From an uncultured bacterium (lineage in GTDB: Bacteria > CAYUVA01): a DNA stretch of 64,000 nt. The stretch lies in assembly GCA_964448115.1 (NCBI GenBank), contig CAYUVA010000002.1:62001-126000 (forward strand), in the 5' to 3' direction. Position 1 is the first letter of the stretch. The number at the start of each line of letters is the position of its first letter. The translations under genes and the position numbers were made by a program. The notes below the pieces were generated by a model. That model saw only the letters and a program-made list of their open reading frames with translations, was not told the DNA's origin and did not search any database. Shown in pieces: positions 1 to 64,000 of the stretch.

Positions 1-369
1 ATTCAAACCACCCTTATTACTGATGCCTCCATAGCCAAGTATATCTCAGAATGCCAGGCGGTTCTCATAGGTGCCGATCGCATGGAGCCAGGCAAGATAA
101 TAAATAAGACAGGCTCGCTCCCCTTGGCTATCTGCGCTAACTACTTCGTGGTGCCAGTTTATGTTTTGGTTACTGAAGATAAGATCCTGACCAGTAATCT
201 CGTGGTTGATGAAACCGAGCATCCGATAAAAGAGGTCTGGGAGAATCCACCAGATGGGATACAGATAAGAAACCACTACTTTGAGGCTGTTCCCTTCAAT
301 CTAATCGATTTTATCGCCTGTGAAAGGGGAATCCTTAATCCATCAAAGCTGCTAATGGATCTCTCATAA
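1..369 (+). CDS. eIF-2B alpha/beta/delta family protein (sugar-phosphate isomerase-like), 5'-truncated by window edge
   Basis: Frame 1 is open from base 1: IQTTLITDASIAKYISECQAVLIGADRMEPGKIINKTGSLPLAICA...VPVYVL...NHYFEAVPFNLIDFIACERG, which carries the IF-2B family GAD, NKxG and N..FE/D motifs. Confidence 0.8.
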   Translation: MQTTLITDASIAKYISECQAVLIGADRMEPGKIINKTGSLPLAICANYFVVPVYVLVTEDKILTSNLVVDETEHPIKEVWENPPDGIQIRNHYFEAVPFNLIDFIACERGILNPSKLLMDLS

Positions 370-372
370 TTG

Positions 373-447
373 TCTGGTTGGTTAGTTTCTGGTTGATTAG
401 TTTCTGGTTGAATAGTTGTTTAGTTGTTTAGTTTCTAATTGATTAGG
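373..447. repeat. Degenerate short tandem repeat: three 15-nt units TCTGGTTGRWTAGTT, then GTTTAGTT x2 and a decayed copy
   Basis: TCTGGTTGGTTAGTT (373-387), TCTGGTTGATTAGTT (388-402), TCTGGTTGAATAGTT (403-417), GTTTAGTT GTTTAGTT (418-433); lies between convergent genes. Confidence 0.75.
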
Positions 448-483
448 TGCTTAGTTGAATAATTAGCTGGTGGCTGTGGTTGA

Positions 484-2028
484 CTAGTTTGAGAACAAAG
501 AAGCTCCCCCAAGCAGGTACTTGATATCCTCGTCTGTATAGATAAAGCCAGCTCCTATATAGATATTATCTTGCTTTGTTTGCAGGAAATCGTCCCATCC
601 GAAGTGAATAAAGAAATTGCGGTGCGGATATATGCGGCTATCAAGTCTTAAATGAGCCTCCATGTCCTCCCTGCCGAAGTCGAAGCCGTCTAGTGAAACC
701 ATCCAATGACCAGCAAACAAATTAAGATCGACCCCAAAACCGCCTGTGGACTCGATCAATCCCCCACGCAGCGTAAAATAGCCGAACTCCTTTGCCAGTT
801 GAGCAGTGATCTTGAAGCGGCTCTCCACCTTGTGCTGATGGGTGTATTCGGTAACCTCAGATCCATCGATGGTGGTGGTAGTTGTAATTTCGGTATCCTT
901 TACATACCCGAAGGGATCATCGACCACCTCGAGCAGGAAATACTTGTCCTCTCTGGGGAGAAACTTGAGGGTTACATAGCTCTTTATCTCCTCAGCATCG
1001 GTAAAGTACTCGGATCTGAAGCCGAGGTCGGTTCGAAAGCGCTCCAGCCTACCGAATAGTCGCTTGGCTGTGCCCAGGGTCTCATCGAGGCTATCCATTG
1101 TGCTGTTCAGCTTGCGCACCGTGTAGTCATCGTTGATCAGTTTTCCTATGGTCCCCTCACCCTGGTCTATCTTGCTGGCAACGCTCTTTACCTTTGAGAC
1201 TGTATCCTTTAACTCGGCGGCAGCGACCTTGACATCATCGACCGCCTTGCCCACCTTGTCTTGATTCTCGGTTATTATTCGATCCAGCTTTTCAGAGATA
1301 TTATCTAATTTAGCGAGTAATTCTGGAAGATTGGCTCGCAGATCCGCTGAGATAACCTCGATATTTCCGATGGAATTATCAACCTTTTCTCTATTAGCTC
1401 CTATAGCATCGCGAAGCTCACCGGAGATTGCTCGAATATTTTCCATTGCCTCTACAAAGTCTTGTCTGCTCGATTCCACGGTTACATCGAGGTTCCTTGC
1501 GGCATTCTCGATATGTTCTATTATGCTAGCGAGTGATGCCTGTCCTTCCTGGGTGCCGATGGTCAGCCTCAGGCTCTCGGTGATCGCCTTTATGTCCTTG
1601 CCAAGGCTGTTCATCGAATCGACCATCATATCGATGCTGATCGGCTCAATGCCATTGATACTATCCCCCTCGCCGAGTATCCTTCCATCGGGCTTTCCTG
1701 GACTAATTTCTATATACTTTTCACCCATCAATCCAAGTGATGCTATGGTGGCAGTAGCGCCCTCTCTTATAGCTACATCCGGCAGGATTCTCATAGTAAC
1801 AATTGGAATAGATTCCTCGAGCACGATGTTTATCACCTCGCCGCTTCGCACCCCGGAGACACGCACCTGGGCGCCTACTTCAAGCCCGATTACAGTGGGG
1901 AATTTGACGGACAAGTTATACCCCTCCTTCTTCCAGGGGGGTTGCAGGTAGCCGACCTGGACGGCAAGATAAGCGAAGACAGCAATGGCGATGATCACTA
2001 GCGCGCCTACTTTTGCTTCTGATTTCAA
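484..2028 (-). CDS. mlaD: MCE/MlaD family protein with long helical region and C-terminal beta-rich domain
   Basis: N-terminal EAKVG plus TM anchor; MCE motifs GLEVGAQVRVSGVRSGEV and GLMGEKYIEISPG; GEGTIGKLIND motif; overlaps the MlaF stop by 4 nt. Confidence 0.9.
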   Translation of the reverse strand: MKSEAKVGALVIIAIAVFAYLAVQVGYLQPPWKKEGYNLSVKFPTVIGLEVGAQVRVSGVRSGEVINIVLEESIPIVTMRILPDVAIREGATATIASLGLMGEKYIEISPGKPDGRILGEGDSINGIEPISIDMMVDSMNSLGKDIKAITESLRLTIGTQEGQASLASIIEHIENAARNLDVTVESSRQDFVEAMENIRAISGELRDAIGANREKVDNSIGNIEVISADLRANLPELLAKLDNISEKLDRIITENQDKVGKAVDDVKVAAAELKDTVSKVKSVASKIDQGEGTIGKLINDDYTVRKLNSTMDSLDETLGTAKRLFGRLERFRTDLGFRSEYFTDAEEIKSYVTLKFLPREDKYFLLEVVDDPFGYVKDTEITTTTTIDGSEVTEYTHQHKVESRFKITAQLAKEFGYFTLRGGLIESTGGFGVDLNLFAGHWMVSLDGFDFGREDMEAHLRLDSRIYPHRNFFIHFGWDDFLQTKQDNIYIGAGFIYTDEDIKYLLGGASLFSN

Positions 2029-2816
2029 CTTTCCTCTCTACTGGTTGCGATTTTTATAGGTCCCTCGGCTTTACCGTGGATAAACTGCTGGACAATCGGA
2101 TTGGATGAATTCCTGATCTCATCGGGAGTGCCAATCTGTACGATCTTTCCCTGGTAGAGCATTCCGATGCGATCCGCTATCTTGTAAGCGCTCACCATGT
2201 CGTGGGTTATAGCAACACCGGTTACCTTCAGCCTATTATTTAGGCTCAGGATCAAGTTGTTGATCACATCTGCCATTATGGGATCAAGCCCGGTGGTAGG
2301 TTCATCGTATAGCAATATCTCTGGCTCCATAGCTATTGCCCTGGCTAAACTAACCCGTTTTTTCATGCCACCAGATAGCTCGGAAGGCCAAAGATCGAGC
2401 ACATCTTCTTTCAATCCAACCATCGATAGCTTCTGAGCTGCTATATCTCTTATCTTGGATCTCTTCATTCGGGTATGGTTCTTCAATCCAAAGCCTATGT
2501 TTTCCCAGACCTTTAGCGAGTCGAACAGGGCAGCGTACTGGAAGAGCATGCCGAAGAGCTTGCGTATCTCGTTCAACCTCTTTTCGTTCCTGGTATCCAG
2601 CCTTTCCCCCTTTATATAGATATCTCCTTCATCAGGAGTAATGAGACCGATTATATTCTTGATGAGAACACTCTTTCCAACACCGCTTTGCCCTATAATG
2701 ACAACGGTCTCTCCCTGATTTACTTGTAGGTCGCAACCATCGAGCACTACATTTTTGCCGAAGCTCTTCTTCAAGCCCACGACCTTTATCATAGGTTGAG
2801 CAATATTTTCTTGCAT
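2025..2816 (-). CDS. mlaF: MlaF/Ttg2A-type ABC transporter ATP-binding protein
   Basis: Walker A GQSGVGKS, GMLFQYAALFDS, signature LSGGMKKRV, DEPTTGLDP, C-terminal VQQFIHGKAEGP. Confidence 0.93.
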   Translation of the reverse strand: MQENIAQPMIKVVGLKKSFGKNVVLDGCDLQVNQGETVVIIGQSGVGKSVLIKNIIGLITPDEGDIYIKGERLDTRNEKRLNEIRKLFGMLFQYAALFDSLKVWENIGFGLKNHTRMKRSKIRDIAAQKLSMVGLKEDVLDLWPSELSGGMKKRVSLARAIAMEPEILLYDEPTTGLDPIMADVINNLILSLNNRLKVTGVAITHDMVSAYKIADRIGMLYQGKIVQIGTPDEIRNSSNPIVQQFIHGKAEGPIKIATSREES

Positions 2817-2921
2817 GGTCTATCAAATGGTCTAGTATATTCTCTATATTCTGAAAAGACAAATAGTAACTTTGAGCGATCAGAGTTTCTATGGTGAGAA
2901 AATAATCAAATAAATATATAC

Positions 2922-2940
2922 ATTCATTTCAGAAATGAAT
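2922..2940. promoter_or_regulatory. Perfect 19-bp palindrome, candidate transcription-factor operator upstream of mlaF-mlaD
   Basis: ATTCATTTC-A-GAAATGAAT in AT-rich intergenic DNA ~105 bp upstream of the mlaF start; a 1-nt centre cannot form a perfect hairpin loop. Confidence 0.4.
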
Positions 2941-2972
2941 TAATGTATTTTTATTGATTTTTCATCAATTGA

Positions 2973-3239
2973 CTATTCATTAAGCACATAATGCGCTCCT
3001 CTTCCCTTGCCAACCAGCCTTAGAATCCCTTTTTCCTTCATTCTTCTTAATAAAGCCGATGCTTGTTGACGAGTCAGATTACATAATTCCATGGCTTCCT
3101 TGCAGGAAACTTGATTGCTCATGCAGACCACCGCCTCGAGCAGATCTCCATCACTTATTGCCCCCTTGGACTCACCTTTGAACTCTACTTCAAGCGATTC
3201 ACCACTTTTTATCAGTTCCAGTAAGCACTCTGGTGTCAT
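2973..3239 (-). pseudogene. Internally deleted AlbA_2 (Schlafen-like)-HATPase-wHTH gene; N-terminal AlbA_2 stub fused in frame to the C-terminal winged HTH (88 aa)
   Basis: LIKSGESLEVEFKGE...LLEAVVCMSN (AlbA_2 start) joins directly to SCKEAMELCNLTRQQASALLRRMKEKGILRLVGKGRGAHY (wHTH end); AGGAG RBS retained. Confidence 0.7.
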
Positions 3240-3258
3240 GATTCGTTTTTTCTCCTTT

Positions 3259-6057
3259 CTAAAATGGATAACCTAGCGACAGGTAAAATTCGCCCGCCGA
3301 TTCGCCCGACTCGCGTCTGGTCTTGGCAGCATATTCGATCGATAGCGGTCCAATCGGCGTTACATAGCGCAACCCGCCACCGATAGAGCTTCTCAGATCA
3401 CCAAGATCATAATCCCACGAATCAAGCCATGCATTCCCCGTATCATAGAAGACCACTCCCTCTAAGCTCTGCCAAATAGGAAACCGAAGCTCTAGTTTCA
3501 TTACCAACGAGGATTTGCCACCTAAAGGATCTCCACTTTCATCGTCCTTGGGTCCGAGCATATCCCTCTCGTAGCCGCGCACCGTGTTATATCCCCCCAA
3601 GAAGAATAGCTCGCTTATCGGTGGCTCTTGATCGTTTTTGAAGGCATCCACCGAGCCGAGACTAATTGATCCCGCAAGGGTGATCAGGTTAAAAGCACTC
3701 ACAAAGTGCGAATGTGAGATCTCAAGGCTGTAAAAATCGGTGTCTGATCCTAGAAAAGAAGCTGCCAGTCCACAGGCGGCTGAGGATCTGAAGCCATTTG
3801 TCGGTCTGAAGGGGTCATTGCGCGTATCCACAATGTAGATCGGTTTCAGCTTGCCTATATTAGCATGTTCATTGATGCCGTCATTTTCAATGATGGTCTC
3901 TGCAAGATCGTAATACTTCACCCGCTCCAGGTTGTATATCAAGTTTATGCTCGTTTTCATCCCTAGTTTGCGATAGAAGGTGATCTTTCCCCCTATTGAT
4001 TCCGCAGAGTAGCTCTCATGAATATCGTCCTGGTAATATAGGTCGGCGCGAAACCTAAAAGGTCTGCCTAGAAACCATCTATCAGCATAAGATAATGCGA
4101 AACACTGCTTGTATTTCCCCAATATAGCCTCGCTTCCAACATAATGACCTCCACCAAATAGATTCCTGTTTGCCAAGCTTAGATATCCTCTCAAGCCCTC
4201 ATCGCTGTTAATATCAACTCCAAGGTCAAGCACCAAAGATTTACGCTCCTTGAGCTTGATTAGAACATCCATCTTGCCAGGTCTCTCTATTGATGGTATT
4301 CCCTCGATCATTACGCCGGAAAACAATCCAGTATCATACAACTTCTCTTGATTTTCATGCAGTACTTCAGCATGAAAACGATCCCCATGGTTAAAGGAAA
4401 GTTCACGGTCGATCACATGCGCTTTAGTCTTGAAGTTTCCCTGGTGTATTACCTTTTCAATGGTATATAAGGCTCCCTGCTCAATAACCATGTTAAGATC
4501 AATTATATTAGGATCCAGGCGGGGATACTTGATAGCCTGCACAGCCACATCCGCATATCCGGCCTGCAAATAATGGGAGATAACTGCTTTCGCCGCCTTA
4601 TCGACTCGCTCCTCAGTATAATAAGATCTGGTTTTCAACCCGGTTATGGCAAGCAGTTCATCATCTGAAAAAGCACTGTTACCGAGCATTCCAATATTAC
4701 TAAAAGTGTATTGACTCCCCTCCATTATCTTAAGGTAAATGTCGGTGAAGTTTCCCCGCCGGTTTTGTTTAAGCCCTATAAGCGAAACATTTGCATCCAG
4801 GTATCCATGTTGGTGATACATCGCTTCGATTGTTTCCATATCTTGCTTTAGCTTATCCATGCTGAAACCTGCCTTGGATAATGACAAGAATCCTCGATCC
4901 ATCACCGACATCTGATCTCGTATCTCGTGGTGGGTAAATTCCTGTAACCCCGTAATTTCGAGGTTTCGTGCCGTAGTCCGCATCCCCCTGGTTATTTTAT
5001 AGGTCAATGTAACCTCTTGCTCTTGGCTGCGAGCAATATCTGCCTCCACCTTGGGCTGATGATAGCCCTCGGCTTTTAATTCATCGATTATTTTTTCTTT
5101 ATTTTCAAGGATCTTTGTCGAAAATTCCTTCTGTCCAATTGACCAATCGAGCTTATCTTTCAATTTACGGGCTTGCAGCCAGCCGACACCCTTGAGCTTA
5201 ACTTTTACCTTGGGACCTCTTTTTACAGGGATTGTAATATCCACAAGGGTTTGATCCTGGTTGAACACTAAAATTGGCTCCTTGAGCTGGGCAGCAAAGT
5301 AATCGCCTTCCAAATAAAGCTGTCTCATTGTTGCAAGATCGTCCTGAAATTGCTCCTTATCGAACCGATAATTTCTCTTGGTCTTTATCTTAAGGTTGAA
5401 CTTTATATTATTGCAGGGAAGCTCCCCATGGACCTTGAAGCTGTTTATCATGGTCGGCTCGCCAAGCTCCAGGCTAAATTTCAAGTGATAATATCCGCTG
5501 CCACCAAGCGGCACCAGTTCATGGGTTACTTTGGCTTTGGGGAATCCTCGATTTTGGTAGTAATTTGCAAGCTCTTTTTCTGCCCGTTTCGCCTTCTGTT
5601 GGTCATATTCATCGTATATCTTAAATCTGGCTATCTTTAGCAGCTCGCTTTTTAGGGCAGCCTTTTTATTCTTGAAGCTAATTTTTCTTATCAACATCTT
5701 TTTCGATAGCTCGAAGCGCAATGTTAAACCGGCATCTTCTTTAATTGCATAAGCCTTGATATCGCGGAAAAGACCCTTCATATACAGGAGTCTTATCGAC
5801 CTTCGGAGCTTGCTGGGGGTTAGCATGTCCCCTTGGTGGATCTCTATCAGCTCGAGAAGTTCCTGGTTATTTATATCAAGGTCGCTGATCAACTCTATTT
5901 TCTCGACCCTCCATCCCCAGTATTGATCCTGAGTATTCGCGGTCACAATGCTAGCGCAAAAAAGAATTGTTATTACGATATTGCTGCATAATAGTGCAGC
6001 CTTACTCGAACTCGAAATGGAAGCGCGGTCCCATGGTAAGGGATCCATCCACATCAC
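3259..6057 (-). CDS. Omp85 family (BamA/TamA-like) outer membrane assembly factor with multiple POTRA domains
   Basis: POTRA-like repeats (e.g. GNFKTKAHVIDREL...LYDTGLF), barrel loop FFLGGYNTVRGY, C-terminus GGGLRYVTPIGPLSIEYA...FYLSLGYPF; exact start uncertain because it overlaps tamB. Confidence 0.9.
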   Translation of the reverse strand: MMWMDPLPWDRASISSSSKAALLCSNIVITILFCASIVTANTQDQYWGWRVEKIELISDLDINNQELLELIEIHQGDMLTPSKLRRSIRLLYMKGLFRDIKAYAIKEDAGLTLRFELSKKMLIRKISFKNKKAALKSELLKIARFKIYDEYDQQKAKRAEKELANYYQNRGFPKAKVTHELVPLGGSGYYHLKFSLELGEPTMINSFKVHGELPCNNIKFNLKIKTKRNYRFDKEQFQDDLATMRQLYLEGDYFAAQLKEPILVFNQDQTLVDITIPVKRGPKVKVKLKGVGWLQARKLKDKLDWSIGQKEFSTKILENKEKIIDELKAEGYHQPKVEADIARSQEQEVTLTYKITRGMRTTARNLEITGLQEFTHHEIRDQMSVMDRGFLSLSKAGFSMDKLKQDMETIEAMYHQHGYLDANVSLIGLKQNRRGNFTDIYLKIMEGSQYTFSNIGMLGNSAFSDDELLAITGLKTRSYYTEERVDKAAKAVISHYLQAGYADVAVQAIKYPRLDPNIIDLNMVIEQGALYTIEKVIHQGNFKTKAHVIDRELSFNHGDRFHAEVLHENQEKLYDTGLFSGVMIEGIPSIERPGKMDVLIKLKERKSLVLDLGVDINSDEGLRGYLSLANRNLFGGGHYVGSEAILGKYKQCFALSYADRWFLGRPFRFRADLYYQDDIHESYSAESIGGKITFYRKLGMKTSINLIYNLERVKYYDLAETIIENDGINEHANIGKLKPIYIVDTRNDPFRPTNGFRSSAACGLAASFLGSDTDFYSLEISHSHFVSAFNLITLAGSISLGSVDAFKNDQEPPISELFFLGGYNTVRGYERDMLGPKDDESGDPLGGKSSLVMKLELRFPIWQSLEGVVFYDTGNAWLDSWDYDLGDLRSSIGGGLRYVTPIGPLSIEYAAKTRRESGESAGEFYLSLGYPF

Positions 6058-9000
6058 GACCTCCTGATATCCAAAGGTTATCGCCGACTTGATATTCCAA
6101 TTTCACCAGGTCATTATCCCCGCTTAAGTCCTTGGTATAAGATAACCGAAGCCCCTTACCAAGTTGATGAGCAATGATTATCGCAGACGAATCCGAGCTG
6201 CTGGAGCCGCCCAACCAATCGCTTTGAATCTTGACCTCATCGACCCCCATCACTTTGCTGACCTGTTTTCCCATCGCATCCTCCAACTGATCGCTTAGCA
6301 GGCTTAGTGCCTTTGCTTCCAGGTCATTGCCCGAGGAGCCGCTGCCTGAGCCTGAAGCGCTTGCAGATGCCGTATCGCTGGAGCCTAGGGCGCTACCGGT
6401 GGTAATCAAAGAGAAAACCCCCGCCTCGCTCAGGGGGGGATCGCTGCGAGCATCGATGGCAAAGTTATTTGTTCTACCGCTGATGCCTATGAATACCTCG
6501 TAATCTGATAGGTTGCTACTCAGTCGAATATCGAAATAGGGGTCTAATATCCTTGGGTCATAAAAGTCGATGCTTGCATAATCTACTGTGAATTGGTTTC
6601 CCTTAAATAAAAGCTGTCCGCTTGGAATATCGATCTTCCCCGAGAACTCCGGTGAGCCTAAAGTGCCACTTATCTCCATGCTCCCTTGAAGTTCCAATCT
6701 ACCGAGATTGTTATTTATAAGAACATCTTCGGGGAATTCAGCCAGGATCTCAAGTTGCAATCCATCAAGAAACCCGGGGAGTTTGCCCCTTGGTGAATAT
6801 CTTTTTCCGCCGAAGCTCTTTACAATTGAAGCGAGTTCAACATCCTTTACATACCGCGCTGAGATCACATCGATCTTACCGCTTAATATCATGGAATCGA
6901 GCATCCCGTAACAATCAAGATCAGCATCGAATAATGCACTGTATGTTCCAGGAACTGACATGGGAATATTAGCTAGTGAAAGGTGCAGATCCACCAAGTC
7001 CGGCCTCAAGCCCCTCAGCTTGATCTCTCCGCCGAGATCTATCCTCCCTTCACCCATATTGGCAAGGCAGTTGTTTATATCAACGCCCTCGGCATCGAAA
7101 TCGAGACGACAGTTCATGTTCCTGAGCGGCTTTGATATAGCCGGCATCTGCATATAGCCATCGATGATCTTTGCCCTGCCCTTGATCACGGGCTTCCTAA
7201 TAATTCCATCAATAACCAGTCCAGCGATGAAGCGTCCACGACTGTCGGTTATATGCCTGGTTAGGTTCTGCATCAAGCCGAGATCCACCATGCCGACAGC
7301 CTTAGCGGTGATATTCTGATCCGCAGCCAGGCGCCCGGATAATAACAGGTCGATCCCTTGACCCTTCAGTTCAACCGGTTCAAGCAGATAGCTCTCCTCG
7401 GTTATCTTTAGCACCATTGGAGCATTGTTGCTGAACTCGATGGGCGGTATATCTACCTTCATTTGATCAATGCTAAGTTTTCCCTTGTATGTATTTCTAT
7501 CCCCAATATTGCCGATGAAACCCATTACTCCATTGAGCTTGATAGATCTCGCATTCATTGAGTCAGAACCTAGAAAATTGACCAGCGGAGCAAGCTCGAT
7601 ATCTTGTATCTTTGCAGCCATCTTCAAGTGTTTGTCCAGGGGATTGAAGCTACCTTGGGCAAAGAGGTCTTCATCGAATAATAGTGCCTTGAAGACGATA
7701 TTATTATCGCTGGTCTCCAGCTTGATCATTTGCCTGCCTAGCAAAGAGCCGAGCAGACTGCTATTTTTCATATCGAGCAAAGCGTAGGATATATAACTTC
7801 TCTTTTTAGCCAGCGGATCGTCCTCATCGAGCAGTTTGATATCCAAGTTAGATGAGAACTCCAACGGCTTCCCCTTCAGCTCAAGCTTTTTAAATACAAT
7901 TGCCTTCTTGCTCAGCTTGCCCTCAATTTCAAGCTGATCTACCCTATATTCAGCATAGCCAGCGTTCTTGGCTTGAGCGGTTATCGTGCCCTCGAAGTAA
8001 GGGAAGCGACCCTTGAGATCAATATTGCCATCCAGCGAACCGAATAGTGCCTCAACCCCGAAGATCCCAGCCACAGCCCCGATATCTTGCAAACTAGCAG
8101 AACCATGAAGGTCAACCTCGCCATCCAACGATATCCTGCCTGACAGATCTAACTTATTGGCAAGCAACTCTGCCCTGCATCTTTTTATTCTAACATGATC
8201 AGGGCTTATAGTCAGGTTTATATCCGCATTGGGTGCAGCATATCCGCCGATATATATCCCATCCATCTGGAACAACTTTACGCTCAAGTGCCCCTGGGAG
8301 CGCCATGGTTTATCGAGCATTCCCTGCATGTCTAGGCTAATATCCGCATAACTGGATAGGTATTCACCCTTTTGGATCAGACACTTTAGCGCAGCCGGCA
8401 AGTTGAGCTGTCTGATATCAGCCACCGCCCGGTAACTGGAGAATTGCGATGAGTTATCAAGCATAAGATCAATATCGAAATAGCCATCATCGGGGAGGTA
8501 TCCCTGCAACAACAGGGTCGTCTGCTCAAGGCTAGATGCGCCCTGGAAATCAACACCCTGCATTTGAAGATTCTCAATCTGAAAAAATGGCAGCGATCCC
8601 CTGTATTCCAAAGTAGGACTTGCGAGTTTGCCCCGGATCAGCATGTGAATAGATATATCCCCCTGGATGCCAAGCGGTGGGTAAACCACCTCTGCGATAC
8701 GATCAATCCTGGAATCGAAATCGAGCGCCATGTTGATATAGGGCTCCTTTTCAATATCGGTGATATTCCCTTCTGCGCTTAGGGCAAGATGCGGACTTTT
8801 CAGGGAGAGTTCCCTAATATAAAGGTTGCCTTGGGTGTAGCGCCATGAAATCTTGAACTTATCAACTAACAAGGGGCGACGCCTGTAAACCACCATCCCT
8901 CTACCGGTCTCCAGGGTACCCTCGCTTAATGATTCAATCAGGCTCAAATCAGCGCTGATGTCCATATCAGCGAGATCGATGTCCAGTCCAGTAGCCTGAT

Positions 9001-9484
9001 CCCGACACAACAGCTTCCCGTCATTTATGGTGATGCTTTTAAGGAGAATATTTGCCGAGCTTGAACCCTTGGAGGGGGATAATGCCTTATCCTGCCTTTG
9101 GATCACAGGAGAGGCTAGTTTACCATCAGCAGCCGAAATTAGCTTAATGGTGGGGCTGGACAACTTTACATGCTCGAATATTATCTTGCCGCTTAAAAAA
9201 CCGGTGAACTCTGCATTCGCCTTAAGATCCCTGCATTTGAAGAATATTTCACCGGTGTCCGGATAGCGGATCTCAACACCAGAAAGACCGATCTTGCCAG
9301 TTATCAAGCTGATGGAGAGCCTATCGATGTTTAAGTCGAGACCTGCGTTCTCTCTTATCTCCTTCAAGAGTTTATCTTTTATTTTCTCTTGAACAGCGCT
9401 GCTATGGAAGGCTAGCAAGGGGAGCAGAATCGCAGCCACCAGAATGTTGCCGATCACCAATGCGAGTTTTCCCTTGATAAACAT
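6002..9484 (-). CDS. tamB: TamB/AsmA-like translocation and assembly module protein
   Basis: N-terminal TM, AsmA-like start, long beta-taco-like repeats, DUF490-type C-terminus (GSMEISGTLGSPEFSG, SDPPLSEAGVFSLITTG); adjacent to an Omp85 gene. Confidence 0.85.
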   Translation of the reverse strand: MFIKGKLALVIGNILVAAILLPLLAFHSSAVQEKIKDKLLKEIRENAGLDLNIDRLSISLITGKIGLSGVEIRYPDTGEIFFKCRDLKANAEFTGFLSGKIIFEHVKLSSPTIKLISAADGKLASPVIQRQDKALSPSKGSSSANILLKSITINDGKLLCRDQATGLDIDLADMDISADLSLIESLSEGTLETGRGMVVYRRRPLLVDKFKISWRYTQGNLYIRELSLKSPHLALSAEGNITDIEKEPYINMALDFDSRIDRIAEVVYPPLGIQGDISIHMLIRGKLASPTLEYRGSLPFFQIENLQMQGVDFQGASSLEQTTLLLQGYLPDDGYFDIDLMLDNSSQFSSYRAVADIRQLNLPAALKCLIQKGEYLSSYADISLDMQGMLDKPWRSQGHLSVKLFQMDGIYIGGYAAPNADINLTISPDHVRIKRCRAELLANKLDLSGRISLDGEVDLHGSASLQDIGAVAGIFGVEALFGSLDGNIDLKGRFPYFEGTITAQAKNAGYAEYRVDQLEIEGKLSKKAIVFKKLELKGKPLEFSSNLDIKLLDEDDPLAKKRSYISYALLDMKNSSLLGSLLGRQMIKLETSDNNIVFKALLFDEDLFAQGSFNPLDKHLKMAAKIQDIELAPLVNFLGSDSMNARSIKLNGVMGFIGNIGDRNTYKGKLSIDQMKVDIPPIEFSNNAPMVLKITEESYLLEPVELKGQGIDLLLSGRLAADQNITAKAVGMVDLGLMQNLTRHITDSRGRFIAGLVIDGIIRKPVIKGRAKIIDGYMQMPAISKPLRNMNCRLDFDAEGVDINNCLANMGEGRIDLGGEIKLRGLRPDLVDLHLSLANIPMSVPGTYSALFDADLDCYGMLDSMILSGKIDVISARYVKDVELASIVKSFGGKRYSPRGKLPGFLDGLQLEILAEFPEDVLINNNLGRLELQGSMEISGTLGSPEFSGKIDIPSGQLLFKGNQFTVDYASIDFYDPRILDPYFDIRLSSNLSDYEVFIGISGRTNNFAIDARSDPPLSEAGVFSLITTGSALGSSDTASASASGSGSGSSGNDLEAKALSLLSDQLEDAMGKQVSKVMGVDEVKIQSDWLGGSSSSDSSAIIIAHQLGKGLRLSYTKDLSGDNDLVKLEYQVGDNLWISGGRDVDGSLTMGPRFHFEFE

Positions 9485-9622
9485 CCTCTTGGCTGCCTTG
9501 GATTGAACTAAAAATCAACGGTAACTAGCAAGACATTCTAGCATAGTTCCACCGTATGCAGAAGCAATCGATGTTGATATATTAGCCTTTTATCTTAAAA
9601 ATGCAAAATAATTAAAATAAGC

Positions 9623-10927
9623 TCAATCCAGCGATCTCAAGACCAGTCCACTGAGCAGCTTGGGATAGAAGTCGGTTGATTTCTGGGGCATCTTCTCACC
9701 CATGCTGGCTATCTGCTGAACCTGCTCGATCCTGGTCGGATTTAGCAGAAAGCATACCTGGTATCTTCCCTCTGCCACTTCATTAAGCGCCTCTTTTGCC
9801 TCCCGATAGAATGCTATGCTTTGGCCCTCTTCTTTGAGATCCCTATCTATTTTTAGTATTCCTTCTATGATAAGCCCATGAAGCAGGGCGACATCGAGGT
9901 TTCGGTACAAATCAGAGACATCGGGCATAAGCTCTTCGAGGGGAGTGCTATCCTTCAGGGTCAAAAGATACAGCTTGTCGCTGCCCATGTACATGGCGAA
10001 AACCTTCTGTTTTTCACCAAGCTGAGCCATCTTCTTAAGCACCAGGTCATAAGGGAGATCCAGCTTTTGAATGTAGAAAAATCGATCCAGATCCCTGATG
10101 AATCGATCCTTGTTGAATCTCTTGATCTTCTTGACAGCGCGGTGGGTAGGAAGGATCACCAGTCCGGGATCATCCATATTGACCAGGGTCATCATCACAT
10201 AATCGAACGGCTCGTCTCCGCTGTAGGAATCGCCGAGTTGTTCCCTTCTTTCCATCGCATAGTTGAGCGCGGTCTCGTAGCGGTGATGACCATCGGCGAT
10301 GAACAGTTCACTTTCTTTCACCACCTCCTGGAACATGCTTATCTTCTGCTCATCGGAGATGACCCATAGTCGGTTCTGTATTCCATCATCGAAGTAGAAA
10401 TCGGACAGCGGAGCCTCTTTGGTGATCTCCTCGATCAGCTTCAACGAGTTGCCCGGTTCATCCTTGAATAGCGAGAATATCTGACCGAAGTTGGCATTGG
10501 TGGCTCTCATCAGCTTTAGCCTGTCCTCCTTTGGCCCGCTTAGGGTTCGTTCATGGGGATGGATGCCCTTGCCTGGCTCCATGAGCTTAACCGCGCAAAT
10601 GATGCCGCGCCTCACCTTCTTGCCGTGCTCCGGCGCGGTGAAGACCTGCTCGTAAAGGTACAAGCTGGGATCCTTGTCCCGGACCAGTATCTCGTTCTCC
10701 ATCCAAGACTGTAGATACTCGGCAGCTCTGGTATATCTATTGTTTTCCTCGTTGTCATCCTTGTTTATCTTTCCGAGTATCAATCGCACAACATTATTCT
10801 GGTGCCTTTGATACAAGGTTTCCTGTAGTGATGGCGTGATCTTGTCATAAGGCGGAGCCACCACCTGGGATATGTCTCCTACTTTATCCGGGTTGTATCT
10901 GATCCCCTGAAAAGGTTTTATCTCCAT
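9623..10927 (-). CDS. DUF1015 family protein
   Basis: MEIKPFQGIRY, APPYD, PHERT, IADGHHRYETA, ILPTHR and MPQKSTDFYPKLLSGL motifs. Confidence 0.92.
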   Translation of the reverse strand: MEIKPFQGIRYNPDKVGDISQVVAPPYDKITPSLQETLYQRHQNNVVRLILGKINKDDNEENNRYTRAAEYLQSWMENEILVRDKDPSLYLYEQVFTAPEHGKKVRRGIICAVKLMEPGKGIHPHERTLSGPKEDRLKLMRATNANFGQIFSLFKDEPGNSLKLIEEITKEAPLSDFYFDDGIQNRLWVISDEQKISMFQEVVKESELFIADGHHRYETALNYAMERREQLGDSYSGDEPFDYVMMTLVNMDDPGLVILPTHRAVKKIKRFNKDRFIRDLDRFFYIQKLDLPYDLVLKKMAQLGEKQKVFAMYMGSDKLYLLTLKDSTPLEELMPDVSDLYRNLDVALLHGLIIEGILKIDRDLKEEGQSIAFYREAKEALNEVAEGRYQVCFLLNPTRIEQVQQIASMGEKMPQKSTDFYPKLLSGLVLRSLD

Positions 10928-11037
10928 AACAAACTCCTTATAGTTATTTATATTATTTTATCCTAATATTTACAGGCTGATCAACATTAGCCCCCATCCC
11001 TCGCCAATGTATGTAACTAAAGCCTAAAGTCCAAAGC

Positions 11038-12171
11038 CTATTTAATCAGCTTTTCCTGTGCTGCCTTGAGGCTGGAGCCTGGGTTAAACTCGTAGCCGAG
11101 ATCCTTTAGCGCCTGCTCCAGCACGCTTAGGGCTATGAGCACATCAAAGGAGACCGCATAGCCGAGGTGTGCGATGCGGAAGATCTTTCCCTTGACATCA
11201 GCCTGTCCGCCGGCGATACCGACTCCATACACATCGCGCATCCGCTTCACCAGCACACCGCTATCTATCGACTGTGGAGACCAGACGGTGGTTACGATAT
11301 CAGCCGGCGCCTCGGAGAATAGCTTCAAGCCGAGTGCCTCCACCCCGGCTCGACAAGCATTTGCCAGGTAACGATGCCGCTCCCAGAGGTTCTCGATCCC
11401 CTCTTCTCTAATCATCCGGGTAGCCACTACCAGCCCCTTCATCAGTGCGACCGAGCCTGTATAAGGATCCTGGTTCTTTGCATGACTTTTTCTGTATTTG
11501 GGCAGATTGAAGTAATACCTAGGCGACCTCGATTGCTCGATGACTTCCCATGCCTTGGGGCTAATCGCCAAAAAGCCCAATCCGGGAGGGAGCATCAAGC
11601 CCTTCTGGCTGCCGCTGACGCAGATATCGACATGCCAGTCATCGTGGCAATACTTTTGTCCACCAAGCCCGCTTATTGCATCAACTACATGCAGCGTGCT
11701 TGTATCCTTGAGTAATTCACCTATCTTATCTATCGGCGATGTGGTTCCAGTGGAGGTCTCCACCAACGTAGTATATACCGCTTTTGCATCAGGCACTTCC
11801 TTCAGTGCACCAGCGATCTGGTCAGCAGTAACCGGAACACCCCACTTTTGTTTGATCACAAGCGGCTCGCCACCGTAGGTCTTGACCAACTGAACCCATC
11901 TCTCGCCGAACTTGCCACCCTCGACAACTATCGCCTTGTCTCCTTGGCTGATCACATTGGAGACGGCGGCTTCCATGGCGCCGGTGCCGGTAGAGGACAT
12001 GATCACCACATCCCCACTGGTCTGAAACACATATTTCAACCCTTGAATAGCCTCTGCGATCAGTTTTTCATACTGCGGTGTACGGTGGTGCAATACTGGT
12101 TCACCGATTGCAGCTAGAACTTCCGGCGGTACCTGTGTTGGTCCCGGGGTCAATAGTATGGATTTTTTCAT
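11038..12171 (-). CDS. Class V PLP aminotransferase (alanine-glyoxylate/serine-pyruvate/phosphoserine aminotransferase-like)
   Basis: LLTPGPT, GTGAMEAA, ETSTG, VDAISGLG, SGSQKGLMLPPGL (PLP lysine), FRIAHLG. Confidence 0.92.
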   Translation of the reverse strand: MKKSILLTPGPTQVPPEVLAAIGEPVLHHRTPQYEKLIAEAIQGLKYVFQTSGDVVIMSSTGTGAMEAAVSNVISQGDKAIVVEGGKFGERWVQLVKTYGGEPLVIKQKWGVPVTADQIAGALKEVPDAKAVYTTLVETSTGTTSPIDKIGELLKDTSTLHVVDAISGLGGQKYCHDDWHVDICVSGSQKGLMLPPGLGFLAISPKAWEVIEQSRSPRYYFNLPKYRKSHAKNQDPYTGSVALMKGLVVATRMIREEGIENLWERHRYLANACRAGVEALGLKLFSEAPADIVTTVWSPQSIDSGVLVKRMRDVYGVGIAGGQADVKGKIFRIAHLGYAVSFDVLIALSVLEQALKDLGYEFNPGSSLKAAQEKLIK

Positions 12172-12243
12172 GCTTGCAACCTCCTTAACCTTTCTTTCTA
12201 GTTAGCTAATTATTTAAACGAAAGCTTATGTCATTTATATATT

Positions 12244-13608
12244 TTAATCACTGGGATTGAACAACTCTTTGGGGAATTCATATCCCTCCTCGATCACCTT
12301 CTCGACGAACTTGGGGATGTAGCCGGTGGTCTCAAAGTAGCCCTCGACCATGCCGGTCTTCCTGTTCATTCCGGTCTTTTTGTATCTATATATATCCTGC
12401 ATGGTATATTGATCGTTCTTGTATGATGTCAGCTCTGCGATTTGGGTAACTTTCCTTGAGCCATCCACGAACCTGGTCAGATGCACGATCACATTGATCG
12501 CCGAGGCTATCTGCCGCCTCACCGTGGATACCGGGAATGTGCTGTTACCCATCAAAGCCATGGTCTCTAAACGTGTAAGCAAGTCCATCGGCGAGTTGGC
12601 ATGTGCGGTGGTAAGAGAGCCATCGTGCCCGGTGTTCATCGCTTGCAGCATATCGAGCGTCTCTCCCATTCGACATTCTCCGACTATGATGCGATCCGGC
12701 CTCATGCGAAGCGAGTTTCTAAACAGCTCCCTGATCGATATCTCCCCCTTGCCCTCTATGTTAGCCGGTCTCGATTCCAGCCTGATCACATGTTCCTGGC
12801 GCATCTGTAGTTCTGCCGAGTCCTCTATGGTTATTATGCGCTCATCGTTTGGGATGAAGGAACTTAGGATATTTAGCAGTGTGGTCTTGCCAGAGGATGT
12901 CTTCCCAGAGGTAACTATATTCTGGCGGGTAAGGACGCAGTGGCGCAGAAACTCGACCATCTTGGGACTTACGGAGCCGAGCCTGATAAGATCATCCATA
13001 TCAAGAACGGTAGGCAGGAACTTGCGGATGGTTATTATAGGTCCGGTGAGCGATATTGGGGGGATGATTATATGCACCCTGGATCCATCGGGGAGCCGCG
13101 CATCGACCAGCGGGGAGCTTTCATCGATGCGCCGACCTATGGGGCTGATGATGCGCTCTATGATAGCCATTATGGAGTTGTTGGAGATGAACATCTTGTC
13201 AGTGCGGCAAAGAACGCCGTTTTTCTCGATATAGATCTCGTCTCGGCTGTTGACCATTATCTCAGAGACCTCTGGATCATCGATGAACTCCTCCAGGGGA
13301 CCCAAGCCGAGGGTTTCGTTGTAAACATCGGTAACCAGCGACTCCTTATCGACCCAGCTTGGAATATCGGGTGAAAGCTCGCGCAGAATCTGGAAAAGGG
13401 TGCTTTTAACCCTCGCCATAAGCAGCTTATCTTTGGTCTTTCTTATGACTGTCTTTTTCAGGTCAAGGTATTCGAGGAGGCGATCGTGCATCTCCTTTTT
13501 TATACGCAATAAAAGAAGGATCTGTCTTTTACTCAAGGGCATGGATTCTCTTGTCAAAGGCTGACTGGATTGCGGTTCCATGCTTTTATTATCCTTCATT
13601 GGTTTCAT
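12244..13608 (-). CDS. cpaF: CpaF/TadA family pilus assembly ATPase
   Basis: GLGPLEEF, EIMVN, RIDESSPLVDARLPDGSRV, Walker A GKTSSGKTT, IEDSAEL, LRMRPDRIIVGE, MNTGHDGS. Confidence 0.9.
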   Translation of the reverse strand: MKPMKDNKSMEPQSSQPLTRESMPLSKRQILLLLRIKKEMHDRLLEYLDLKKTVIRKTKDKLLMARVKSTLFQILRELSPDIPSWVDKESLVTDVYNETLGLGPLEEFIDDPEVSEIMVNSRDEIYIEKNGVLCRTDKMFISNNSIMAIIERIISPIGRRIDESSPLVDARLPDGSRVHIIIPPISLTGPIITIRKFLPTVLDMDDLIRLGSVSPKMVEFLRHCVLTRQNIVTSGKTSSGKTTLLNILSSFIPNDERIITIEDSAELQMRQEHVIRLESRPANIEGKGEISIRELFRNSLRMRPDRIIVGECRMGETLDMLQAMNTGHDGSLTTAHANSPMDLLTRLETMALMGNSTFPVSTVRRQIASAINVIVHLTRFVDGSRKVTQIAELTSYKNDQYTMQDIYRYKKTGMNRKTGMVEGYFETTGYIPKFVEKVIEEGYEFPKELFNPSD

Positions 13609-13653
13609 ATCTCGTTGATGTAAAAAGATTCACTACCGCCGAAGACATATAAA

Positions 13654-13682
13654 AACTTAGCTTTTAGATGAATCTTTGTCAA
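13654..13682 (-). promoter_or_regulatory. Putative sigma-70 promoter for cpaF
   Basis: Minus strand TTGACA-N17-TAAGTT, ~45 nt upstream of the ORF start. Confidence 0.55.
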
Positions 13683-13822
13683 GGTGAGTTAAACATACGA
13701 CAGCCGAGTGGATAGATTATGGCAACGATCTAGAGATTTAATATCAATACCAGAGCTCCCGTAAGACTACAGCCTGAATAATTTTAGATAGGCGATCCCT
13801 AGACATTTTTTGCCAATCTGAA

Positions 13823-14213
13823 ACAGGTACATTTACCTAAGGGGGCACCATACTCCGAGCCGTGCAGAGATGGTGATGAATATCAATTTACTCATACTCT
13901 CACACGAAATATGGCGGTTATGGAGACGGAAGTAACCCGCCAGATGTGGACGGACTTAAAAGCTGTACAATCAACATTGCCAAACCATCCGACAGATACA
14001 GGCTCAGGCTCAGGCATGAACAATCCGGTTGAAAACCTTACATGGTACAAGGCAATCCTTTTATGCAGTCTTCTTTCGGTTCAGAACGCCTACACCAGAT
14101 GCTATTACACAGATGCCCGCTTTACGAATCCGATAACCTCATCGAATTATCAGACTTATATGGTGTTTAGGCTTGAGCAATATTATGAAGATGGTTCACA
14201 AATGCACAACTAA
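13823..14213 (+). pseudogene. Decayed FGE-sulfatase (SUMF1/C-type lectin fold) domain gene fragment
   Basis: TGTFT*G then a +1 frameshift in the G5 run at 13841-13845 into APYSEPCRDGDEYQFTHTLTRNMAVMETEVTRQMW...NPVENLTWYKA; RLPTEAEWE and the C-terminal half are absent. Confidence 0.75.
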
Positions 14214-14348
14214 TTTGTCGTACACCCATCCACCAAAGGTAGCTGAAAAAATAAGCACCCAATCAGATGATCGATTATCATTTTGTGCTATGCTTGAGCT
14301 CTATGAATGAAATTACTGAACAATGATAAACGATCTATGGAGGCTAAA

Positions 14349-15614
14349 ATGGAAAACGAACTACCGATCATCTATCGTGCCAAGCAAGAGAATGACCTTA
14401 TCCTGGAGATGGCTGATATAAATGTTTGTCCTGAGGGTATCAAAGCGATGCGGCAGAAAGGGATATCTTATGTGGTCAGGCTGCGGGGTCTATCCTTCAA
14501 GGCAGCAAATGTGCTCAAACAAGAGATGCTGGCGCTTGATGCAGAGGCTGCCGTATCCAGGTGGGTTATAGGCGCTGCCTGTGAGAGATCGGATGTATTG
14601 CTCATGGCAACGAAAAAACAGCTACTTAGATTGATCCAAAGATTGCCATACCAGCCATTCGGACTATCCAATCTCGCTAGCATCATAGAACAGGCTTTGC
14701 AGAACTTTGATAAGCACGATTTCACCATAAAATGTACCCATGGCAACCTTCAACTGGCAGAGAGAACCCATATCATGGGTATCTTGAACATCACACCTGA
14801 TTCCTTCTCTGATGGAGGTAAATTCTATAATCACAATGAGGCGGTTATACAGGCTGAGAAAATGATCGCCGAGGGGGCAGATATTATTGACATCGGAGGT
14901 GAATCGACTCGTCCCGGCGCAGAACCTGTCGGTATCGAAGAAGAGATGCGCCGAGTGATACCAGTCATTGAGCGGATCAGGGAAAAACATGGCTGCATTA
15001 TCTCCATAGACACCCAGAATGCAAAAACAGCCGAGGCAGCCATAGAAGCCGGGGCTGATATCGTAAACGATGTCTCCGCTTTGCGCAAAGATCCCCTTAT
15101 GGCAACAATAGTTGCAAAGCATGGCGTCCCAGTTGTCTTGATGCATATACTCGGCACTCCTAAAGATATGCAGGAAAATATTCATTATGAGATGCTCCTG
15201 GAGGATATCTTCGACTTTCTGCACGATCGAGCACACCACGCTATCTCGGCAGGTATCGATCCAAGCAATATAATCATCGATCCTGGCATCGGCTTTGGCA
15301 AGACTGTAGAGCACAACCTCCAGATAATCCGCAACCTGGACTGGTTCAAAAGCCTCGGCTACCCGATACTGCTCGGTGTCTCACGAAAATCATTCATCGG
15401 AAGGCTTACCGGCGCCGAGGTAAATGACAGACTTTATGGTACCATTGCTGCCTCTGTACTAGGTATCGCCAACGGAGCCAATATCATGCGAGTACATGAT
15501 GTGGCAGCAGCTAGGCAGGCTGTTACTATCACAGATGCAGTGCTGCAAAGCGGGATACCCCGCAAGACCTATTCAAGCGATGAATTCTTCCCAAGGGGCA
15601 AAGAGAAATATTGA
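14349..15614 (+). CDS. folP: Dihydropteroate synthase with N-terminal extension
   Basis: IMGILNITPDSFSDGG, DIGGESTRPGA, DPGIGFGK, SRKSFIG, RVHDV; ATG 14349 follows GGAGG (the ORF track start is 14307). Confidence 0.95.
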   Translation: MENELPIIYRAKQENDLILEMADINVCPEGIKAMRQKGISYVVRLRGLSFKAANVLKQEMLALDAEAAVSRWVIGAACERSDVLLMATKKQLLRLIQRLPYQPFGLSNLASIIEQALQNFDKHDFTIKCTHGNLQLAERTHIMGILNITPDSFSDGGKFYNHNEAVIQAEKMIAEGADIIDIGGESTRPGAEPVGIEEEMRRVIPVIERIREKHGCIISIDTQNAKTAEAAIEAGADIVNDVSALRKDPLMATIVAKHGVPVVLMHILGTPKDMQENIHYEMLLEDIFDFLHDRAHHAISAGIDPSNIIIDPGIGFGKTVEHNLQIIRNLDWFKSLGYPILLGVSRKSFIGRLTGAEVNDRLYGTIAASVLGIANGANIMRVHDVAAARQAVTITDAVLQSGIPRKTYSSDEFFPRGKEKY

Positions 15615-15625
15615 TCCCAAGAGCG

Positions 15626-17008
15626 CTATTCGGAACTCTCCGACAAAGCGACAAGTGCATTTAAAATAAGTTGCTCATCTCCAGGAAGCAAGGTTCTTAC
15701 ATCGAGCATGAACTTATCATCGCTGATAAAACCGACAATGGGATACTGAAAAGTGCGCAGGGAGCGACTTAACTCGGTTGCGGTCATCTTTTTATGGATG
15801 ATTACCAGGCGATACGAGTCAAGCTCCAGCGGAGATGATCCCCCACCTATAGCTGATTTTCCAGGTTCTATATGTATATCGTATTGATCCTTGAGCGGTT
15901 CTAGAACCTTAAGTAGCCGATCCCCCTTTTTCATAAGCTCGTCTAAGGAGGCTCTTATCATGGATATAACAGGGATGTCCGAGTCTTTGGATGTTAGGTA
16001 AGCGAGTATCAACTCCTGGAGAGCGAAATATGTGTATTTATCGACCCTTAGTGCTCTATACAATTGGTTGCGTTTCATCATCGAGATTTGTTCTTTTCCC
16101 CCGCTAATGATTCCTGCCTGACAGCCACCTAATAGCTTATCACCGCTGAAGGTTACGATATCCGCTCCCTGCTTGTGAGCTAAAGCCGGCGTCATCTCTC
16201 GTTGATCCACTTTGGTTATGGTCTCGGCGAGTCTTCCACTGCCTAAATCGTAGATAAGCATGAGCTTGAGGGATTTTGCTAGTTGGCTAAGTTGATCAAG
16301 GCTTACCTGTTCGGTGAATCCTTGTATATTAAAATTGCTCTGGTGCACCTTCAGTATAGCTGCTGTCTCTGATGTTATGGCATTCTCGTAATCCGAAAGC
16401 CTGGTTTTGTTAGTAGTCCCAACCTCAATCATCTTGGCACCACTTTTTTTAAGCACCTCCGGGATGCGAAAGCTGTCGCCTATCTCAACAAGCTCGCCGC
16501 GAGAGATGATGATTTCCCTGCCGTTTGCCAGTGTATCGAGCGCTAACAGCACCGCTGCGGCGTTGTTATTGACCACAAGTGCGTCTTCGGATGCGCAAAT
16601 CTCGGATAACAGCTCATGAATGATGCCCCCCCTAGTTCCTCTTTCGCCGCTATCCAGGTCATATTCCAGATTAATATAGCCTGCCAGTATTTCGACCAGC
16701 CTCTCGGCGATTCGCTGTGCTAAAGGCGCCCTGCCCAGGTTGGTGTGGATAATTACCCCGCTTCCATTCACTACCCGTTTTAGCAAAGATCGTTCTTTAG
16801 CTTCCAGCCTATCAATGACTCTTGAACGCACTAGTTCAATTGCCCCTTGTCGATCAAGGTCTCCATGAATCCCATTTGACACCTGTTCCCGGTACTTTTG
16901 AATGACCTCTCTGATCAGCCTCACCACCATTGAATGGGGCAGGCTGTATCGATCAGGCAGGCTGCTTAAAATCGCATCAACCGACGGTATGTAAGCTGAA
17001 GGCTTCAT
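15626..17008 (-). CDS. selA: L-seryl-tRNA(Sec) selenium transferase
   Basis: NGSGVIIHTNLGRAPL, NLEYDL, VNNNAAA, SRGELVEIG, EVGTTN, VHQSNF, FSGDKLLGG, RALRVDK. Confidence 0.95.
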   Translation of the reverse strand: MKPSAYIPSVDAILSSLPDRYSLPHSMVVRLIREVIQKYREQVSNGIHGDLDRQGAIELVRSRVIDRLEAKERSLLKRVVNGSGVIIHTNLGRAPLAQRIAERLVEILAGYINLEYDLDSGERGTRGGIIHELLSEICASEDALVVNNNAAAVLLALDTLANGREIIISRGELVEIGDSFRIPEVLKKSGAKMIEVGTTNKTRLSDYENAITSETAAILKVHQSNFNIQGFTEQVSLDQLSQLAKSLKLMLIYDLGSGRLAETITKVDQREMTPALAHKQGADIVTFSGDKLLGGCQAGIISGGKEQISMMKRNQLYRALRVDKYTYFALQELILAYLTSKDSDIPVISMIRASLDELMKKGDRLLKVLEPLKDQYDIHIEPGKSAIGGGSSPLELDSYRLVIIHKKMTATELSRSLRTFQYPIVGFISDDKFMLDVRTLLPGDEQLILNALVALSESSE

Positions 17009-17018
17009 TTACATATAA

Positions 17019-17465
17019 TTATTGCTCCTCAAGCTGGATGTTTATCGGATCCATTACTTTAATCGTTCCACCCTTGATGACCCTGGCGAAGATCCCCTCC
17101 TTAGGCATTACGCAGTTGCCGACCTGGTAGAATATGGGGCATGGCTGGCTGCATTCCTTGCCTTTTTGTGTAACCTCAAGCACTGCATCTTCACCTATCT
17201 TCAGCCTTGCTCCAATCATTAAGCTAAGCAAGTCTATGCCCTGGGTTGTAATATTCTCGCCTAGGTCGCCAGGCTTAACATCAGCACCGCTTTTCAGCAT
17301 CTTCTGGATGCTTTCCCACGCCAGGAGGCTTACCTGCCTTATCCCCCCTTCAGCGTGAGCATCACCTTGAACTCCCTGATCGGCGACCAGATGCGCGGAT
17401 TTTTTATTCCCCTTTTTGGTATGCTTTTTCGTGCTAATAGAGATCGCTTTAATAATTGGTTTCAC
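17019..17465 (-). CDS. MOSC domain-containing protein
   Basis: GDAHA, RQVSLL, GENITTQG, LEVTQKGKEC..PC.I....GNCVMPKEGIF. Confidence 0.92.
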   Translation of the reverse strand: MKPIIKAISISTKKHTKKGNKKSAHLVADQGVQGDAHAEGGIRQVSLLAWESIQKMLKSGADVKPGDLGENITTQGIDLLSLMIGARLKIGEDAVLEVTQKGKECSQPCPIFYQVGNCVMPKEGIFARVIKGGTIKVMDPINIQLEEQ

Positions 17466-19107
17466 TTACTGACTCCATCTTATTAGGATCGCTTAGATTT
17501 ATTATCTTGTATGGATTTCTCCGGGGAATATTGATAGTCTTTTCCATCATAAGTTTACCTTGCTTAAAGACTTGTATCTTATGCTCCCCTGCTCGTAGCC
17601 TTTGCAGTTTTATCATTCCCTTGGGATTGCTGTTGCCAATAAGTAGTCCATCAACATAGATAGTAGCATCTTTAATCCCTGTAATAATCATAAAATCGGT
17701 AAAAACAGGCTTGTACCAATCCATGATGTAATCGCCATAGAAATTTATCAAGACAGCGGTTAACAATAGAATAAATAAAGACAAGATCAGGGCAAACTTC
17801 AAGCCATAGGATCTGTCTTTATTGCTCAATAGCTCAAGGCTGCCCCTTGGTGGTCGATATTTTCTTTTGTCCTCCTCGGTTATATCCACCAGCTCGATCA
17901 ATCCCGAATTATTCATGGAGCTTGGTTTTTGCATACCAGCTTCTGTTTTTAGCTTTTCTTTGGTTGCCTTTTCAATAATAGGCTCAAGGGCACTGGAATC
18001 ATATATTTGCTTTATTGGAGTAACCTCATTAGCAACTACATTATCTTTGGCTTTTCCTTGTTCCTCCTTCATCAATTCAGATAACGCATCATCTATCATA
18101 AGCTCCTGTAGCGCTTTGCGTTTAGGGATTCTCAGCTCCAGTTTTCCTCCGAATATATCGTTATCCAGCACGCTTTTCATCAACATGGATAAATAGAGGG
18201 AATCGCTTCCTAGATTATAGTCCTTGGAGACCTTATAAAGGTCATTGTAAAGTTGCTTAACCGTCTGGTATCTCTTGTTGGGGTCTCTATCGAGCGCCTT
18301 AAGGACAGCCTCTTCGAGCAACTCAGGTATGTTTTCATCATAGGTTCTCAGCGGTTCGATCTTTCCAGCCCTGACTGCCTCCAAGGTTGCTACATCTGAT
18401 TTTCGCCAGAATAGCCGCCTTCCGGTCAGAAGCTCGTAGAGTATTATTCCGAGTGAGTATATATCGCTTCTATGGTCAATCTCTTTACCCCAGGCTTGTT
18501 CTGGAGACATGTAGGCAAGTTTACCCTTGAGGTATCCAGCCTGGGTCGGCTTTTTCCCCATGAATGCTTTTGCAATCCCGAAATCAGCCAGTTTTATCTC
18601 TCCCTCCCTGGACAAGAGGATGTTCTGTGGGGAGACATCGCGATGCACCACCCCTTCCTTCATCTCGCCTGATAAACGGAACTCATGGGCATAAGATAGC
18701 GCATTGCAAACCTCTGTAGCGATGAAAAGAACCATGCCAAATGGGAGCAGCAAGCCATGCTTTAGGATTCGAGCTTGCAGTGAGGCGAGATCGAGTCCAT
18801 CTACATACTCCATGGCAATAAAATAACTGCCCTCTATATTGCCAAAGTCGATGACCTGGGTGATATTATGGTGATTCAAGCGCGAGGAGAGCCTTGCTTC
18901 CTCCTTGAACATTTCCAGGAATTCCTCATCCTCGAGCAGGTGATCATGGATTCGTTTAATGACCACCTGTTTGCTGAAGCCTAGGTCTCCCTGATATTCG
19001 GCAAGGTATATCTCTGCCATACCCCCAATGGCAATCCGCCTGAGCAACCTATATTTACCAAATACCTGGACGCCCAGATCACCAGCCCCCTTACCCATGA
19101 AACTCAC
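17449..19107 (-). CDS. Membrane-anchored Hanks-type Ser/Thr protein kinase with C-terminal PEGA-like domain
   Basis: GGMAEIYLA, VVIK, HRDVSPQN, DFGIAK, GKLAYMSPEQ; TM segment FALILSLFILLLTAVLI; ATIYVDG...GEHKIQVFKQG. Confidence 0.92.
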   Translation of the reverse strand: MSFMGKGAGDLGVQVFGKYRLLRRIAIGGMAEIYLAEYQGDLGFSKQVVIKRIHDHLLEDEEFLEMFKEEARLSSRLNHHNITQVIDFGNIEGSYFIAMEYVDGLDLASLQARILKHGLLLPFGMVLFIATEVCNALSYAHEFRLSGEMKEGVVHRDVSPQNILLSREGEIKLADFGIAKAFMGKKPTQAGYLKGKLAYMSPEQAWGKEIDHRSDIYSLGIILYELLTGRRLFWRKSDVATLEAVRAGKIEPLRTYDENIPELLEEAVLKALDRDPNKRYQTVKQLYNDLYKVSKDYNLGSDSLYLSMLMKSVLDNDIFGGKLELRIPKRKALQELMIDDALSELMKEEQGKAKDNVVANEVTPIKQIYDSSALEPIIEKATKEKLKTEAGMQKPSSMNNSGLIELVDITEEDKRKYRPPRGSLELLSNKDRSYGLKFALILSLFILLLTAVLINFYGDYIMDWYKPVFTDFMIITGIKDATIYVDGLLIGNSNPKGMIKLQRLRAGEHKIQVFKQGKLMMEKTINIPRRNPYKIINLSDPNKMESVSETNY

Positions 19108-19415
19108 CTGAAATGACTTGAAGGTTACAAATTATCAGCAGCATAGAAAATGACACCCCTTAATCAATCTTACATCACTGCTTATCATAGTACTAAAATG
19201 CAGCATTTTCAAAATACCTGTCGCCAGGCGCAAAGTTAACTTGCCAAAGCAAAGATATCGGAGTCTATGTAGAGATGGCTACTATAGAGATCATCAAGCA
19301 GTGCTATGCTATCAATTCATCAGGAAGTTAATTCTGTTTCGTTGCCTGGAACCTATTGAATTAGGTCTAATGTTCTATTTCTTCGTGCAAGCTATCTTGT
19401 CGCCGCGTGAATATC

Positions 19416-21215
19416 CTATTCCTTGGGATACATGGCTTCTATCTCCTTGGCATATCTCTCCATGATCACGTTGCGTTTCGGCTTCATGGTCGGCGTGAGC
19501 AAGCCGTTTTCAATGGAGAACTCAGGCACTATGGTGAAGCGCTTTATGGTCTCGTAGGAGGCAAGGTCTTTATTGAACTTCTGGATGACTGACTCGATGA
19601 AATTAAGTATCTGCTGGTTGCTCCACAAGTCCTCGAAACTCTCGAATTGGATTCCCTTTTCTTTGGCATACTCGATCATATTGTCCTTGTCCAGTGTAAT
19701 AAGGGCTGTAAGATATTTTCTCTTGTCGCCGATGACCACCACCTGGTTGATGTACTTCGAGGTTGCTAGCATTCCCTCGATCGGAGCTGGTGCAATATTC
19801 TTACCACCAGCGGTTATAATCAAATCCTTCTTTCGTCCGGTGATGCGCAAAAAGCCCTCGGAGTCGATCTCACCAAGGTCTCCGGTTCGCTGCCACCCAT
19901 CCTCAAGGAGGGTTTCTGCGGTTTCTTCTGGCATCTTGTAGTACTCCTTCATCACATTGCGTCCCCGATAGAGCACCTCACCATCCTCGTCAGTCTTCAT
20001 CTCGATTCCCGGTCCAGTGGGACCAACCCATCCAAAGCGATAATTATCGATGCGGTTAACATTGGTAAACGAGGTATTCTCTGTCATGCCGATCCCTTCG
20101 AGGATCAGTATTCCGGCTGCATGGAAGAATTTAGCAATATCGGGGTTCAAGGGAGCTGCACCGCTGATACAGAATTCTACCCTGCCGCCTAAAGCTGCCT
20201 GGAGCTTGCTGAAGACCAGCTTGGTCGCTAGCTTGTACTTCAATCCTAAAAGCCCGGGTATTTGCTTTTTTTGCAGCTTGAGATCGCTTACCTGGTTGCC
20301 CACGCTTACAGCCCAGCGGAATATCTTAAGCGCAAGTCCCCCCTTGCTCTCTGCACCGCTTAGCACCTTGGAGTAAACCTTCTCGTATATTCGGGGGACG
20401 CTTACGAAGAAGTGCGGTTTTGCCACCTTGATATCATCGACCACTGTCTCGATGCTGCGCGCCAGCGTGGTGGGAACGCCGCTAAGTAAGCAAAAGTAAA
20501 CCGCCAGGCGAGCAAATACATGAGCCAGGGGAAGGAATAGGAAGGTCTCATGATGATCCTGGATACTCACACAGGCAAGCGCTGACTGGGTAGTGAAGGT
20601 TAGGTTGTCATGGGTCAAGACCGCTCCCTTGGGGACTCCAGTAGTCCCTGATGTGTAAACGATAGCCGCCACATCGCTGGAAACCACATCATCTGCTATC
20701 TCCTTGAGCTTCTGGTCGCTCACATCCTCACCCAGTTTCAAAAACTCATCAAAGCTTAGCACATAATCATCATCACCCTCGTATTGCCCCTCGAAAAGGA
20801 TGACCTTGCGTATATTGGGTATCTCATCTCTTATCTGGAGTATCTTGTCCAGTTGTTCCTTGTTTTCAGCGAATAGCACGACCGCATCCGAGTGGTTCAC
20901 GATATACTTGATATCCTTGGGGAGCAAGGAATGATAGATTCCGACCACGACAGCGCCGATCTTCACCGTGCCCTGATCGGCAAGGATCCACCTGTAGCAG
21001 GTGTAGCTGAGTATATTGACCTTGTCGTCCTTGTTCACCCCCAGAGCAATAAGGCTCTTTGCCAACTGATCCACCTGGTCGTAAAACTGGGACCAGGTTA
21101 CCGATTCCAACTGATCAGGAGTAACGAACCACCGATAGGCGATCTTGTTAGGATACTTATCCACTGTCGCCTTGACCATCGAATTTACATTCTTAAAGTC
21201 GATAAACGCCATCAT
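19416..21215 (-). CDS. Long-chain fatty acid-CoA ligase (AMP-binding family)
   Basis: YTSGTTGVPKG, LPLAHVF, SGAAPL, EGIGMTE, TGDLG, GRKKDLIITAGGKNIAP, LLTPTMKPKR; GGAGG RBS. Confidence 0.93.
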   Translation of the reverse strand: MMAFIDFKNVNSMVKATVDKYPNKIAYRWFVTPDQLESVTWSQFYDQVDQLAKSLIALGVNKDDKVNILSYTCYRWILADQGTVKIGAVVVGIYHSLLPKDIKYIVNHSDAVVLFAENKEQLDKILQIRDEIPNIRKVILFEGQYEGDDDYVLSFDEFLKLGEDVSDQKLKEIADDVVSSDVAAIVYTSGTTGVPKGAVLTHDNLTFTTQSALACVSIQDHHETFLFLPLAHVFARLAVYFCLLSGVPTTLARSIETVVDDIKVAKPHFFVSVPRIYEKVYSKVLSGAESKGGLALKIFRWAVSVGNQVSDLKLQKKQIPGLLGLKYKLATKLVFSKLQAALGGRVEFCISGAAPLNPDIAKFFHAAGILILEGIGMTENTSFTNVNRIDNYRFGWVGPTGPGIEMKTDEDGEVLYRGRNVMKEYYKMPEETAETLLEDGWQRTGDLGEIDSEGFLRITGRKKDLIITAGGKNIAPAPIEGMLATSKYINQVVVIGDKRKYLTALITLDKDNMIEYAKEKGIQFESFEDLWSNQQILNFIESVIQKFNKDLASYETIKRFTIVPEFSIENGLLTPTMKPKRNVIMERYAKEIEAMYPKE

Positions 21216-21267
21216 GACCTCCGCTGTTTAATATCCACCATTATAAGATATTCCTTATTGAGGATTA

Positions 21268-21296
21268 AAGATATTTTCCAAAATGTAAAATGTCAA
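21268..21296 (-). promoter_or_regulatory. Putative sigma-70 promoter for the acyl-CoA ligase
   Basis: Minus strand TTGACA-N17-TATCTT, ~50 nt upstream of the start. Confidence 0.55.
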
Positions 21297-21330
21297 TAAG
21301 AAAGGTTAAATTTTATAACAAACTTTGATT

Positions 21331-23823
21331 TCACCCTTCTTCATCAGGCAGATAGAAATAGAATATTGATCCTTTGCCCGGTTCACTATTTGCCCAGACT
21401 TTTCCCCCGTGTTTTTCGATGATACGTTTGACTATTGCCAGCCCGACACCGGTGCCCTCAATTATTGGTTGTTCACTCAAGCGCTTGAAAACATCGAATA
21501 TCTTCTCGTGGAAACTCATATCGAAACCGATGCCGTTATCTTTTACAAAGTAAACCTTTTGTCCATCGATGATCTCACTGCCAACTTCTATGGTTGGATC
21601 CTGGTTCTGGTAGGTATATTTTATGGAGTTAGAGAGCAGATTTGCCAGCACTTGATATATCATCGAGACATCGCCGTAAGCATCAGGCATCTGGTTAACT
21701 ACGAATCGTACCTTTGTCTTGTAGCCCTCGATATCCTCGAATGCAGTGCGGAATAACATCTGCATATCGATCTTTGTATGTTTCAGCTTTTTCCTTCCAA
21801 GCCTGGAAAAGGCGAGCAGATCATCGATAAGTTTTCCCATTTTATTGGTATTTTCGCTTATCTTATCAAGCAGATTAGCAGCCTCGGGAGTCAGCATATC
21901 ATGGTATCTCTCGGTCAGTATATGGGCATACCCATTTATCGTGCGCAACGGGGTTCTCAGATCGTGAGAGATGGAGTATGAGAACGAATCTAGTTCTTCC
22001 ATGCTTTCTTGAAGCTGAATATTGCGCTGTGATAGATCTTCATTGAGTCTTCTTATCGCCTCCTCAGCCCGCTTTCTCTCGGTAATGTTCCTGGCGATGC
22101 CCAATATTGCCGGCTTTCCCTTGTATTCAAAAGGAGTAGCCACCACCTCGACATCGATTATAGAGCCATCAAATCTTACGAATTTCTCCTCAGCTAATGC
22201 AGCACTCTTACCGGTAGTCAGCATAGTCTTTACCCGGTTTAACACCATTTCTTTATAATCTGGATGCACGAAATCTAAAACTGGCATCCCGATCATTTGA
22301 TCTGTTGATTCCGCCCCCATAAGCTCTGCTCCCTGCTGATTGCCCAGGATCAGTTTACCCTCGGAATGGATGAATACAGCGTCCGGAAATATCTCGAACA
22401 AGGTTCTATATAAGTCCTCGCTCTGTTTAAGCCTTTCCTCTGCTTGCTTGCGGGAGGTGATGTCCCTTATTACAGCGAGAATCATATCCCGTTTGTCTAT
22501 CTGTGCTCTTTGTAAGCTCACATCCACCCAGATGGTCTCTCCGCTTTTATTATAAGCCTTTAGCTCGAATACCTGTGGTTCTTGGCTCAATGCCAATTCG
22601 ATTTTATTTCTCAACTCAGGGCAGTTGTATGGGTAAGATGTTCCCATTTCTTTTATAAAGCGAAAATCATAGAACTCCTGATGTGAATATCCAAACAGTT
22701 CCACCGCCTTTTGGTTACATTCTACAATCCTCCTTTTTTGGGGATCGTAAAGAAAAATGGCATCATTGGCTGCGTTGAATATGGTGTGATACCTTTGTTC
22801 TGATTCCAGCAAGGTTTCAGCCATGCGTAGGCGCTGCGCGTTCTCAATCTTGAGTCGTTCATTTATGGCGGCGAGCTCGGCTGTGCGCTCACTTACACGC
22901 TTTTCAAGGTATGCCTGGGTCTGTCTCAGTTCCTCCATAACCCTTTTTTGTTCTGTTATATCAATAGCGGTCGCCGCCATGTATCTGGGTTTGCCATCTT
23001 CATCATGTATAACCACGCCGCTCATTAACATTGGGAACTCGTGTCCATCTTTATTGACATGCCAGATCTCAGTAGCATCATAGCTGCCACGGCTACGAAG
23101 CTGTTTATTGAGCCTCTCCACTGTCTTCATTTGGGCACGAGAGTGAAAGATACTCAGATTCTTGCCGATTAGCTCATCACTTGAATAACCATGTATGCGG
23201 GCGAAATACTCATTAACATAGAGTAGATTTCCGTCCATATCTGAGATAGCCACGCCGAAGAGGGCATTATCGGAGATCTTCTTGAATTTCTGTAGCTCCT
23301 CGAAGTACCTCTTTCGCCAGGTAATATCCCTGCCCAGTGCGATGGAGCCTATGATATTCCCCTCTTTGTCAGTCAGGCTTCTCGAATGCCATGCGATTAT
23401 CTTCGTATCCCCATTCTTGCATATAATCTTTGTCTCCAGATCCTCTACCACTTGCCCCTTATTGATGATAGCCATTGCCTTGGAGAATATCTCCCTGCGG
23501 TATTCGGGATCAGGATAGAGCCACTCCCAGATCTTATCATGCCCGACTACTTCCTCTTTTGAGTAGCCGCTGATCTGCTCGGCAGCGCGATTCCAGATGA
23601 TAACATTGGCATTAGTATCGAGCACATCCATCCAGACATTGGCGTTCTCGATTACCGTCTCCCTGATCTGATCGAGCCTTTCCTGCTGCAACAGGCGATG
23701 CTTGAGTTCCTTGTTGAGCTTCTCTTTCTCCTTGAGTTGCTCACTCAGGCTAGCGACCTGTTGCTTGAGGGATTCTACAGTACCTGCAGTATGCTCGTTC
23801 TTGCTTTGATTGCCTTTACTCAT
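21331..23823 (-). CDS. Cytoplasmic multi-PAS sensor histidine kinase
   Basis: Four PAS/PAC repeats ending RDITWRK, DITEQK, RDITSRK, RNITERK; H-box SHDLRTP; N-box NLLSNSIKY; DNGIGF; GTGVGLAIV; no TM segment. Confidence 0.93.
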   Translation of the reverse strand: MSKGNQSKNEHTAGTVESLKQQVASLSEQLKEKEKLNKELKHRLLQQERLDQIRETVIENANVWMDVLDTNANVIIWNRAAEQISGYSKEEVVGHDKIWEWLYPDPEYRREIFSKAMAIINKGQVVEDLETKIICKNGDTKIIAWHSRSLTDKEGNIIGSIALGRDITWRKRYFEELQKFKKISDNALFGVAISDMDGNLLYVNEYFARIHGYSSDELIGKNLSIFHSRAQMKTVERLNKQLRSRGSYDATEIWHVNKDGHEFPMLMSGVVIHDEDGKPRYMAATAIDITEQKRVMEELRQTQAYLEKRVSERTAELAAINERLKIENAQRLRMAETLLESEQRYHTIFNAANDAIFLYDPQKRRIVECNQKAVELFGYSHQEFYDFRFIKEMGTSYPYNCPELRNKIELALSQEPQVFELKAYNKSGETIWVDVSLQRAQIDKRDMILAVIRDITSRKQAEERLKQSEDLYRTLFEIFPDAVFIHSEGKLILGNQQGAELMGAESTDQMIGMPVLDFVHPDYKEMVLNRVKTMLTTGKSAALAEEKFVRFDGSIIDVEVVATPFEYKGKPAILGIARNITERKRAEEAIRRLNEDLSQRNIQLQESMEELDSFSYSISHDLRTPLRTINGYAHILTERYHDMLTPEAANLLDKISENTNKMGKLIDDLLAFSRLGRKKLKHTKIDMQMLFRTAFEDIEGYKTKVRFVVNQMPDAYGDVSMIYQVLANLLSNSIKYTYQNQDPTIEVGSEIIDGQKVYFVKDNGIGFDMSFHEKIFDVFKRLSEQPIIEGTGVGLAIVKRIIEKHGGKVWANSEPGKGSIFYFYLPDEEG

Positions 23824-24071
23824 CGAGTCTTAGACCCTCAATGCCGTTTCAATAACCACCTTTGATAAAAAGACCTGACAAATACTATCCTTTTCACTTA
23901 AGCCTAATATAAAATATTCTTTATTCATTTTCAAGTTTATATGAAGTCCAGCTTGCTGCCAGAGGGAGTGATGAATACATCGATTAGAAATCAATGTTTC
24001 ATTCCAAGCCCTTCCGGCAGCCACAATTTACTAATTCATTAGTTGTAAAACATGCACATTTTAGATCCCTG

Positions 24072-24101
24072 TGCACTATAATGGTGCATGTTTATGATGC
24101 A
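24072..24101. promoter_or_regulatory. NtrC-type enhancer site(s)
   Basis: TGCACTATAATGGTGCA (24072-24088) matches the NtrC consensus TGCAC-N7-GTGCA; a weaker overlapping TGCA-N9-TGCA lies at 24085-24101; ~120 bp upstream of the predicted sigma-54 start site. Confidence 0.7.
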
Positions 24102-24172
24102 CATACAAACGAAACAGGGGGTTAGTATGAATAAAATGCCCATGAATCCTGCATTCTCTCTTTGCAACAAGG

Positions 24173-24189
24173 TTGGCATAACAGTTGCA
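24173..24189 (+). promoter_or_regulatory. Sigma-54 (-24/-12) promoter
   Basis: TTGGCATAACAGTTGCA has exact GG-N10-GC spacing with TGGCA and TTGC elements. Confidence 0.75.
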
Positions 24190-24200
24190 ATATTCATAAG

Positions 24201-24264
24201 CGACAATAGCCTAACCTTCCAATTCGACGCCGGTTGCCAAAAGGGTGACCGGCGTTAACTTTTT
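24201..24264 (+). ncRNA. Candidate sigma-54-dependent small RNA (~60 nt)
   Basis: Bounded by the -24/-12 promoter and an intrinsic terminator; no ATG within it; 5' tract GCCTAACCTTCC is anti-SD-like; 5' end inferred from promoter geometry. Confidence 0.5.
24226..24264 (+). terminator. Intrinsic terminator
   Basis: GACGCCGGTTGCC-AAAAG-GGTGACCGGCGTT, a 13-bp GC-rich stem including three G-U pairs, followed by AACTTTTT. Confidence 0.7.
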
Positions 24265-24303
24265 ACCAGACAACAGCCAACCGATAATTTTTTTTCAAAC
24301 CCC

Positions 24304-24332
24304 TTTACTTTAATATAATACTTTGCTAAATT
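24304..24332 (+). promoter_or_regulatory. Putative sigma-70 promoter for the giant exported protein
   Basis: TTTACT-N17-TAAATT with extended -10 TG (24324-24325), downstream of the terminator. Confidence 0.5.
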
Positions 24333-24460
24333 ATTGTCAATAATAAATTTTCTAAAACAGCCAAGAGTCTTTAGACATGATGAAAAAAACTCGATATCTC
24401 ATGATCTTGAGGTTTTCCCATAAATCTGTTATATTTATTCCTAAATAGGGAATAGTAAAA

Positions 24461-27400
24461 ATGAATCGAATATTCAATGTCATACTCCCATTGATGCTTT
24501 TAATGATGGTTATTTTTACTCTACCTGTTATTGGTATTCCCTACCACTCATCAGCTAACACAATGGTTGAGGGGATTGGATACTGGTGGGTCAAGCATCC
24601 GGCTTATCCCACCGAGATAATGATCATACCAGGAGACAATGACTGGGTGATGCATTACCTCGATGAGGGAGAAAACAGCCAGTTTCATCAAAGGGTTCAA
24701 GCCTGGGAACAAAGATACGGTCATAGGGGCTATCCATTCTGGATGACAAGAAAGGTTAGAGAGCAACTCGGAATGCCTCCTGAGCCTGATATTGTCGATA
24801 TTCCTTCGCTCCCATGTTCTGGTAAAATAATCTTTCCGGTTGATGGCGGCTGGCGTTGCTTAACCGATGACAGCCGAGCAAGCAGTAAATCTAAGGGTGA
24901 GGATTACATAAAAGTCAGAGTCTATGATTGGGCATCACAGGGCGCTAGTTGCCCAGTTTGTGCTGATGGAAGCCTCCCCGCCCCGGATAATATCGCTGAT
25001 GTTGTTATCGGGATCTGTTTTGCCAACACAGGGTCCTGGACATTTCCCCACCATAGCGAAATATGCCTTAATTGCTGCGATGGTGTAGAGCCGATACCTT
25101 TTACAGCCACTTATCCTACTTTAGATCATGTTTCATTGCTCGATGTCAGGGTCCAAGCAGTTGATTATGATGTTTATTATCCCGATGAGCCTCCGGGTAC
25201 TCCTACCCCCACGCCAACCAAGGCACACGCCTGTTGGAGCCATCGCTCGCATTACAATGTGCCTGCTGGGGGACTAAGCAAAGCCTGGCGTAACCTGAAT
25301 TTCAATCTCTCGCCACCCTGTTTTGATCCATTGCCTAATATTACCTGTCGGGCTACTCCTAAAATAAAGGTGGAATACGAGGTTTGGTATGAGGATAACG
25401 GGATTGATGACCCTCAATGGATAGAACATCCTAACTCTGGTCAGTGGTACAATACCTTCACCTTCGTATGGAGCGAGGTACAAGATCGAGCCGGCATTCA
25501 AAAAAGCGAGCTTCATATAAGTTCTGACACCACCTTCAATATGTCTGATGAGAAGATCTACACCATACCAGGCAACGGCACCCAACAGACGGTCGCATCT
25601 GGTGATACTTTAACTTCGGGTAGTTGGTATTTTGCGGTACGCACCAGGGATAATACAGGGCACTGGAGCAATTACAGGCATGCTGACCATACTAAATTCA
25701 ACTTCGATATCACTCCACCTTATCACACCAGCCCGACCATATTGCTTGGCGGTAATGAGATGACAGAGGATCAGCAGCTCTATGACTGGGGTAATGGCGA
25801 TGCTTATATCCACATGGTCAACTCTGTGGATGATCACAGCGGTTTGGCATATTTTCAGTATGATATCGATGATGACCCATCTGATCAGCCGCAATATAAT
25901 GACTGGGCCGATAACATAACCGTCTCTTTCCCGAATTGGATGGATGATACTGGATATTACACTATCTGGGTGCGCATTGTCGATAATTTAGGTAATGATG
26001 CTGTTTACTCGGATTACATTTACTGTGATACCTCGGATCCTTCAGTATCTAAGCCCTATTTTGCCGGCGCCATTGACCTGAACGCTATTGTGTTCTTTTC
26101 CAGCCCCTATGATGAAGGATCCGGCGTAAAGGAGGTCTATTACGAGATCCTTGAGGATGATATCCTTGAATATTGGGGAATCACAGGTGCCGATGGCAAT
26201 ATCAGCCTTAATGTCGGTTATCATGGCAGAACCTACAAGGCTATGATGCGCCCCAAGGATAATTCGGGGCGCCAGGGAAACGAGGTATGGAGCGATCCGG
26301 TTACACTCAATTGGATACCAGCTCAGCCGAGTGATACTTTTGTCAGCTATATCGATAATGGAGTGGCAATATCCTGGACTGATAATTCGACAAACGAGAC
26401 CAACTTCAGACCAGAGAAAGGATTAGTCGGCATGGGTTGGTTTGAGATCGGGCAACCGACCGCATCCAGCTATGATTATTTCTGGCAAAGCGATGATAAG
26501 GATCGCAGATTTCGGTTTAGGGTTCGTGCCTATCGAAACTATGGTGGCGGTGAATTCTACAGCGATTATGACAACTACCTCGGTTGGTTTTATGGACCCC
26601 CTTCAGCGCCGACACAGCGAGATCCGGAGCCAGAGCCAACCGCTATCAATTGGCTCTGGTGGGACAATTCCCTGCACGAGAGCGGATTTCGCATTGAGGT
26701 AGATGGACTAGGCGAAGCGACCGTCGCCGGCAACGAGACAAGCTACCGGTGGGACGGGCTGGAGCCGGATCATCAATATACTGCCACAATATTTGCTTAT
26801 ATGCACCATGTTGGACAATACCCCGGGGATAGCAACCCTTCAGAGTCTAAAACGGTTAATACGCTAGCGAATATACCCCAGGCGCCGCTGGTGCAGAATG
26901 TGCCCCAGCAATACGAGACCCTTCTGGTCGATGTCCTCAATGCTGATCCAGCCAATCCCCCATACACAAAGTATTGTATTCTGTGCGATGAAGAGGGCAA
27001 GTATGCTGATCAAAACGGAACCCTTCAGACCTATCCCACCTGGCATACGATATCTGAGTGGAATACGATTGGAGCAAAGGTTAGAGGACTAGCGCCTAAT
27101 AAGCTTTATCATATTAAGACCAAGGCGAGTAACCAGGAAGGAGTCCAGACCGACCCCAGCGAACCCGCTTCAGCTTATACAGCCTGCCAGGTGCCTGGAT
27201 TCATCGAGGTAAAAGAGCATATCAACTATCCGGATACGCAGATGACCTTCACTATCGACCCCAAGAGCAATCCGCTTGACAAGAATACCACTTATGTGGT
27301 GCGTGTCGAGATCTCACCATCAGAATTCCGCTATGTGAACAAGAACCAGGGAGTGCTTCAGTTTGAGAATGAACATACGGACCTAAACAGCACTAGGGGT

Positions 27401-30400
27401 AGCCATAGCGAATTCGGTGGATTCAGCGGCTTCAGGCTTATCGGATTACAGCCCAATCATCTCTATACCTTCTTTGTCAAGGCGTATAACTTCGAGGATC
27501 TCAATACTTCCTACAGCCTTTGCCTGGATAGCTCATGCTATGATTGGACTTACGCAGCCATCCCTGGCGCACCGCTGGCTTATAATTATCCATCAGATCC
27601 CACCAGGCTTAATGTACTAGTGATTCATGGCACCGGCAATCCAGCAGACACCCAATATACTATCCAATTCGAGCAAGATGCCATCGGCACCAAGTATGTC
27701 GATTATAGCGGCTACCTGGTCGGAGAGATGACCTGGGGGGACAGGACCACCTGGGGCGGTGATTCGGGTATCGATGTGCTTGGATTAGAGCCTGCGACCA
27801 CCTATCGCATAAGCTGTTTTGCCAGAAACCGTATTGGCGATATAAGCGGGGAGAGCCAAGAAACCTACCAAACAACCACCTTCTTCACAGCAACGCCGAC
27901 GGTAACTTCGACCGAGATTCCCACAGCCACGCCATCAGCCATACCAACTAGCACACCGAGCAACACACCTACCGGCAACCCAACCTTTACGGCAACCGCC
28001 CTCCCCAGCAACACGCCGAGCATGACGCCAAGCGTAACTCCCTCAGCAACTCCTAGCGCCACGCCGACTTCGTCAGCGACTCTTACGCCCACCGCTACCG
28101 AGACAGCAACGATGACAGCGACACCCTCCAACACCCCCAGCGCTACGCCGAGCCTGACCCCAACTGATACTCCCACCAACACGCCAACCCAGACCGCTAC
28201 CGACCTGCCCACAGCCACCATGACAGCGACCCCATCGGCGACCTTGACCTCTACGCCATCTGCCACGCCCACCCATACTTTAACCGGCACCCCGACCGCA
28301 CTCCCCACCAGCACCCCGACTGCCACGGAGACAGACCTCCCCACGGCAACCAACACGCCAACTGCCATACCAAGCACCACCCCCACCAACACGCCGAGTA
28401 ACATTCCATCAACAACTCCGAGCCTTACTCCTACCAACACTAAGACCGCTACTCCGACCTTCACGAATACGAGCGTCCCCACCAGCACTCCGAGCTTTAC
28501 ACCAACGCTGACCGCAACTACCTCGCCGTCATCGACCAGCACCGCCTCACCTACATCGACTGTATCATCCACTCCCACAACCACACCTTCGCAAACGCCT
28601 ACCCCCACGGAGACCCCTTGCTGGATGGATGATCCCTTGGAATACCCACCAGGCAACGACACGCCAGAGAATGCAATCTTTATCGATACCGGTGGCAGTT
28701 CCATTCAGCAACTCTTCTGCACCGAGTCAGACAGCGACTGGCACAAGTTCATGGCATCGACCTCCATGCTATATACATTCTGGACTTCCGACCTAGGGAA
28801 CTCGGTGAGGACGCGACTGCGCCTATATGATTCGAGCGGATATTTGCTTTTACTGGATGCAACGCCACTACCGGGTCAGGGCGAGGTGCAAGCGCAGATG
28901 ACTTATGCTCCAAGCGGGATCTATTACTTGGAGATGCTTCCAGCTCAAGGCTCTGTCTGGGGGCATGGCGCCGATTACAACCTGCAGGTCAAGGGAATCA
29001 CGTTCACCCCGACCATAACCCCAACCCTAACGCCGACACTTACAAGCACTCTGGTGCCGACCTTAACGCCATCAACGACCCCAACCCTAACGCCCACCAG
29101 CACACTAACACCAACCGGAGCGCCAACTTCCACACCAACCCGCTCCCCATCGCTAACTCCGACAAACACTGCCACCCCCTCAACGACGCAAACTCGAACC
29201 CCCACCTTGACTCCCACCAACACCGAGACTCAGACACCGACAGGCACGCCAACCACAACCGGGAGCGCAACACCGACCAACACGCGTACCTTAACCCCGA
29301 CTTCGACTCCAAGCCATACCCCTACTCTCACTCCCAGTGCTACCGAAACTGCAACACCGACAAACACGATGACGCCGACCGCCACCATGACCCCCTGCAA
29401 GGATGTCGATATATGGGAGCCGGATAACAGCCCTCTGAATCCGCCTGAGATCGGGGCAGAACAGGGCGAGACCCTGCATTATTTCTGCCCGCCACCACCT
29501 GGTGATATCGATTGGTCATACTTCACATCATCAGCTAACACCTCTTATATACTGGCGACTTATGATCTCGGTACTGATGCAGATACTTACATGTATTTAT
29601 ATGATGGATTCCTGAATTACATAGATGAAAGCGACAACAACACCAGTACTGGCGGCAGAGAATCGACCATCCGCTTCACCGCGCCGATAAACTGGTTCTA
29701 TTATGTCAAGATAACCAGCGCTGATGGCAAATGGGGCACAGATGCCTATTATATGTACCGCGTCTTAGCCATGACCGCTACGCCTACACCCACTTTCGTT
29801 CCTACCTTGACTCCAAGCAACACGCCCACCTCAACTCCATCCCCATTACCTACCCAGACTCCGACTGCAACTCCAAGCGCAACTATGACCACAGTCCCGA
29901 CCGCCACCCATACGCGCACGCCGACTTACACCCCAACAGCCACGCCGAGTGCAACCATGACCGATGTTCCCACCAACACGCCGACTGCAACCTCAACACT
30001 AACTCCCACCTTTATACCAAGCTCCACCGTCACAGCTACCCCAACCATAACCGCCACCACCGCTCCCAGCTCGACCCCGACCAGTACCCAAACCACGCTA
30101 CCAACCAGCACCCCCAGCCCAACCCCCACTGGATCGTTCACCGCCACCGATACGCCGACCCTGACGCCAAGCGCCACCGCGAGCAATACGCCGAGCATTA
30201 CGCCCACCTTGACCGTCACCGCTACGCCGAGTGCAACCTTCACCGTTGGTCCAGCCCCGATAATCACACCTGAGCCACCATTCACCGCCGGCACTTGCAA
30301 TACAGTCTGGTGGAGCGATCAGAGCTCCTATAACGCTGGCGGTTATTATATAGAGGCTGATTTGAACGGCGATTTCACCAGCATAATCGGAGCTTCGGGA

Positions 30401-31483
30401 TGGATCGAGGACTTGAATTACATGTTCTGTAGCCTTTTGGACGGGAAGGCCTACTACTACAGGGTAAAATTCAGGGATATATGGCTGAACGAGAGCGACT
30501 GGTCGATGCCGACCTGGTCTAGACAGGATGCATCGGCACCGATTACAAGTGTTCTGTCGCTGCCCGATATGGTGCGAGAGCAGATCCTTGAGATGCCTTT
30601 TGAGGCTTATGATATAGTATCTGGTGTGAACCACATCAACCTTTATTACAGGCACGATGCTAAGGGTGATTGGTTGCGATATGATGGCAAGTATTCGCTA
30701 TCCCCTATTTTCTTTGATATCGATCAGGCACAAGGCTGGGGCAGCTATGAATATTACACGGTCGGAATTGACAATGTCGGCAATGCTGAGGCTGCACCGC
30801 TAGTGCCCGATGCCAACACCGTTTTCATACCGCCGGATACAGCAACGCCGACAACTACGCCGAGCGCCACCTTCACCGCTACACCCACAAATACAGCAAC
30901 CCCCACAGCCACGCCAACATCGACTGATATTCCTACCTTGACTCCAACCAGATCGCCTACTGGAACCGCCACAGATATCCCCTCGCATACACCGACTCCC
31001 ACAGCCACTCCAAGTAAGACCTTCACTGCAACACCGAGCGACACTCCGACCATCATCCCCACGGTTACCGAGACGCCGATCCCATCGACCACACCAACGC
31101 TAACGCCATCTGCAACACCGACCTGCCCCCCGACATTAACTCCGAGTCTTACGCCGACCGCCACCGAGGTCATTCCGCCTCGCATAATAGCCGGTGGTTA
31201 TATGAGCACAGTTATCGACTCCGCTTATGGGGGGAGACTTTACCTATATATCGTTGCTCAGGATCGCTATGGCCATGCAGCAGCCACGGTCGAGGTTTAC
31301 ATGGACGGAGTCGGACTGGGCGTGTATTTACCTATCTTGGATGAGGCTAGCGGTTTATTCGGTTTCCAGGGATTGCCTGTTGCTGCCGGGACTCCAGCCG
31401 GGTCGCTATTGCTTGAGTATCTTGCCCGGGACGATCACCACATACCCAGTGCGTTGTTCCCATACTTAGTGATTAAGGAGTGA
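24461..31483 (+). CDS. Giant exported multidomain protein: Cys-rich N-terminus, FN3/Ig-like domains, two PPC-like domains, four Thr/Pro/Ser-rich linkers
   Basis: Signal-peptide-like start; FN3 motifs [63 protein letters not shown] and [11 protein letters not shown]-like modules; TPT/TAT/SNTP repeats. Confidence 0.85.
27870..31170 (+). repeat. Four coding low-complexity Thr-Pro-Ser blocks (approx. 27870-28620, 28997-29399, 29771-30260, 30830-31170)
   Basis: Protein-level xTPT/xTAT/xTPS 4-residue periodicity; codons vary, so there is no exact DNA tandem array. Confidence 0.85.
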
Positions 31484-31727
31484 TGAATTCGCGCCTGGAA
31501 GGAGTTTGTCCAAGAATCCCCAAAATCTGTCATTCCGAGTTCTAGTCTGGCTTGCGCCAGGCTCAAGAGCGTTAGTCTGTATCTTCTTGACTGTTTAGGC
31601 TCATTTTGAGTGGTGAAGGATGTTTATCTTCACAAAAGATTTCCATTGCCAAATCCAAGTCGAGAATTTGGGTAAAGAGACATCTGCTTGGGATGAATGA
31701 TTAAACTGTAGTATAATCTTTCCCGAT

Positions 31728-33311
31728 ATGGAGTCTATTCAACTTGGGATCACCGATCTGACCTTGATGCTCATGGTGGCTTCCATAGTCGCCGTGCTGG
31801 TAAAATATATACGATTTCCCTATACAGTCGCACTGGTCATAGTCGGCTTTTTAATCGGCTTTTCTCCATATTTCGAGGCTTTCCACCTCAGCCGAGACAT
31901 CATCCTGCTTGTTTTTCTACCTCCCCTTTTATTCGAGGGCACGCTCAATATGGATCTCGAGATGCTAAGACAAAGGGGTTTATTGGTTGGATTGCTTGCC
32001 TTTTTAGGAACCTTTTTAGGTGCTGGTCTGATAGGGTTGATCATTCATTTTTTTCTAGGGATTGACTGGATATATGCCTTTTTGATGGGAGCAATACTCT
32101 CCCCGACCGATCCAGTTAGCGTACTGGCGACCTTTAAGGAGCTTGGTATTGCCAAGGGGCTTTCCACCATCATAGAGGGCGAGTCGGTATTCAATGATGG
32201 TGTCGGCGTGGTTATGTATGTAATATTAGTCGATCTGATTGCCGGCAAAGATATCACAACCACTGGTATGATCATTGAGTTCTTCAAGGAGGTTTCCCTG
32301 GGAGCGATCGTCGGTGTTAGCATCGGCTACATTGTATATAAGATTTTGGGGCGTATCGAGGATCACCTGGTGGAGGTTATGATCTCCTTTCTACTGGCTT
32401 ATGGCGTTTACATCGCAGCCGAGAGATTACACGCCTCCGGAGTGATAGCAGTGGTATTGTCCGGCTTGATTATTGGAAACTATGGCAGGTTATTCTCCAT
32501 GTCTCCACAGACCAGGATGAGCCTGAACCATTTCTGGGAGACGGCAGGCTTCATCTTGAACTCGTTATTGTTTTTGCTTATCGGGATCCAACTCGATTCT
32601 CATCATCTGCTATCTCGGTTACCTAAGATCATAGTCATATTCTTGGGGCTGTTATTGGTGCGATCCCTCGTAGTTTATAGCATTATCATGCTTTCAAGTT
32701 TTTTGGGACAGAAGCTCCCCGCTGCCTGGAAGCATGTAATCAATTGGGGTGGCTTGCGGGGGAGCATCCCGATAGCACTGGCACTCGGGCTGGAGCCGAA
32801 GTTTGAGAGCCGTGATGAGTTCGTAAGTATAATATTCGGGGTGGTACTACTATCGATGCTTGTACAGGGATTATCCCTCAAGCTAATGATGAAAAGGCTC
32901 GGACTTATCACGCTCGAACCGGAAAGGAAGCAATACGAATATTACCTTGCCCGAATTGTCGGCTTAAACGCTGCCTTGAAGGAGCTGGAGGAGATGTTCA
33001 GAGATGGGGAGGTTTCAGAGGAAAACTATAATAAGATACATAACAATCTTACCGCGACAAAAGATAAACTTAAGACCGAGTTCAAGAGCTTAGCCACTGA
33101 ATTCCAATCGCTTAAGACCTCCGAGTTGGAAAGGGCGCTACGAAGGGTTTATTTAGCAAAGCGTTCAGCGATAAATGATGTCTTTCGTCGTGGATTGATC
33201 TCGGAGCAGACCTTCCATGAGCTAAGTATGAACATTGCAGCGATCTTGGAAAGCGGGATGGAAGAATTCTACAAGGAAGAAATGGAGCTACTGAATGAAG
33301 ATGAGGAATAG
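31728..33311 (+). CDS. CPA1 family Na+/H+ antiporter (NhaP/NhaG-like)
   Basis: PYTVALV, FLPPLLFE, SPTDPVSV, EGESVFNDG, SGVIAVV, WGGLRGSIPIALAL. Confidence 0.93.
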   Translation: MESIQLGITDLTLMLMVASIVAVLVKYIRFPYTVALVIVGFLIGFSPYFEAFHLSRDIILLVFLPPLLFEGTLNMDLEMLRQRGLLVGLLAFLGTFLGAGLIGLIIHFFLGIDWIYAFLMGAILSPTDPVSVLATFKELGIAKGLSTIIEGESVFNDGVGVVMYVILVDLIAGKDITTTGMIIEFFKEVSLGAIVGVSIGYIVYKILGRIEDHLVEVMISFLLAYGVYIAAERLHASGVIAVVLSGLIIGNYGRLFSMSPQTRMSLNHFWETAGFILNSLLFLLIGIQLDSHHLLSRLPKIIVIFLGLLLVRSLVVYSIIMLSSFLGQKLPAAWKHVINWGGLRGSIPIALALGLEPKFESRDEFVSIIFGVVLLSMLVQGLSLKLMMKRLGLITLEPERKQYEYYLARIVGLNAALKELEEMFRDGEVSEENYNKIHNNLTATKDKLKTEFKSLATEFQSLKTSELERALRRVYLAKRSAINDVFRRGLISEQTFHELSMNIAAILESGMEEFYKEEMELLNEDEE

Positions 33312-34404
33312 TTTTTTTTTATCAGTCGCTGTTTGTATGGCGGTTTGTTGTATTCTCCTAAAGGGGGAGGGCATGGCAAAGAACATTTCTTTTGAAATAC
33401 CGGTCGATTTCGACATGAACCAGTCGCTTTTAGGCGATGAAGACTTGGGCATTCATCTTGATCGTTATCCAAAGGGCACCTATGGTGAGAGCTGGTTCGC
33501 CTGGCTTTATTGCGATGATGGTAGAGCCTTTTTCATCATGTTCTCGCTCTCTCGCCTGGGGAAACTTGGTAGCAATCTGAGGGTCGATGCTACCTATTAT
33601 GATCCACAAGGGAACTGTCATAAATCCAATCAGAGCTTCAAGCTGGAGGATCTCAAGGCTTATAAAACAAAGGTGATGATGGGGCATAACTACATCCAGA
33701 AGACAAATGAGGTATATTACTGGTACATCAAGGACGTTGATTTTGAGCTAAAGTTCAACCTGAACAACCTTTCACCAGCAATAATGCCTGGTAAAGGAAC
33801 GCTTAACTTCGAGAATGATGAATTCTGGACTCTGAGTCTGGTCAATACGGGGGCGAAGCTCAATGGAGTACTAAGGTTCAAGGGTGAAAAGGTGGATATT
33901 GATGGTTACGCCTATGTTGATCATGTCTGGTGCACAGCCATGCCACCATCGTTCTTGCGCTCCTGGTATCGCTTTCGGGTAATGAACCAGGATGTCGCCG
34001 TGTTTATAAACGATATGCACTTCAAGGAGAAATTCAGCTCCGACGATGCCAGGCTTATGCAGGTGCGATTGGGCAATAAAAACATCATCCTATCCAATAG
34101 GTTCCATAAAGACTATGAGCTAGCCAACTTCGGAGAGCGGGAATATAAATATCCGCGTAGGGCTATTATCACCGATATAAGGGACGAATACGAAATCCGC
34201 ATCCAGTTCACCCAGCGTCGCGTCCTGGGGGAACTGGACATGCTTGAGTTGTTCCCCGGGGTGATAAGATGGGCGGTAAAGACCTTCTTCACCAAGCTGT
34301 GGGCATTTCGCTTCGTTTATGATTTCGAGCTTAGCCTTGAGTGTGAGGGGGAGAGTTACCAATTCAGTGGCACCTGTCCCGGCGACCACCAGTTTTATTA
34401 CTAA
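33295..34404 (+). CDS. Hypothetical, probably exported beta-rich protein (AttH/CrtC/Svf1-like lipocalin-barrel candidate)
   Basis: Signal-like N-terminus; ESWFAW and GVLRFKGEKVDIDGYAYVDHVW...WYRF resemble AttH-like fold motifs; start could be 33301 or 33373. Confidence 0.5.
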   Translation: MKMRNSFFLSVAVCMAVCCILLKGEGMAKNISFEIPVDFDMNQSLLGDEDLGIHLDRYPKGTYGESWFAWLYCDDGRAFFIMFSLSRLGKLGSNLRVDATYYDPQGNCHKSNQSFKLEDLKAYKTKVMMGHNYIQKTNEVYYWYIKDVDFELKFNLNNLSPAIMPGKGTLNFENDEFWTLSLVNTGAKLNGVLRFKGEKVDIDGYAYVDHVWCTAMPPSFLRSWYRFRVMNQDVAVFINDMHFKEKFSSDDARLMQVRLGNKNIILSNRFHKDYELANFGEREYKYPRRAIITDIRDEYEIRIQFTQRRVLGELDMLELFPGVIRWAVKTFFTKLWAFRFVYDFELSLECEGESYQFSGTCPGDHQFYY

Positions 34405-34455
34405 TGTTGTTCACTTAAGAATACTGAAATTGTTAGGATTTATTGAAGCAATTCG

Positions 34456-34516
34456 CCCTCTCCCCAGCCCTCCTCCAGAGGGCGAGGGAGTCGATCCCCT
34501 CTCCGCTAGGAGAGGG
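34456..34516. repeat. REP-like palindromic intergenic element (CCCTCTCC...GGAGAGGG type)
   Basis: CCCTCTCCCCAGCCCTCCTCCAGAGGGCGAGGG followed by the perfect hairpin CCCTCTCC-GCTA-GGAGAGGG; a GC-rich island in AT-rich spacer DNA. Confidence 0.65.
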
Positions 34517-34566
34517 TCTGTAAGATGTAAAGTAAACGATGTTAGTTATTTTGTTGATCTTTAACC

Positions 34567-36747
34567 ATGAGAATTAACAACGATAATAGAAACAGCTTCC
34601 TGGTTTATATATGCCTTTTTGCCATCATGTTGTTTCATCTTGCCAACAATATAGTTTGGCACAAGGTGGATACCAGCCTTCCGGTCTCCGACGCCGGCTT
34701 CCATATCGGCACTTGCTACAAGATGTACCATACGATAAAAGATCCGCAAAGCACCCTCTGGGACATTGCCAAGGTCGATATCTACTATCCGCCGCTGTTA
34801 TATCTGAGCGCATCCGGCTTCATGTTTATGTTTGGTACCGATATGGATTTGATATTGATAAGCCTCAGCCTGTTCTTTCTAATCTTGATTGCCTCAGCTT
34901 ACCTTCTTGGAGCACAGTGCTCAGGAGCCTGGGGGGGATTGCTCGCTGCCTTTGTAACCTCGATGGTGCCCAGGCTTTATGGATACTCACGCCAATCACT
35001 CACCGAGATACCTTATACAGCCTTTACTTTACTTGCCATTTATTTTTTATATAAATCCGATGGATTCAGCTCCCGCAGATACAGCATCTTGGCTGGTTTC
35101 GCCATTGGGCTTGCCATGCTTTCCAAGTGGTCGTGCATTTTTTTCCTTTGGTTTCCGGTTGCTTACAGTTTATATCTTGCGATTACTCGTCGGCATCCCA
35201 GGTTGCCAAGCAAAGCTAATTTGCTACAAGCACTATTTGCTACCCTATTATTCGGTGTGCTGTCTTATTTTATATACATATCCTATCCTTCTTACCTTCT
35301 CATTTATATCGTTGCTGGTTGGGCTTTATTCGGCTTTTTCGCGTTGCTGGGAAGCGGTTCGATTATTAACAGCCTATCGAGCCTGCTTATAGGCTTCAAC
35401 CTGACATCATTTTTTTACCTTCCCAACCTTGCAGAGCTGGTTCGCATCAATCTATTCGCCTTCACGCTTCCATCATGGGTAGCAGGCATGGAGGTTCATT
35501 GGTATCATCCCCGGTCCTTAACTTATTATTCTAGGGTCATAATGCACCCCTCTTTTTCATATTTTCTAGGCGCTCTAGTGCTTGTCAGTCTTGGGCTGTT
35601 CATACTCAGGCGTCTCGGATATATCGCTATCAAATGCCCTGTGTCCATAACAACAAGGTACTGGTGGACGGTGTTAGGAGCAATTATCGGCTCTTATCCG
35701 CTTTTAACCTTGGCTAACAACAAGTCGTTCAGGTATTTTGTCCCCGTCTTTCCCGTAATTGTAACCTGGCTTTGCTATCAGGTTTTATGTTCCTTGAGAC
35801 CCAAACATAAGAGAGTTTTTATCCCAATAATGATCTTATTTTTGCTGGTGCAGTTTTATGCCTATAGCTGGGGCATACCGGATAGCCGATACAGCGTGTT
35901 CAATGTGGCTCGCAATATAATCTTCAAACCAGATTACGGCATGTGGGGAGTGCATCCACCGAGCCGCGGAGAACAACATACATTGCCGAGCTTCATCGAT
36001 GAGCTGATAGAGCGCTCAGAGGATTACTCAGGTGAGGTTTCACTTTGCTCCATGTGCGACAGCTACGAGTACAATCCTGGGACCATTAGCATGTATCTCT
36101 TCAAGTTCAATGCCGATATCTTCCACATTGTGCTCAGTGGTCATTATCACAAGCCTATATATCAAGCACTGCTTGAGGATTGTACATTCATCGTAACCCT
36201 GGATCGCCTTCCCCGCAACCGACTGGCAGATACCGATTGGAGCAAAGCCTGGCGATTTATCTCAGACGATCCCCTGCGCCAGTTTGCCCGAGACTTCCAG
36301 GTGGTCAAGCGATTTGGCAGCCAGGAGGGCTTCGGCGTCATTTTATTTCAGTATGGTTTATCATTGCCATATCTTATCGATCTCGGTGAGTACTCTCCCC
36401 TGGAGGGCAATCTAGCCTCCAACATGGGTGAACCTGCATCTTATGAGGGCAGAGACTACAGGCGCATACTAACCAACTCCAGCATTTACATCCCGCCGCT
36501 TCCTCTGCCTGTCGGATGTATTGAGTTAAAAACCCTTAGCTTCATCGATCACGCACAGCAACATAAGTTAATCATGCAGCTTTCAGGGGATGGATCTGAT
36601 TTGAGCATAACAAAAGAAGTTACACTTATTCCAGGCAGCCATATTTATAAGATTAAGCTCCAAGCTCCCATCAGGCTTTCCGATATTGAGCTTAAGGCGC
36701 CAATAAATCGGGAGATTTACCTGGATTGGGTGGGGTTATACCCATAG
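34567..36747 (+). CDS. ArnT/PMT-like (GT-C) membrane glycosyltransferase
   Basis: Many TM helices; first-loop Asp (PVSDAGFH), YYPPLLY, GLAMLSKW, RYFVP; soluble C-terminal domain. Confidence 0.8.
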   Translation: MRINNDNRNSFLVYICLFAIMLFHLANNIVWHKVDTSLPVSDAGFHIGTCYKMYHTIKDPQSTLWDIAKVDIYYPPLLYLSASGFMFMFGTDMDLILISLSLFFLILIASAYLLGAQCSGAWGGLLAAFVTSMVPRLYGYSRQSLTEIPYTAFTLLAIYFLYKSDGFSSRRYSILAGFAIGLAMLSKWSCIFFLWFPVAYSLYLAITRRHPRLPSKANLLQALFATLLFGVLSYFIYISYPSYLLIYIVAGWALFGFFALLGSGSIINSLSSLLIGFNLTSFFYLPNLAELVRINLFAFTLPSWVAGMEVHWYHPRSLTYYSRVIMHPSFSYFLGALVLVSLGLFILRRLGYIAIKCPVSITTRYWWTVLGAIIGSYPLLTLANNKSFRYFVPVFPVIVTWLCYQVLCSLRPKHKRVFIPIMILFLLVQFYAYSWGIPDSRYSVFNVARNIIFKPDYGMWGVHPPSRGEQHTLPSFIDELIERSEDYSGEVSLCSMCDSYEYNPGTISMYLFKFNADIFHIVLSGHYHKPIYQALLEDCTFIVTLDRLPRNRLADTDWSKAWRFISDDPLRQFARDFQVVKRFGSQEGFGVILFQYGLSLPYLIDLGEYSPLEGNLASNMGEPASYEGRDYRRILTNSSIYIPPLPLPVGCIELKTLSFIDHAQQHKLIMQLSGDGSDLSITKEVTLIPGSHIYKIKLQAPIRLSDIELKAPINREIYLDWVGLYP

Positions 36748-36874
36748 CAGGCGGCTGTCAACACTTCCACCTGATGCCAAGTTCTCGCATCATCTGGAAA
36801 TATGAGGCACCACTTTGAAAAATATCGGGAAACAGCTATATTACTACAAACCTTTGCTGATAAAAGGAGATGAC

Positions 36875-38170
36875 ATGGAAAAGGCAACCATTGAACATAT
36901 CGCTATGTACCAGGGCAAAGAAGTCGAGCTTGCCGGGTGGCTATACAACAAGCGTAGTAGCGGCAAGATACAGTTCCTGCAGCTTCGCGATGGAACCGGC
37001 ATAATCCAATGCGTGGTAGCACGAAGCGATGTTACAGATAAGGTATTCGAGGATGCGCAAAAGCTCACCCAGGAATCATCTTTCTATGCCAGGGGAACCA
37101 TCAAGGCTGATCCACGATCACCGATAGGCTACGAGATGTTGGTCAAAGACATCGAGATCATTCAGATCGCAAAGGATTACCCCATCACCCCCAAGGAACA
37201 TGGCATTGAGTTCCTCCTTGAGAGACGCCATCTCTGGCTGCGCTCCAGGAGACAATTCGCCGTGCTCAGGATAAGGGCAGAGGTGATCAGCGCTATCAGG
37301 GATTACCTCGATAACAATGGCTTTATCCTGATGGATACCCCCATCTTCACCCCGGCAGCCTGTGAGGGCACGACCACACTTTTTAGTACCAAGTATTTTG
37401 AAGAGGATACCGCATACCTTAGTCAAAGCGGTCAACTGTACAATGAAGCTACGGCAATGGCTTTTCGCAAGGTCTATTGCTTCGGACCTACCTTCAGAGC
37501 CGAGAAGTCCAAGACCCGCAAGCACCTGATCGAGTTTTGGATGGTGGAGCCGGAGATCGCCTTCGCCGACCTTTATGATGTGATGGATATCTGCGAAGAC
37601 CTCACTATCTATATCATCGAGCGAGTGCTTGAGAATCGTCGCATGGAACTACAGATACTCCAACGAGATACCTCCAAGCTGGAGGCAATAAAGAAGCCAT
37701 TTCCCAGGATCACATACCAGGAAGCGGTCGATATTATCAAAAAAGCGGGAAGGGACTTCGAGGATGGTAATGACTTCGGCGCACCGGATGAGGAAATACT
37801 GGGAAATACATTCGAGCGCCCGGTCTTCGTGCATCGATTCCCCGCTGCCATAAAGGCATTCTACATGAAGCGAGCACCGGAGGACGAGAGCCTTGTGCTT
37901 GGCTGCGATATGATAGCCCCCGAAGGATACGGTGAGCTTATCGGCGGCAGTCAAAGAGAGGATGACCTGGAAACCCTAGAGAAAAGAATAATAGAGCACA
38001 AACTTCCCCGGCAAGCCTTTGAGTGGTTCCTTGACCTGCGCCGATACGGTACTGTTCCACATTCAGGATTCGGCATGGGGCTGGAGAGAACCGTTGCATG
38101 GATTGCCGGCGTCGAGCACATACGAGAGACCATCCCATTTCCCAGAATGCTTTACCGTATGTATCCTTAG
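36875..38170 (+). CDS. asnS: Asparagine--tRNA ligase
   Basis: [79 protein letters not shown] before ATG 36875. Confidence 0.97.
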
Positions 38171-38266
38171 ATTGTGATTCATTAGTACCTTCGTGGCTTT
38201 GCGGTTATAATATATGATATATACGAAAATGGAGCTTGATCATATTTAGGTTAGGGGAGTGAACCG

Positions 38267-39859
38267 ATGAAGGTTGACCTGGCTGGATTCAATATTGATA
38301 TGCAGATCTTACGGGATATAGATACGCTATTGGATAACATCCAGCATGAGTTATCTCGGCTTGGCGAATCGAGCGATTCCCTTAGAAAACAGCGCTCCAA
38401 AATGCAGGAGTTGCTTCAGGCAGTTGATTCCTATCAAAGTAAAACCCATTATACTCCAGAGACGCTCTCAGCCTCCTATGCCCGCATCAGTCGAGATCCA
38501 GCTTCTATCCCCGAACTTAGAGAAATAGCCAGGGAACAGGTCGAACAAGCCCGGAAATCCAACCGTAACATAGTCTTCGGCATGGGGCATCATTCCATAG
38601 CAGAACATGCGGTCTTCAACTTCGATATAATGGGGATCTCCCGGCTAGCCATCGAGGCTCTGCAATCGCACCGCCTGGCTAGCTACACCGAAAAATCGCA
38701 AAGATACATCACTCTCCGGGGCGACTATCTTGTTCCTTATGAGTTTCAAGGCGATGGGAGAGAGCTGTTCGAGCAAACGGTAAAAAAGCAAAATCAGCTC
38801 TATGCCCTTGCCTTGCCTGTGCTTGAAGAACATCAAAGAAAACGGAATACGGTGCTTGCCAAAACAAAGAGCGGCATGAGAACTATCGAGGGCTGGGCAA
38901 AGGAGGATGCTCGTTATGCGCTATCATTGGCTACCCAGACGCAGGTGGGAATGACCGCTAATGCACGAACCGTCGAGTACATGATACGAAGGATGCGATA
39001 CCATCCCCTCGATGAGGTGCGACAGCTCGGTGAGCAACTTTACGGTCAGGTAAGAAAGGTCGCACCATCACTGATACTATTAACAGATCCCGAGCAATTC
39101 AAGCAACAGTTCAATGCCGAGATCGATGACAGCTTCATCTGCGATGCTCCTTCCGAGACCAAGGCAATGGTGGCTGGAGAATTATCTAGCCTGCCTAAGT
39201 TGAAAAATGAAACCATCGAGGAGGTTAGACTTATAGACTTCGATAGGCTTGCCGATCGTAAAGTCGCAGCAGCCATTATCTTCAATAACAGCGACATTAG
39301 TTATTATGATGCCCTGGAGATGGTGGATGCCATGGGAGCTGAAAAGATCATCCACCAAGCGCTGGCTAGATTATCGAAGCATGATGCTCCTTTTCGTGAA
39401 TTCGAGCTTCCCTGGTTTCTCTACGAGCTGGTGGTCAGTGCCACCTGTTTTGCACAACTGAAAAGACACCGAATGATGACCCTGTTGGCTCAGGGCTATG
39501 ACACCTCTTTAGCCATAAAGATACCGCCAGCAGTGGTTGAGGCTGGGTTGGCTCAACGCTTCATCGATAATGCACATGAGACTGAGCAGGCTTACTATAA
39601 ACTGGCGGAGATCCATCCCCAGGCTGCGGAATATATACTCACCAATGGGCATAGAAGACGGGTAGTGGTGGGCGCCAATGCCAGGGAGCTATACCATATT
39701 GCCCGGCTCAGGATGGATAGTTACGCCCAGTGGGATATCCGCGCCATAAGCTCGCAGATGCTCGCCGAGGCGAAGAAGGTCGCCCCGACAACCATGATGC
39801 TCGCTTGTGGAAAGGATAACTTCGATGAGCTGAAGAAGAGACTTTACGAGCAATGTTAA
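38267..39859 (+). CDS. thyX: FAD-dependent thymidylate synthase, tandem double-Thy1 form
   Basis: MGHHSIAEHA, SHRLASYTEKSQRY, EDARYAL, ANAR; second copy AQLKRHRMMT...ANARELYHIARLR...AQWDIR. Confidence 0.9.
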   Translation: MKVDLAGFNIDMQILRDIDTLLDNIQHELSRLGESSDSLRKQRSKMQELLQAVDSYQSKTHYTPETLSASYARISRDPASIPELREIAREQVEQARKSNRNIVFGMGHHSIAEHAVFNFDIMGISRLAIEALQSHRLASYTEKSQRYITLRGDYLVPYEFQGDGRELFEQTVKKQNQLYALALPVLEEHQRKRNTVLAKTKSGMRTIEGWAKEDARYALSLATQTQVGMTANARTVEYMIRRMRYHPLDEVRQLGEQLYGQVRKVAPSLILLTDPEQFKQQFNAEIDDSFICDAPSETKAMVAGELSSLPKLKNETIEEVRLIDFDRLADRKVAAAIIFNNSDISYYDALEMVDAMGAEKIIHQALARLSKHDAPFREFELPWFLYELVVSATCFAQLKRHRMMTLLAQGYDTSLAIKIPPAVVEAGLAQRFIDNAHETEQAYYKLAEIHPQAAEYILTNGHRRRVVVGANARELYHIARLRMDSYAQWDIRAISSQMLAEAKKVAPTTMMLACGKDNFDELKKRLYEQC

Positions 39860-39934
39860 GCCTGGAAAATCAATCTGTGCCTTTGTTCTCTCATTGATTT
39901 TATAGCCCAGAAAGGGTAATTTATTTATAGATAG

Positions 39935-40612
39935 ATGTCGCAAAGAATAAACATGTTGGTGATCTTCTCGTTTTTTACCATTGCATTGCTGTGCTTTCCC
40001 TGTTTTGCTGAGATCGTAAGCTATATAGATGACAACGGCATTATTAGAATCGAGAACACTAGCCCCAGAACACCAGATAGTGGAAAGAGAAGTTGCATAA
40101 GACAATTTACTCCACAGATCAACCAGGATGGTCTTGCGCAATATGCTTCGATTATCGATGAGATCTGCACTCGCTACGAGATAGATGATGACCTGGTCAA
40201 GGCGATAATCCAGATCGAGTCCAATTATTGCTATGATGCCATCTCACCCAAGGGCGCAATTGGATTGATGCAACTGATGCCGGCCACGGCTGCCCGTTTC
40301 GGCGTGGAGGATATCTACGATCCCAGCCAGAACATCGAGGGAGGGGTCAAGTATCTGTTGTATCTTATCAAGTTTTTCAAGGGAGACATCGACCTGGTAT
40401 TGGCTGCATATAATGCAGGGGAGCATAAGGTTCTGGAGCACAACGGCATCCCTCCCTTCGAGGAGACCAATCGATTCGTGCAGAGGGTGCTCGCTATATA
40501 CCATAAGTTGTCGGGAAGCGGTTCGCTCACGCCGGAGATACTAGTTTTCCGTGATGCAAACGGAGTAATAAACATGGTCAACATGGAAGCGAAGAACTAT
40601 CGAAAAAGATAA
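39935..40612 (+). CDS. Lytic transglycosylase (SLT domain), exported
   Basis: AIIQIESN, SPKGAIGLMQLMP, QNIEGG, LAAYNAG, IPPFEET; signal peptide. Confidence 0.93.
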   Translation: MSQRINMLVIFSFFTIALLCFPCFAEIVSYIDDNGIIRIENTSPRTPDSGKRSCIRQFTPQINQDGLAQYASIIDEICTRYEIDDDLVKAIIQIESNYCYDAISPKGAIGLMQLMPATAARFGVEDIYDPSQNIEGGVKYLLYLIKFFKGDIDLVLAAYNAGEHKVLEHNGIPPFEETNRFVQRVLAIYHKLSGSGSLTPEILVFRDANGVINMVNMEAKNYRKR

Positions 40613-40642
40613 ATCCATGAACCTACCCCACCAATAAAAATA

Positions 40643-40787
40643 TGCTATACTCACCTCGTAAACAATGAGGTCGAGTATGTCAGTTAAATTCAATGGACTC
40701 CCCGATAATCAATGGAAACTGCTTGAAACATGCTTGCCGCCTGAGCCCGAAAAGCGCTCCAGGTTGAACCTTACCTTTAAGATATAA
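40643..40787 (+). mobile_element. IS5-family transposase 5' remnant (36-codon stub at 40677-40787) with promoter and RBS hairpin
   Basis: MSVKFNGLPDNQWKLLETCLPPEPEKRSR resembles the IS5/DUF4096 N-terminus L(S/T)D.QW..LE..LP; GAGG RBS; truncated; terminal inverted repeat not identified. Confidence 0.6.
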
Positions 40788-40847
40788 TATAATGTAATGG
40801 CAAGGGTAATCATAATCCAGAGTCGCTGAAGGGGTGATAGAAAGCTC

Positions 40848-42095
40848 ATGCTTACACGCGAAGAAATAATAAGGATGGTCAAAGCCAAAGAGAGCCTTGC
40901 CGGAATCACTATCTCCAATGTGAACCTGCGCGGTGCGGATCTCAAGGGCGCGGATCTGCGCAAGGCGAACTTGAGTCATAATCAGATGGCAGGAGCAAAC
41001 CTGTATGGTGCCAATCTCTCCAATGCCAACCTGGAGGGCGCTAACCTTCAGGATGCCATCCTGGAGTCTGCCATCCTGGTCGGTGCCAACCTTAGCGAAG
41101 CCAACCTTAAAAACGCGGTCTTTACCGATGCCAATCTGTCCCATGCAAGGCTCTACCAGGCGGATCTCAGCGGTGCGGATCTTGAGTCCGCGGAGCTTAA
41201 TAATGCCGAGCTGGTCGCCGCTGACCTTTCTAAAGCCAATCTGAAGGGATGCTCGAGCAAGGAAGCCAGCTTTGCCAAGGCAAACCTCAGCGGGTGCGTC
41301 TTTGAGTCCTCAAATGCTATGAGCGCCGATTTCAGGGATTGCCGAGGCGCAAATGCCCAATTCTTAAGCACTACCTTGATAAACTGCAACTTCGTAAATG
41401 CGGATCTAAAAGGGGCAATATTCAGCTTCGCCGACGCCAAGGGGGCTAACTTCACCCAGAGCAGGCTGCCCGGTGCCCAGTTCGACTCGGCAAAGCTCGG
41501 TTCCCTGCGGGAGAGCTGGATGTCCCTGGATGCAGCCAGATTCAACAAGGCGGAGCTTGTCGAGGCTAACTTCAGCTTAGCGGATCTCGAAGAGGTCGAT
41601 TTTCAGTACGCGGATCTCACCAAGTGCGATTTCACCAGGGCGCAACTAGCCGGGGCGCTGCTTGACGGCGCCAAGTTGGAAGGAGCCATATTCAAGGGGG
41701 CTGACCTGACTGGCACCATCCTGGAATCGACCATGTCCAAGACAAAGGAGAAGGTCAGAAGGATTGAGAGCGACCTGGCTATCGGCGCCGAATTCAGGGA
41801 TATCAGCTATCTATCAAAGGCAAAAGATCCCCGAGCAGCCAAAGTTATGGAAGATCCCTTTGATTTAGGACTCCCCAAAGCCGATGAGCAGGAGTTGCTT
41901 GTTAAAGGCTCATTCCCTGATGTCCTTGATCCCAAGTCGGCTGCCGAGTACCTGCGGCTATCGCTGGAGGATATAGAATACCTGGTTAGCAAGAAGCTGA
42001 TCCCATACAGTATAATCAGGAACAAGATCCTCTTTTCGAGGCGGATGTTACTAAGCTGGCTCGAAGAAAGAACCAGCAAATTCAAGATCGACTAA
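40848..42095 (+). CDS. Pentapeptide repeat protein with C-terminal excisionase-type HTH (HTH_17-like)
   Basis: ~275 aa of A(N/D)LxG/A repeats; C-terminus PDVLDPKSAAEYLRLS...LVSKKLIPYSIIRNKILFSRRMLLSWLEE. Confidence 0.85.
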   Translation: MLTREEIIRMVKAKESLAGITISNVNLRGADLKGADLRKANLSHNQMAGANLYGANLSNANLEGANLQDAILESAILVGANLSEANLKNAVFTDANLSHARLYQADLSGADLESAELNNAELVAADLSKANLKGCSSKEASFAKANLSGCVFESSNAMSADFRDCRGANAQFLSTTLINCNFVNADLKGAIFSFADAKGANFTQSRLPGAQFDSAKLGSLRESWMSLDAARFNKAELVEANFSLADLEEVDFQYADLTKCDFTRAQLAGALLDGAKLEGAIFKGADLTGTILESTMSKTKEKVRRIESDLAIGAEFRDISYLSKAKDPRAAKVMEDPFDLGLPKADEQELLVKGSFPDVLDPKSAAEYLRLSLEDIEYLVSKKLIPYSIIRNKILFSRRMLLSWLEERTSKFKID

Positions 42096-42114
42096 GGGAT
42101 AATAAAGGCACGGA

Positions 42115-43494
42115 ATGGACAAGCAAAAACTCTTCAACCTCGATTTAGATGACCTGATGGTTACCGATCTTCTGGAGTATATGCACTCCATTGATGCCAC
42201 GGATCTGTTTATCGTCTCTGGCAATCCGCCAGTCTTTCGTGTTGATGGCGAGCTGTTTATAGAAAAAAAGCTGCCCAAGCTGGGTCCGATGGACAGCAAG
42301 CGCCTTATCTACAGCCTTCTCAAGGAGAATCAACGCAAGAAATTCGAGAAGGAACTGGAGCTTGACCTGAGCTTCTCCTACAAGGGCTATGGCAGGTTCA
42401 GAGCCAATGTCTATCTGCAAAAGGGAACACTATCATGTGCTATTAGGCTGTTGCCCAACAAGATCATCCCGCTTGAGTATCTCGGTCTCCCCTCGAAGAT
42501 CGAGCATTTCATCGAGAAATCGAGCGGCTTGATCCTGGTAACCGGTGCCACCGGCTCTGGTAAATCGACAACTTTGGCTTCCTTTATCGACCGCATCAAT
42601 GAAAAATACGCCAGGCATATCATCACCGTGGAAGATCCCATCGAGTATGTGCATGTAAACAAGAAATCGGTCATCGAACAGCGCGAGGTGCATGCGGATA
42701 CGCTATCCTTTCACAATGCGCTCAAGTATATCCTGCGCCAGAATCCCGATGTGGTTGTCATCGGCGAGATGCGCGATGCTGAGACGGTTGAGGCTGCGCT
42801 GAACATCGCCGACACAGGGCACCTGACCTTCGCCACCTTACATACATCGAACGCCGCCCAGACCATAAACCGCATAATCGATATATTCAGAGCTGATAAG
42901 CAGGCTCAGATACGAACCCAGCTCTCCTTCGTGCTGGAGGGAATAATATGCCAGAAGCTTATCGCTAAGCAGCATACAAGGGGCAGAGTGCTCGCCTGCG
43001 AGGTTATGATGGTTACTCCGGGAATACGAAACATGATAAGAACCCAAAAGGTCGAACAGATCTACTCGGAGATACAGGTATCCTCCAAATATGGCTCTCA
43101 GACGCTCAATGAATCCCTGGTGAACCTTTATATGAGGGGTCTGATCTCCTACCAGAGAGCCAAAGCCTACGCAGATCCGGACAGGCTAGAAGAGCTGGAA
43201 AGGATGCTGGAGGAGGTCAGAAACATAAGGATCGATCGCACCAAACGACCTGCCGTTGCCAAGCGCCAAGCACAGGCAGTACCACCAGAATCGGCTTACA
43301 AAGAAACCAAAAAATCTAAGGAACAAGATGCAACCCAACCACCGAAAAAGTTATCCCTGAATCAATCAACAAGGGGCGAACTACCGATCGATAAAGAAAA
43401 TAAAGAAAAGAATGCCGAGGGATCGCAAGTAATCAAGATAGAGCCAAAGCGGATAAAAAAAATAACCAACTCAGGAAAGGAAAAGGAAAAGTAG
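42115..43494 (+). CDS. pilT: PilT/PilU family type IV pilus retraction ATPase with charged C-terminal tail
   Basis: GRFRANVY, Walker A GATGSGKST, TVEDPIEY, EQREV, LRQNPDVVVIGEMRD, TGHLTFATLHT, GIRNMIR. Confidence 0.9.
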   Translation: MDKQKLFNLDLDDLMVTDLLEYMHSIDATDLFIVSGNPPVFRVDGELFIEKKLPKLGPMDSKRLIYSLLKENQRKKFEKELELDLSFSYKGYGRFRANVYLQKGTLSCAIRLLPNKIIPLEYLGLPSKIEHFIEKSSGLILVTGATGSGKSTTLASFIDRINEKYARHIITVEDPIEYVHVNKKSVIEQREVHADTLSFHNALKYILRQNPDVVVIGEMRDAETVEAALNIADTGHLTFATLHTSNAAQTINRIIDIFRADKQAQIRTQLSFVLEGIICQKLIAKQHTRGRVLACEVMMVTPGIRNMIRTQKVEQIYSEIQVSSKYGSQTLNESLVNLYMRGLISYQRAKAYADPDRLEELERMLEEVRNIRIDRTKRPAVAKRQAQAVPPESAYKETKKSKEQDATQPPKKLSLNQSTRGELPIDKENKEKNAEGSQVIKIEPKRIKKITNSGKEKEK

Positions 43495-43570
43495 TGATAT
43501 GGATCCTTCAGTTTATGCGATCTATAAATGGTTTGACCAAATACGGAATTATAGGTAATCGTTTTGTACT

Positions 43571-44368
43571 ATGAAAGAAAAAACATTGGGACATATCTTC
43601 GAGAGGCTAGTTGAGGTCATGGATGCGCTCCGCGATGAAGGGGGTTGTCCATGGGATAGAGAGCAGACCAGGCAGAGCCTGAAACCGTATCTCATCGAGG
43701 AAGCCTACGAGGTGCTTGAAGCTATTGATGATGGAGATGTGGAGGGGATGAAGGAGGAGCTTGGAGACCTTTTATTCCAGGTGCTCTTCCATGCCCGAAT
43801 AGCCAAGGAGAAAGGTGAATTCAACATCGCCGATGTGCTTGAAGCCAACTATGAAAAGATGATTCGCCGCCATCCGCATGTCTTCGAGCAAAGCAATGCC
43901 GAGACGGCACAAGAAGTATTGCGCCAGTGGGAGGATATAAAGGAGAACGAGAAGGGTGGACGATCGAATGCTGGCAGCGCGGTTGATGGACTGCCCAAGA
44001 ATTTACCCGCCTTGCTCTTGGCTCATCGTGTGCAGGACAAGGCTGCCCGAGTCGGATTCGACTGGGAGGAACCAAGACAGATCATGGATAAGATCCACGA
44101 GGAGCTTGCCGAATTCGCTGAGGCGATTGAGAATTCGGATCCGAAAAGAACAGAAGAAGAGCTTGGGGATCTTCTCTTCAGTGTCGTAAACATTGCACGA
44201 AGGCTACATATAAACCCGGAGGATAGCCTGCGCAGCACGGTGCAGCGCTTCATAGACCGCTTCAAGCAAGTAGAGCGGGAAGCGCTCGAACAGGGCAAAC
44301 GACTGGAGGATATGACCTTAGATCAAATGGATAAGCTCTGGGAGCAAGCAAAGAAAAGGCTTAAGTGA
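43571..44368 (+). CDS. mazG: Nucleoside triphosphate pyrophosphohydrolase MazG
   Basis: GCPWDREQT, EEAYEV, EELGDLLFQ, KMIRRHPHVF, GFDW, second EELGDLLF. Confidence 0.96.
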   Translation: MKEKTLGHIFERLVEVMDALRDEGGCPWDREQTRQSLKPYLIEEAYEVLEAIDDGDVEGMKEELGDLLFQVLFHARIAKEKGEFNIADVLEANYEKMIRRHPHVFEQSNAETAQEVLRQWEDIKENEKGGRSNAGSAVDGLPKNLPALLLAHRVQDKAARVGFDWEEPRQIMDKIHEELAEFAEAIENSDPKRTEEELGDLLFSVVNIARRLHINPEDSLRSTVQRFIDRFKQVEREALEQGKRLEDMTLDQMDKLWEQAKKRLK

Positions 44369-44387
44369 TTCAATTGATGGTATCGGC

Positions 44388-46220
44388 TTATTCTATCACC
44401 TCAAGCTCAAGCGTGCTTGCACCGAATACAGCGCCGGGAAGCTCGACCTTTTGTATGGCAGATAAGACCTGGTAGCGAAATGGCTGCTGTGGAGTATCCT
44501 TGCTTCCTTGGCTCATCACTGATAGCAGGGATGTGGGCAGCAAGGGATGCGATAGCCCTTTGATCGATAAACTGGTGCGCTCTTTGAAAAGCACGATCAA
44601 CAGGTTATCGCTGGAGGGTCGCTGATTGATATCCTCGATGAGATCGGGCAAATCCTGTACATCCAGGTCTCCACAATGATTTCTCTGTCTCCATGCCTGA
44701 TAGTTCTGGCTGTCCATGATGCCGATCATGATATTCCCCGGTTTCAGCTTGCAAGGCAATGCTACCGGTAGTCGGCGGATGATCTGTTTTCCATCGTAAC
44801 CAAGCAGCTCCATGTTGAGCATCACCGTGCTGCCAGCTTTTTTTGCAGAAGCATCGAGGTAACAGCGATTGAGCCTAAGTATCTCCTTCTTTTCTTTAAC
44901 CTCAAGCTCGATCTTCACCGAATTTAGCTTCACTGGCTTGAATGGATTTGCGTAAAGCTCGATTATCGGCTTGACCATGCATACCGCCACCGCTGAGGCG
45001 TCACCTTCAACTATATGATCGTCTATCTGAAGGCGCTGTTTTTGCTGCTCGATAGTAGCCTCAAGATGGTACTTGACGCTCATGAAACCGACGCTACGAG
45101 CATTTTTATGGATTGTGCTCTTGATCAGCAGCATAAGCAGCCATGGGGTGAAGACCTGGTGTCGGGCTACCTTGTAATGGAATGATTTAGTGGAGCTGTC
45201 TGCGCCCTTGAGCTTGATCTCGATATGGACCATCTCAGGGAATACGCCCAATCTGCCGGCGATGCCTGGAGTCCTGTCTTGAGTGATAATCCCGATCACC
45301 TTTTGCGGCGATGCGTGCTTGAAGCCTATGGAATAGCGGGGTATAACCGTGTGAACAGAGGCTGAGATCAGGGGGAACTCCATCTCCCCCCAGCCGCCCA
45401 TGTTGTGTCCAAAGGCTAGGATATTTCCCTCCTCGGATACATAAGTCAGGGTTCCGATGGCAGCCATTAGCGCATCTCCGCTGATGAATAATGCTCCCAC
45501 TGCGCTACCAGGCTTTGGCTCAAAATCATCGACCAACGGGAGATCGCCGCCTGTTGAAGGAGCTGATCTCGAAGTTAAAGGCATTCTCAGGTTACCCTTA
45601 AGCTCATTTACCACCGAGGTGCTCAATCCGCTGGCAGAGAAAGCCAGCGGTAAGGCTGAATCATCTCCCGAGCCAAGCATGTTCGCGATCCTGGTACTTA
45701 TTACCTGGGCAAGCTCTTGAGGAGTCTTATCCAGTTGCATATCCCGCCAAAAGGTGGTCATAGCTGTATTTGCCCCCGTCATTTGTGTTTCTTTATCGAG
45801 GATCTGCAGCATCTCTTCAATCGGTGTAATACCGTGAATGGGGTAGAGAGACCATGGAAAGGCGCTGGAGATAGCGCCGATGAGCCTTCCATCGATATAT
45901 ACCGGGCTACCGCTCATGCCCTGGATGCCGGAGGTTATCTCGGTTATGCCATCGGGACCTCCGCTTATGCTCCCCAGAATTATAGCATCCTGGGAGACAT
46001 TGCCGTAAACCACATCGATTATCTCGACATCGAAGGTGGTGATGATATCGTTCTTGAAGACAGTGTAGCCGATCCCTTTCATGCCCGGTTTGACTTGATC
46101 CAATGGCATGATCTCGGTGGGGCTAATCCCCAAGGCAGGCAAAGCCAAGGCTATCAGGAGTATTGCCATGATTTGTAAATGAAACTTGCTGCCAGTCATA
46201 ATAGGGAGATAATACTCCAT
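44388..46220 (-). CDS. SpoIVB-like peptidase S55 domain protein, exported
   Basis: VKPGMKGIGYTVF, QGMSGSPVYIDGRLIGAIS, ITPIEEML, GTLTY, AFGH. Confidence 0.9.
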   Translation of the reverse strand: MEYYLPIMTGSKFHLQIMAILLIALALPALGISPTEIMPLDQVKPGMKGIGYTVFKNDIITTFDVEIIDVVYGNVSQDAIILGSISGGPDGITEITSGIQGMSGSPVYIDGRLIGAISSAFPWSLYPIHGITPIEEMLQILDKETQMTGANTAMTTFWRDMQLDKTPQELAQVISTRIANMLGSGDDSALPLAFSASGLSTSVVNELKGNLRMPLTSRSAPSTGGDLPLVDDFEPKPGSAVGALFISGDALMAAIGTLTYVSEEGNILAFGHNMGGWGEMEFPLISASVHTVIPRYSIGFKHASPQKVIGIITQDRTPGIAGRLGVFPEMVHIEIKLKGADSSTKSFHYKVARHQVFTPWLLMLLIKSTIHKNARSVGFMSVKYHLEATIEQQKQRLQIDDHIVEGDASAVAVCMVKPIIELYANPFKPVKLNSVKIELEVKEKKEILRLNRCYLDASAKKAGSTVMLNMELLGYDGKQIIRRLPVALPCKLKPGNIMIGIMDSQNYQAWRQRNHCGDLDVQDLPDLIEDINQRPSSDNLLIVLFKERTSLSIKGLSHPLLPTSLLSVMSQGSKDTPQQPFRYQVLSAIQKVELPGAVFGASTLELEVIE

Positions 46221-46462
46221 TTGTAGTTGTTTATCTATTGGAAGAAAGGTCTTTTTTATTGTTACTCCTCATGACACAGGATTTGTGTCGCCAACTGGTG
46301 GCTAGGATAAGAAAGTCGCATTCGGAAGTATGCTCCTACAAATATAGCAATGTATATCTGCGAGATCCTATTTTCTTTCCTTCCTCAATCCTAAAGTCTA
46401 AAGACTTTTCCATGGTGCCTTGGTGGTTCAACCACTCTCCAGAGCACCCGGTATAATTCCTA

Positions 46463-47455
46463 CTACTCTGCGGATGCCTGGGAGAGCTGCTCCTCGAAGC
46501 GATGGATCTCGGTGGTCTTCTCTTTTCGCAGCGCAAATACGATTCCACCGACGATGCCAACTACCAGCCTCATACCATAGTCGATCCACGAAAAGGCTAC
46601 CGCAGTCGCTTTAGTTGCTTTATAATTCTGCAAGAAAAGATAAAAAGCGTTTTCTCTCACCCCTATTCCCCCTATAGAGATGGGGATCATAAGCAGAACG
46701 GTTACCATGGGAATTATGATGAAGAAGGGGAATAAGCCAACTGAAAGCATATCTTCAGGGAAGGCTTTGGATATAAAATAATAATGGATGATGAAGTTGG
46801 TCTGTAACAGGAAGGCATACAGGAATGCCAGGCTCAATGATGCCTTGTGGTTGCGATACTGTCCAAGCGCGAAGTTGAACTGCTGTGCCTTTTTACGGAC
46901 CTTGTTGAGCACCGGCAGGTTGAAGAGCTTGTCCCATACCCTCACCGCTGGGGCTGCTATAAGCGCCGCCCCCCCCAGAAGAACGAGCGCGAAGAACAAG
47001 GCAACCAATATGGCGATGGTCTTGCCTCCATAGAAGGCGCTTGAGATGCTCAAAGCCACAGCCGCGAAGGTGAACAGGGCGACTAAGCCGCTGAGCCGTT
47101 CAACTAGAATAGTGGTAGCAGCGGTTACCGGATCCAGCCTGTAGCCTTTCACCGTGTCGTATATTCTGCTTATATCGCCAGAGATGGAGCCGGGCAGTAT
47201 ATTGTTGAAGAATGTCCCTACCAGCAGCGAGTTGACCAGGAATCCGATGCCCGGCTGAATCCCCTGGATGCGAAGTAAAACCCTCCATCGAAGCGCCGAT
47301 AGCAACATCCCCACCGCATGAAGAGAAAAGGCGGCCATCACCCACCTGAAATCTACCTGCTTGAAAGCTTCAAGTATTATAGCAAGGGGAACTCCGCGCA
47401 GAATATAGTATATCAACGCTGCGCTTATGAGAATACGAACTATCTTTTTCACCAA
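46463..47455 (-). CDS. UPF0104 / LPG_synthase_TM (flippase-like) membrane protein
   Basis: RWRVLL, FFNNILPGSISGD, LVERLSG, IPISIGGIGVRE. Confidence 0.9.
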   Translation of the reverse strand: MVKKIVRILISAALIYYILRGVPLAIILEAFKQVDFRWVMAAFSLHAVGMLLSALRWRVLLRIQGIQPGIGFLVNSLLVGTFFNNILPGSISGDISRIYDTVKGYRLDPVTAATTILVERLSGLVALFTFAAVALSISSAFYGGKTIAILVALFFALVLLGGAALIAAPAVRVWDKLFNLPVLNKVRKKAQQFNFALGQYRNHKASLSLAFLYAFLLQTNFIIHYYFISKAFPEDMLSVGLFPFFIIIPMVTVLLMIPISIGGIGVRENAFYLFLQNYKATKATAVAFSWIDYGMRLVVGIVGGIVFALRKEKTTEIHRFEEQLSQASAE

Positions 47456-47479
47456 TGGTTCCCTGGGGATTTCTTAGGA

Positions 47480-47728
47480 CTAATTAACCCGTCCAGGTGA
47501 GGTTTTTGTGTTCATGTACTGTTGGATCTTGAATTCCATCTGATCCTTTATATGTAGCTTCATCTTTTTAAGCCGTTTTTTTGTAATCTGATCCTCGGAG
47601 GTCTCATAAATTACGCGCTCAAGCCTTTGCAGCTCTGCATCGTACTTGCGATGCTCATCATATAGCTTCTTGAACTCCGGATCGCTCTTAAAAAGAATCT
47701 GCTTTACCTCATCACGGGTCATTGACAT
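47480..47728 (-). CDS. DUF465/YdcH family small helical protein
   Basis: EFKKLYDEHRKYD...LKKMKLHIKDQM; GGGGG RBS. Confidence 0.85.
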   Translation of the reverse strand: MSMTRDEVKQILFKSDPEFKKLYDEHRKYDAELQRLERVIYETSEDQITKKRLKKMKLHIKDQMEFKIQQYMNTKTSPGRVN

Positions 47729-47929
47729 ACTTATACCCCCTGTAGGTGATTAACATGAAGGTTCCTTTTATTGGGCAGGATCGAATTGATATTACTCTAT
47801 TCATTATCCTTTATTATCTCTATACATTATCACCATGAAAAAGTCAAATAGTTCCTAAGTAAATTTTGTTATACCTTAAATATAATTACCAGTTTACTAT
47901 TTATGCCCTAAACCGAAAGGAGCCATGCC

Positions 47930-48113
47930 ATGAACGATGCCATGAAAGAAAAGAAGGTTACACTCCATGCCCTGAGCACCTGTGTTTACTTCAAGCGCAC
48001 CAAGAGCCGGATATCAAGGAATACGGAAGCTGCTACTGCGATACAACCAAGGCAAGGTCCCTCACTCCTATGTGCCGTAGAGACTCCCAGAGGGTAAAAT
48101 CTATACAGGTTGA
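47930..48113 (+). pseudogene. Collapsed remnant of a glutaredoxin plus ferredoxin:thioredoxin reductase catalytic subunit gene pair
   Basis: AGGAG RBS; KKVTLHALSTCVYFKRTK (Grx start, CxxC degraded to CVYF); then EPDIKEYGSCYC in another frame from 48004; then YNQGKVPHSYVP*RLPEGK from 48042. Confidence 0.7.
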
Positions 48114-48126
48114 TGTTTTACTCTCG

Positions 48127-48849
48127 TCAACGGCGATACTTTATCGCAAGGCATATAGTATCTTTGATCGTCCTTTGGATGCGCATCTTGCTTGCGCCCT
48201 GCTTGCGATCGTAGCGGAGGGTGAATGGGATCTCTGTAATTCGAGCCTTAATGGCTTTTGATTTGAGCAAAAGCTCCAACATGCATGCGAACCCATTCTC
48301 GGTAACTATATCATCTCCATATTTTTGCTGAAGAAGCCGAAGCAGCCGATATGAGTATGCCCGGTACCCGCAGGTAAAGTCCCTTGTCTCAGTGATGCCG
48401 GTCAATATTTTAAGAAGCAGACTAGAGCCGCGACTCAGCATTCTCCGGTGCCATGGAACGCCGATCTCGCGACCTTTGCCTGCAAAACGGCTAGCTATAA
48501 CTAGATCGAAACCCTGATTGAGCTTCGCAATCAGGTCAAGCGAATACCTGGGATCATGTGTATTATCAGCATCCATCGCTATAACCGCATCCCTTTCAGT
48601 AAGGATCTCAAGGCAATGTTTCAAGCCGGTTCTCATTGCAGCGCCGAGGCCTCGATTAACCTTGTGTTCAAGGATTGTCAGCTTACTTTGGTCTGCCCAT
48701 GTTCGAAGCAAACGCAAGGACCCATCGGTACTGCCATCATCAACCGCTATTATATGGAGATCTATGTCATCTTTAAGTTTTGCCATATTGGAGAGCAACT
48801 GGCAAATACCCTCGGATTCGTTATATACGGGGAGTAAGTAGTAGATCAT
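48127..48849 (-). CDS. Glycosyltransferase family 2, polyprenol-phosphate hexose synthase (DPM-like)
   Basis: LPVYNE, VDDGSTDG, NRGLGAA, MDADNTHDP, VIASRF, RDFTCGYRAY, GASKM. Confidence 0.9.
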   Translation of the reverse strand: MIYYLLPVYNESEGICQLLSNMAKLKDDIDLHIIAVDDGSTDGSLRLLRTWADQSKLTILEHKVNRGLGAAMRTGLKHCLEILTERDAVIAMDADNTHDPRYSLDLIAKLNQGFDLVIASRFAGKGREIGVPWHRRMLSRGSSLLLKILTGITETRDFTCGYRAYSYRLLRLLQQKYGDDIVTENGFACMLELLLKSKAIKARITEIPFTLRYDRKQGASKMRIQRTIKDTICLAIKYRR

Positions 48850-49817
48850 GACTGTGGAAGGAATGGCTTGGTAAGTGCCTGAATGAATATCTCCATTGTC
48901 GGGCTATTAAAGCCGCAGGTGATAAGGGTCAAAAACATTATTAGAACCAGATCAGCCAGAAGCACCGGCAGGATGCTTAATACAAGATATAATGACTTTT
49001 TTCCCTCCGAGAGATCACCTCGTCCGGTAAGATAAAGATACACAAGGCTAAATGGATATAATGCACTGAACCAGGCGAGAAAGTTAACCAGGGGTACTTC
49101 CATGAAAAATCCCTCCAGCCTACCAGCCCATGTCCACAAGCCCATCCGCGAGGCTAAGGGATCGAGCTGGAGGTCGAAGAACAAGCCTATCATGGTGGGC
49201 AAAAGCGCGTAAATGAAGATATTCCTCTTGATGCCTGGTCTTAGTTGTGCGATCTCCTCTGCGATGAATGTAACCATATAAAAGACACTGCACCAACCGA
49301 TCAGGGTGGCGAGTGGAGCGTGTACTCCGGGTAAGTAAACATAATAGCCCTGCTCGTTAAAGAAACCCATCTGGATGCCACCAGACTCAAGCAAAAGCCC
49401 ATAGATACCGCTTATTATGAAAATATTCAGCCAGCGGCGATATCCCTTGACTGTAAGTGCGTGTAAAGCGAATATGCCTGCAAACAGGATATTACTTATC
49501 TCGAAAACAAGCTTGAACTCCTGTCTGTCAAGCGTTGCGTGCTTTGGTAGCGAGAGAAGAATAATATAAAGGATTGCTATGCCTAAAAAAATACTGGCTA
49601 GCTTCAGGTATCTTTGCTTATTATTCGCCCCTTCAAAGCGCAGGTAGTAGTAATACAATGCCCAGAATAGCGGAAAGATCACCGCGAGGCTATAGGAGCT
49701 TATCTCAGCGGGGAGCCTTGCTGAGTATAGATAGACTAAACTTAGACCGTTAAAGATCAAGAAAATAACTGGAAACTTGTACCAGATCTCTTTGAATATA
49801 GCTTTTAGCATCATCAA
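48846..49817 (-). CDS. DUF422/CruF-like (carotenoid biosynthesis family) membrane protein
   Basis: Multi-TM; DLQLDPLA...GLWTW...VPLVNFLAWF motif; 4-nt overlap with the GT2 gene. Confidence 0.65.
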   Translation of the reverse strand: MMMLKAIFKEIWYKFPVIFLIFNGLSLVYLYSARLPAEISSYSLAVIFPLFWALYYYYLRFEGANNKQRYLKLASIFLGIAILYIILLSLPKHATLDRQEFKLVFEISNILFAGIFALHALTVKGYRRWLNIFIISGIYGLLLESGGIQMGFFNEQGYYVYLPGVHAPLATLIGWCSVFYMVTFIAEEIAQLRPGIKRNIFIYALLPTMIGLFFDLQLDPLASRMGLWTWAGRLEGFFMEVPLVNFLAWFSALYPFSLVYLYLTGRGDLSEGKKSLYLVLSILPVLLADLVLIMFLTLITCGFNSPTMEIFIQALTKPFLPQS

Positions 49818-50122
49818 TGACGAAGACTATACAACAATTTTCTCAAATTGTACAGCCTAATCGATATCGCTATACTGTTCTGAAGAATTGATGGATCTGA
49901 AAAGAACGAACCGAGAGCATTAACAAACTCTGGGAGTCAGACTTGCATACCTCATAAGGATACGCTTCGATGGTTTTCGTTAAAAATAGGATGGTTATGG
50001 TTCGGTTAAACATAGACAGCATATTCTCTTGAGCTGAAGTCATCGTGAAAAACCCAGCAAAAGGCATTTGCCTGGTGGGAAACTACCATCCGTGTATAAT
50101 ATACTGAAGAAAGGATAACACG

Positions 50123-51271
50123 ATGATAGAAAAAATATCCGATCAGGTCAGATCCAACCAGGATACCCTTTTCGAGCTGTTCAAGGAGCTGGTCAATATC
50201 CCCAGCCCATCGGGCGATAAAGTAGGGTTAACAAAGGTTGCCTCGATAATAGGGCAACGACTGCAAGACCTGGGATTCGAGGGAGATATTTTTCCTTATG
50301 ATTGCAAGCACAACTGCATAAGATTCAGTAAAGGCAAGCTAGATAAATGCCTGTTGCTCATCGGTCATATCGATACCGTCTTTGGTCCTGACCATAGCTC
50401 TTTCAGGGGATTGAGCGAGGATGATATCCGATTTTACGGCACTGGGGTCAGCGACATGAAGGATGGATCGGCAGCGGTCATCGTCGCATTGCACGCGCTG
50501 GATCAGCTCGCTCTAAGCCCCAAGCGACCCATAACTGTTATCTTCAATGGCGATGAGGAGATCGGCTCGGTCGGCTCAAGAGAGATAATCGAAGGGACAG
50601 CGCGCTCGGCAGCTTATGCGCTGATACTGGAGAGCGCCCGGCAGGACGGCTCGCTTGTGGTCGGCAGGCGAGGAGCAGTCAGGTACACCCTAGAGGTCGA
50701 GGGAGTGGCAGCCCACAGCGGAGAGGATTTTACAAGGGGTGCCAATTCAATAGTGGAGCTGGCTCATCATATCATCGCTTTGCACGAGCTATCCGATCCA
50801 GGCAAGGGTAGCACGGTCAACATCGGCAAGGTGAGCGGCGGCGGAAAGGTCAATATCGTGCCCGATCATGCCATAGCTGAAATAGATGTGCGCATGGATT
50901 CATTGGCTGAACTAGAGAGGATAATAACCGCCATAGAACGCCAGGTATCAATGAAATATATAAGCGGAACAAAGGTATGGCTAAAGGGCGGCAAACAAAG
51001 ACCCCCTTGGGAAAAGGGACTGCCCGGCACCTTGAGATTATACGAGATGGCAAAAGAGATCGCTCAGCGCCTGGGATTCGATATCAGCCAGAATTTCTCC
51101 GGGGGCGGCTCCGATGGCAATTTCACTGCCGCGCTAGGTGTGGCTACATTGGATGGACTCGGTCCTGTCGGCTGGAATTACCATACCGCCTCTGAATATG
51201 TGGAAAAGGGATCATTTCTCCCTCGAACCAGCCTTTTGGCAGGGTTAATCTATCGCCTGGCTTATGAATAA
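50123..51271 (+). CDS. M20 family metallopeptidase (glutamate carboxypeptidase-like)
   Basis: GHIDTVF, GVSDMK, GDEEIGS, LES, GVAAHSG, GGGSDGN, LDGLGP, HTASE. Confidence 0.93.
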   Translation: MIEKISDQVRSNQDTLFELFKELVNIPSPSGDKVGLTKVASIIGQRLQDLGFEGDIFPYDCKHNCIRFSKGKLDKCLLLIGHIDTVFGPDHSSFRGLSEDDIRFYGTGVSDMKDGSAAVIVALHALDQLALSPKRPITVIFNGDEEIGSVGSREIIEGTARSAAYALILESARQDGSLVVGRRGAVRYTLEVEGVAAHSGEDFTRGANSIVELAHHIIALHELSDPGKGSTVNIGKVSGGGKVNIVPDHAIAEIDVRMDSLAELERIITAIERQVSMKYISGTKVWLKGGKQRPPWEKGLPGTLRLYEMAKEIAQRLGFDISQNFSGGGSDGNFTAALGVATLDGLGPVGWNYHTASEYVEKGSFLPRTSLLAGLIYRLAYE

Positions 51272-51275
51272 TGGT

Positions 51276-53057
51276 CTATTCAGCGGTCTGCCTAGCCCTC
51301 GCTTTTGCCTTGAGGTATGTCCTTAAATATAACCTGTTATCCTGAAGAGTCATGCTTCCCGCAAACAGCCCATAATCGTCTAGAACTTCCAAATAGCGCT
51401 CCATGGGCTTGATATTCGGCAGGGTATAATCGAGATCTTTGCCAGCAAATCTTTGTCCCATCGACGCCAGGTCATTAAGGGATTTTAAGCTGTTGCGTAG
51501 ATTCTCAACCAATTCAGGTAGATCGACCAGGATCATCATAGTGCCGTCTATCTTGAGGAATTCACCCATCTCGATATAGTTTTTGCTCATCGGCAGTTGC
51601 CTTGCTTCGCCGCTGGCGGAGTTTATCACCTCTTTGATTGAATCAAGGTTCCTCGAAATGATGAGAGAGCGCTTGCAAAAGGCGAATGTCGGGGTCAAGC
51701 CGGGCAATGGGATAGGCATGGTCAGCATGAAAAGCTTTGCTTCTTTGTATGAACGCTCGCTGACCGAGAGCTGCAATAGTCCACCGGTCAGTTCAGTGAC
51801 CATTCCACAAAGGCTATGAAGCAGAACCTTGAGGCTTTTTTCCATGGATTGCTCGTCCTTGAGATCGATGATGGTAACAGTGCTCGACTTGGACAGGCTG
51901 CTCAGGACAGGCAAGCCCACAAATGCGATCTCGTTGCCGATGGAGCCGATGAAGTCCTCGATGATATCCATTTCTCTCGGTAAGCCAAGATATTCGGCTG
52001 CTATGTCCGAGATATCAAGCGGCTTATAGTCTTCCCCTTCCGAGATCCGCATCGCTCGATTTATCCACTCCTGAATCTGATAAACCAGTTCCTTGAGGTT
52101 ACCAAAACGCTTATCATGAAACAGGAAGGACTCGGCAGGGGCGAAATTGACCAAACGAAGCTTCGCATTTGCCGGCGCAAGGAAACGCCCTAAAGCCAGC
52201 GAATGGTAATCCTCCCTGAGCGGCATATTCCACACCAATAACAGGTCGTGCTTTTGGCACTTCAGGGTTACTCGCACAGCATCCATTATAAAAAGCTCAT
52301 CTATCAAATCCTGGTAAAGCTCGATCTCCGAGTCGGTGTATCTCTCTTCGGGCAAGTGGGAGATAATGCGATCAGCTAGCTCTCGTAGTGCTACTAGATT
52401 TACGAAGATCTCGGCGGTCGGCTGAGCCGGCAATCCCGGCAAGGTCTTTGTATAAATCGGGGAGTCTATCAGTTTATCATCAGGTGGCATGGAAAGGATG
52501 TCGAGCGCTTCGAGCATACTTGCTACCGCTACCAGGTTTCCCATGGAGGCTATGTACATCTCTTGGCCGGTTTGATCGGATTTTAGGGTGATAAGCTCCG
52601 CGCTACCCCGTGAGTAAACATTTTCCTTGTAAACACCAAAGGCGTCCTGAAAATATTCCTTGAGCCTGCTAATGCTCTCCTGGATGTTCTCTTTTGCATG
52701 CTCGCTGATGGAGATGATAGCCGGCTTATTGCCGATCGGGACTATTGCCAGTAGGTTTCTTTTGCCTAAAATATCGATTAGTTCATCATTTTCCACTTCC
52801 TCAAGTAGCCTGCCCAAGCGACCGCTTTCATCATATTGAGCTGCATCTTGTAGGTTGGTTTTGATCTTGTCTGCGATATTACCGTTTTTGGTTATCCTTG
52901 CTACATCTGGAATATTTAGGAAAAAGTATGTTTGCCGAGGCAGGTACTGTAATGCTGAGACCTTGGGCGGTTTTTCCTTAAGGACGGTAAGATATAGTGT
53001 TCCGCCGATTAACGATAGCAGGCAAATAATGATAAGTATGATAAGCGCTCTTCTCAA
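51276..53057 (-). CDS. Membrane-anchored periplasmic hypothetical protein (DUF3352-like)
   Basis: N-terminal TM; two repeats beginning ALQYLPRQT and LVNFAPAES; AGGAGG RBS before TTG. Confidence 0.6.
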   Translation of the reverse strand: MRRALIILIIICLLSLIGGTLYLTVLKEKPPKVSALQYLPRQTYFFLNIPDVARITKNGNIADKIKTNLQDAAQYDESGRLGRLLEEVENDELIDILGKRNLLAIVPIGNKPAIISISEHAKENIQESISRLKEYFQDAFGVYKENVYSRGSAELITLKSDQTGQEMYIASMGNLVAVASMLEALDILSMPPDDKLIDSPIYTKTLPGLPAQPTAEIFVNLVALRELADRIISHLPEERYTDSEIELYQDLIDELFIMDAVRVTLKCQKHDLLLVWNMPLREDYHSLALGRFLAPANAKLRLVNFAPAESFLFHDKRFGNLKELVYQIQEWINRAMRISEGEDYKPLDISDIAAEYLGLPREMDIIEDFIGSIGNEIAFVGLPVLSSLSKSSTVTIIDLKDEQSMEKSLKVLLHSLCGMVTELTGGLLQLSVSERSYKEAKLFMLTMPIPLPGLTPTFAFCKRSLIISRNLDSIKEVINSASGEARQLPMSKNYIEMGEFLKIDGTMMILVDLPELVENLRNSLKSLNDLASMGQRFAGKDLDYTLPNIKPMERYLEVLDDYGLFAGSMTLQDNRLYLRTYLKAKARARQTAE

Positions 53058-53130
53058 GATGAAGACCTCCTTGCCTTATGGTGATAGTCTATGATTATCA
53101 ACAATGCGGATCACAAGCATATAATTTATA

Positions 53131-53664
53131 CTATTCGGGGAAAAGAATCATGATAGCCAGGAACAACAGGATAACGAACATAATGACCAGGACAACTAAT
53201 AAAAGCAGGTTATCCTCCTTTTTGGGTGGCAGGTCTTTTGAGATGGTGCGGCTGCTCTTAGAGCCTTGATGCACCGCCTTCGCTCCCTTTGTCGGCGCCC
53301 ACTGGCTCTTTATTGTAAGCTCTTCCTCTTGCCCCTTGTTCAATTTCTCCGAGATTGCGTCTATTATGCCATTAAAGGTATCTATCTCGAAGACGAGGCG
53401 GTACTTGCCGATGGTTATCTCATCGCCATTAAGTATCTGTTCGCTTATTACCGGTTGTTCGTTCTTGAAGGTGGTTCCCCTGCCGCTCCAGTCGGTAATG
53501 ACATAGTTATTGCCGACCTTCTTAACCACCGCTTGTTTGCGAGAAACCTTGCCGCTGGGGAGAATTATATCGTTCTTTTCTCCCCTGCCGATGGAGATCT
53601 CTTTATCACCCAGCTCCAACTCTTGGAGCATCTTCTCACCATCATAAACCTTAATCTTAGACAT
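53131..53664 (-). CDS. FHA domain protein with C-terminal TM anchor
   Basis: ISIGRGEKNDIILPSGKVSRKQA...LNGDEITIGKYRLVF; hydrophobic C-terminus. Confidence 0.85.
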   Translation of the reverse strand: MSKIKVYDGEKMLQELELGDKEISIGRGEKNDIILPSGKVSRKQAVVKKVGNNYVITDWSGRGTTFKNEQPVISEQILNGDEITIGKYRLVFEIDTFNGIIDAISEKLNKGQEEELTIKSQWAPTKGAKAVHQGSKSSRTISKDLPPKKEDNLLLLVVLVIMFVILLFLAIMILFPE

Positions 53665-53687
53665 AGCCCACCCTTTTGCTATTGGAA

Positions 53688-53716
53688 AGGATAAATCATG
53701 CTGTCATTAAAGTCAA
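53688..53716 (-). promoter_or_regulatory. Putative sigma-70 promoter for the FHA gene
   Basis: Minus strand TTGACT-N17-TATCCT, 23 nt upstream of the start. Confidence 0.45.
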
Positions 53717-53768
53717 AGGGAACTTAGGATAATCTAATAATTCCGGCATACCCATCATGCCTTTTTTC

Positions 53769-55979
53769 TCAATCATATTCAATGTTAGATATTACCATGA
53801 TCCCATGCAGATTCTGCCTTGCAGGAAGGTACCCAGGATCGATGGATAATGCTTGTCTGAAAAGCTCGAGTGCCTTCGCGCTATTTCCCCTTTTTCCATA
53901 ACAGACACCAAGAAGATTCAATACGGGGGCTGTTGGCTGACTTTCTGCCAGGTATCTCTCAATGTATCTTGTAGCCTGCTTAATCCTCTCCTGGGTCAAC
54001 AGCTCGGTTGCCAGGTTTATAAGGGCAGGGCTGAAGGTCGGCTCTACCTCTAGGGCACGGCTGAAATACTTAATCGCCCGTCTTTTATCCCCCATTTCGT
54101 TGAAGATGACTCCCAGGTTATTCAGCGCCCGAAAGTGCCTGGCATTGCACCTAAGCGCCCTGCGGTAGTTCTTGATTGAACGCCTATGGGCACCGATCTC
54201 TCCATAGAAGCAACCCAGGTTATAGTAACAATCAGCATCCTCGGACTGAAGCTCAAGGGCTTGATCTGCCCATCGGATAGCCTCCTTTATCTTCCCTTTA
54301 CGGTATGCCAGCAGGCTGAAGATCTTGTAAGCACGCGGATTATCGGGCACAAGCGACAGAGAAAGACATAAATCAGCCTCAAGGTCATCTAGCTTATCAT
54401 CAGGCACATGAGCAAGGTCCTTGCGATTAGGATCGATCAGGAAGTAAGCGAAGCGAGAGATTATATCCCTGAATTCATTGCCTGATTTTATATACACCAT
54501 GCTGCTATTATCCCAGTAAACAAGTATGAAGTCCTTGTTCTGAGCCAAAGCATCTTGAATGGCGGAGTTGTCCTTATCGTTCCGTGAGTATTCACAGACT
54601 GCCAGGCGAACATTGTATTGCTCCAGGAACGGCGCAAGCGGTAGTCGTCCAGTTGCAAGAGCCTCGTATTCCTTTAGTATCCTCTCGCCGTAAAGAAGGG
54701 ATCGCCCATCGACGAAGACCTTGCACTGGGGATAAAGAGAATAAAGCAGGTAACCGCCCCAGTGATACGGATTTACCATGTTGCCCGATATGCCATTTTG
54801 CTTGATAAACTCGGCAGCCTGGACAGGAAATACGCCCTCCCTTATCCCAATACCGAAGCGATAGCCATCCTGAGCCAGCGGAATGATGACACTTAGGGCG
54901 ATTAGCAAAGCAGTGCCAAAGACATAGCATTTCCTTTGAATATTCATATTTAGTCTTAGCTTTCCTAACCTGCCAATAGCACCCTGCAGGTTACTCACCA
55001 ACGATGGGGTGTTGAGCAATAGAAACAATGCTATGTGGCGCCTTGAATAGTAAGCCATATAGGCGGTCAGAAGGTAGATAAACAGGTCAACGAAGCTCAC
55101 CCTAGAAAAGGAAACAAGAAAACTTATCGCCCATAGTATAAGGAAAATCCAGAAGGGTGCATAGCTCCAGGATAACTCGCTAGGCATCCATTCCTGTATC
55201 TGCGCGGTGTATAGCTTACCACCATACAGCGTGATAGGGTAAAGGATGCTCTTGACTCCATTGGGATTTAACATTAGCAAAGGAATCGAGATCAAAGTGG
55301 AGCCGGTAACCATGGCTAATGCCCTTTTATCCATCGGTTGTGAATAGGCGCTTCGATCCAATATCCTGCCCATAATATGCATGGCAATAAGAAGGTATGC
55401 GAAGATGAAGCTGGCATGCAGATTAACCCAAAGCACCATCAATACTGGGAACAGTAGGCAAATACTTCCGAGGGCAGGTTTTTTATTATTCGTAAGCAGG
55501 CAATATGTAAGCAGGCAATGCAGAAGGCATATCAATATCAACGAAAAGACCTCTGGTCGCGGAGAGAAACGGCTCCGGGCGCCCAATATCATAAGTATCA
55601 TGGCAAAGGAACTGACGATGAACCTGCCACTGCGTAAGCGGACAGTAAGAAGTACCAGCACTAGACACAACATAGCGCCGACGGTGCCGAGCGCTGTCAA
55701 TCCAGGCACACCCAGTAGGCTATGTGTCAAATACAGGATGACCTGGGAGAGCCACTGGTGATTTATCCAAGTTCGTTGTCCGGTCACGAAGGAAAAGGGG
55801 TCTTGTTGGGGGATTGACCGAGTATTTATGATGAGCTCGCCGGATTTAATGTGCATGAAGGTGTCGTAAGTCTGCACCTGGTAGAGGGTCATCGCAACTG
55901 TAAACAGAAGCAAAGATAGTACTAGGTACAGGTTTTCTTGGCTTTTAAGGCGTTTTCGTATGTCGAAAAACACACCCAT
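53769..55979 (-). CDS. Polytopic membrane protein (GT-C-like) with C-terminal TPR repeats
   Basis: YDTFMHIKSG..I...DPFSF...WINHQWL, RPEVFS, LWVNLH, IQEW, YHWGGYL, VFVDGR; TPRs (YYNLG, ALNNLG, VLNLLG). Confidence 0.75.
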   Translation of the reverse strand: MGVFFDIRKRLKSQENLYLVLSLLLFTVAMTLYQVQTYDTFMHIKSGELIINTRSIPQQDPFSFVTGQRTWINHQWLSQVILYLTHSLLGVPGLTALGTVGAMLCLVLVLLTVRLRSGRFIVSSFAMILMILGARSRFSPRPEVFSLILICLLHCLLTYCLLTNNKKPALGSICLLFPVLMVLWVNLHASFIFAYLLIAMHIMGRILDRSAYSQPMDKRALAMVTGSTLISIPLLMLNPNGVKSILYPITLYGGKLYTAQIQEWMPSELSWSYAPFWIFLILWAISFLVSFSRVSFVDLFIYLLTAYMAYYSRRHIALFLLLNTPSLVSNLQGAIGRLGKLRLNMNIQRKCYVFGTALLIALSVIIPLAQDGYRFGIGIREGVFPVQAAEFIKQNGISGNMVNPYHWGGYLLYSLYPQCKVFVDGRSLLYGERILKEYEALATGRLPLAPFLEQYNVRLAVCEYSRNDKDNSAIQDALAQNKDFILVYWDNSSMVYIKSGNEFRDIISRFAYFLIDPNRKDLAHVPDDKLDDLEADLCLSLSLVPDNPRAYKIFSLLAYRKGKIKEAIRWADQALELQSEDADCYYNLGCFYGEIGAHRRSIKNYRRALRCNARHFRALNNLGVIFNEMGDKRRAIKYFSRALEVEPTFSPALINLATELLTQERIKQATRYIERYLAESQPTAPVLNLLGVCYGKRGNSAKALELFRQALSIDPGYLPARQNLHGIMVISNIEYD

Positions 55980-56106
55980 AAGGACTAGTATAACTTTAAC
56001 TGCGGAAATATCTATTCGAGAAAAACATTCCCAGCCAACTAGACTTCACTCAAGGTAACGAATAAAATAGCTTTGCTAAAGTAAAACAAGAATCCTTAAT
56101 TTTTTT

Positions 56107-59100
56107 ATGATAGAATATCTAGGTGGTTGGGGTTACCTGGTACCGATATTATTAGTGGTAATCGGTCTTCTTCTCGTTTTCATAAAGGACAGGCTGCTTG
56201 TTTTGTGTTTAATAGCCTGCTCGATAATAACTACTATATGCATCAATATCATGGCTTACCCGCTTGGATTGGTCGATCCATTGAGGTTGAGGAACATCTT
56301 TATATTCGAGCTTTTTTATGAAAACACGGTTAATCAGGTTATTTTCTGTTCAGCCTCTATTGTGATATTGATTGTTTTTTGGGCGCTTTTTATTATCAGA
56401 AGGGCGCATTCTAAGTGTTTTTCTGTCTCATTATTTGCCATTGTTATTGGACAGGTGCTGCTAGTCTTTGATATTCCCACATCCGGTTATCTAATGTTGA
56501 TCTGTGGATCGATCTCTGTATTGGTCTTGTTGTTTATATATATCAATCCTCCTGGCAGTTCAAGAGCTGTCTCCAGTCCTCTAATTTATCGTTGGATATT
56601 TATCGCATTATTGCTCATCGTATTTGGCTTAGGCATATTCTTTCGTTTATATAGACTCACAGAGATACCTAATGGCTTGTGCGATGATGCTGCTACTCAT
56701 GGAATTTTCGCCTCCAAGTTCGCCGATGGTTTAATATTGCCCCAGATATACTACGGCATAAAAGAGGGCGCTTTTATGGTTTTTGCTGGTTATGTATTCA
56801 AGCTGTTCGGCTCCAGCTATTTCAATCTGCGCCTTTCAGCCTCAATACTAGGGATGCTCAATTTGATCGTATTTTATCTACTACTAAGGGTCATATTCAC
56901 AAGATGGTTTGCGCTAGCTGGAACTTTTATTATGTCAGTTTACAGCTTCCATGTAACCTTTTCACGCTTTGGGCTTAGGATCATTATGATACCGCTGTGC
57001 GTAACCATTTTTTTATTTTTCTTTTTCAAGGCGATAAATACACAACGGCTTATTTACTTTATCTTAAGCGGGTTGTCTCTACCCTTGGGTTTGTATGTCT
57101 ATACCGGCTACAAGTTCGTCCCGTTTTTAGGACTACTAAGCTTCATCATAGTTATTGTCCTGAAAGGGAACTTTTTGCGGGCAAGCTGGTGGAAGCTGAT
57201 ACTTATGTTCATTGCCATAGCAGCGGTGGTGTATCCGATCGCGGCAAATTATTACTTCAATCCCAATACGGACATGCACTTTTTTTCCTGGCGAGAGAAG
57301 GAACAGACCGTGCTAGGGCGAAAAGACATGCTCGATTCGCTTGTTGATAACCTGTTAATAATATTAAAGAATTTTCACTATCGAATGCACCCGGGACCCT
57401 GGTACCGACATAAGGGTGGCATAATGGATCCTGTCTTGGCTGTGCTTTTCACTATTGGTCTGATCTATTGCCTTCGTTATTTGCTTCGCTGGGAGAATGC
57501 GATATTATTTTCATGGCTGGTAATCCCTTTAGCCTTTGCTTCGTTACTCACCGCAGTTGAGCCAAGACGCTTAGCTTTTATCATTCCCATCATCATTATC
57601 CTCGCTGTGCAAGGGCTGAGATTGATCATCAGCATCTATCCCAGGCTGCAAAGGTTGCCTGGTGTCCTTATCTTAATAGTTGTTCTGCTTTTTATGGGAT
57701 ATCTTGAGTATCAGACCTTGTTTGTTGAGATTGCCAACTGTCGCTTCTGGCCAGAGATGGAATTCCGTGATCTGATAAGTAACCGGATTGCTGAAAATTA
57801 TAAAGATCATGTAATCTTCGTTCCAGGCGAACATCTCAAGCACGCTCAGGCGACCTTTTTATTATATAATCAAGCCAAGACCGATGAATATAAACGCAAT
57901 GTTCACCTGATCCATCAATTCGGTCAGATCCTCCCCTTTACTCCCGACATCGACATGGATGTGCTGCTTATAAGCGATGCCAGAAGCGACTTCGACAGCT
58001 TCTTCTATTCGCTCAAGGCTCTTTATCCCGGCGCCCAGATCGAGTCCCTCAAGGACACACGAGGGAAGGTAAGCCTTAAAATAGCATACATTCCACTGAC
58101 TGATATCGTCAACACCTTTGGCTTATTGCGAAAGGCTTTAACTGAAAATGGGATTACTACCCAGCGAAGCACAAAGATCGATCTAGCCGGATTATCAGGT
58201 GATGCCTTGAGAAGTAAGGTGGTATGGGAGGGTTCTTTATTCTCACCTGGCGAGTGTATTATGGAACTGAACGCCAGGCTTGCAGGCGAACTTGAGGTCT
58301 CCATTGATAATTATCGCTATCAAGTTAGTGCTCCTACAGCGGCTGATAGCCTTAAACTAAGCCATCCCCTCTCTTATGGGCTTCACGATATCAGGCTGGT
58401 TTATGAATTTAGCCAAGAGGCTGCTGATTGCCAGGTAACCATCTTGGGCGATGAGCTGGGCAAGCGGATAGATCTTATGTCCATGCTTTACACCTTCCCA
58501 GCCAGCCATAGCGAGCTTAGGGCGGCGCCGGTTAAGCGCTATGATTGTGATTTTGTCCACCTCGCAAGCACATCCAGGCTAAATGTTGATAATAGACCTT
58601 GTAATATCGGCGATTTTCTGGTCGATGATCAGGGCTATATATGGTTTGCAGACAAGCATTCGCTTAATGTACATAAAATCAACATGGAAGGAGATTTCCT
58701 CGATCGCATACGCAGCCAAACAGATCCAGAGGGTAGTTTCTCTCCTGATTTCCAAATAGGCATGGACGATGATGGTTTCCTGCGGATCTCCGACCCCTTC
58801 AAACGAAGAGTCGCAATTGTTGATCCTACGACCAAGGAAGAAAAGGTCATTCAAACCCCCTTCATCCCTTTGCGCAACAGCATAGCAGTAAGCAGCGATG
58901 GGAATTCAGTTGTCTCCTACCCTCACATGAGATGCATAAGAACTTTTGACAAAAATGGTAAAGTGATAAAGGAGCTAGCGCTTTGCGGCAAGGTAGATTC
59001 GGTGCGATTATTTAAGCCATTTACGCTGGCATTCAACAAGGTCGATGAGCTATACATCTTCGATTTAGGAAATAATCACCTGATAACCCTGGACGAGGAT

Positions 59101-59385
59101 TACAAGGTACGCTCGTATTTTTATGCTGGCGCCAATATGAACGAGGTGTTTCATATTGCAGTGGACTGGGATGGTTGGATATACCTTGTATCCGAGGTGA
59201 ACTGGAAGGTTTATGTCTTCGATGGTGAGGGTAACTTGGTTGTAACCGAGCGATTTCCTGGTGCATATTTCAGTGCTCCAGGGGCTAGGCATCTAGTCAA
59301 CCTTCGCATCAACCACCACTTACGAAGGATATATGTTTGCTTCAACTCGCGATTCATCGCCGAGTTCAAGAAGGTGTGTCGATAG
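56107..59385 (+). CDS. GT-C/PMT-like glycosyltransferase fused to a PA14-like domain and an NHL-type beta-propeller
   Basis: FRLYRLTEIPNGLCDDA loop, LFGSSYFNLRL, FHVTFSRFG; VWEGSLFSP...GLHDIRLVY; propeller repeats VDDQGYIWFAD, FKPFTLAF...LYIFDLGNN, IAVDWDGWIYL. Confidence 0.78.
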   Translation: MIEYLGGWGYLVPILLVVIGLLLVFIKDRLLVLCLIACSIITTICINIMAYPLGLVDPLRLRNIFIFELFYENTVNQVIFCSASIVILIVFWALFIIRRAHSKCFSVSLFAIVIGQVLLVFDIPTSGYLMLICGSISVLVLLFIYINPPGSSRAVSSPLIYRWIFIALLLIVFGLGIFFRLYRLTEIPNGLCDDAATHGIFASKFADGLILPQIYYGIKEGAFMVFAGYVFKLFGSSYFNLRLSASILGMLNLIVFYLLLRVIFTRWFALAGTFIMSVYSFHVTFSRFGLRIIMIPLCVTIFLFFFFKAINTQRLIYFILSGLSLPLGLYVYTGYKFVPFLGLLSFIIVIVLKGNFLRASWWKLILMFIAIAAVVYPIAANYYFNPNTDMHFFSWREKEQTVLGRKDMLDSLVDNLLIILKNFHYRMHPGPWYRHKGGIMDPVLAVLFTIGLIYCLRYLLRWENAILFSWLVIPLAFASLLTAVEPRRLAFIIPIIIILAVQGLRLIISIYPRLQRLPGVLILIVVLLFMGYLEYQTLFVEIANCRFWPEMEFRDLISNRIAENYKDHVIFVPGEHLKHAQATFLLYNQAKTDEYKRNVHLIHQFGQILPFTPDIDMDVLLISDARSDFDSFFYSLKALYPGAQIESLKDTRGKVSLKIAYIPLTDIVNTFGLLRKALTENGITTQRSTKIDLAGLSGDALRSKVVWEGSLFSPGECIMELNARLAGELEVSIDNYRYQVSAPTAADSLKLSHPLSYGLHDIRLVYEFSQEAADCQVTILGDELGKRIDLMSMLYTFPASHSELRAAPVKRYDCDFVHLASTSRLNVDNRPCNIGDFLVDDQGYIWFADKHSLNVHKINMEGDFLDRIRSQTDPEGSFSPDFQIGMDDDGFLRISDPFKRRVAIVDPTTKEEKVIQTPFIPLRNSIAVSSDGNSVVSYPHMRCIRTFDKNGKVIKELALCGKVDSVRLFKPFTLAFNKVDELYIFDLGNNHLITLDEDYKVRSYFYAGANMNEVFHIAVDWDGWIYLVSEVNWKVYVFDGEGNLVVTERFPGAYFSAPGARHLVNLRINHHLRRIYVCFNSRFIAEFKKVCR

Positions 59386-59590
59386 GTGCTAAAAACTGGC
59401 GATTGGCAGTTGTTGGCAGCCAGGTTGACACGAGACATTATTATGAATTAATATTATCAACATTTATAATCTACTATCATTCCTTTCTTTTTACAATTAT
59501 GCCTCTTAATTATTATGATCTTCCGTTGATCTGTTTGATCTCGATGGCAAAAACTCCTATATTTCCATACTGGAAAGGGTATTGATAATA

Positions 59591-62113
59591 ATGCTGCTTG
59601 AAGGCGTACTGAAAAAGATATTCGGCACTAAGCACGAGCGGGATATAAAGCGAATGCAACCGCTGGTGGATGAAATAAACCAACTATACGACCAGTACGA
59701 CCGGCTGTCCGACTTCGACCTGCGCAAGAAAAGCATTGAACTTAAGCGCCGAATGCGTGCTGGTGAAGCGCATGAGGATATGATCCCGCAGGCATTCTCC
59801 GCGGTCAGGGAAACCTCCAAACGCACCATTGGAATGAGGCACTATGATGTGCAGCTTATCGGCGGAATCGTGCTCTTTCAGGGCAAGATCGCCGAGATGA
59901 AGACTGGCGAAGGCAAGACACTGGTGGCAACGCTCCCTTGCTACCTGGAGGGCTTAACTAATCGGGGGGTGCATCTGGTTACGGTCAACGATTATCTTGC
60001 AAGGCGAGATCGCGACTGGATGGGACCAATCTATGAATTCCTCGGCTTAAGAGTCGGTGCAATACAGAATCAAGACTCCGATGAACAAAGAAAGATCGCC
60101 TATAACTGCAATATCACCTTCGGCACTAACAATGAGTTCGGCTTCGATTACCTGCGAGATAACATGAAATTCAGTCTTAGCGACTATGTACAGCAGACCG
60201 GGCATAACTATGCAATCATCGACGAGGTTGACAGCATCTTGATCGACGAGGCGAGAACCCCGCTGATCATAAGCGGTCCTGCCGAGGAATCGACCGATAA
60301 GTATGTAGTCGCCGATCGCATCATCCCAAAGCTAAAAGAAAATATAGACTACAAGAAGGAGGAGAAGCATAACTCTGTCTTTCTGACCGAAGAGGGCGTG
60401 GTCAAGACCGAGAAGCTCATGGGCATCGATAATCTTTACCACCCTTCCAACATCGAGTGGCTGCACCATGTCGAGCAGGCGCTGAAGGCTCACTCCATGT
60501 TCAAGCGCGATGTGCACTATGTGGTGAAGAACCGAGAAGTAATAATCGTTGATGAGTTCACCGGTCGCCTGATGCCGGGAAGGCGATACAGCGATGGGCT
60601 TCACCAGGCGCTGGAGGCAAAGGAAAAAATACCGATCCAGAACGAAAATCAGACCTTGGCTACTATAACATTGCAGAACTACTTCAGGATGTACGACAAG
60701 CTTGCCGGCATGACCGGCACCGCAGATACCGAGGCTGCCGAGTTCAAGGAGATATACAAGCTCGATGTGGTGGTCATCCCCACCAACCGCCCCCTGATCA
60801 GAAATAACTACCCGGATGTCATCTATAAGACCAAAGATGAGAAGTACCGAGCTGTTATCAAAGAGATTATGGATATGAATAGCAAGGGGAGACCATGTCT
60901 AGTGGGCACCATAAGCATCGAGACCTCGGAGCTGCTATCATCAATGCTAAAGAAAAAGCGCATCCCCCACGAGGTGCTCAACGCCAAACACCACGAGCGA
61001 GAGGCAAAGATCGTAGCCAAAGCCGGGCAGGAGGGGGCTGTAACCATCGCAACCAATATGGCTGGTAGGGGTACTGATATCATACTCGGACCGGGGGTGG
61101 CTAAAAAAGGCGGTCTGCATATAATCGGCACCGAGCGCCACGAAGCCAGACGCATCGATAACCAGTTGCGCGGTCGCGCTGGTAGGCAAGGAGACCCCGG
61201 CTCATCACGATTCTTCTTATCACTTGAGGACGACCTGGTGCGCATTTTCGCCTCGGATACCATTCAGGGGATAATGAACAAGATCTGGGCTCAGGAGGAT
61301 ATGCCCCTGGAACACAGCCTGCTCACCCGCTCCATAGAGAAGGCACAGGGTAAGGTCGAGATGCAGAACTTCGAGATTAGAAAGAATCTTCTCAAGTTTG
61401 ATGATGTAATGAACAAACAGCGCGAGGTGGTCTATGAGCGCAGGAAGACCATACTTGATGCCCAAGACCTCAAAGAAGAGCTGATGCGCAATATCGATGA
61501 GTACCTGGAGATAGTCATCGATAAATATACCGATGCAAAGTATCCCGAAGATTGGGATTGGGAAGGGCTGGATATAGAGATGTTCTCCCGCTTCGGTGTA
61601 CACTTCAAGCCATCGGAGGATGAGATAGTCAATTATACCCGCGATGTGCTTGCTGAGGATATACGCGATATGATCATCAGGCTATATGAGGAGAGAAAAA
61701 CGAAGATTGGTGAAAAGGAGTTCAACAAGATCATCCGCTTCTTTTTGCTTCGTACACTCGATATCCAGTGGAAGGATCACCTGCTGGCAATGGATCACCT
61801 CAAGGAGGGGATCGGGCTTAGAGGATATGGACAGATCGATCCTCTGCTCGCCTATAAGAAGGAGGGCTTCGAGCTGTTTATGGATATGAACGACCGCTTC
61901 GTCTCCGATAGCCTGAGACAGATATTCACCATTAAAGTAGATGAGGATATAGTGCTCACTGATCGTCCTGCAACCCAGGAGTTTATCTACAGCGCCCCGT
62001 CCCTCGAAGATGCGCCCAAGCATAAACAGGCAAAAAGCAAGAAAATAGGCAGAAATGAGCCTTGTCCCTGCGGAAGCGGCAAGAAATACAAGCACTGCTG
62101 CGGAAGGACATGA
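59591..62113 (+). CDS. secA: Preprotein translocase subunit SecA
   Basis: [60 protein letters not shown] motif [21 protein letters not shown] 59591 preferred over TTG 59582 on RBS spacing. Confidence 0.98.
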
Positions 62114-62153
62114 AGACCTTGACTTTTTTCACTAAATAAACACGCCGAGATGC

Positions 62154-62786
62154 TCAAGGCGAGTAGATCGCCAAGCACACCTTGGAGCCATGTATTTCAA
62201 GTATATTCTTGGTTGATAAAGGCAATCTTTTATCGCAATTATAATAAGTGATTATCGAACCACCAGGCGCTAACAAGCTTTGGGCTTGTTGGATTATATT
62301 TTCCATATCCCCTACTGCTCGCATGGTAATGCACTTAAAGCAGGATATGCCTTGTTGCTGGTCAATAAACTCCTCGAGGCGCATCATCTTAATATCCACA
62401 TTCTCCAACCCGCACAGGCGCTTGATATGGCACAGAAAGGCATATCTTTTTTCCCTCGGCTCCAGGAGTGTAAAGCTCTTTTTATCAAAGACAACTGCCA
62501 ACGGCAAGGCTGGGAATCCTCCTCCGCTGCCGATGTCAAGGATATCCTCAGCGGCGAGAAATTCCTCCACCTTGCAGAGATAGAGCGACTCGTACAACAG
62601 GGTATCTACCAACTCCTCGAAGCTCCTGATCCCGCACAGGTTGATTTTCTTATTCCAGCGCAAAAGCTCATTGAGGTAGGTTAGCAGATGCTGTTCGGCA
62701 CTAGTGGATGCCCTCAAACCGGCTCTGCGCAGGATAGCCTCTATAAGCTCAACTTTCGCCTCGCCGCCTGTGGTTCCCTTTGCCAT
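62154..62786 (-). CDS. rsmG: 16S rRNA (guanine527-N7)-methyltransferase
   Basis: LLRWNKKINL, LDIGSGGGFPALPLA, LLEPREKRYAFL, MRAV. Confidence 0.92.
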   Translation of the reverse strand: MAKGTTGGEAKVELIEAILRRAGLRASTSAEQHLLTYLNELLRWNKKINLCGIRSFEELVDTLLYESLYLCKVEEFLAAEDILDIGSGGGFPALPLAVVFDKKSFTLLEPREKRYAFLCHIKRLCGLENVDIKMMRLEEFIDQQQGISCFKCITMRAVGDMENIIQQAQSLLAPGGSIITYYNCDKRLPLSTKNILEIHGSKVCLAIYSP

Positions 62787-62827
62787 AATGAGTTGTCGAT
62801 ATTACAATCGCCTATATGGATGTTAGG

Positions 62828-64000
62828 ATGAATGATCATAACAAGTCAAAACCTGGTGTTACTATTATCCTTGTGGTGATCATATTCCTGTGCGCTCTTT
62901 TTTGCAGGCTTTGGTTTCTAAAGGTCTTCATGCCCTATCACTGGGAGGGTTTCGCCTTTTACCCGGTCGATGCGCTGGCGAGCAAGGTCTCTGCATCACG
63001 CATCCTTGCCGGGGCTTACGACTCTCCGCCGGTGCGCCCGCCATTTACCGAGTACTCGCTGGCGTTGATCCGATACCTGCTTGGTACATCGAATAAGACA
63101 TTGAAGCTGGTCTATGCGGTGATAGGTTCGTTGATACCGGTGTTATGTTTTTTCTTAGCAAGGAGGATCTTCGACAACATCCCCTATAAAGAAAGGGGTG
63201 GCAGCGAAGCTGACCGGGTGTGTATCCCAAGCCATGGACACACCCCTAAATCCCCTCTTGATAGAGGGGACTTTTTTAACCGCGACCTGGCAGCGGTGTT
63301 GGCTGGTGGGCTATGCTCTTTGTCATTTGGGCTGTTGGTCAATATCTCCTCGGTCAACAGCGAGCTTTGGTATATCCTTCAAACCTTAAGCCTTATGCTT
63401 CTATGGCTGTGGATGGAGCAGGGGCTTACCTGGTTTAAGGTAGTGCTTTTGGGAGCATTGGTTAGCCTGATGCTGCTTACCAGGGGGGAGGCTATACTTT
63501 GGTTTCTATTCCTGGCTGCGCTGCTTTTAATGAAGCGAGATCGGCCGCTTGAGGCAAGGCTGGGAATTGTGGGTATATATTTCGCTGTGGTCTGCATACT
63601 GCTTACGCCCTGGACTTACCGCAACTACAAGTATTTCCACGCATTGAACCAGCAGCGTGGCAAGAAGGTCTTCCCTGAGTTCGTGCCTATAACCATTTAT
63701 GGACCGCTGAACTTCGCCAAGGCTAATTCGCCGTTTTTTCTCCCTTATTTCGACCGCCGAACCCACGGGAGCAATATGTCCCCTTCTGACAACCGCTATG
63801 ATATGGATGATCCCTATATTCAGCAGCTTTTGCTTTACGGCTATAGAATCGGCTTGCGACACATATTCGAGCATCCCATAAGAACAGTGGCGGTGAATAT
63901 CAGAAAGCTCTATTGTTCCTTCCAGGTCTATACTTATGGCTTCGCACCCTACAATATTCCGTTCGGTTTGCGCGGCTTCTATCGCTCAGCGGATATCTTC
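62828..64000 (+). CDS. ArnT/PMT-like (GT-C) membrane glycosyltransferase, 3'-truncated by window edge and absent from the ORF track
   Basis: Hand translation is open to 64000: MNDHNKSKPGVTIILVVIIFLCALFCRLWFL...RPPFTEY...FFLARRIF...LLTRGE...LTPWTYRNY; alternative ATG at 62816. Confidence 0.8.
   Translation, partial: MNDHNKSKPGVTIILVVIIFLCALFCRLWFLKVFMPYHWEGFAFYPVDALASKVSASRILAGAYDSPPVRPPFTEYSLALIRYLLGTSNKTLKLVYAVIGSLIPVLCFFLARRIFDNIPYKERGGSEADRVCIPSHGHTPKSPLDRGDFFNRDLAAVLAGGLCSLSFGLLVNISSVNSELWYILQTLSLMLLWLWMEQGLTWFKVVLLGALVSLMLLTRGEAILWFLFLAALLLMKRDRPLEARLGIVGIYFAVVCILLTPWTYRNYKYFHALNQQRGKKVFPEFVPITIYGPLNFAKANSPFFLPYFDRRTHGSNMSPSDNRYDMDDPYIQQLLLYGYRIGLRHIFEHPIRTVAVNIRKLYCSFQVYTYGFAPYNIPFGLRGFYRSADIF
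63179..63280. repeat. Multi-hairpin palindromic element inserted in frame in the CDS
   Basis: CCCCT..AGGGG, CAGC-GAA-GCTG, GGGTGTGT..ACACACCC, TCCCCTCT-TGAT-AGAGGGGA; 102 nt; AAC at both junctions. Confidence 0.75.

Follow-up and report, generated by a model that had tools for sequence, protein, structure and literature searches.

Non-coding RNAs that depend on sigma-54 are an established kind. NrsZ of Pseudomonas aeruginosa depends on RpoN, and the Qrr sRNAs of Vibrio are about 100 nt long, Hfq-dependent and encoded beside luxO. In the parts of the papers drawn on here, NrsZ is described as an NtrB/C-induced, nitrogen-dependent and processed sRNA (PMC4253122), and the Qrr sRNAs as activated by enhancer-binding proteins and LuxO/sigma-54 dependent (PMC10162802). 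The account of the sigma-54 regulome of Desulfovibrio vulgaris Hildenborough, in the portion used here, includes four non-coding RNAs, several of which lie beside activator genes (PMC4641369).

The locus reported here lies in a 64,000-nt stretch (hereafter, the window) of the genome of an uncultured bacterium (3.98 Mb, 86 contigs, 94% complete), which is the sole member of its order and phylum in the species set searched. The spacer at 23824-24460 is 637 nt long, placing it among the longest 5% of the 2019 crude intergenic gaps in the genome, and its G+C content is 35%, compared with 48% genome-wide. An earlier note on this DNA had described in the spacer an NtrC-type enhancer, a sigma-54 promoter and a terminator with no protein gene, and had read them as a candidate nitrogen-regulated sRNA. 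The motifs that it listed are all present at their positions and in that order. The features of the spacer and its surroundings are listed below, in window coordinates unless a contig is named.

21331-23823, - strand: histidine kinase gene with 4 PAS domains, the divergent neighbour of the spacer
24052-24057, + strand: half-site ATGCAC, 19 nt upstream of the main palindrome
24053-24082, + strand: sigma-70-like promoter TGCACA-18-TATAAT (10/12, consensus match only), overlapping the palindrome, with a possible second start at about 24090
24072-24088, no strand: candidate activator (bEBP) site, the 17-bp palindrome TGCACTATAATGGTGCA, centred 94 nt ahead of the -24 element's first base
24085-24101, no strand: weaker overlapping palindrome TGCATGTTTATGATGCA, with 2 mismatches to TGCAC-N7-GTGCA, 81 nt before the -24 element
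24127-24258, + strand: 43-aa ORF with GGGGG at 24117-24121, 5 nt before the ATG (56 aa from a start at 24088)
24174-24189, + strand: sigma-54 -24/-12 promoter TGGCATAACAGTTGCA (12/12), with GG at 24175-6 and GC at 24187-8
24200-24264, + strand: predicted RNA of about 65 nt, its 3' end placed by the T run
24209-24224, + strand: C/U-rich single-stranded stretch GCCUAACCUUCCAAUU, a candidate seed with a putative function
24209-24220, + strand: GCCTAACCTTCC, within the C/U-rich stretch
24226-24256, + strand: terminator hairpin of 13 pairs (8 G-C) with a loop of 5
24260-24264, + strand: terminator T run TTTTT, after AAC (tail UUAACUUUUU from the last G-C pair)
24292-24319, + strand: sigma-70-like promoter TTTTCA-16-TATAAT (10/12, consensus match only), between the terminator and the giant gene
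24461-31483, + strand: gene for a giant secreted protein of 2340 aa (fn3/PPC), downstream of the spacer
C3 about 121717 (- strand) and C9 about 7159 (+ strand): paralogs of the giant gene, with open frames of 2239 and 1448 aa

We read this unit as the gene of an enhancer-dependent RNA of about 65 nt without an ORF, in which 26 unpaired, C/U-rich nt at the 5' end are followed by a terminator and which acts in trans, and give this reading a probability of roughly one half. One of 12 activators, encoded elsewhere in the genome, would bind the palindrome or palindromes at 24072-24101 together with the half-site at 24052-24057, loop to the sigma-54 holoenzyme at 24174-24189 and open the promoter. 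Transcription would start near 24200, a position based on the usual distance between the -12 GC and the start site, and would stop at the hairpin and T run near 24264. The product of about 65 nt would carry CCUAACCUUCCAAUU in its unpaired 26-nt 5' part, followed by the terminator hairpin, and would most likely act by trans pairing with mRNAs at G/A-rich ribosome-binding regions. It would be switched on jointly with an orphan gene for a 92-aa protein on contig 28, whose box stands one base farther from the -24 element. We infer the start and end of the RNA, efficient termination, the action in trans and the targets.

The motifs and their rarity, the common box, the fold, and the rpoN and activator genes were established by computation. 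For the promoter, every GG-N10-GC site of the genome was scored against TGGCAYR-N4-TTGCW, and the 8.5% of the genome without ORFs of at least 120 aa was taken as crude non-coding DNA. A score of 12/12, as in TGGCATAACAGTTGCA, was reached by 10 sites genome-wide, and 7 of the 10 fall in the crude non-coding fraction, where about 0.3 are expected by arithmetic. The start TGGCATAA, present in TGGCATAACAGTTGCA, is common to 8 of the 27 listed intergenic sigma-54 candidates. The genome encodes rpoN (Sigma54_DBD, 209 bits), the presence of which the earlier note had proposed to check, and 12 sigma-54 activators (Sigma54_activat, E <= 1e-64). Because the 12/12 motif is enriched in non-coding DNA and both rpoN and 12 activators are encoded, the sigma-54 promoter at 24174-24189 is very probably real. 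Its GG/GC spacing and flanks, the presence of rpoN and activators, and an activator site within about 70-200 bp upstream are those of a sigma-54 promoter, and it lies 86 bp past the palindrome, for which about 85 bp had been claimed. At the other intergenic candidates the next ORF mostly starts less than about 150 nt away. A terminator-like hairpin before the next ORF of at least 50 aa was found at 1 of the 27, namely at the 24174 promoter.

The perfect TGCAC-N7-GTGCA box occurs once in the genome, at the 24072 site, versus about 3.8 expected, and one-mismatch copies number 69 versus about 114 expected. There is thus no broad regulon of this box, because the perfect copy is single and the one-mismatch copies are below expectation. 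Among the 26 other intergenic sigma-54 candidates, a one-mismatch box so placed was found only at C28:30579 (contig 28), where TGAACTAAAATGGTGCA lies upstream of the intergenic promoter TGGCATCAAAATTGCA (11/12). The distance from the box centre to the -24 element there is 94 nt, or 95 nt by a strand-aware scan and an anchored comparison, the latter being 1 nt farther than at the 24174 promoter, and a half-site ATGCAC likewise precedes the palindrome, by 20 nt. With 70 sites of at most one mismatch in 3.98 Mb, about 0.002 coincidences of a box within +/-2 nt are expected over 26 promoters by arithmetic. The recurrence of box, spacing and half-site is good evidence that one activator would serve both promoters.

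The contig-28 promoter, in the region C28:30230-30760 (- strand), drives the gene for the 92-aa protein, which has no Pfam family and for which a homologue search returned only the protein itself. This gene closes a cluster whose products are an HdrD-like CCG protein, a 4Fe-4S protein, an NrfD/cytochrome-c fusion and a receiver-kinase-receiver trio (two receiver proteins and a PAS kinase), and a PAS-containing activator gene lies about 8 kb from it.

The palindrome at 24072-24088 does resemble the E. coli NtrC box TGCACCAnnnTGGTGCA, as the earlier note had held: of the 14 specified positions in the part of the source used here, 13 are matched at this site and 12 in the contig-28 copy (PMC8743547). 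It differs from the E. coli case in that the likeness of the site identifies neither the protein nor the signal here, and in that sites of this type are under-represented in the genome. None of the 12 activators reaches the cut-off of the NtrC equivalog TIGR01818 (558.6 bits), the best scoring 452.4, so that the proposed check for ntrC came out negative. The AtoC, NtrX or PrdR models score the 12 activators as high as or higher than NtrC does, none above its own cut-off. Ahead of the match at each of the two glnA loci, the 1-1.4 kb scanned holds no sigma-54 motif scoring at least 9; the glnA genes both show TTGACA-type (sigma-70-like) promoters. An amtB (Amt ammonium transporter) gene was not found in the 94%-complete genome, and the box neighbours are redox and signalling genes, those surrounding the 92-aa orphan gene on contig 28. 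Because there is no NtrC equivalog, no sigma-54 motif at glnA, no amtB found and a redox and signalling company for a box of which the genome holds a single perfect copy, the nitrogen label was dropped, and nitrogen or NtrC control of the unit is not supported.

Folding of a 67-nt stretch gave -23.8 kcal/mol (z -4.05), and none of 200 shuffles was as good. The first 26 nt of the predicted RNA (GCGACAAUAGCCUAACCUUCCAAUUCG) are essentially unpaired, with one weak 2-bp contact, and the hairpin follows. The earlier description of about 25 nt with a C/U-rich part, ahead of a 13-bp stem with a U-tract, is borne out, with AAC between stem and T run. Some read-through into the giant gene is possible, because AAC separates the T run from the stem. 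In a scan for hairpins of dG <= -15 kcal/mol with T5 within 4 nt, 137 sites were found genome-wide, 56 of them non-coding. Of the 56, 27 lie no more than 150 nt from where a same-strand ORF of at least 120 aa ends, and 29 are orphans. In stability the hairpin at 24226-24256 (-23.3) ranks second among the 29, and only 2 of the 56 are this stable. Most of the strong orphan terminators among 12 inspected by eye from the DNA, untranslated, come after reading frames of less than 120 aa.

The same scan permits some observations on the genome at large. Canonical strong intrinsic terminators are few, with 27 at most 150 nt from the end of an ORF of at least 120 aa. Two repeats surfaced in it as orphan terminators. 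At C5:113720-113810 (- strand) a unit of about 42 nt occurs twice head-to-tail, each copy ending in a G/C hairpin and a T run, and at C66:3850-4000 the head-to-tail unit measures about 63 nt (...GGGGGGGAAAGGAAGGAGGGCAACCACTAAGC...) and lies beside an N run, again with G/C hairpin and T run ends.

The predicted transcript at 24200-24264 contains no ATG, and its lone GTG is internal to the hairpin. The unit thus has its own promoter and its own intrinsic terminator with no ORF inside the predicted transcript, as is asked of an sRNA gene, the overlapping 43-aa frame starting upstream. The earlier view of a unit without a protein gene stands for the sigma-54 transcript, which has no start codon preceded by a ribosome-binding site, and fails for the DNA as a whole, where the 43-aa ORF, which had gone unmentioned, overlaps it. 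Rfam 15 (Qrr included) gave no match at the gathering score in the whole window. At E <= 10, five matches (E 1.1-9.5) were obtained in 23800-24500, none of them on the + strand over 24200-24264, and the Rfam/Infernal check proposed by the earlier note accordingly placed the RNA in no known family.

Relatives of the unit were sought in other genomes and in metagenomes. A DNA search of 40 other genomes returned short matches at chance level only (best E 0.003 over 30 nt). Scanning metagenomes with the N-terminal 500 aa of the giant protein gave 39 pattern matches and no confirmed relatives. Among sequencing runs, three from a single study were listed, all of DNA, one being a possible source. A metagenome scan for a sigma-54 motif followed by N{10,40} and CCTAACCTTCC gave 9 loci, about the number expected by chance, none with the palindrome or the hairpin. 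One metagenome locus (L043) has CCTAACCTTCCAAT in common with the unit. Another, unrelated metagenome contig (L040, 601-760), found only through a common 11-nt motif, carries a sigma-54-like motif and, after it, C/U-rich sequence, hairpins and GGGGAGGA...TCCTCCCC with a T run, which looks like a terminator; it may be a sigma-54 sRNA of another organism.

A second orphan sigma-54 unit was found in the genome itself, at C12:72880-73290. It has a perfect palindrome TACCGATATCGGTA followed by TGGCATAATGCTTGCA (12/12; C12:72962), lies about 250 nt past the end of an activator gene and has no ORF of at least 50 aa within 500 nt. Its transcript would contain CCUCCAAUC twice and a third CCUCC; CCUCCAAUC has 45 copies genome-wide on both strands. 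Two of these CCUCC-type copies lie in hairpin loops, one in a 7-bp hairpin followed by ACUUUUU. A strong GC hairpin lacking a T run and a 30-aa frame with a weak ribosome-binding site are present as well, and the unit has no Rfam match. The presence of this unit suggests that sigma-54-driven C/U-rich RNAs may be a habit of the organism.

Pairing with start regions was assessed by duplex energies against 5890 crude start regions, 655 of which reached <= -16 kcal/mol, compared with 946 +/- 265 in 20 shuffles, so strong pairings are not in excess of those of shuffled seeds. The longest uninterrupted duplex, 12 bp including one G-U, covers the GGAAGG belonging to a gene for 715 aa at C20:37661; this best candidate is not significant, and a length of 12 is also reached by 4 of 5 shuffles. 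The C/U-rich 5' part could pair with ribosome-binding sites of the GGAAGG type, but no target is supported by these scans. Pairing with the start regions of the giant gene, the kinase and thyX is unremarkable. The earlier note had pointed to the 8-mer AGGTTAGG at the thyX ribosome-binding site (38248-38255; the ATG follows 12 nt later, at 38267) and had allowed that it may be chance. This caution was apt: by arithmetic, any 8-mer should turn up about twice in a 64-kb window when both strands are counted, and the thyX duplex energy is at only the 15th percentile of the 5890 start regions. The thyX gene itself (38267-39859) encodes 530 aa, roughly double the usual ThyX length, and the ThyX model matches it in two stretches; it may be duplicated or fused. 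None of Hfq, ProQ and CsrA, looked for as RNA chaperones, turned up in the genome, which is 94% complete.

A wider model can be drawn from these observations. Enhancer-binding proteins of this organism would control a few chaperone-independent sRNAs that mimic the anti-Shine-Dalgarno sequence, the units at 24200 and C12:72962 each having its own palindromic enhancer and an exposed CCU(U)CCAAU, and the 24200 unit would in addition belong to a two-promoter regulon with the 92-aa orphan by a heterodisulfide-reductase-like redox operon. We offer this model tentatively and regard it as rather unlikely. If it were true, the unit would be an RNA switch responding to redox or energy state, and not to nitrogen.

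The giant gene offers another role for the same promoter, which would serve 24461-31483, with the hairpin as a conditional terminator in a 261-nt 5' untranslated region that is overcome by a protein or an RNA. The promoter is directed at that gene, no ORF of at least 50 aa starts between them, and the T run is interrupted. Precedents within the genome are consistent with such an arrangement: the sigma-54 candidate at C1:146932 has a 316-nt leader, and another sigma-54 promoter, at C4:103717, precedes an ORF with a pilin-like hydrophobic N-terminus, that is, a surface structure, which we take to be a type IV pilin as read from the DNA by eye. Against these points, only 26 nt, unpaired, precede the hairpin, leaving no room for a sensor, and neither fold offers an antiterminator pairing for the 5' arm; the terminator persists when the supposed leader is folded over its full 276 nt. 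Even at E <= 10, Rfam gave no match to a leader, a riboswitch or an ANTAR-type RNA. The giant protein, which has one fn3 domain and a weak PPC match with the rest unassigned, has two paralogs (46% identity over the first 400 aa), both of which lack the unit: their spacers are short, hold no promoter-terminator pair and, when the three spacers were aligned, had nothing in common except two 8-mers. The 196 nt from the terminator to the giant-gene ATG have 28% G+C and contain sigma-70-like matches. The own sigma-70-like promoter that the earlier note had assigned to this gene exists as the 10/12 match at 24292-24319; as a promoter it is less certain, being a consensus match of a sort common in this spacer (6 versus 3.0 +/- 1.7 in shuffles). 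We therefore consider control of the giant gene by a conditional terminator unlikely, and a separate RNA gene, independent of the giant gene, is favoured because of the 26 nt before the hairpin, the leader fold without competing pairing, the paralogs without the unit and the AT-rich stretch with sigma-70-like matches. As a separate observation, the AGGGAA of the giant-gene ribosome-binding region lies within a 7-bp hairpin, UAUUCCU-AAAUA-GGGAAUA (24427-24447), in the predicted fold of the spacer, which could limit translation of the giant gene.

A protein product would change the meaning of the hairpin, which would then end a transcript made from the sigma-70-type promoter at 24053-24082 and carrying the 43-aa ORF, the sigma-54 motif being an internal second promoter or chance. 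The codon score of this ORF (0.107) is intermediate: true coding segments score 0.175 +/- 0.093, which puts it at their 23rd percentile, and spurious ORFs -0.042 +/- 0.118, among which it would rank in the top 10%. Its GGGGG resembles sites before other genes, e.g. cagggggataaagataATG, an identical 56-aa protein is already a called gene in a protein collection, and short frames likewise precede most of the strongest orphan terminators among the 12 inspected by eye. The protein nevertheless has no relatives in 5.8 billion clusters (1 match, itself), no usable look-alike in a protein atlas and no membrane-length hydrophobic stretch, and its last 10 codons must double as the terminator stem. A 12/12 sigma-54 motif would be expected by chance about 6e-5 times in a 130-nt ORF by arithmetic, and here it comes with a matching upstream box besides. 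The sigma-54 transcript cannot encode the 43-aa ORF, because its start at 24200 falls inside the frame. A small-protein gene is on these grounds quite improbable as the explanation of the unit. A longer sigma-70 transcript and a short sigma-54 transcript could coexist, and an activator occupying the -10 box could silence the sigma-70 promoter at 24053-24082, by analogy with what has been described for NtrC at glnAp1. That three consensus look-alikes simply co-occur without function in a long AT-rich spacer is very improbable: the spacer, at 637 nt, is in the top 5% of the 2019 crude gaps and the motifs were first picked by eye, but the 12/12 motif, the terminator hairpin and the promoter-terminator pairing (1 of 27) are rare, and the contig-28 promoter has the same box one base farther out.

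If the stand-alone sigma-54 small RNA is real, it would be the first regulatory RNA, and its box the first enhancer-site regulon, proposed for a lineage without sequenced relatives in the collections searched. It would also be an added case of sRNA control driven by sigma-54 beyond the Proteobacteria-type models. No principle would be changed, sigma-54-dependent sRNAs being well documented. The practical value lies in a corrected label, neither nitrogen nor NtrC, and in a concrete pair of putatively co-regulated promoters.

Compared with the described systems, the unit most likely makes, as far as its sequence tells, a small regulatory RNA whose kind is already known. Like NrsZ, it is a candidate sRNA behind an NtrC-box-like site. 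NrsZ is longer and is processed into repeated modules, whereas a single module of about 65 nt is predicted here, with no NtrC equivalog and no nitrogen genes under the box, and the unit is not a member of that family. With the Qrr sRNAs it has in common an enhancer-dependent promoter and, as predicted here, a short transcript that exposes a seed and ends at an intrinsic terminator; it differs from them in having no Qrr match in Rfam at E <= 10 and in that no Hfq was found in the genome. The non-coding RNAs of D. vulgaris, as they appear in the portion of the regulome paper used here, differ from the unit in that there is no sequence relation (no Rfam match) and in that the neighbour here is a histidine kinase with four PAS domains and not an activator gene. 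The unit resembles them in its upstream activator site, its -24/-12 promoter, its short ORF-less transcript (predicted here) and its setting in a free-living, anaerobe-type genome with many activators, and the orphan unit on contig 12 follows an activator gene, as several of the D. vulgaris RNAs do.
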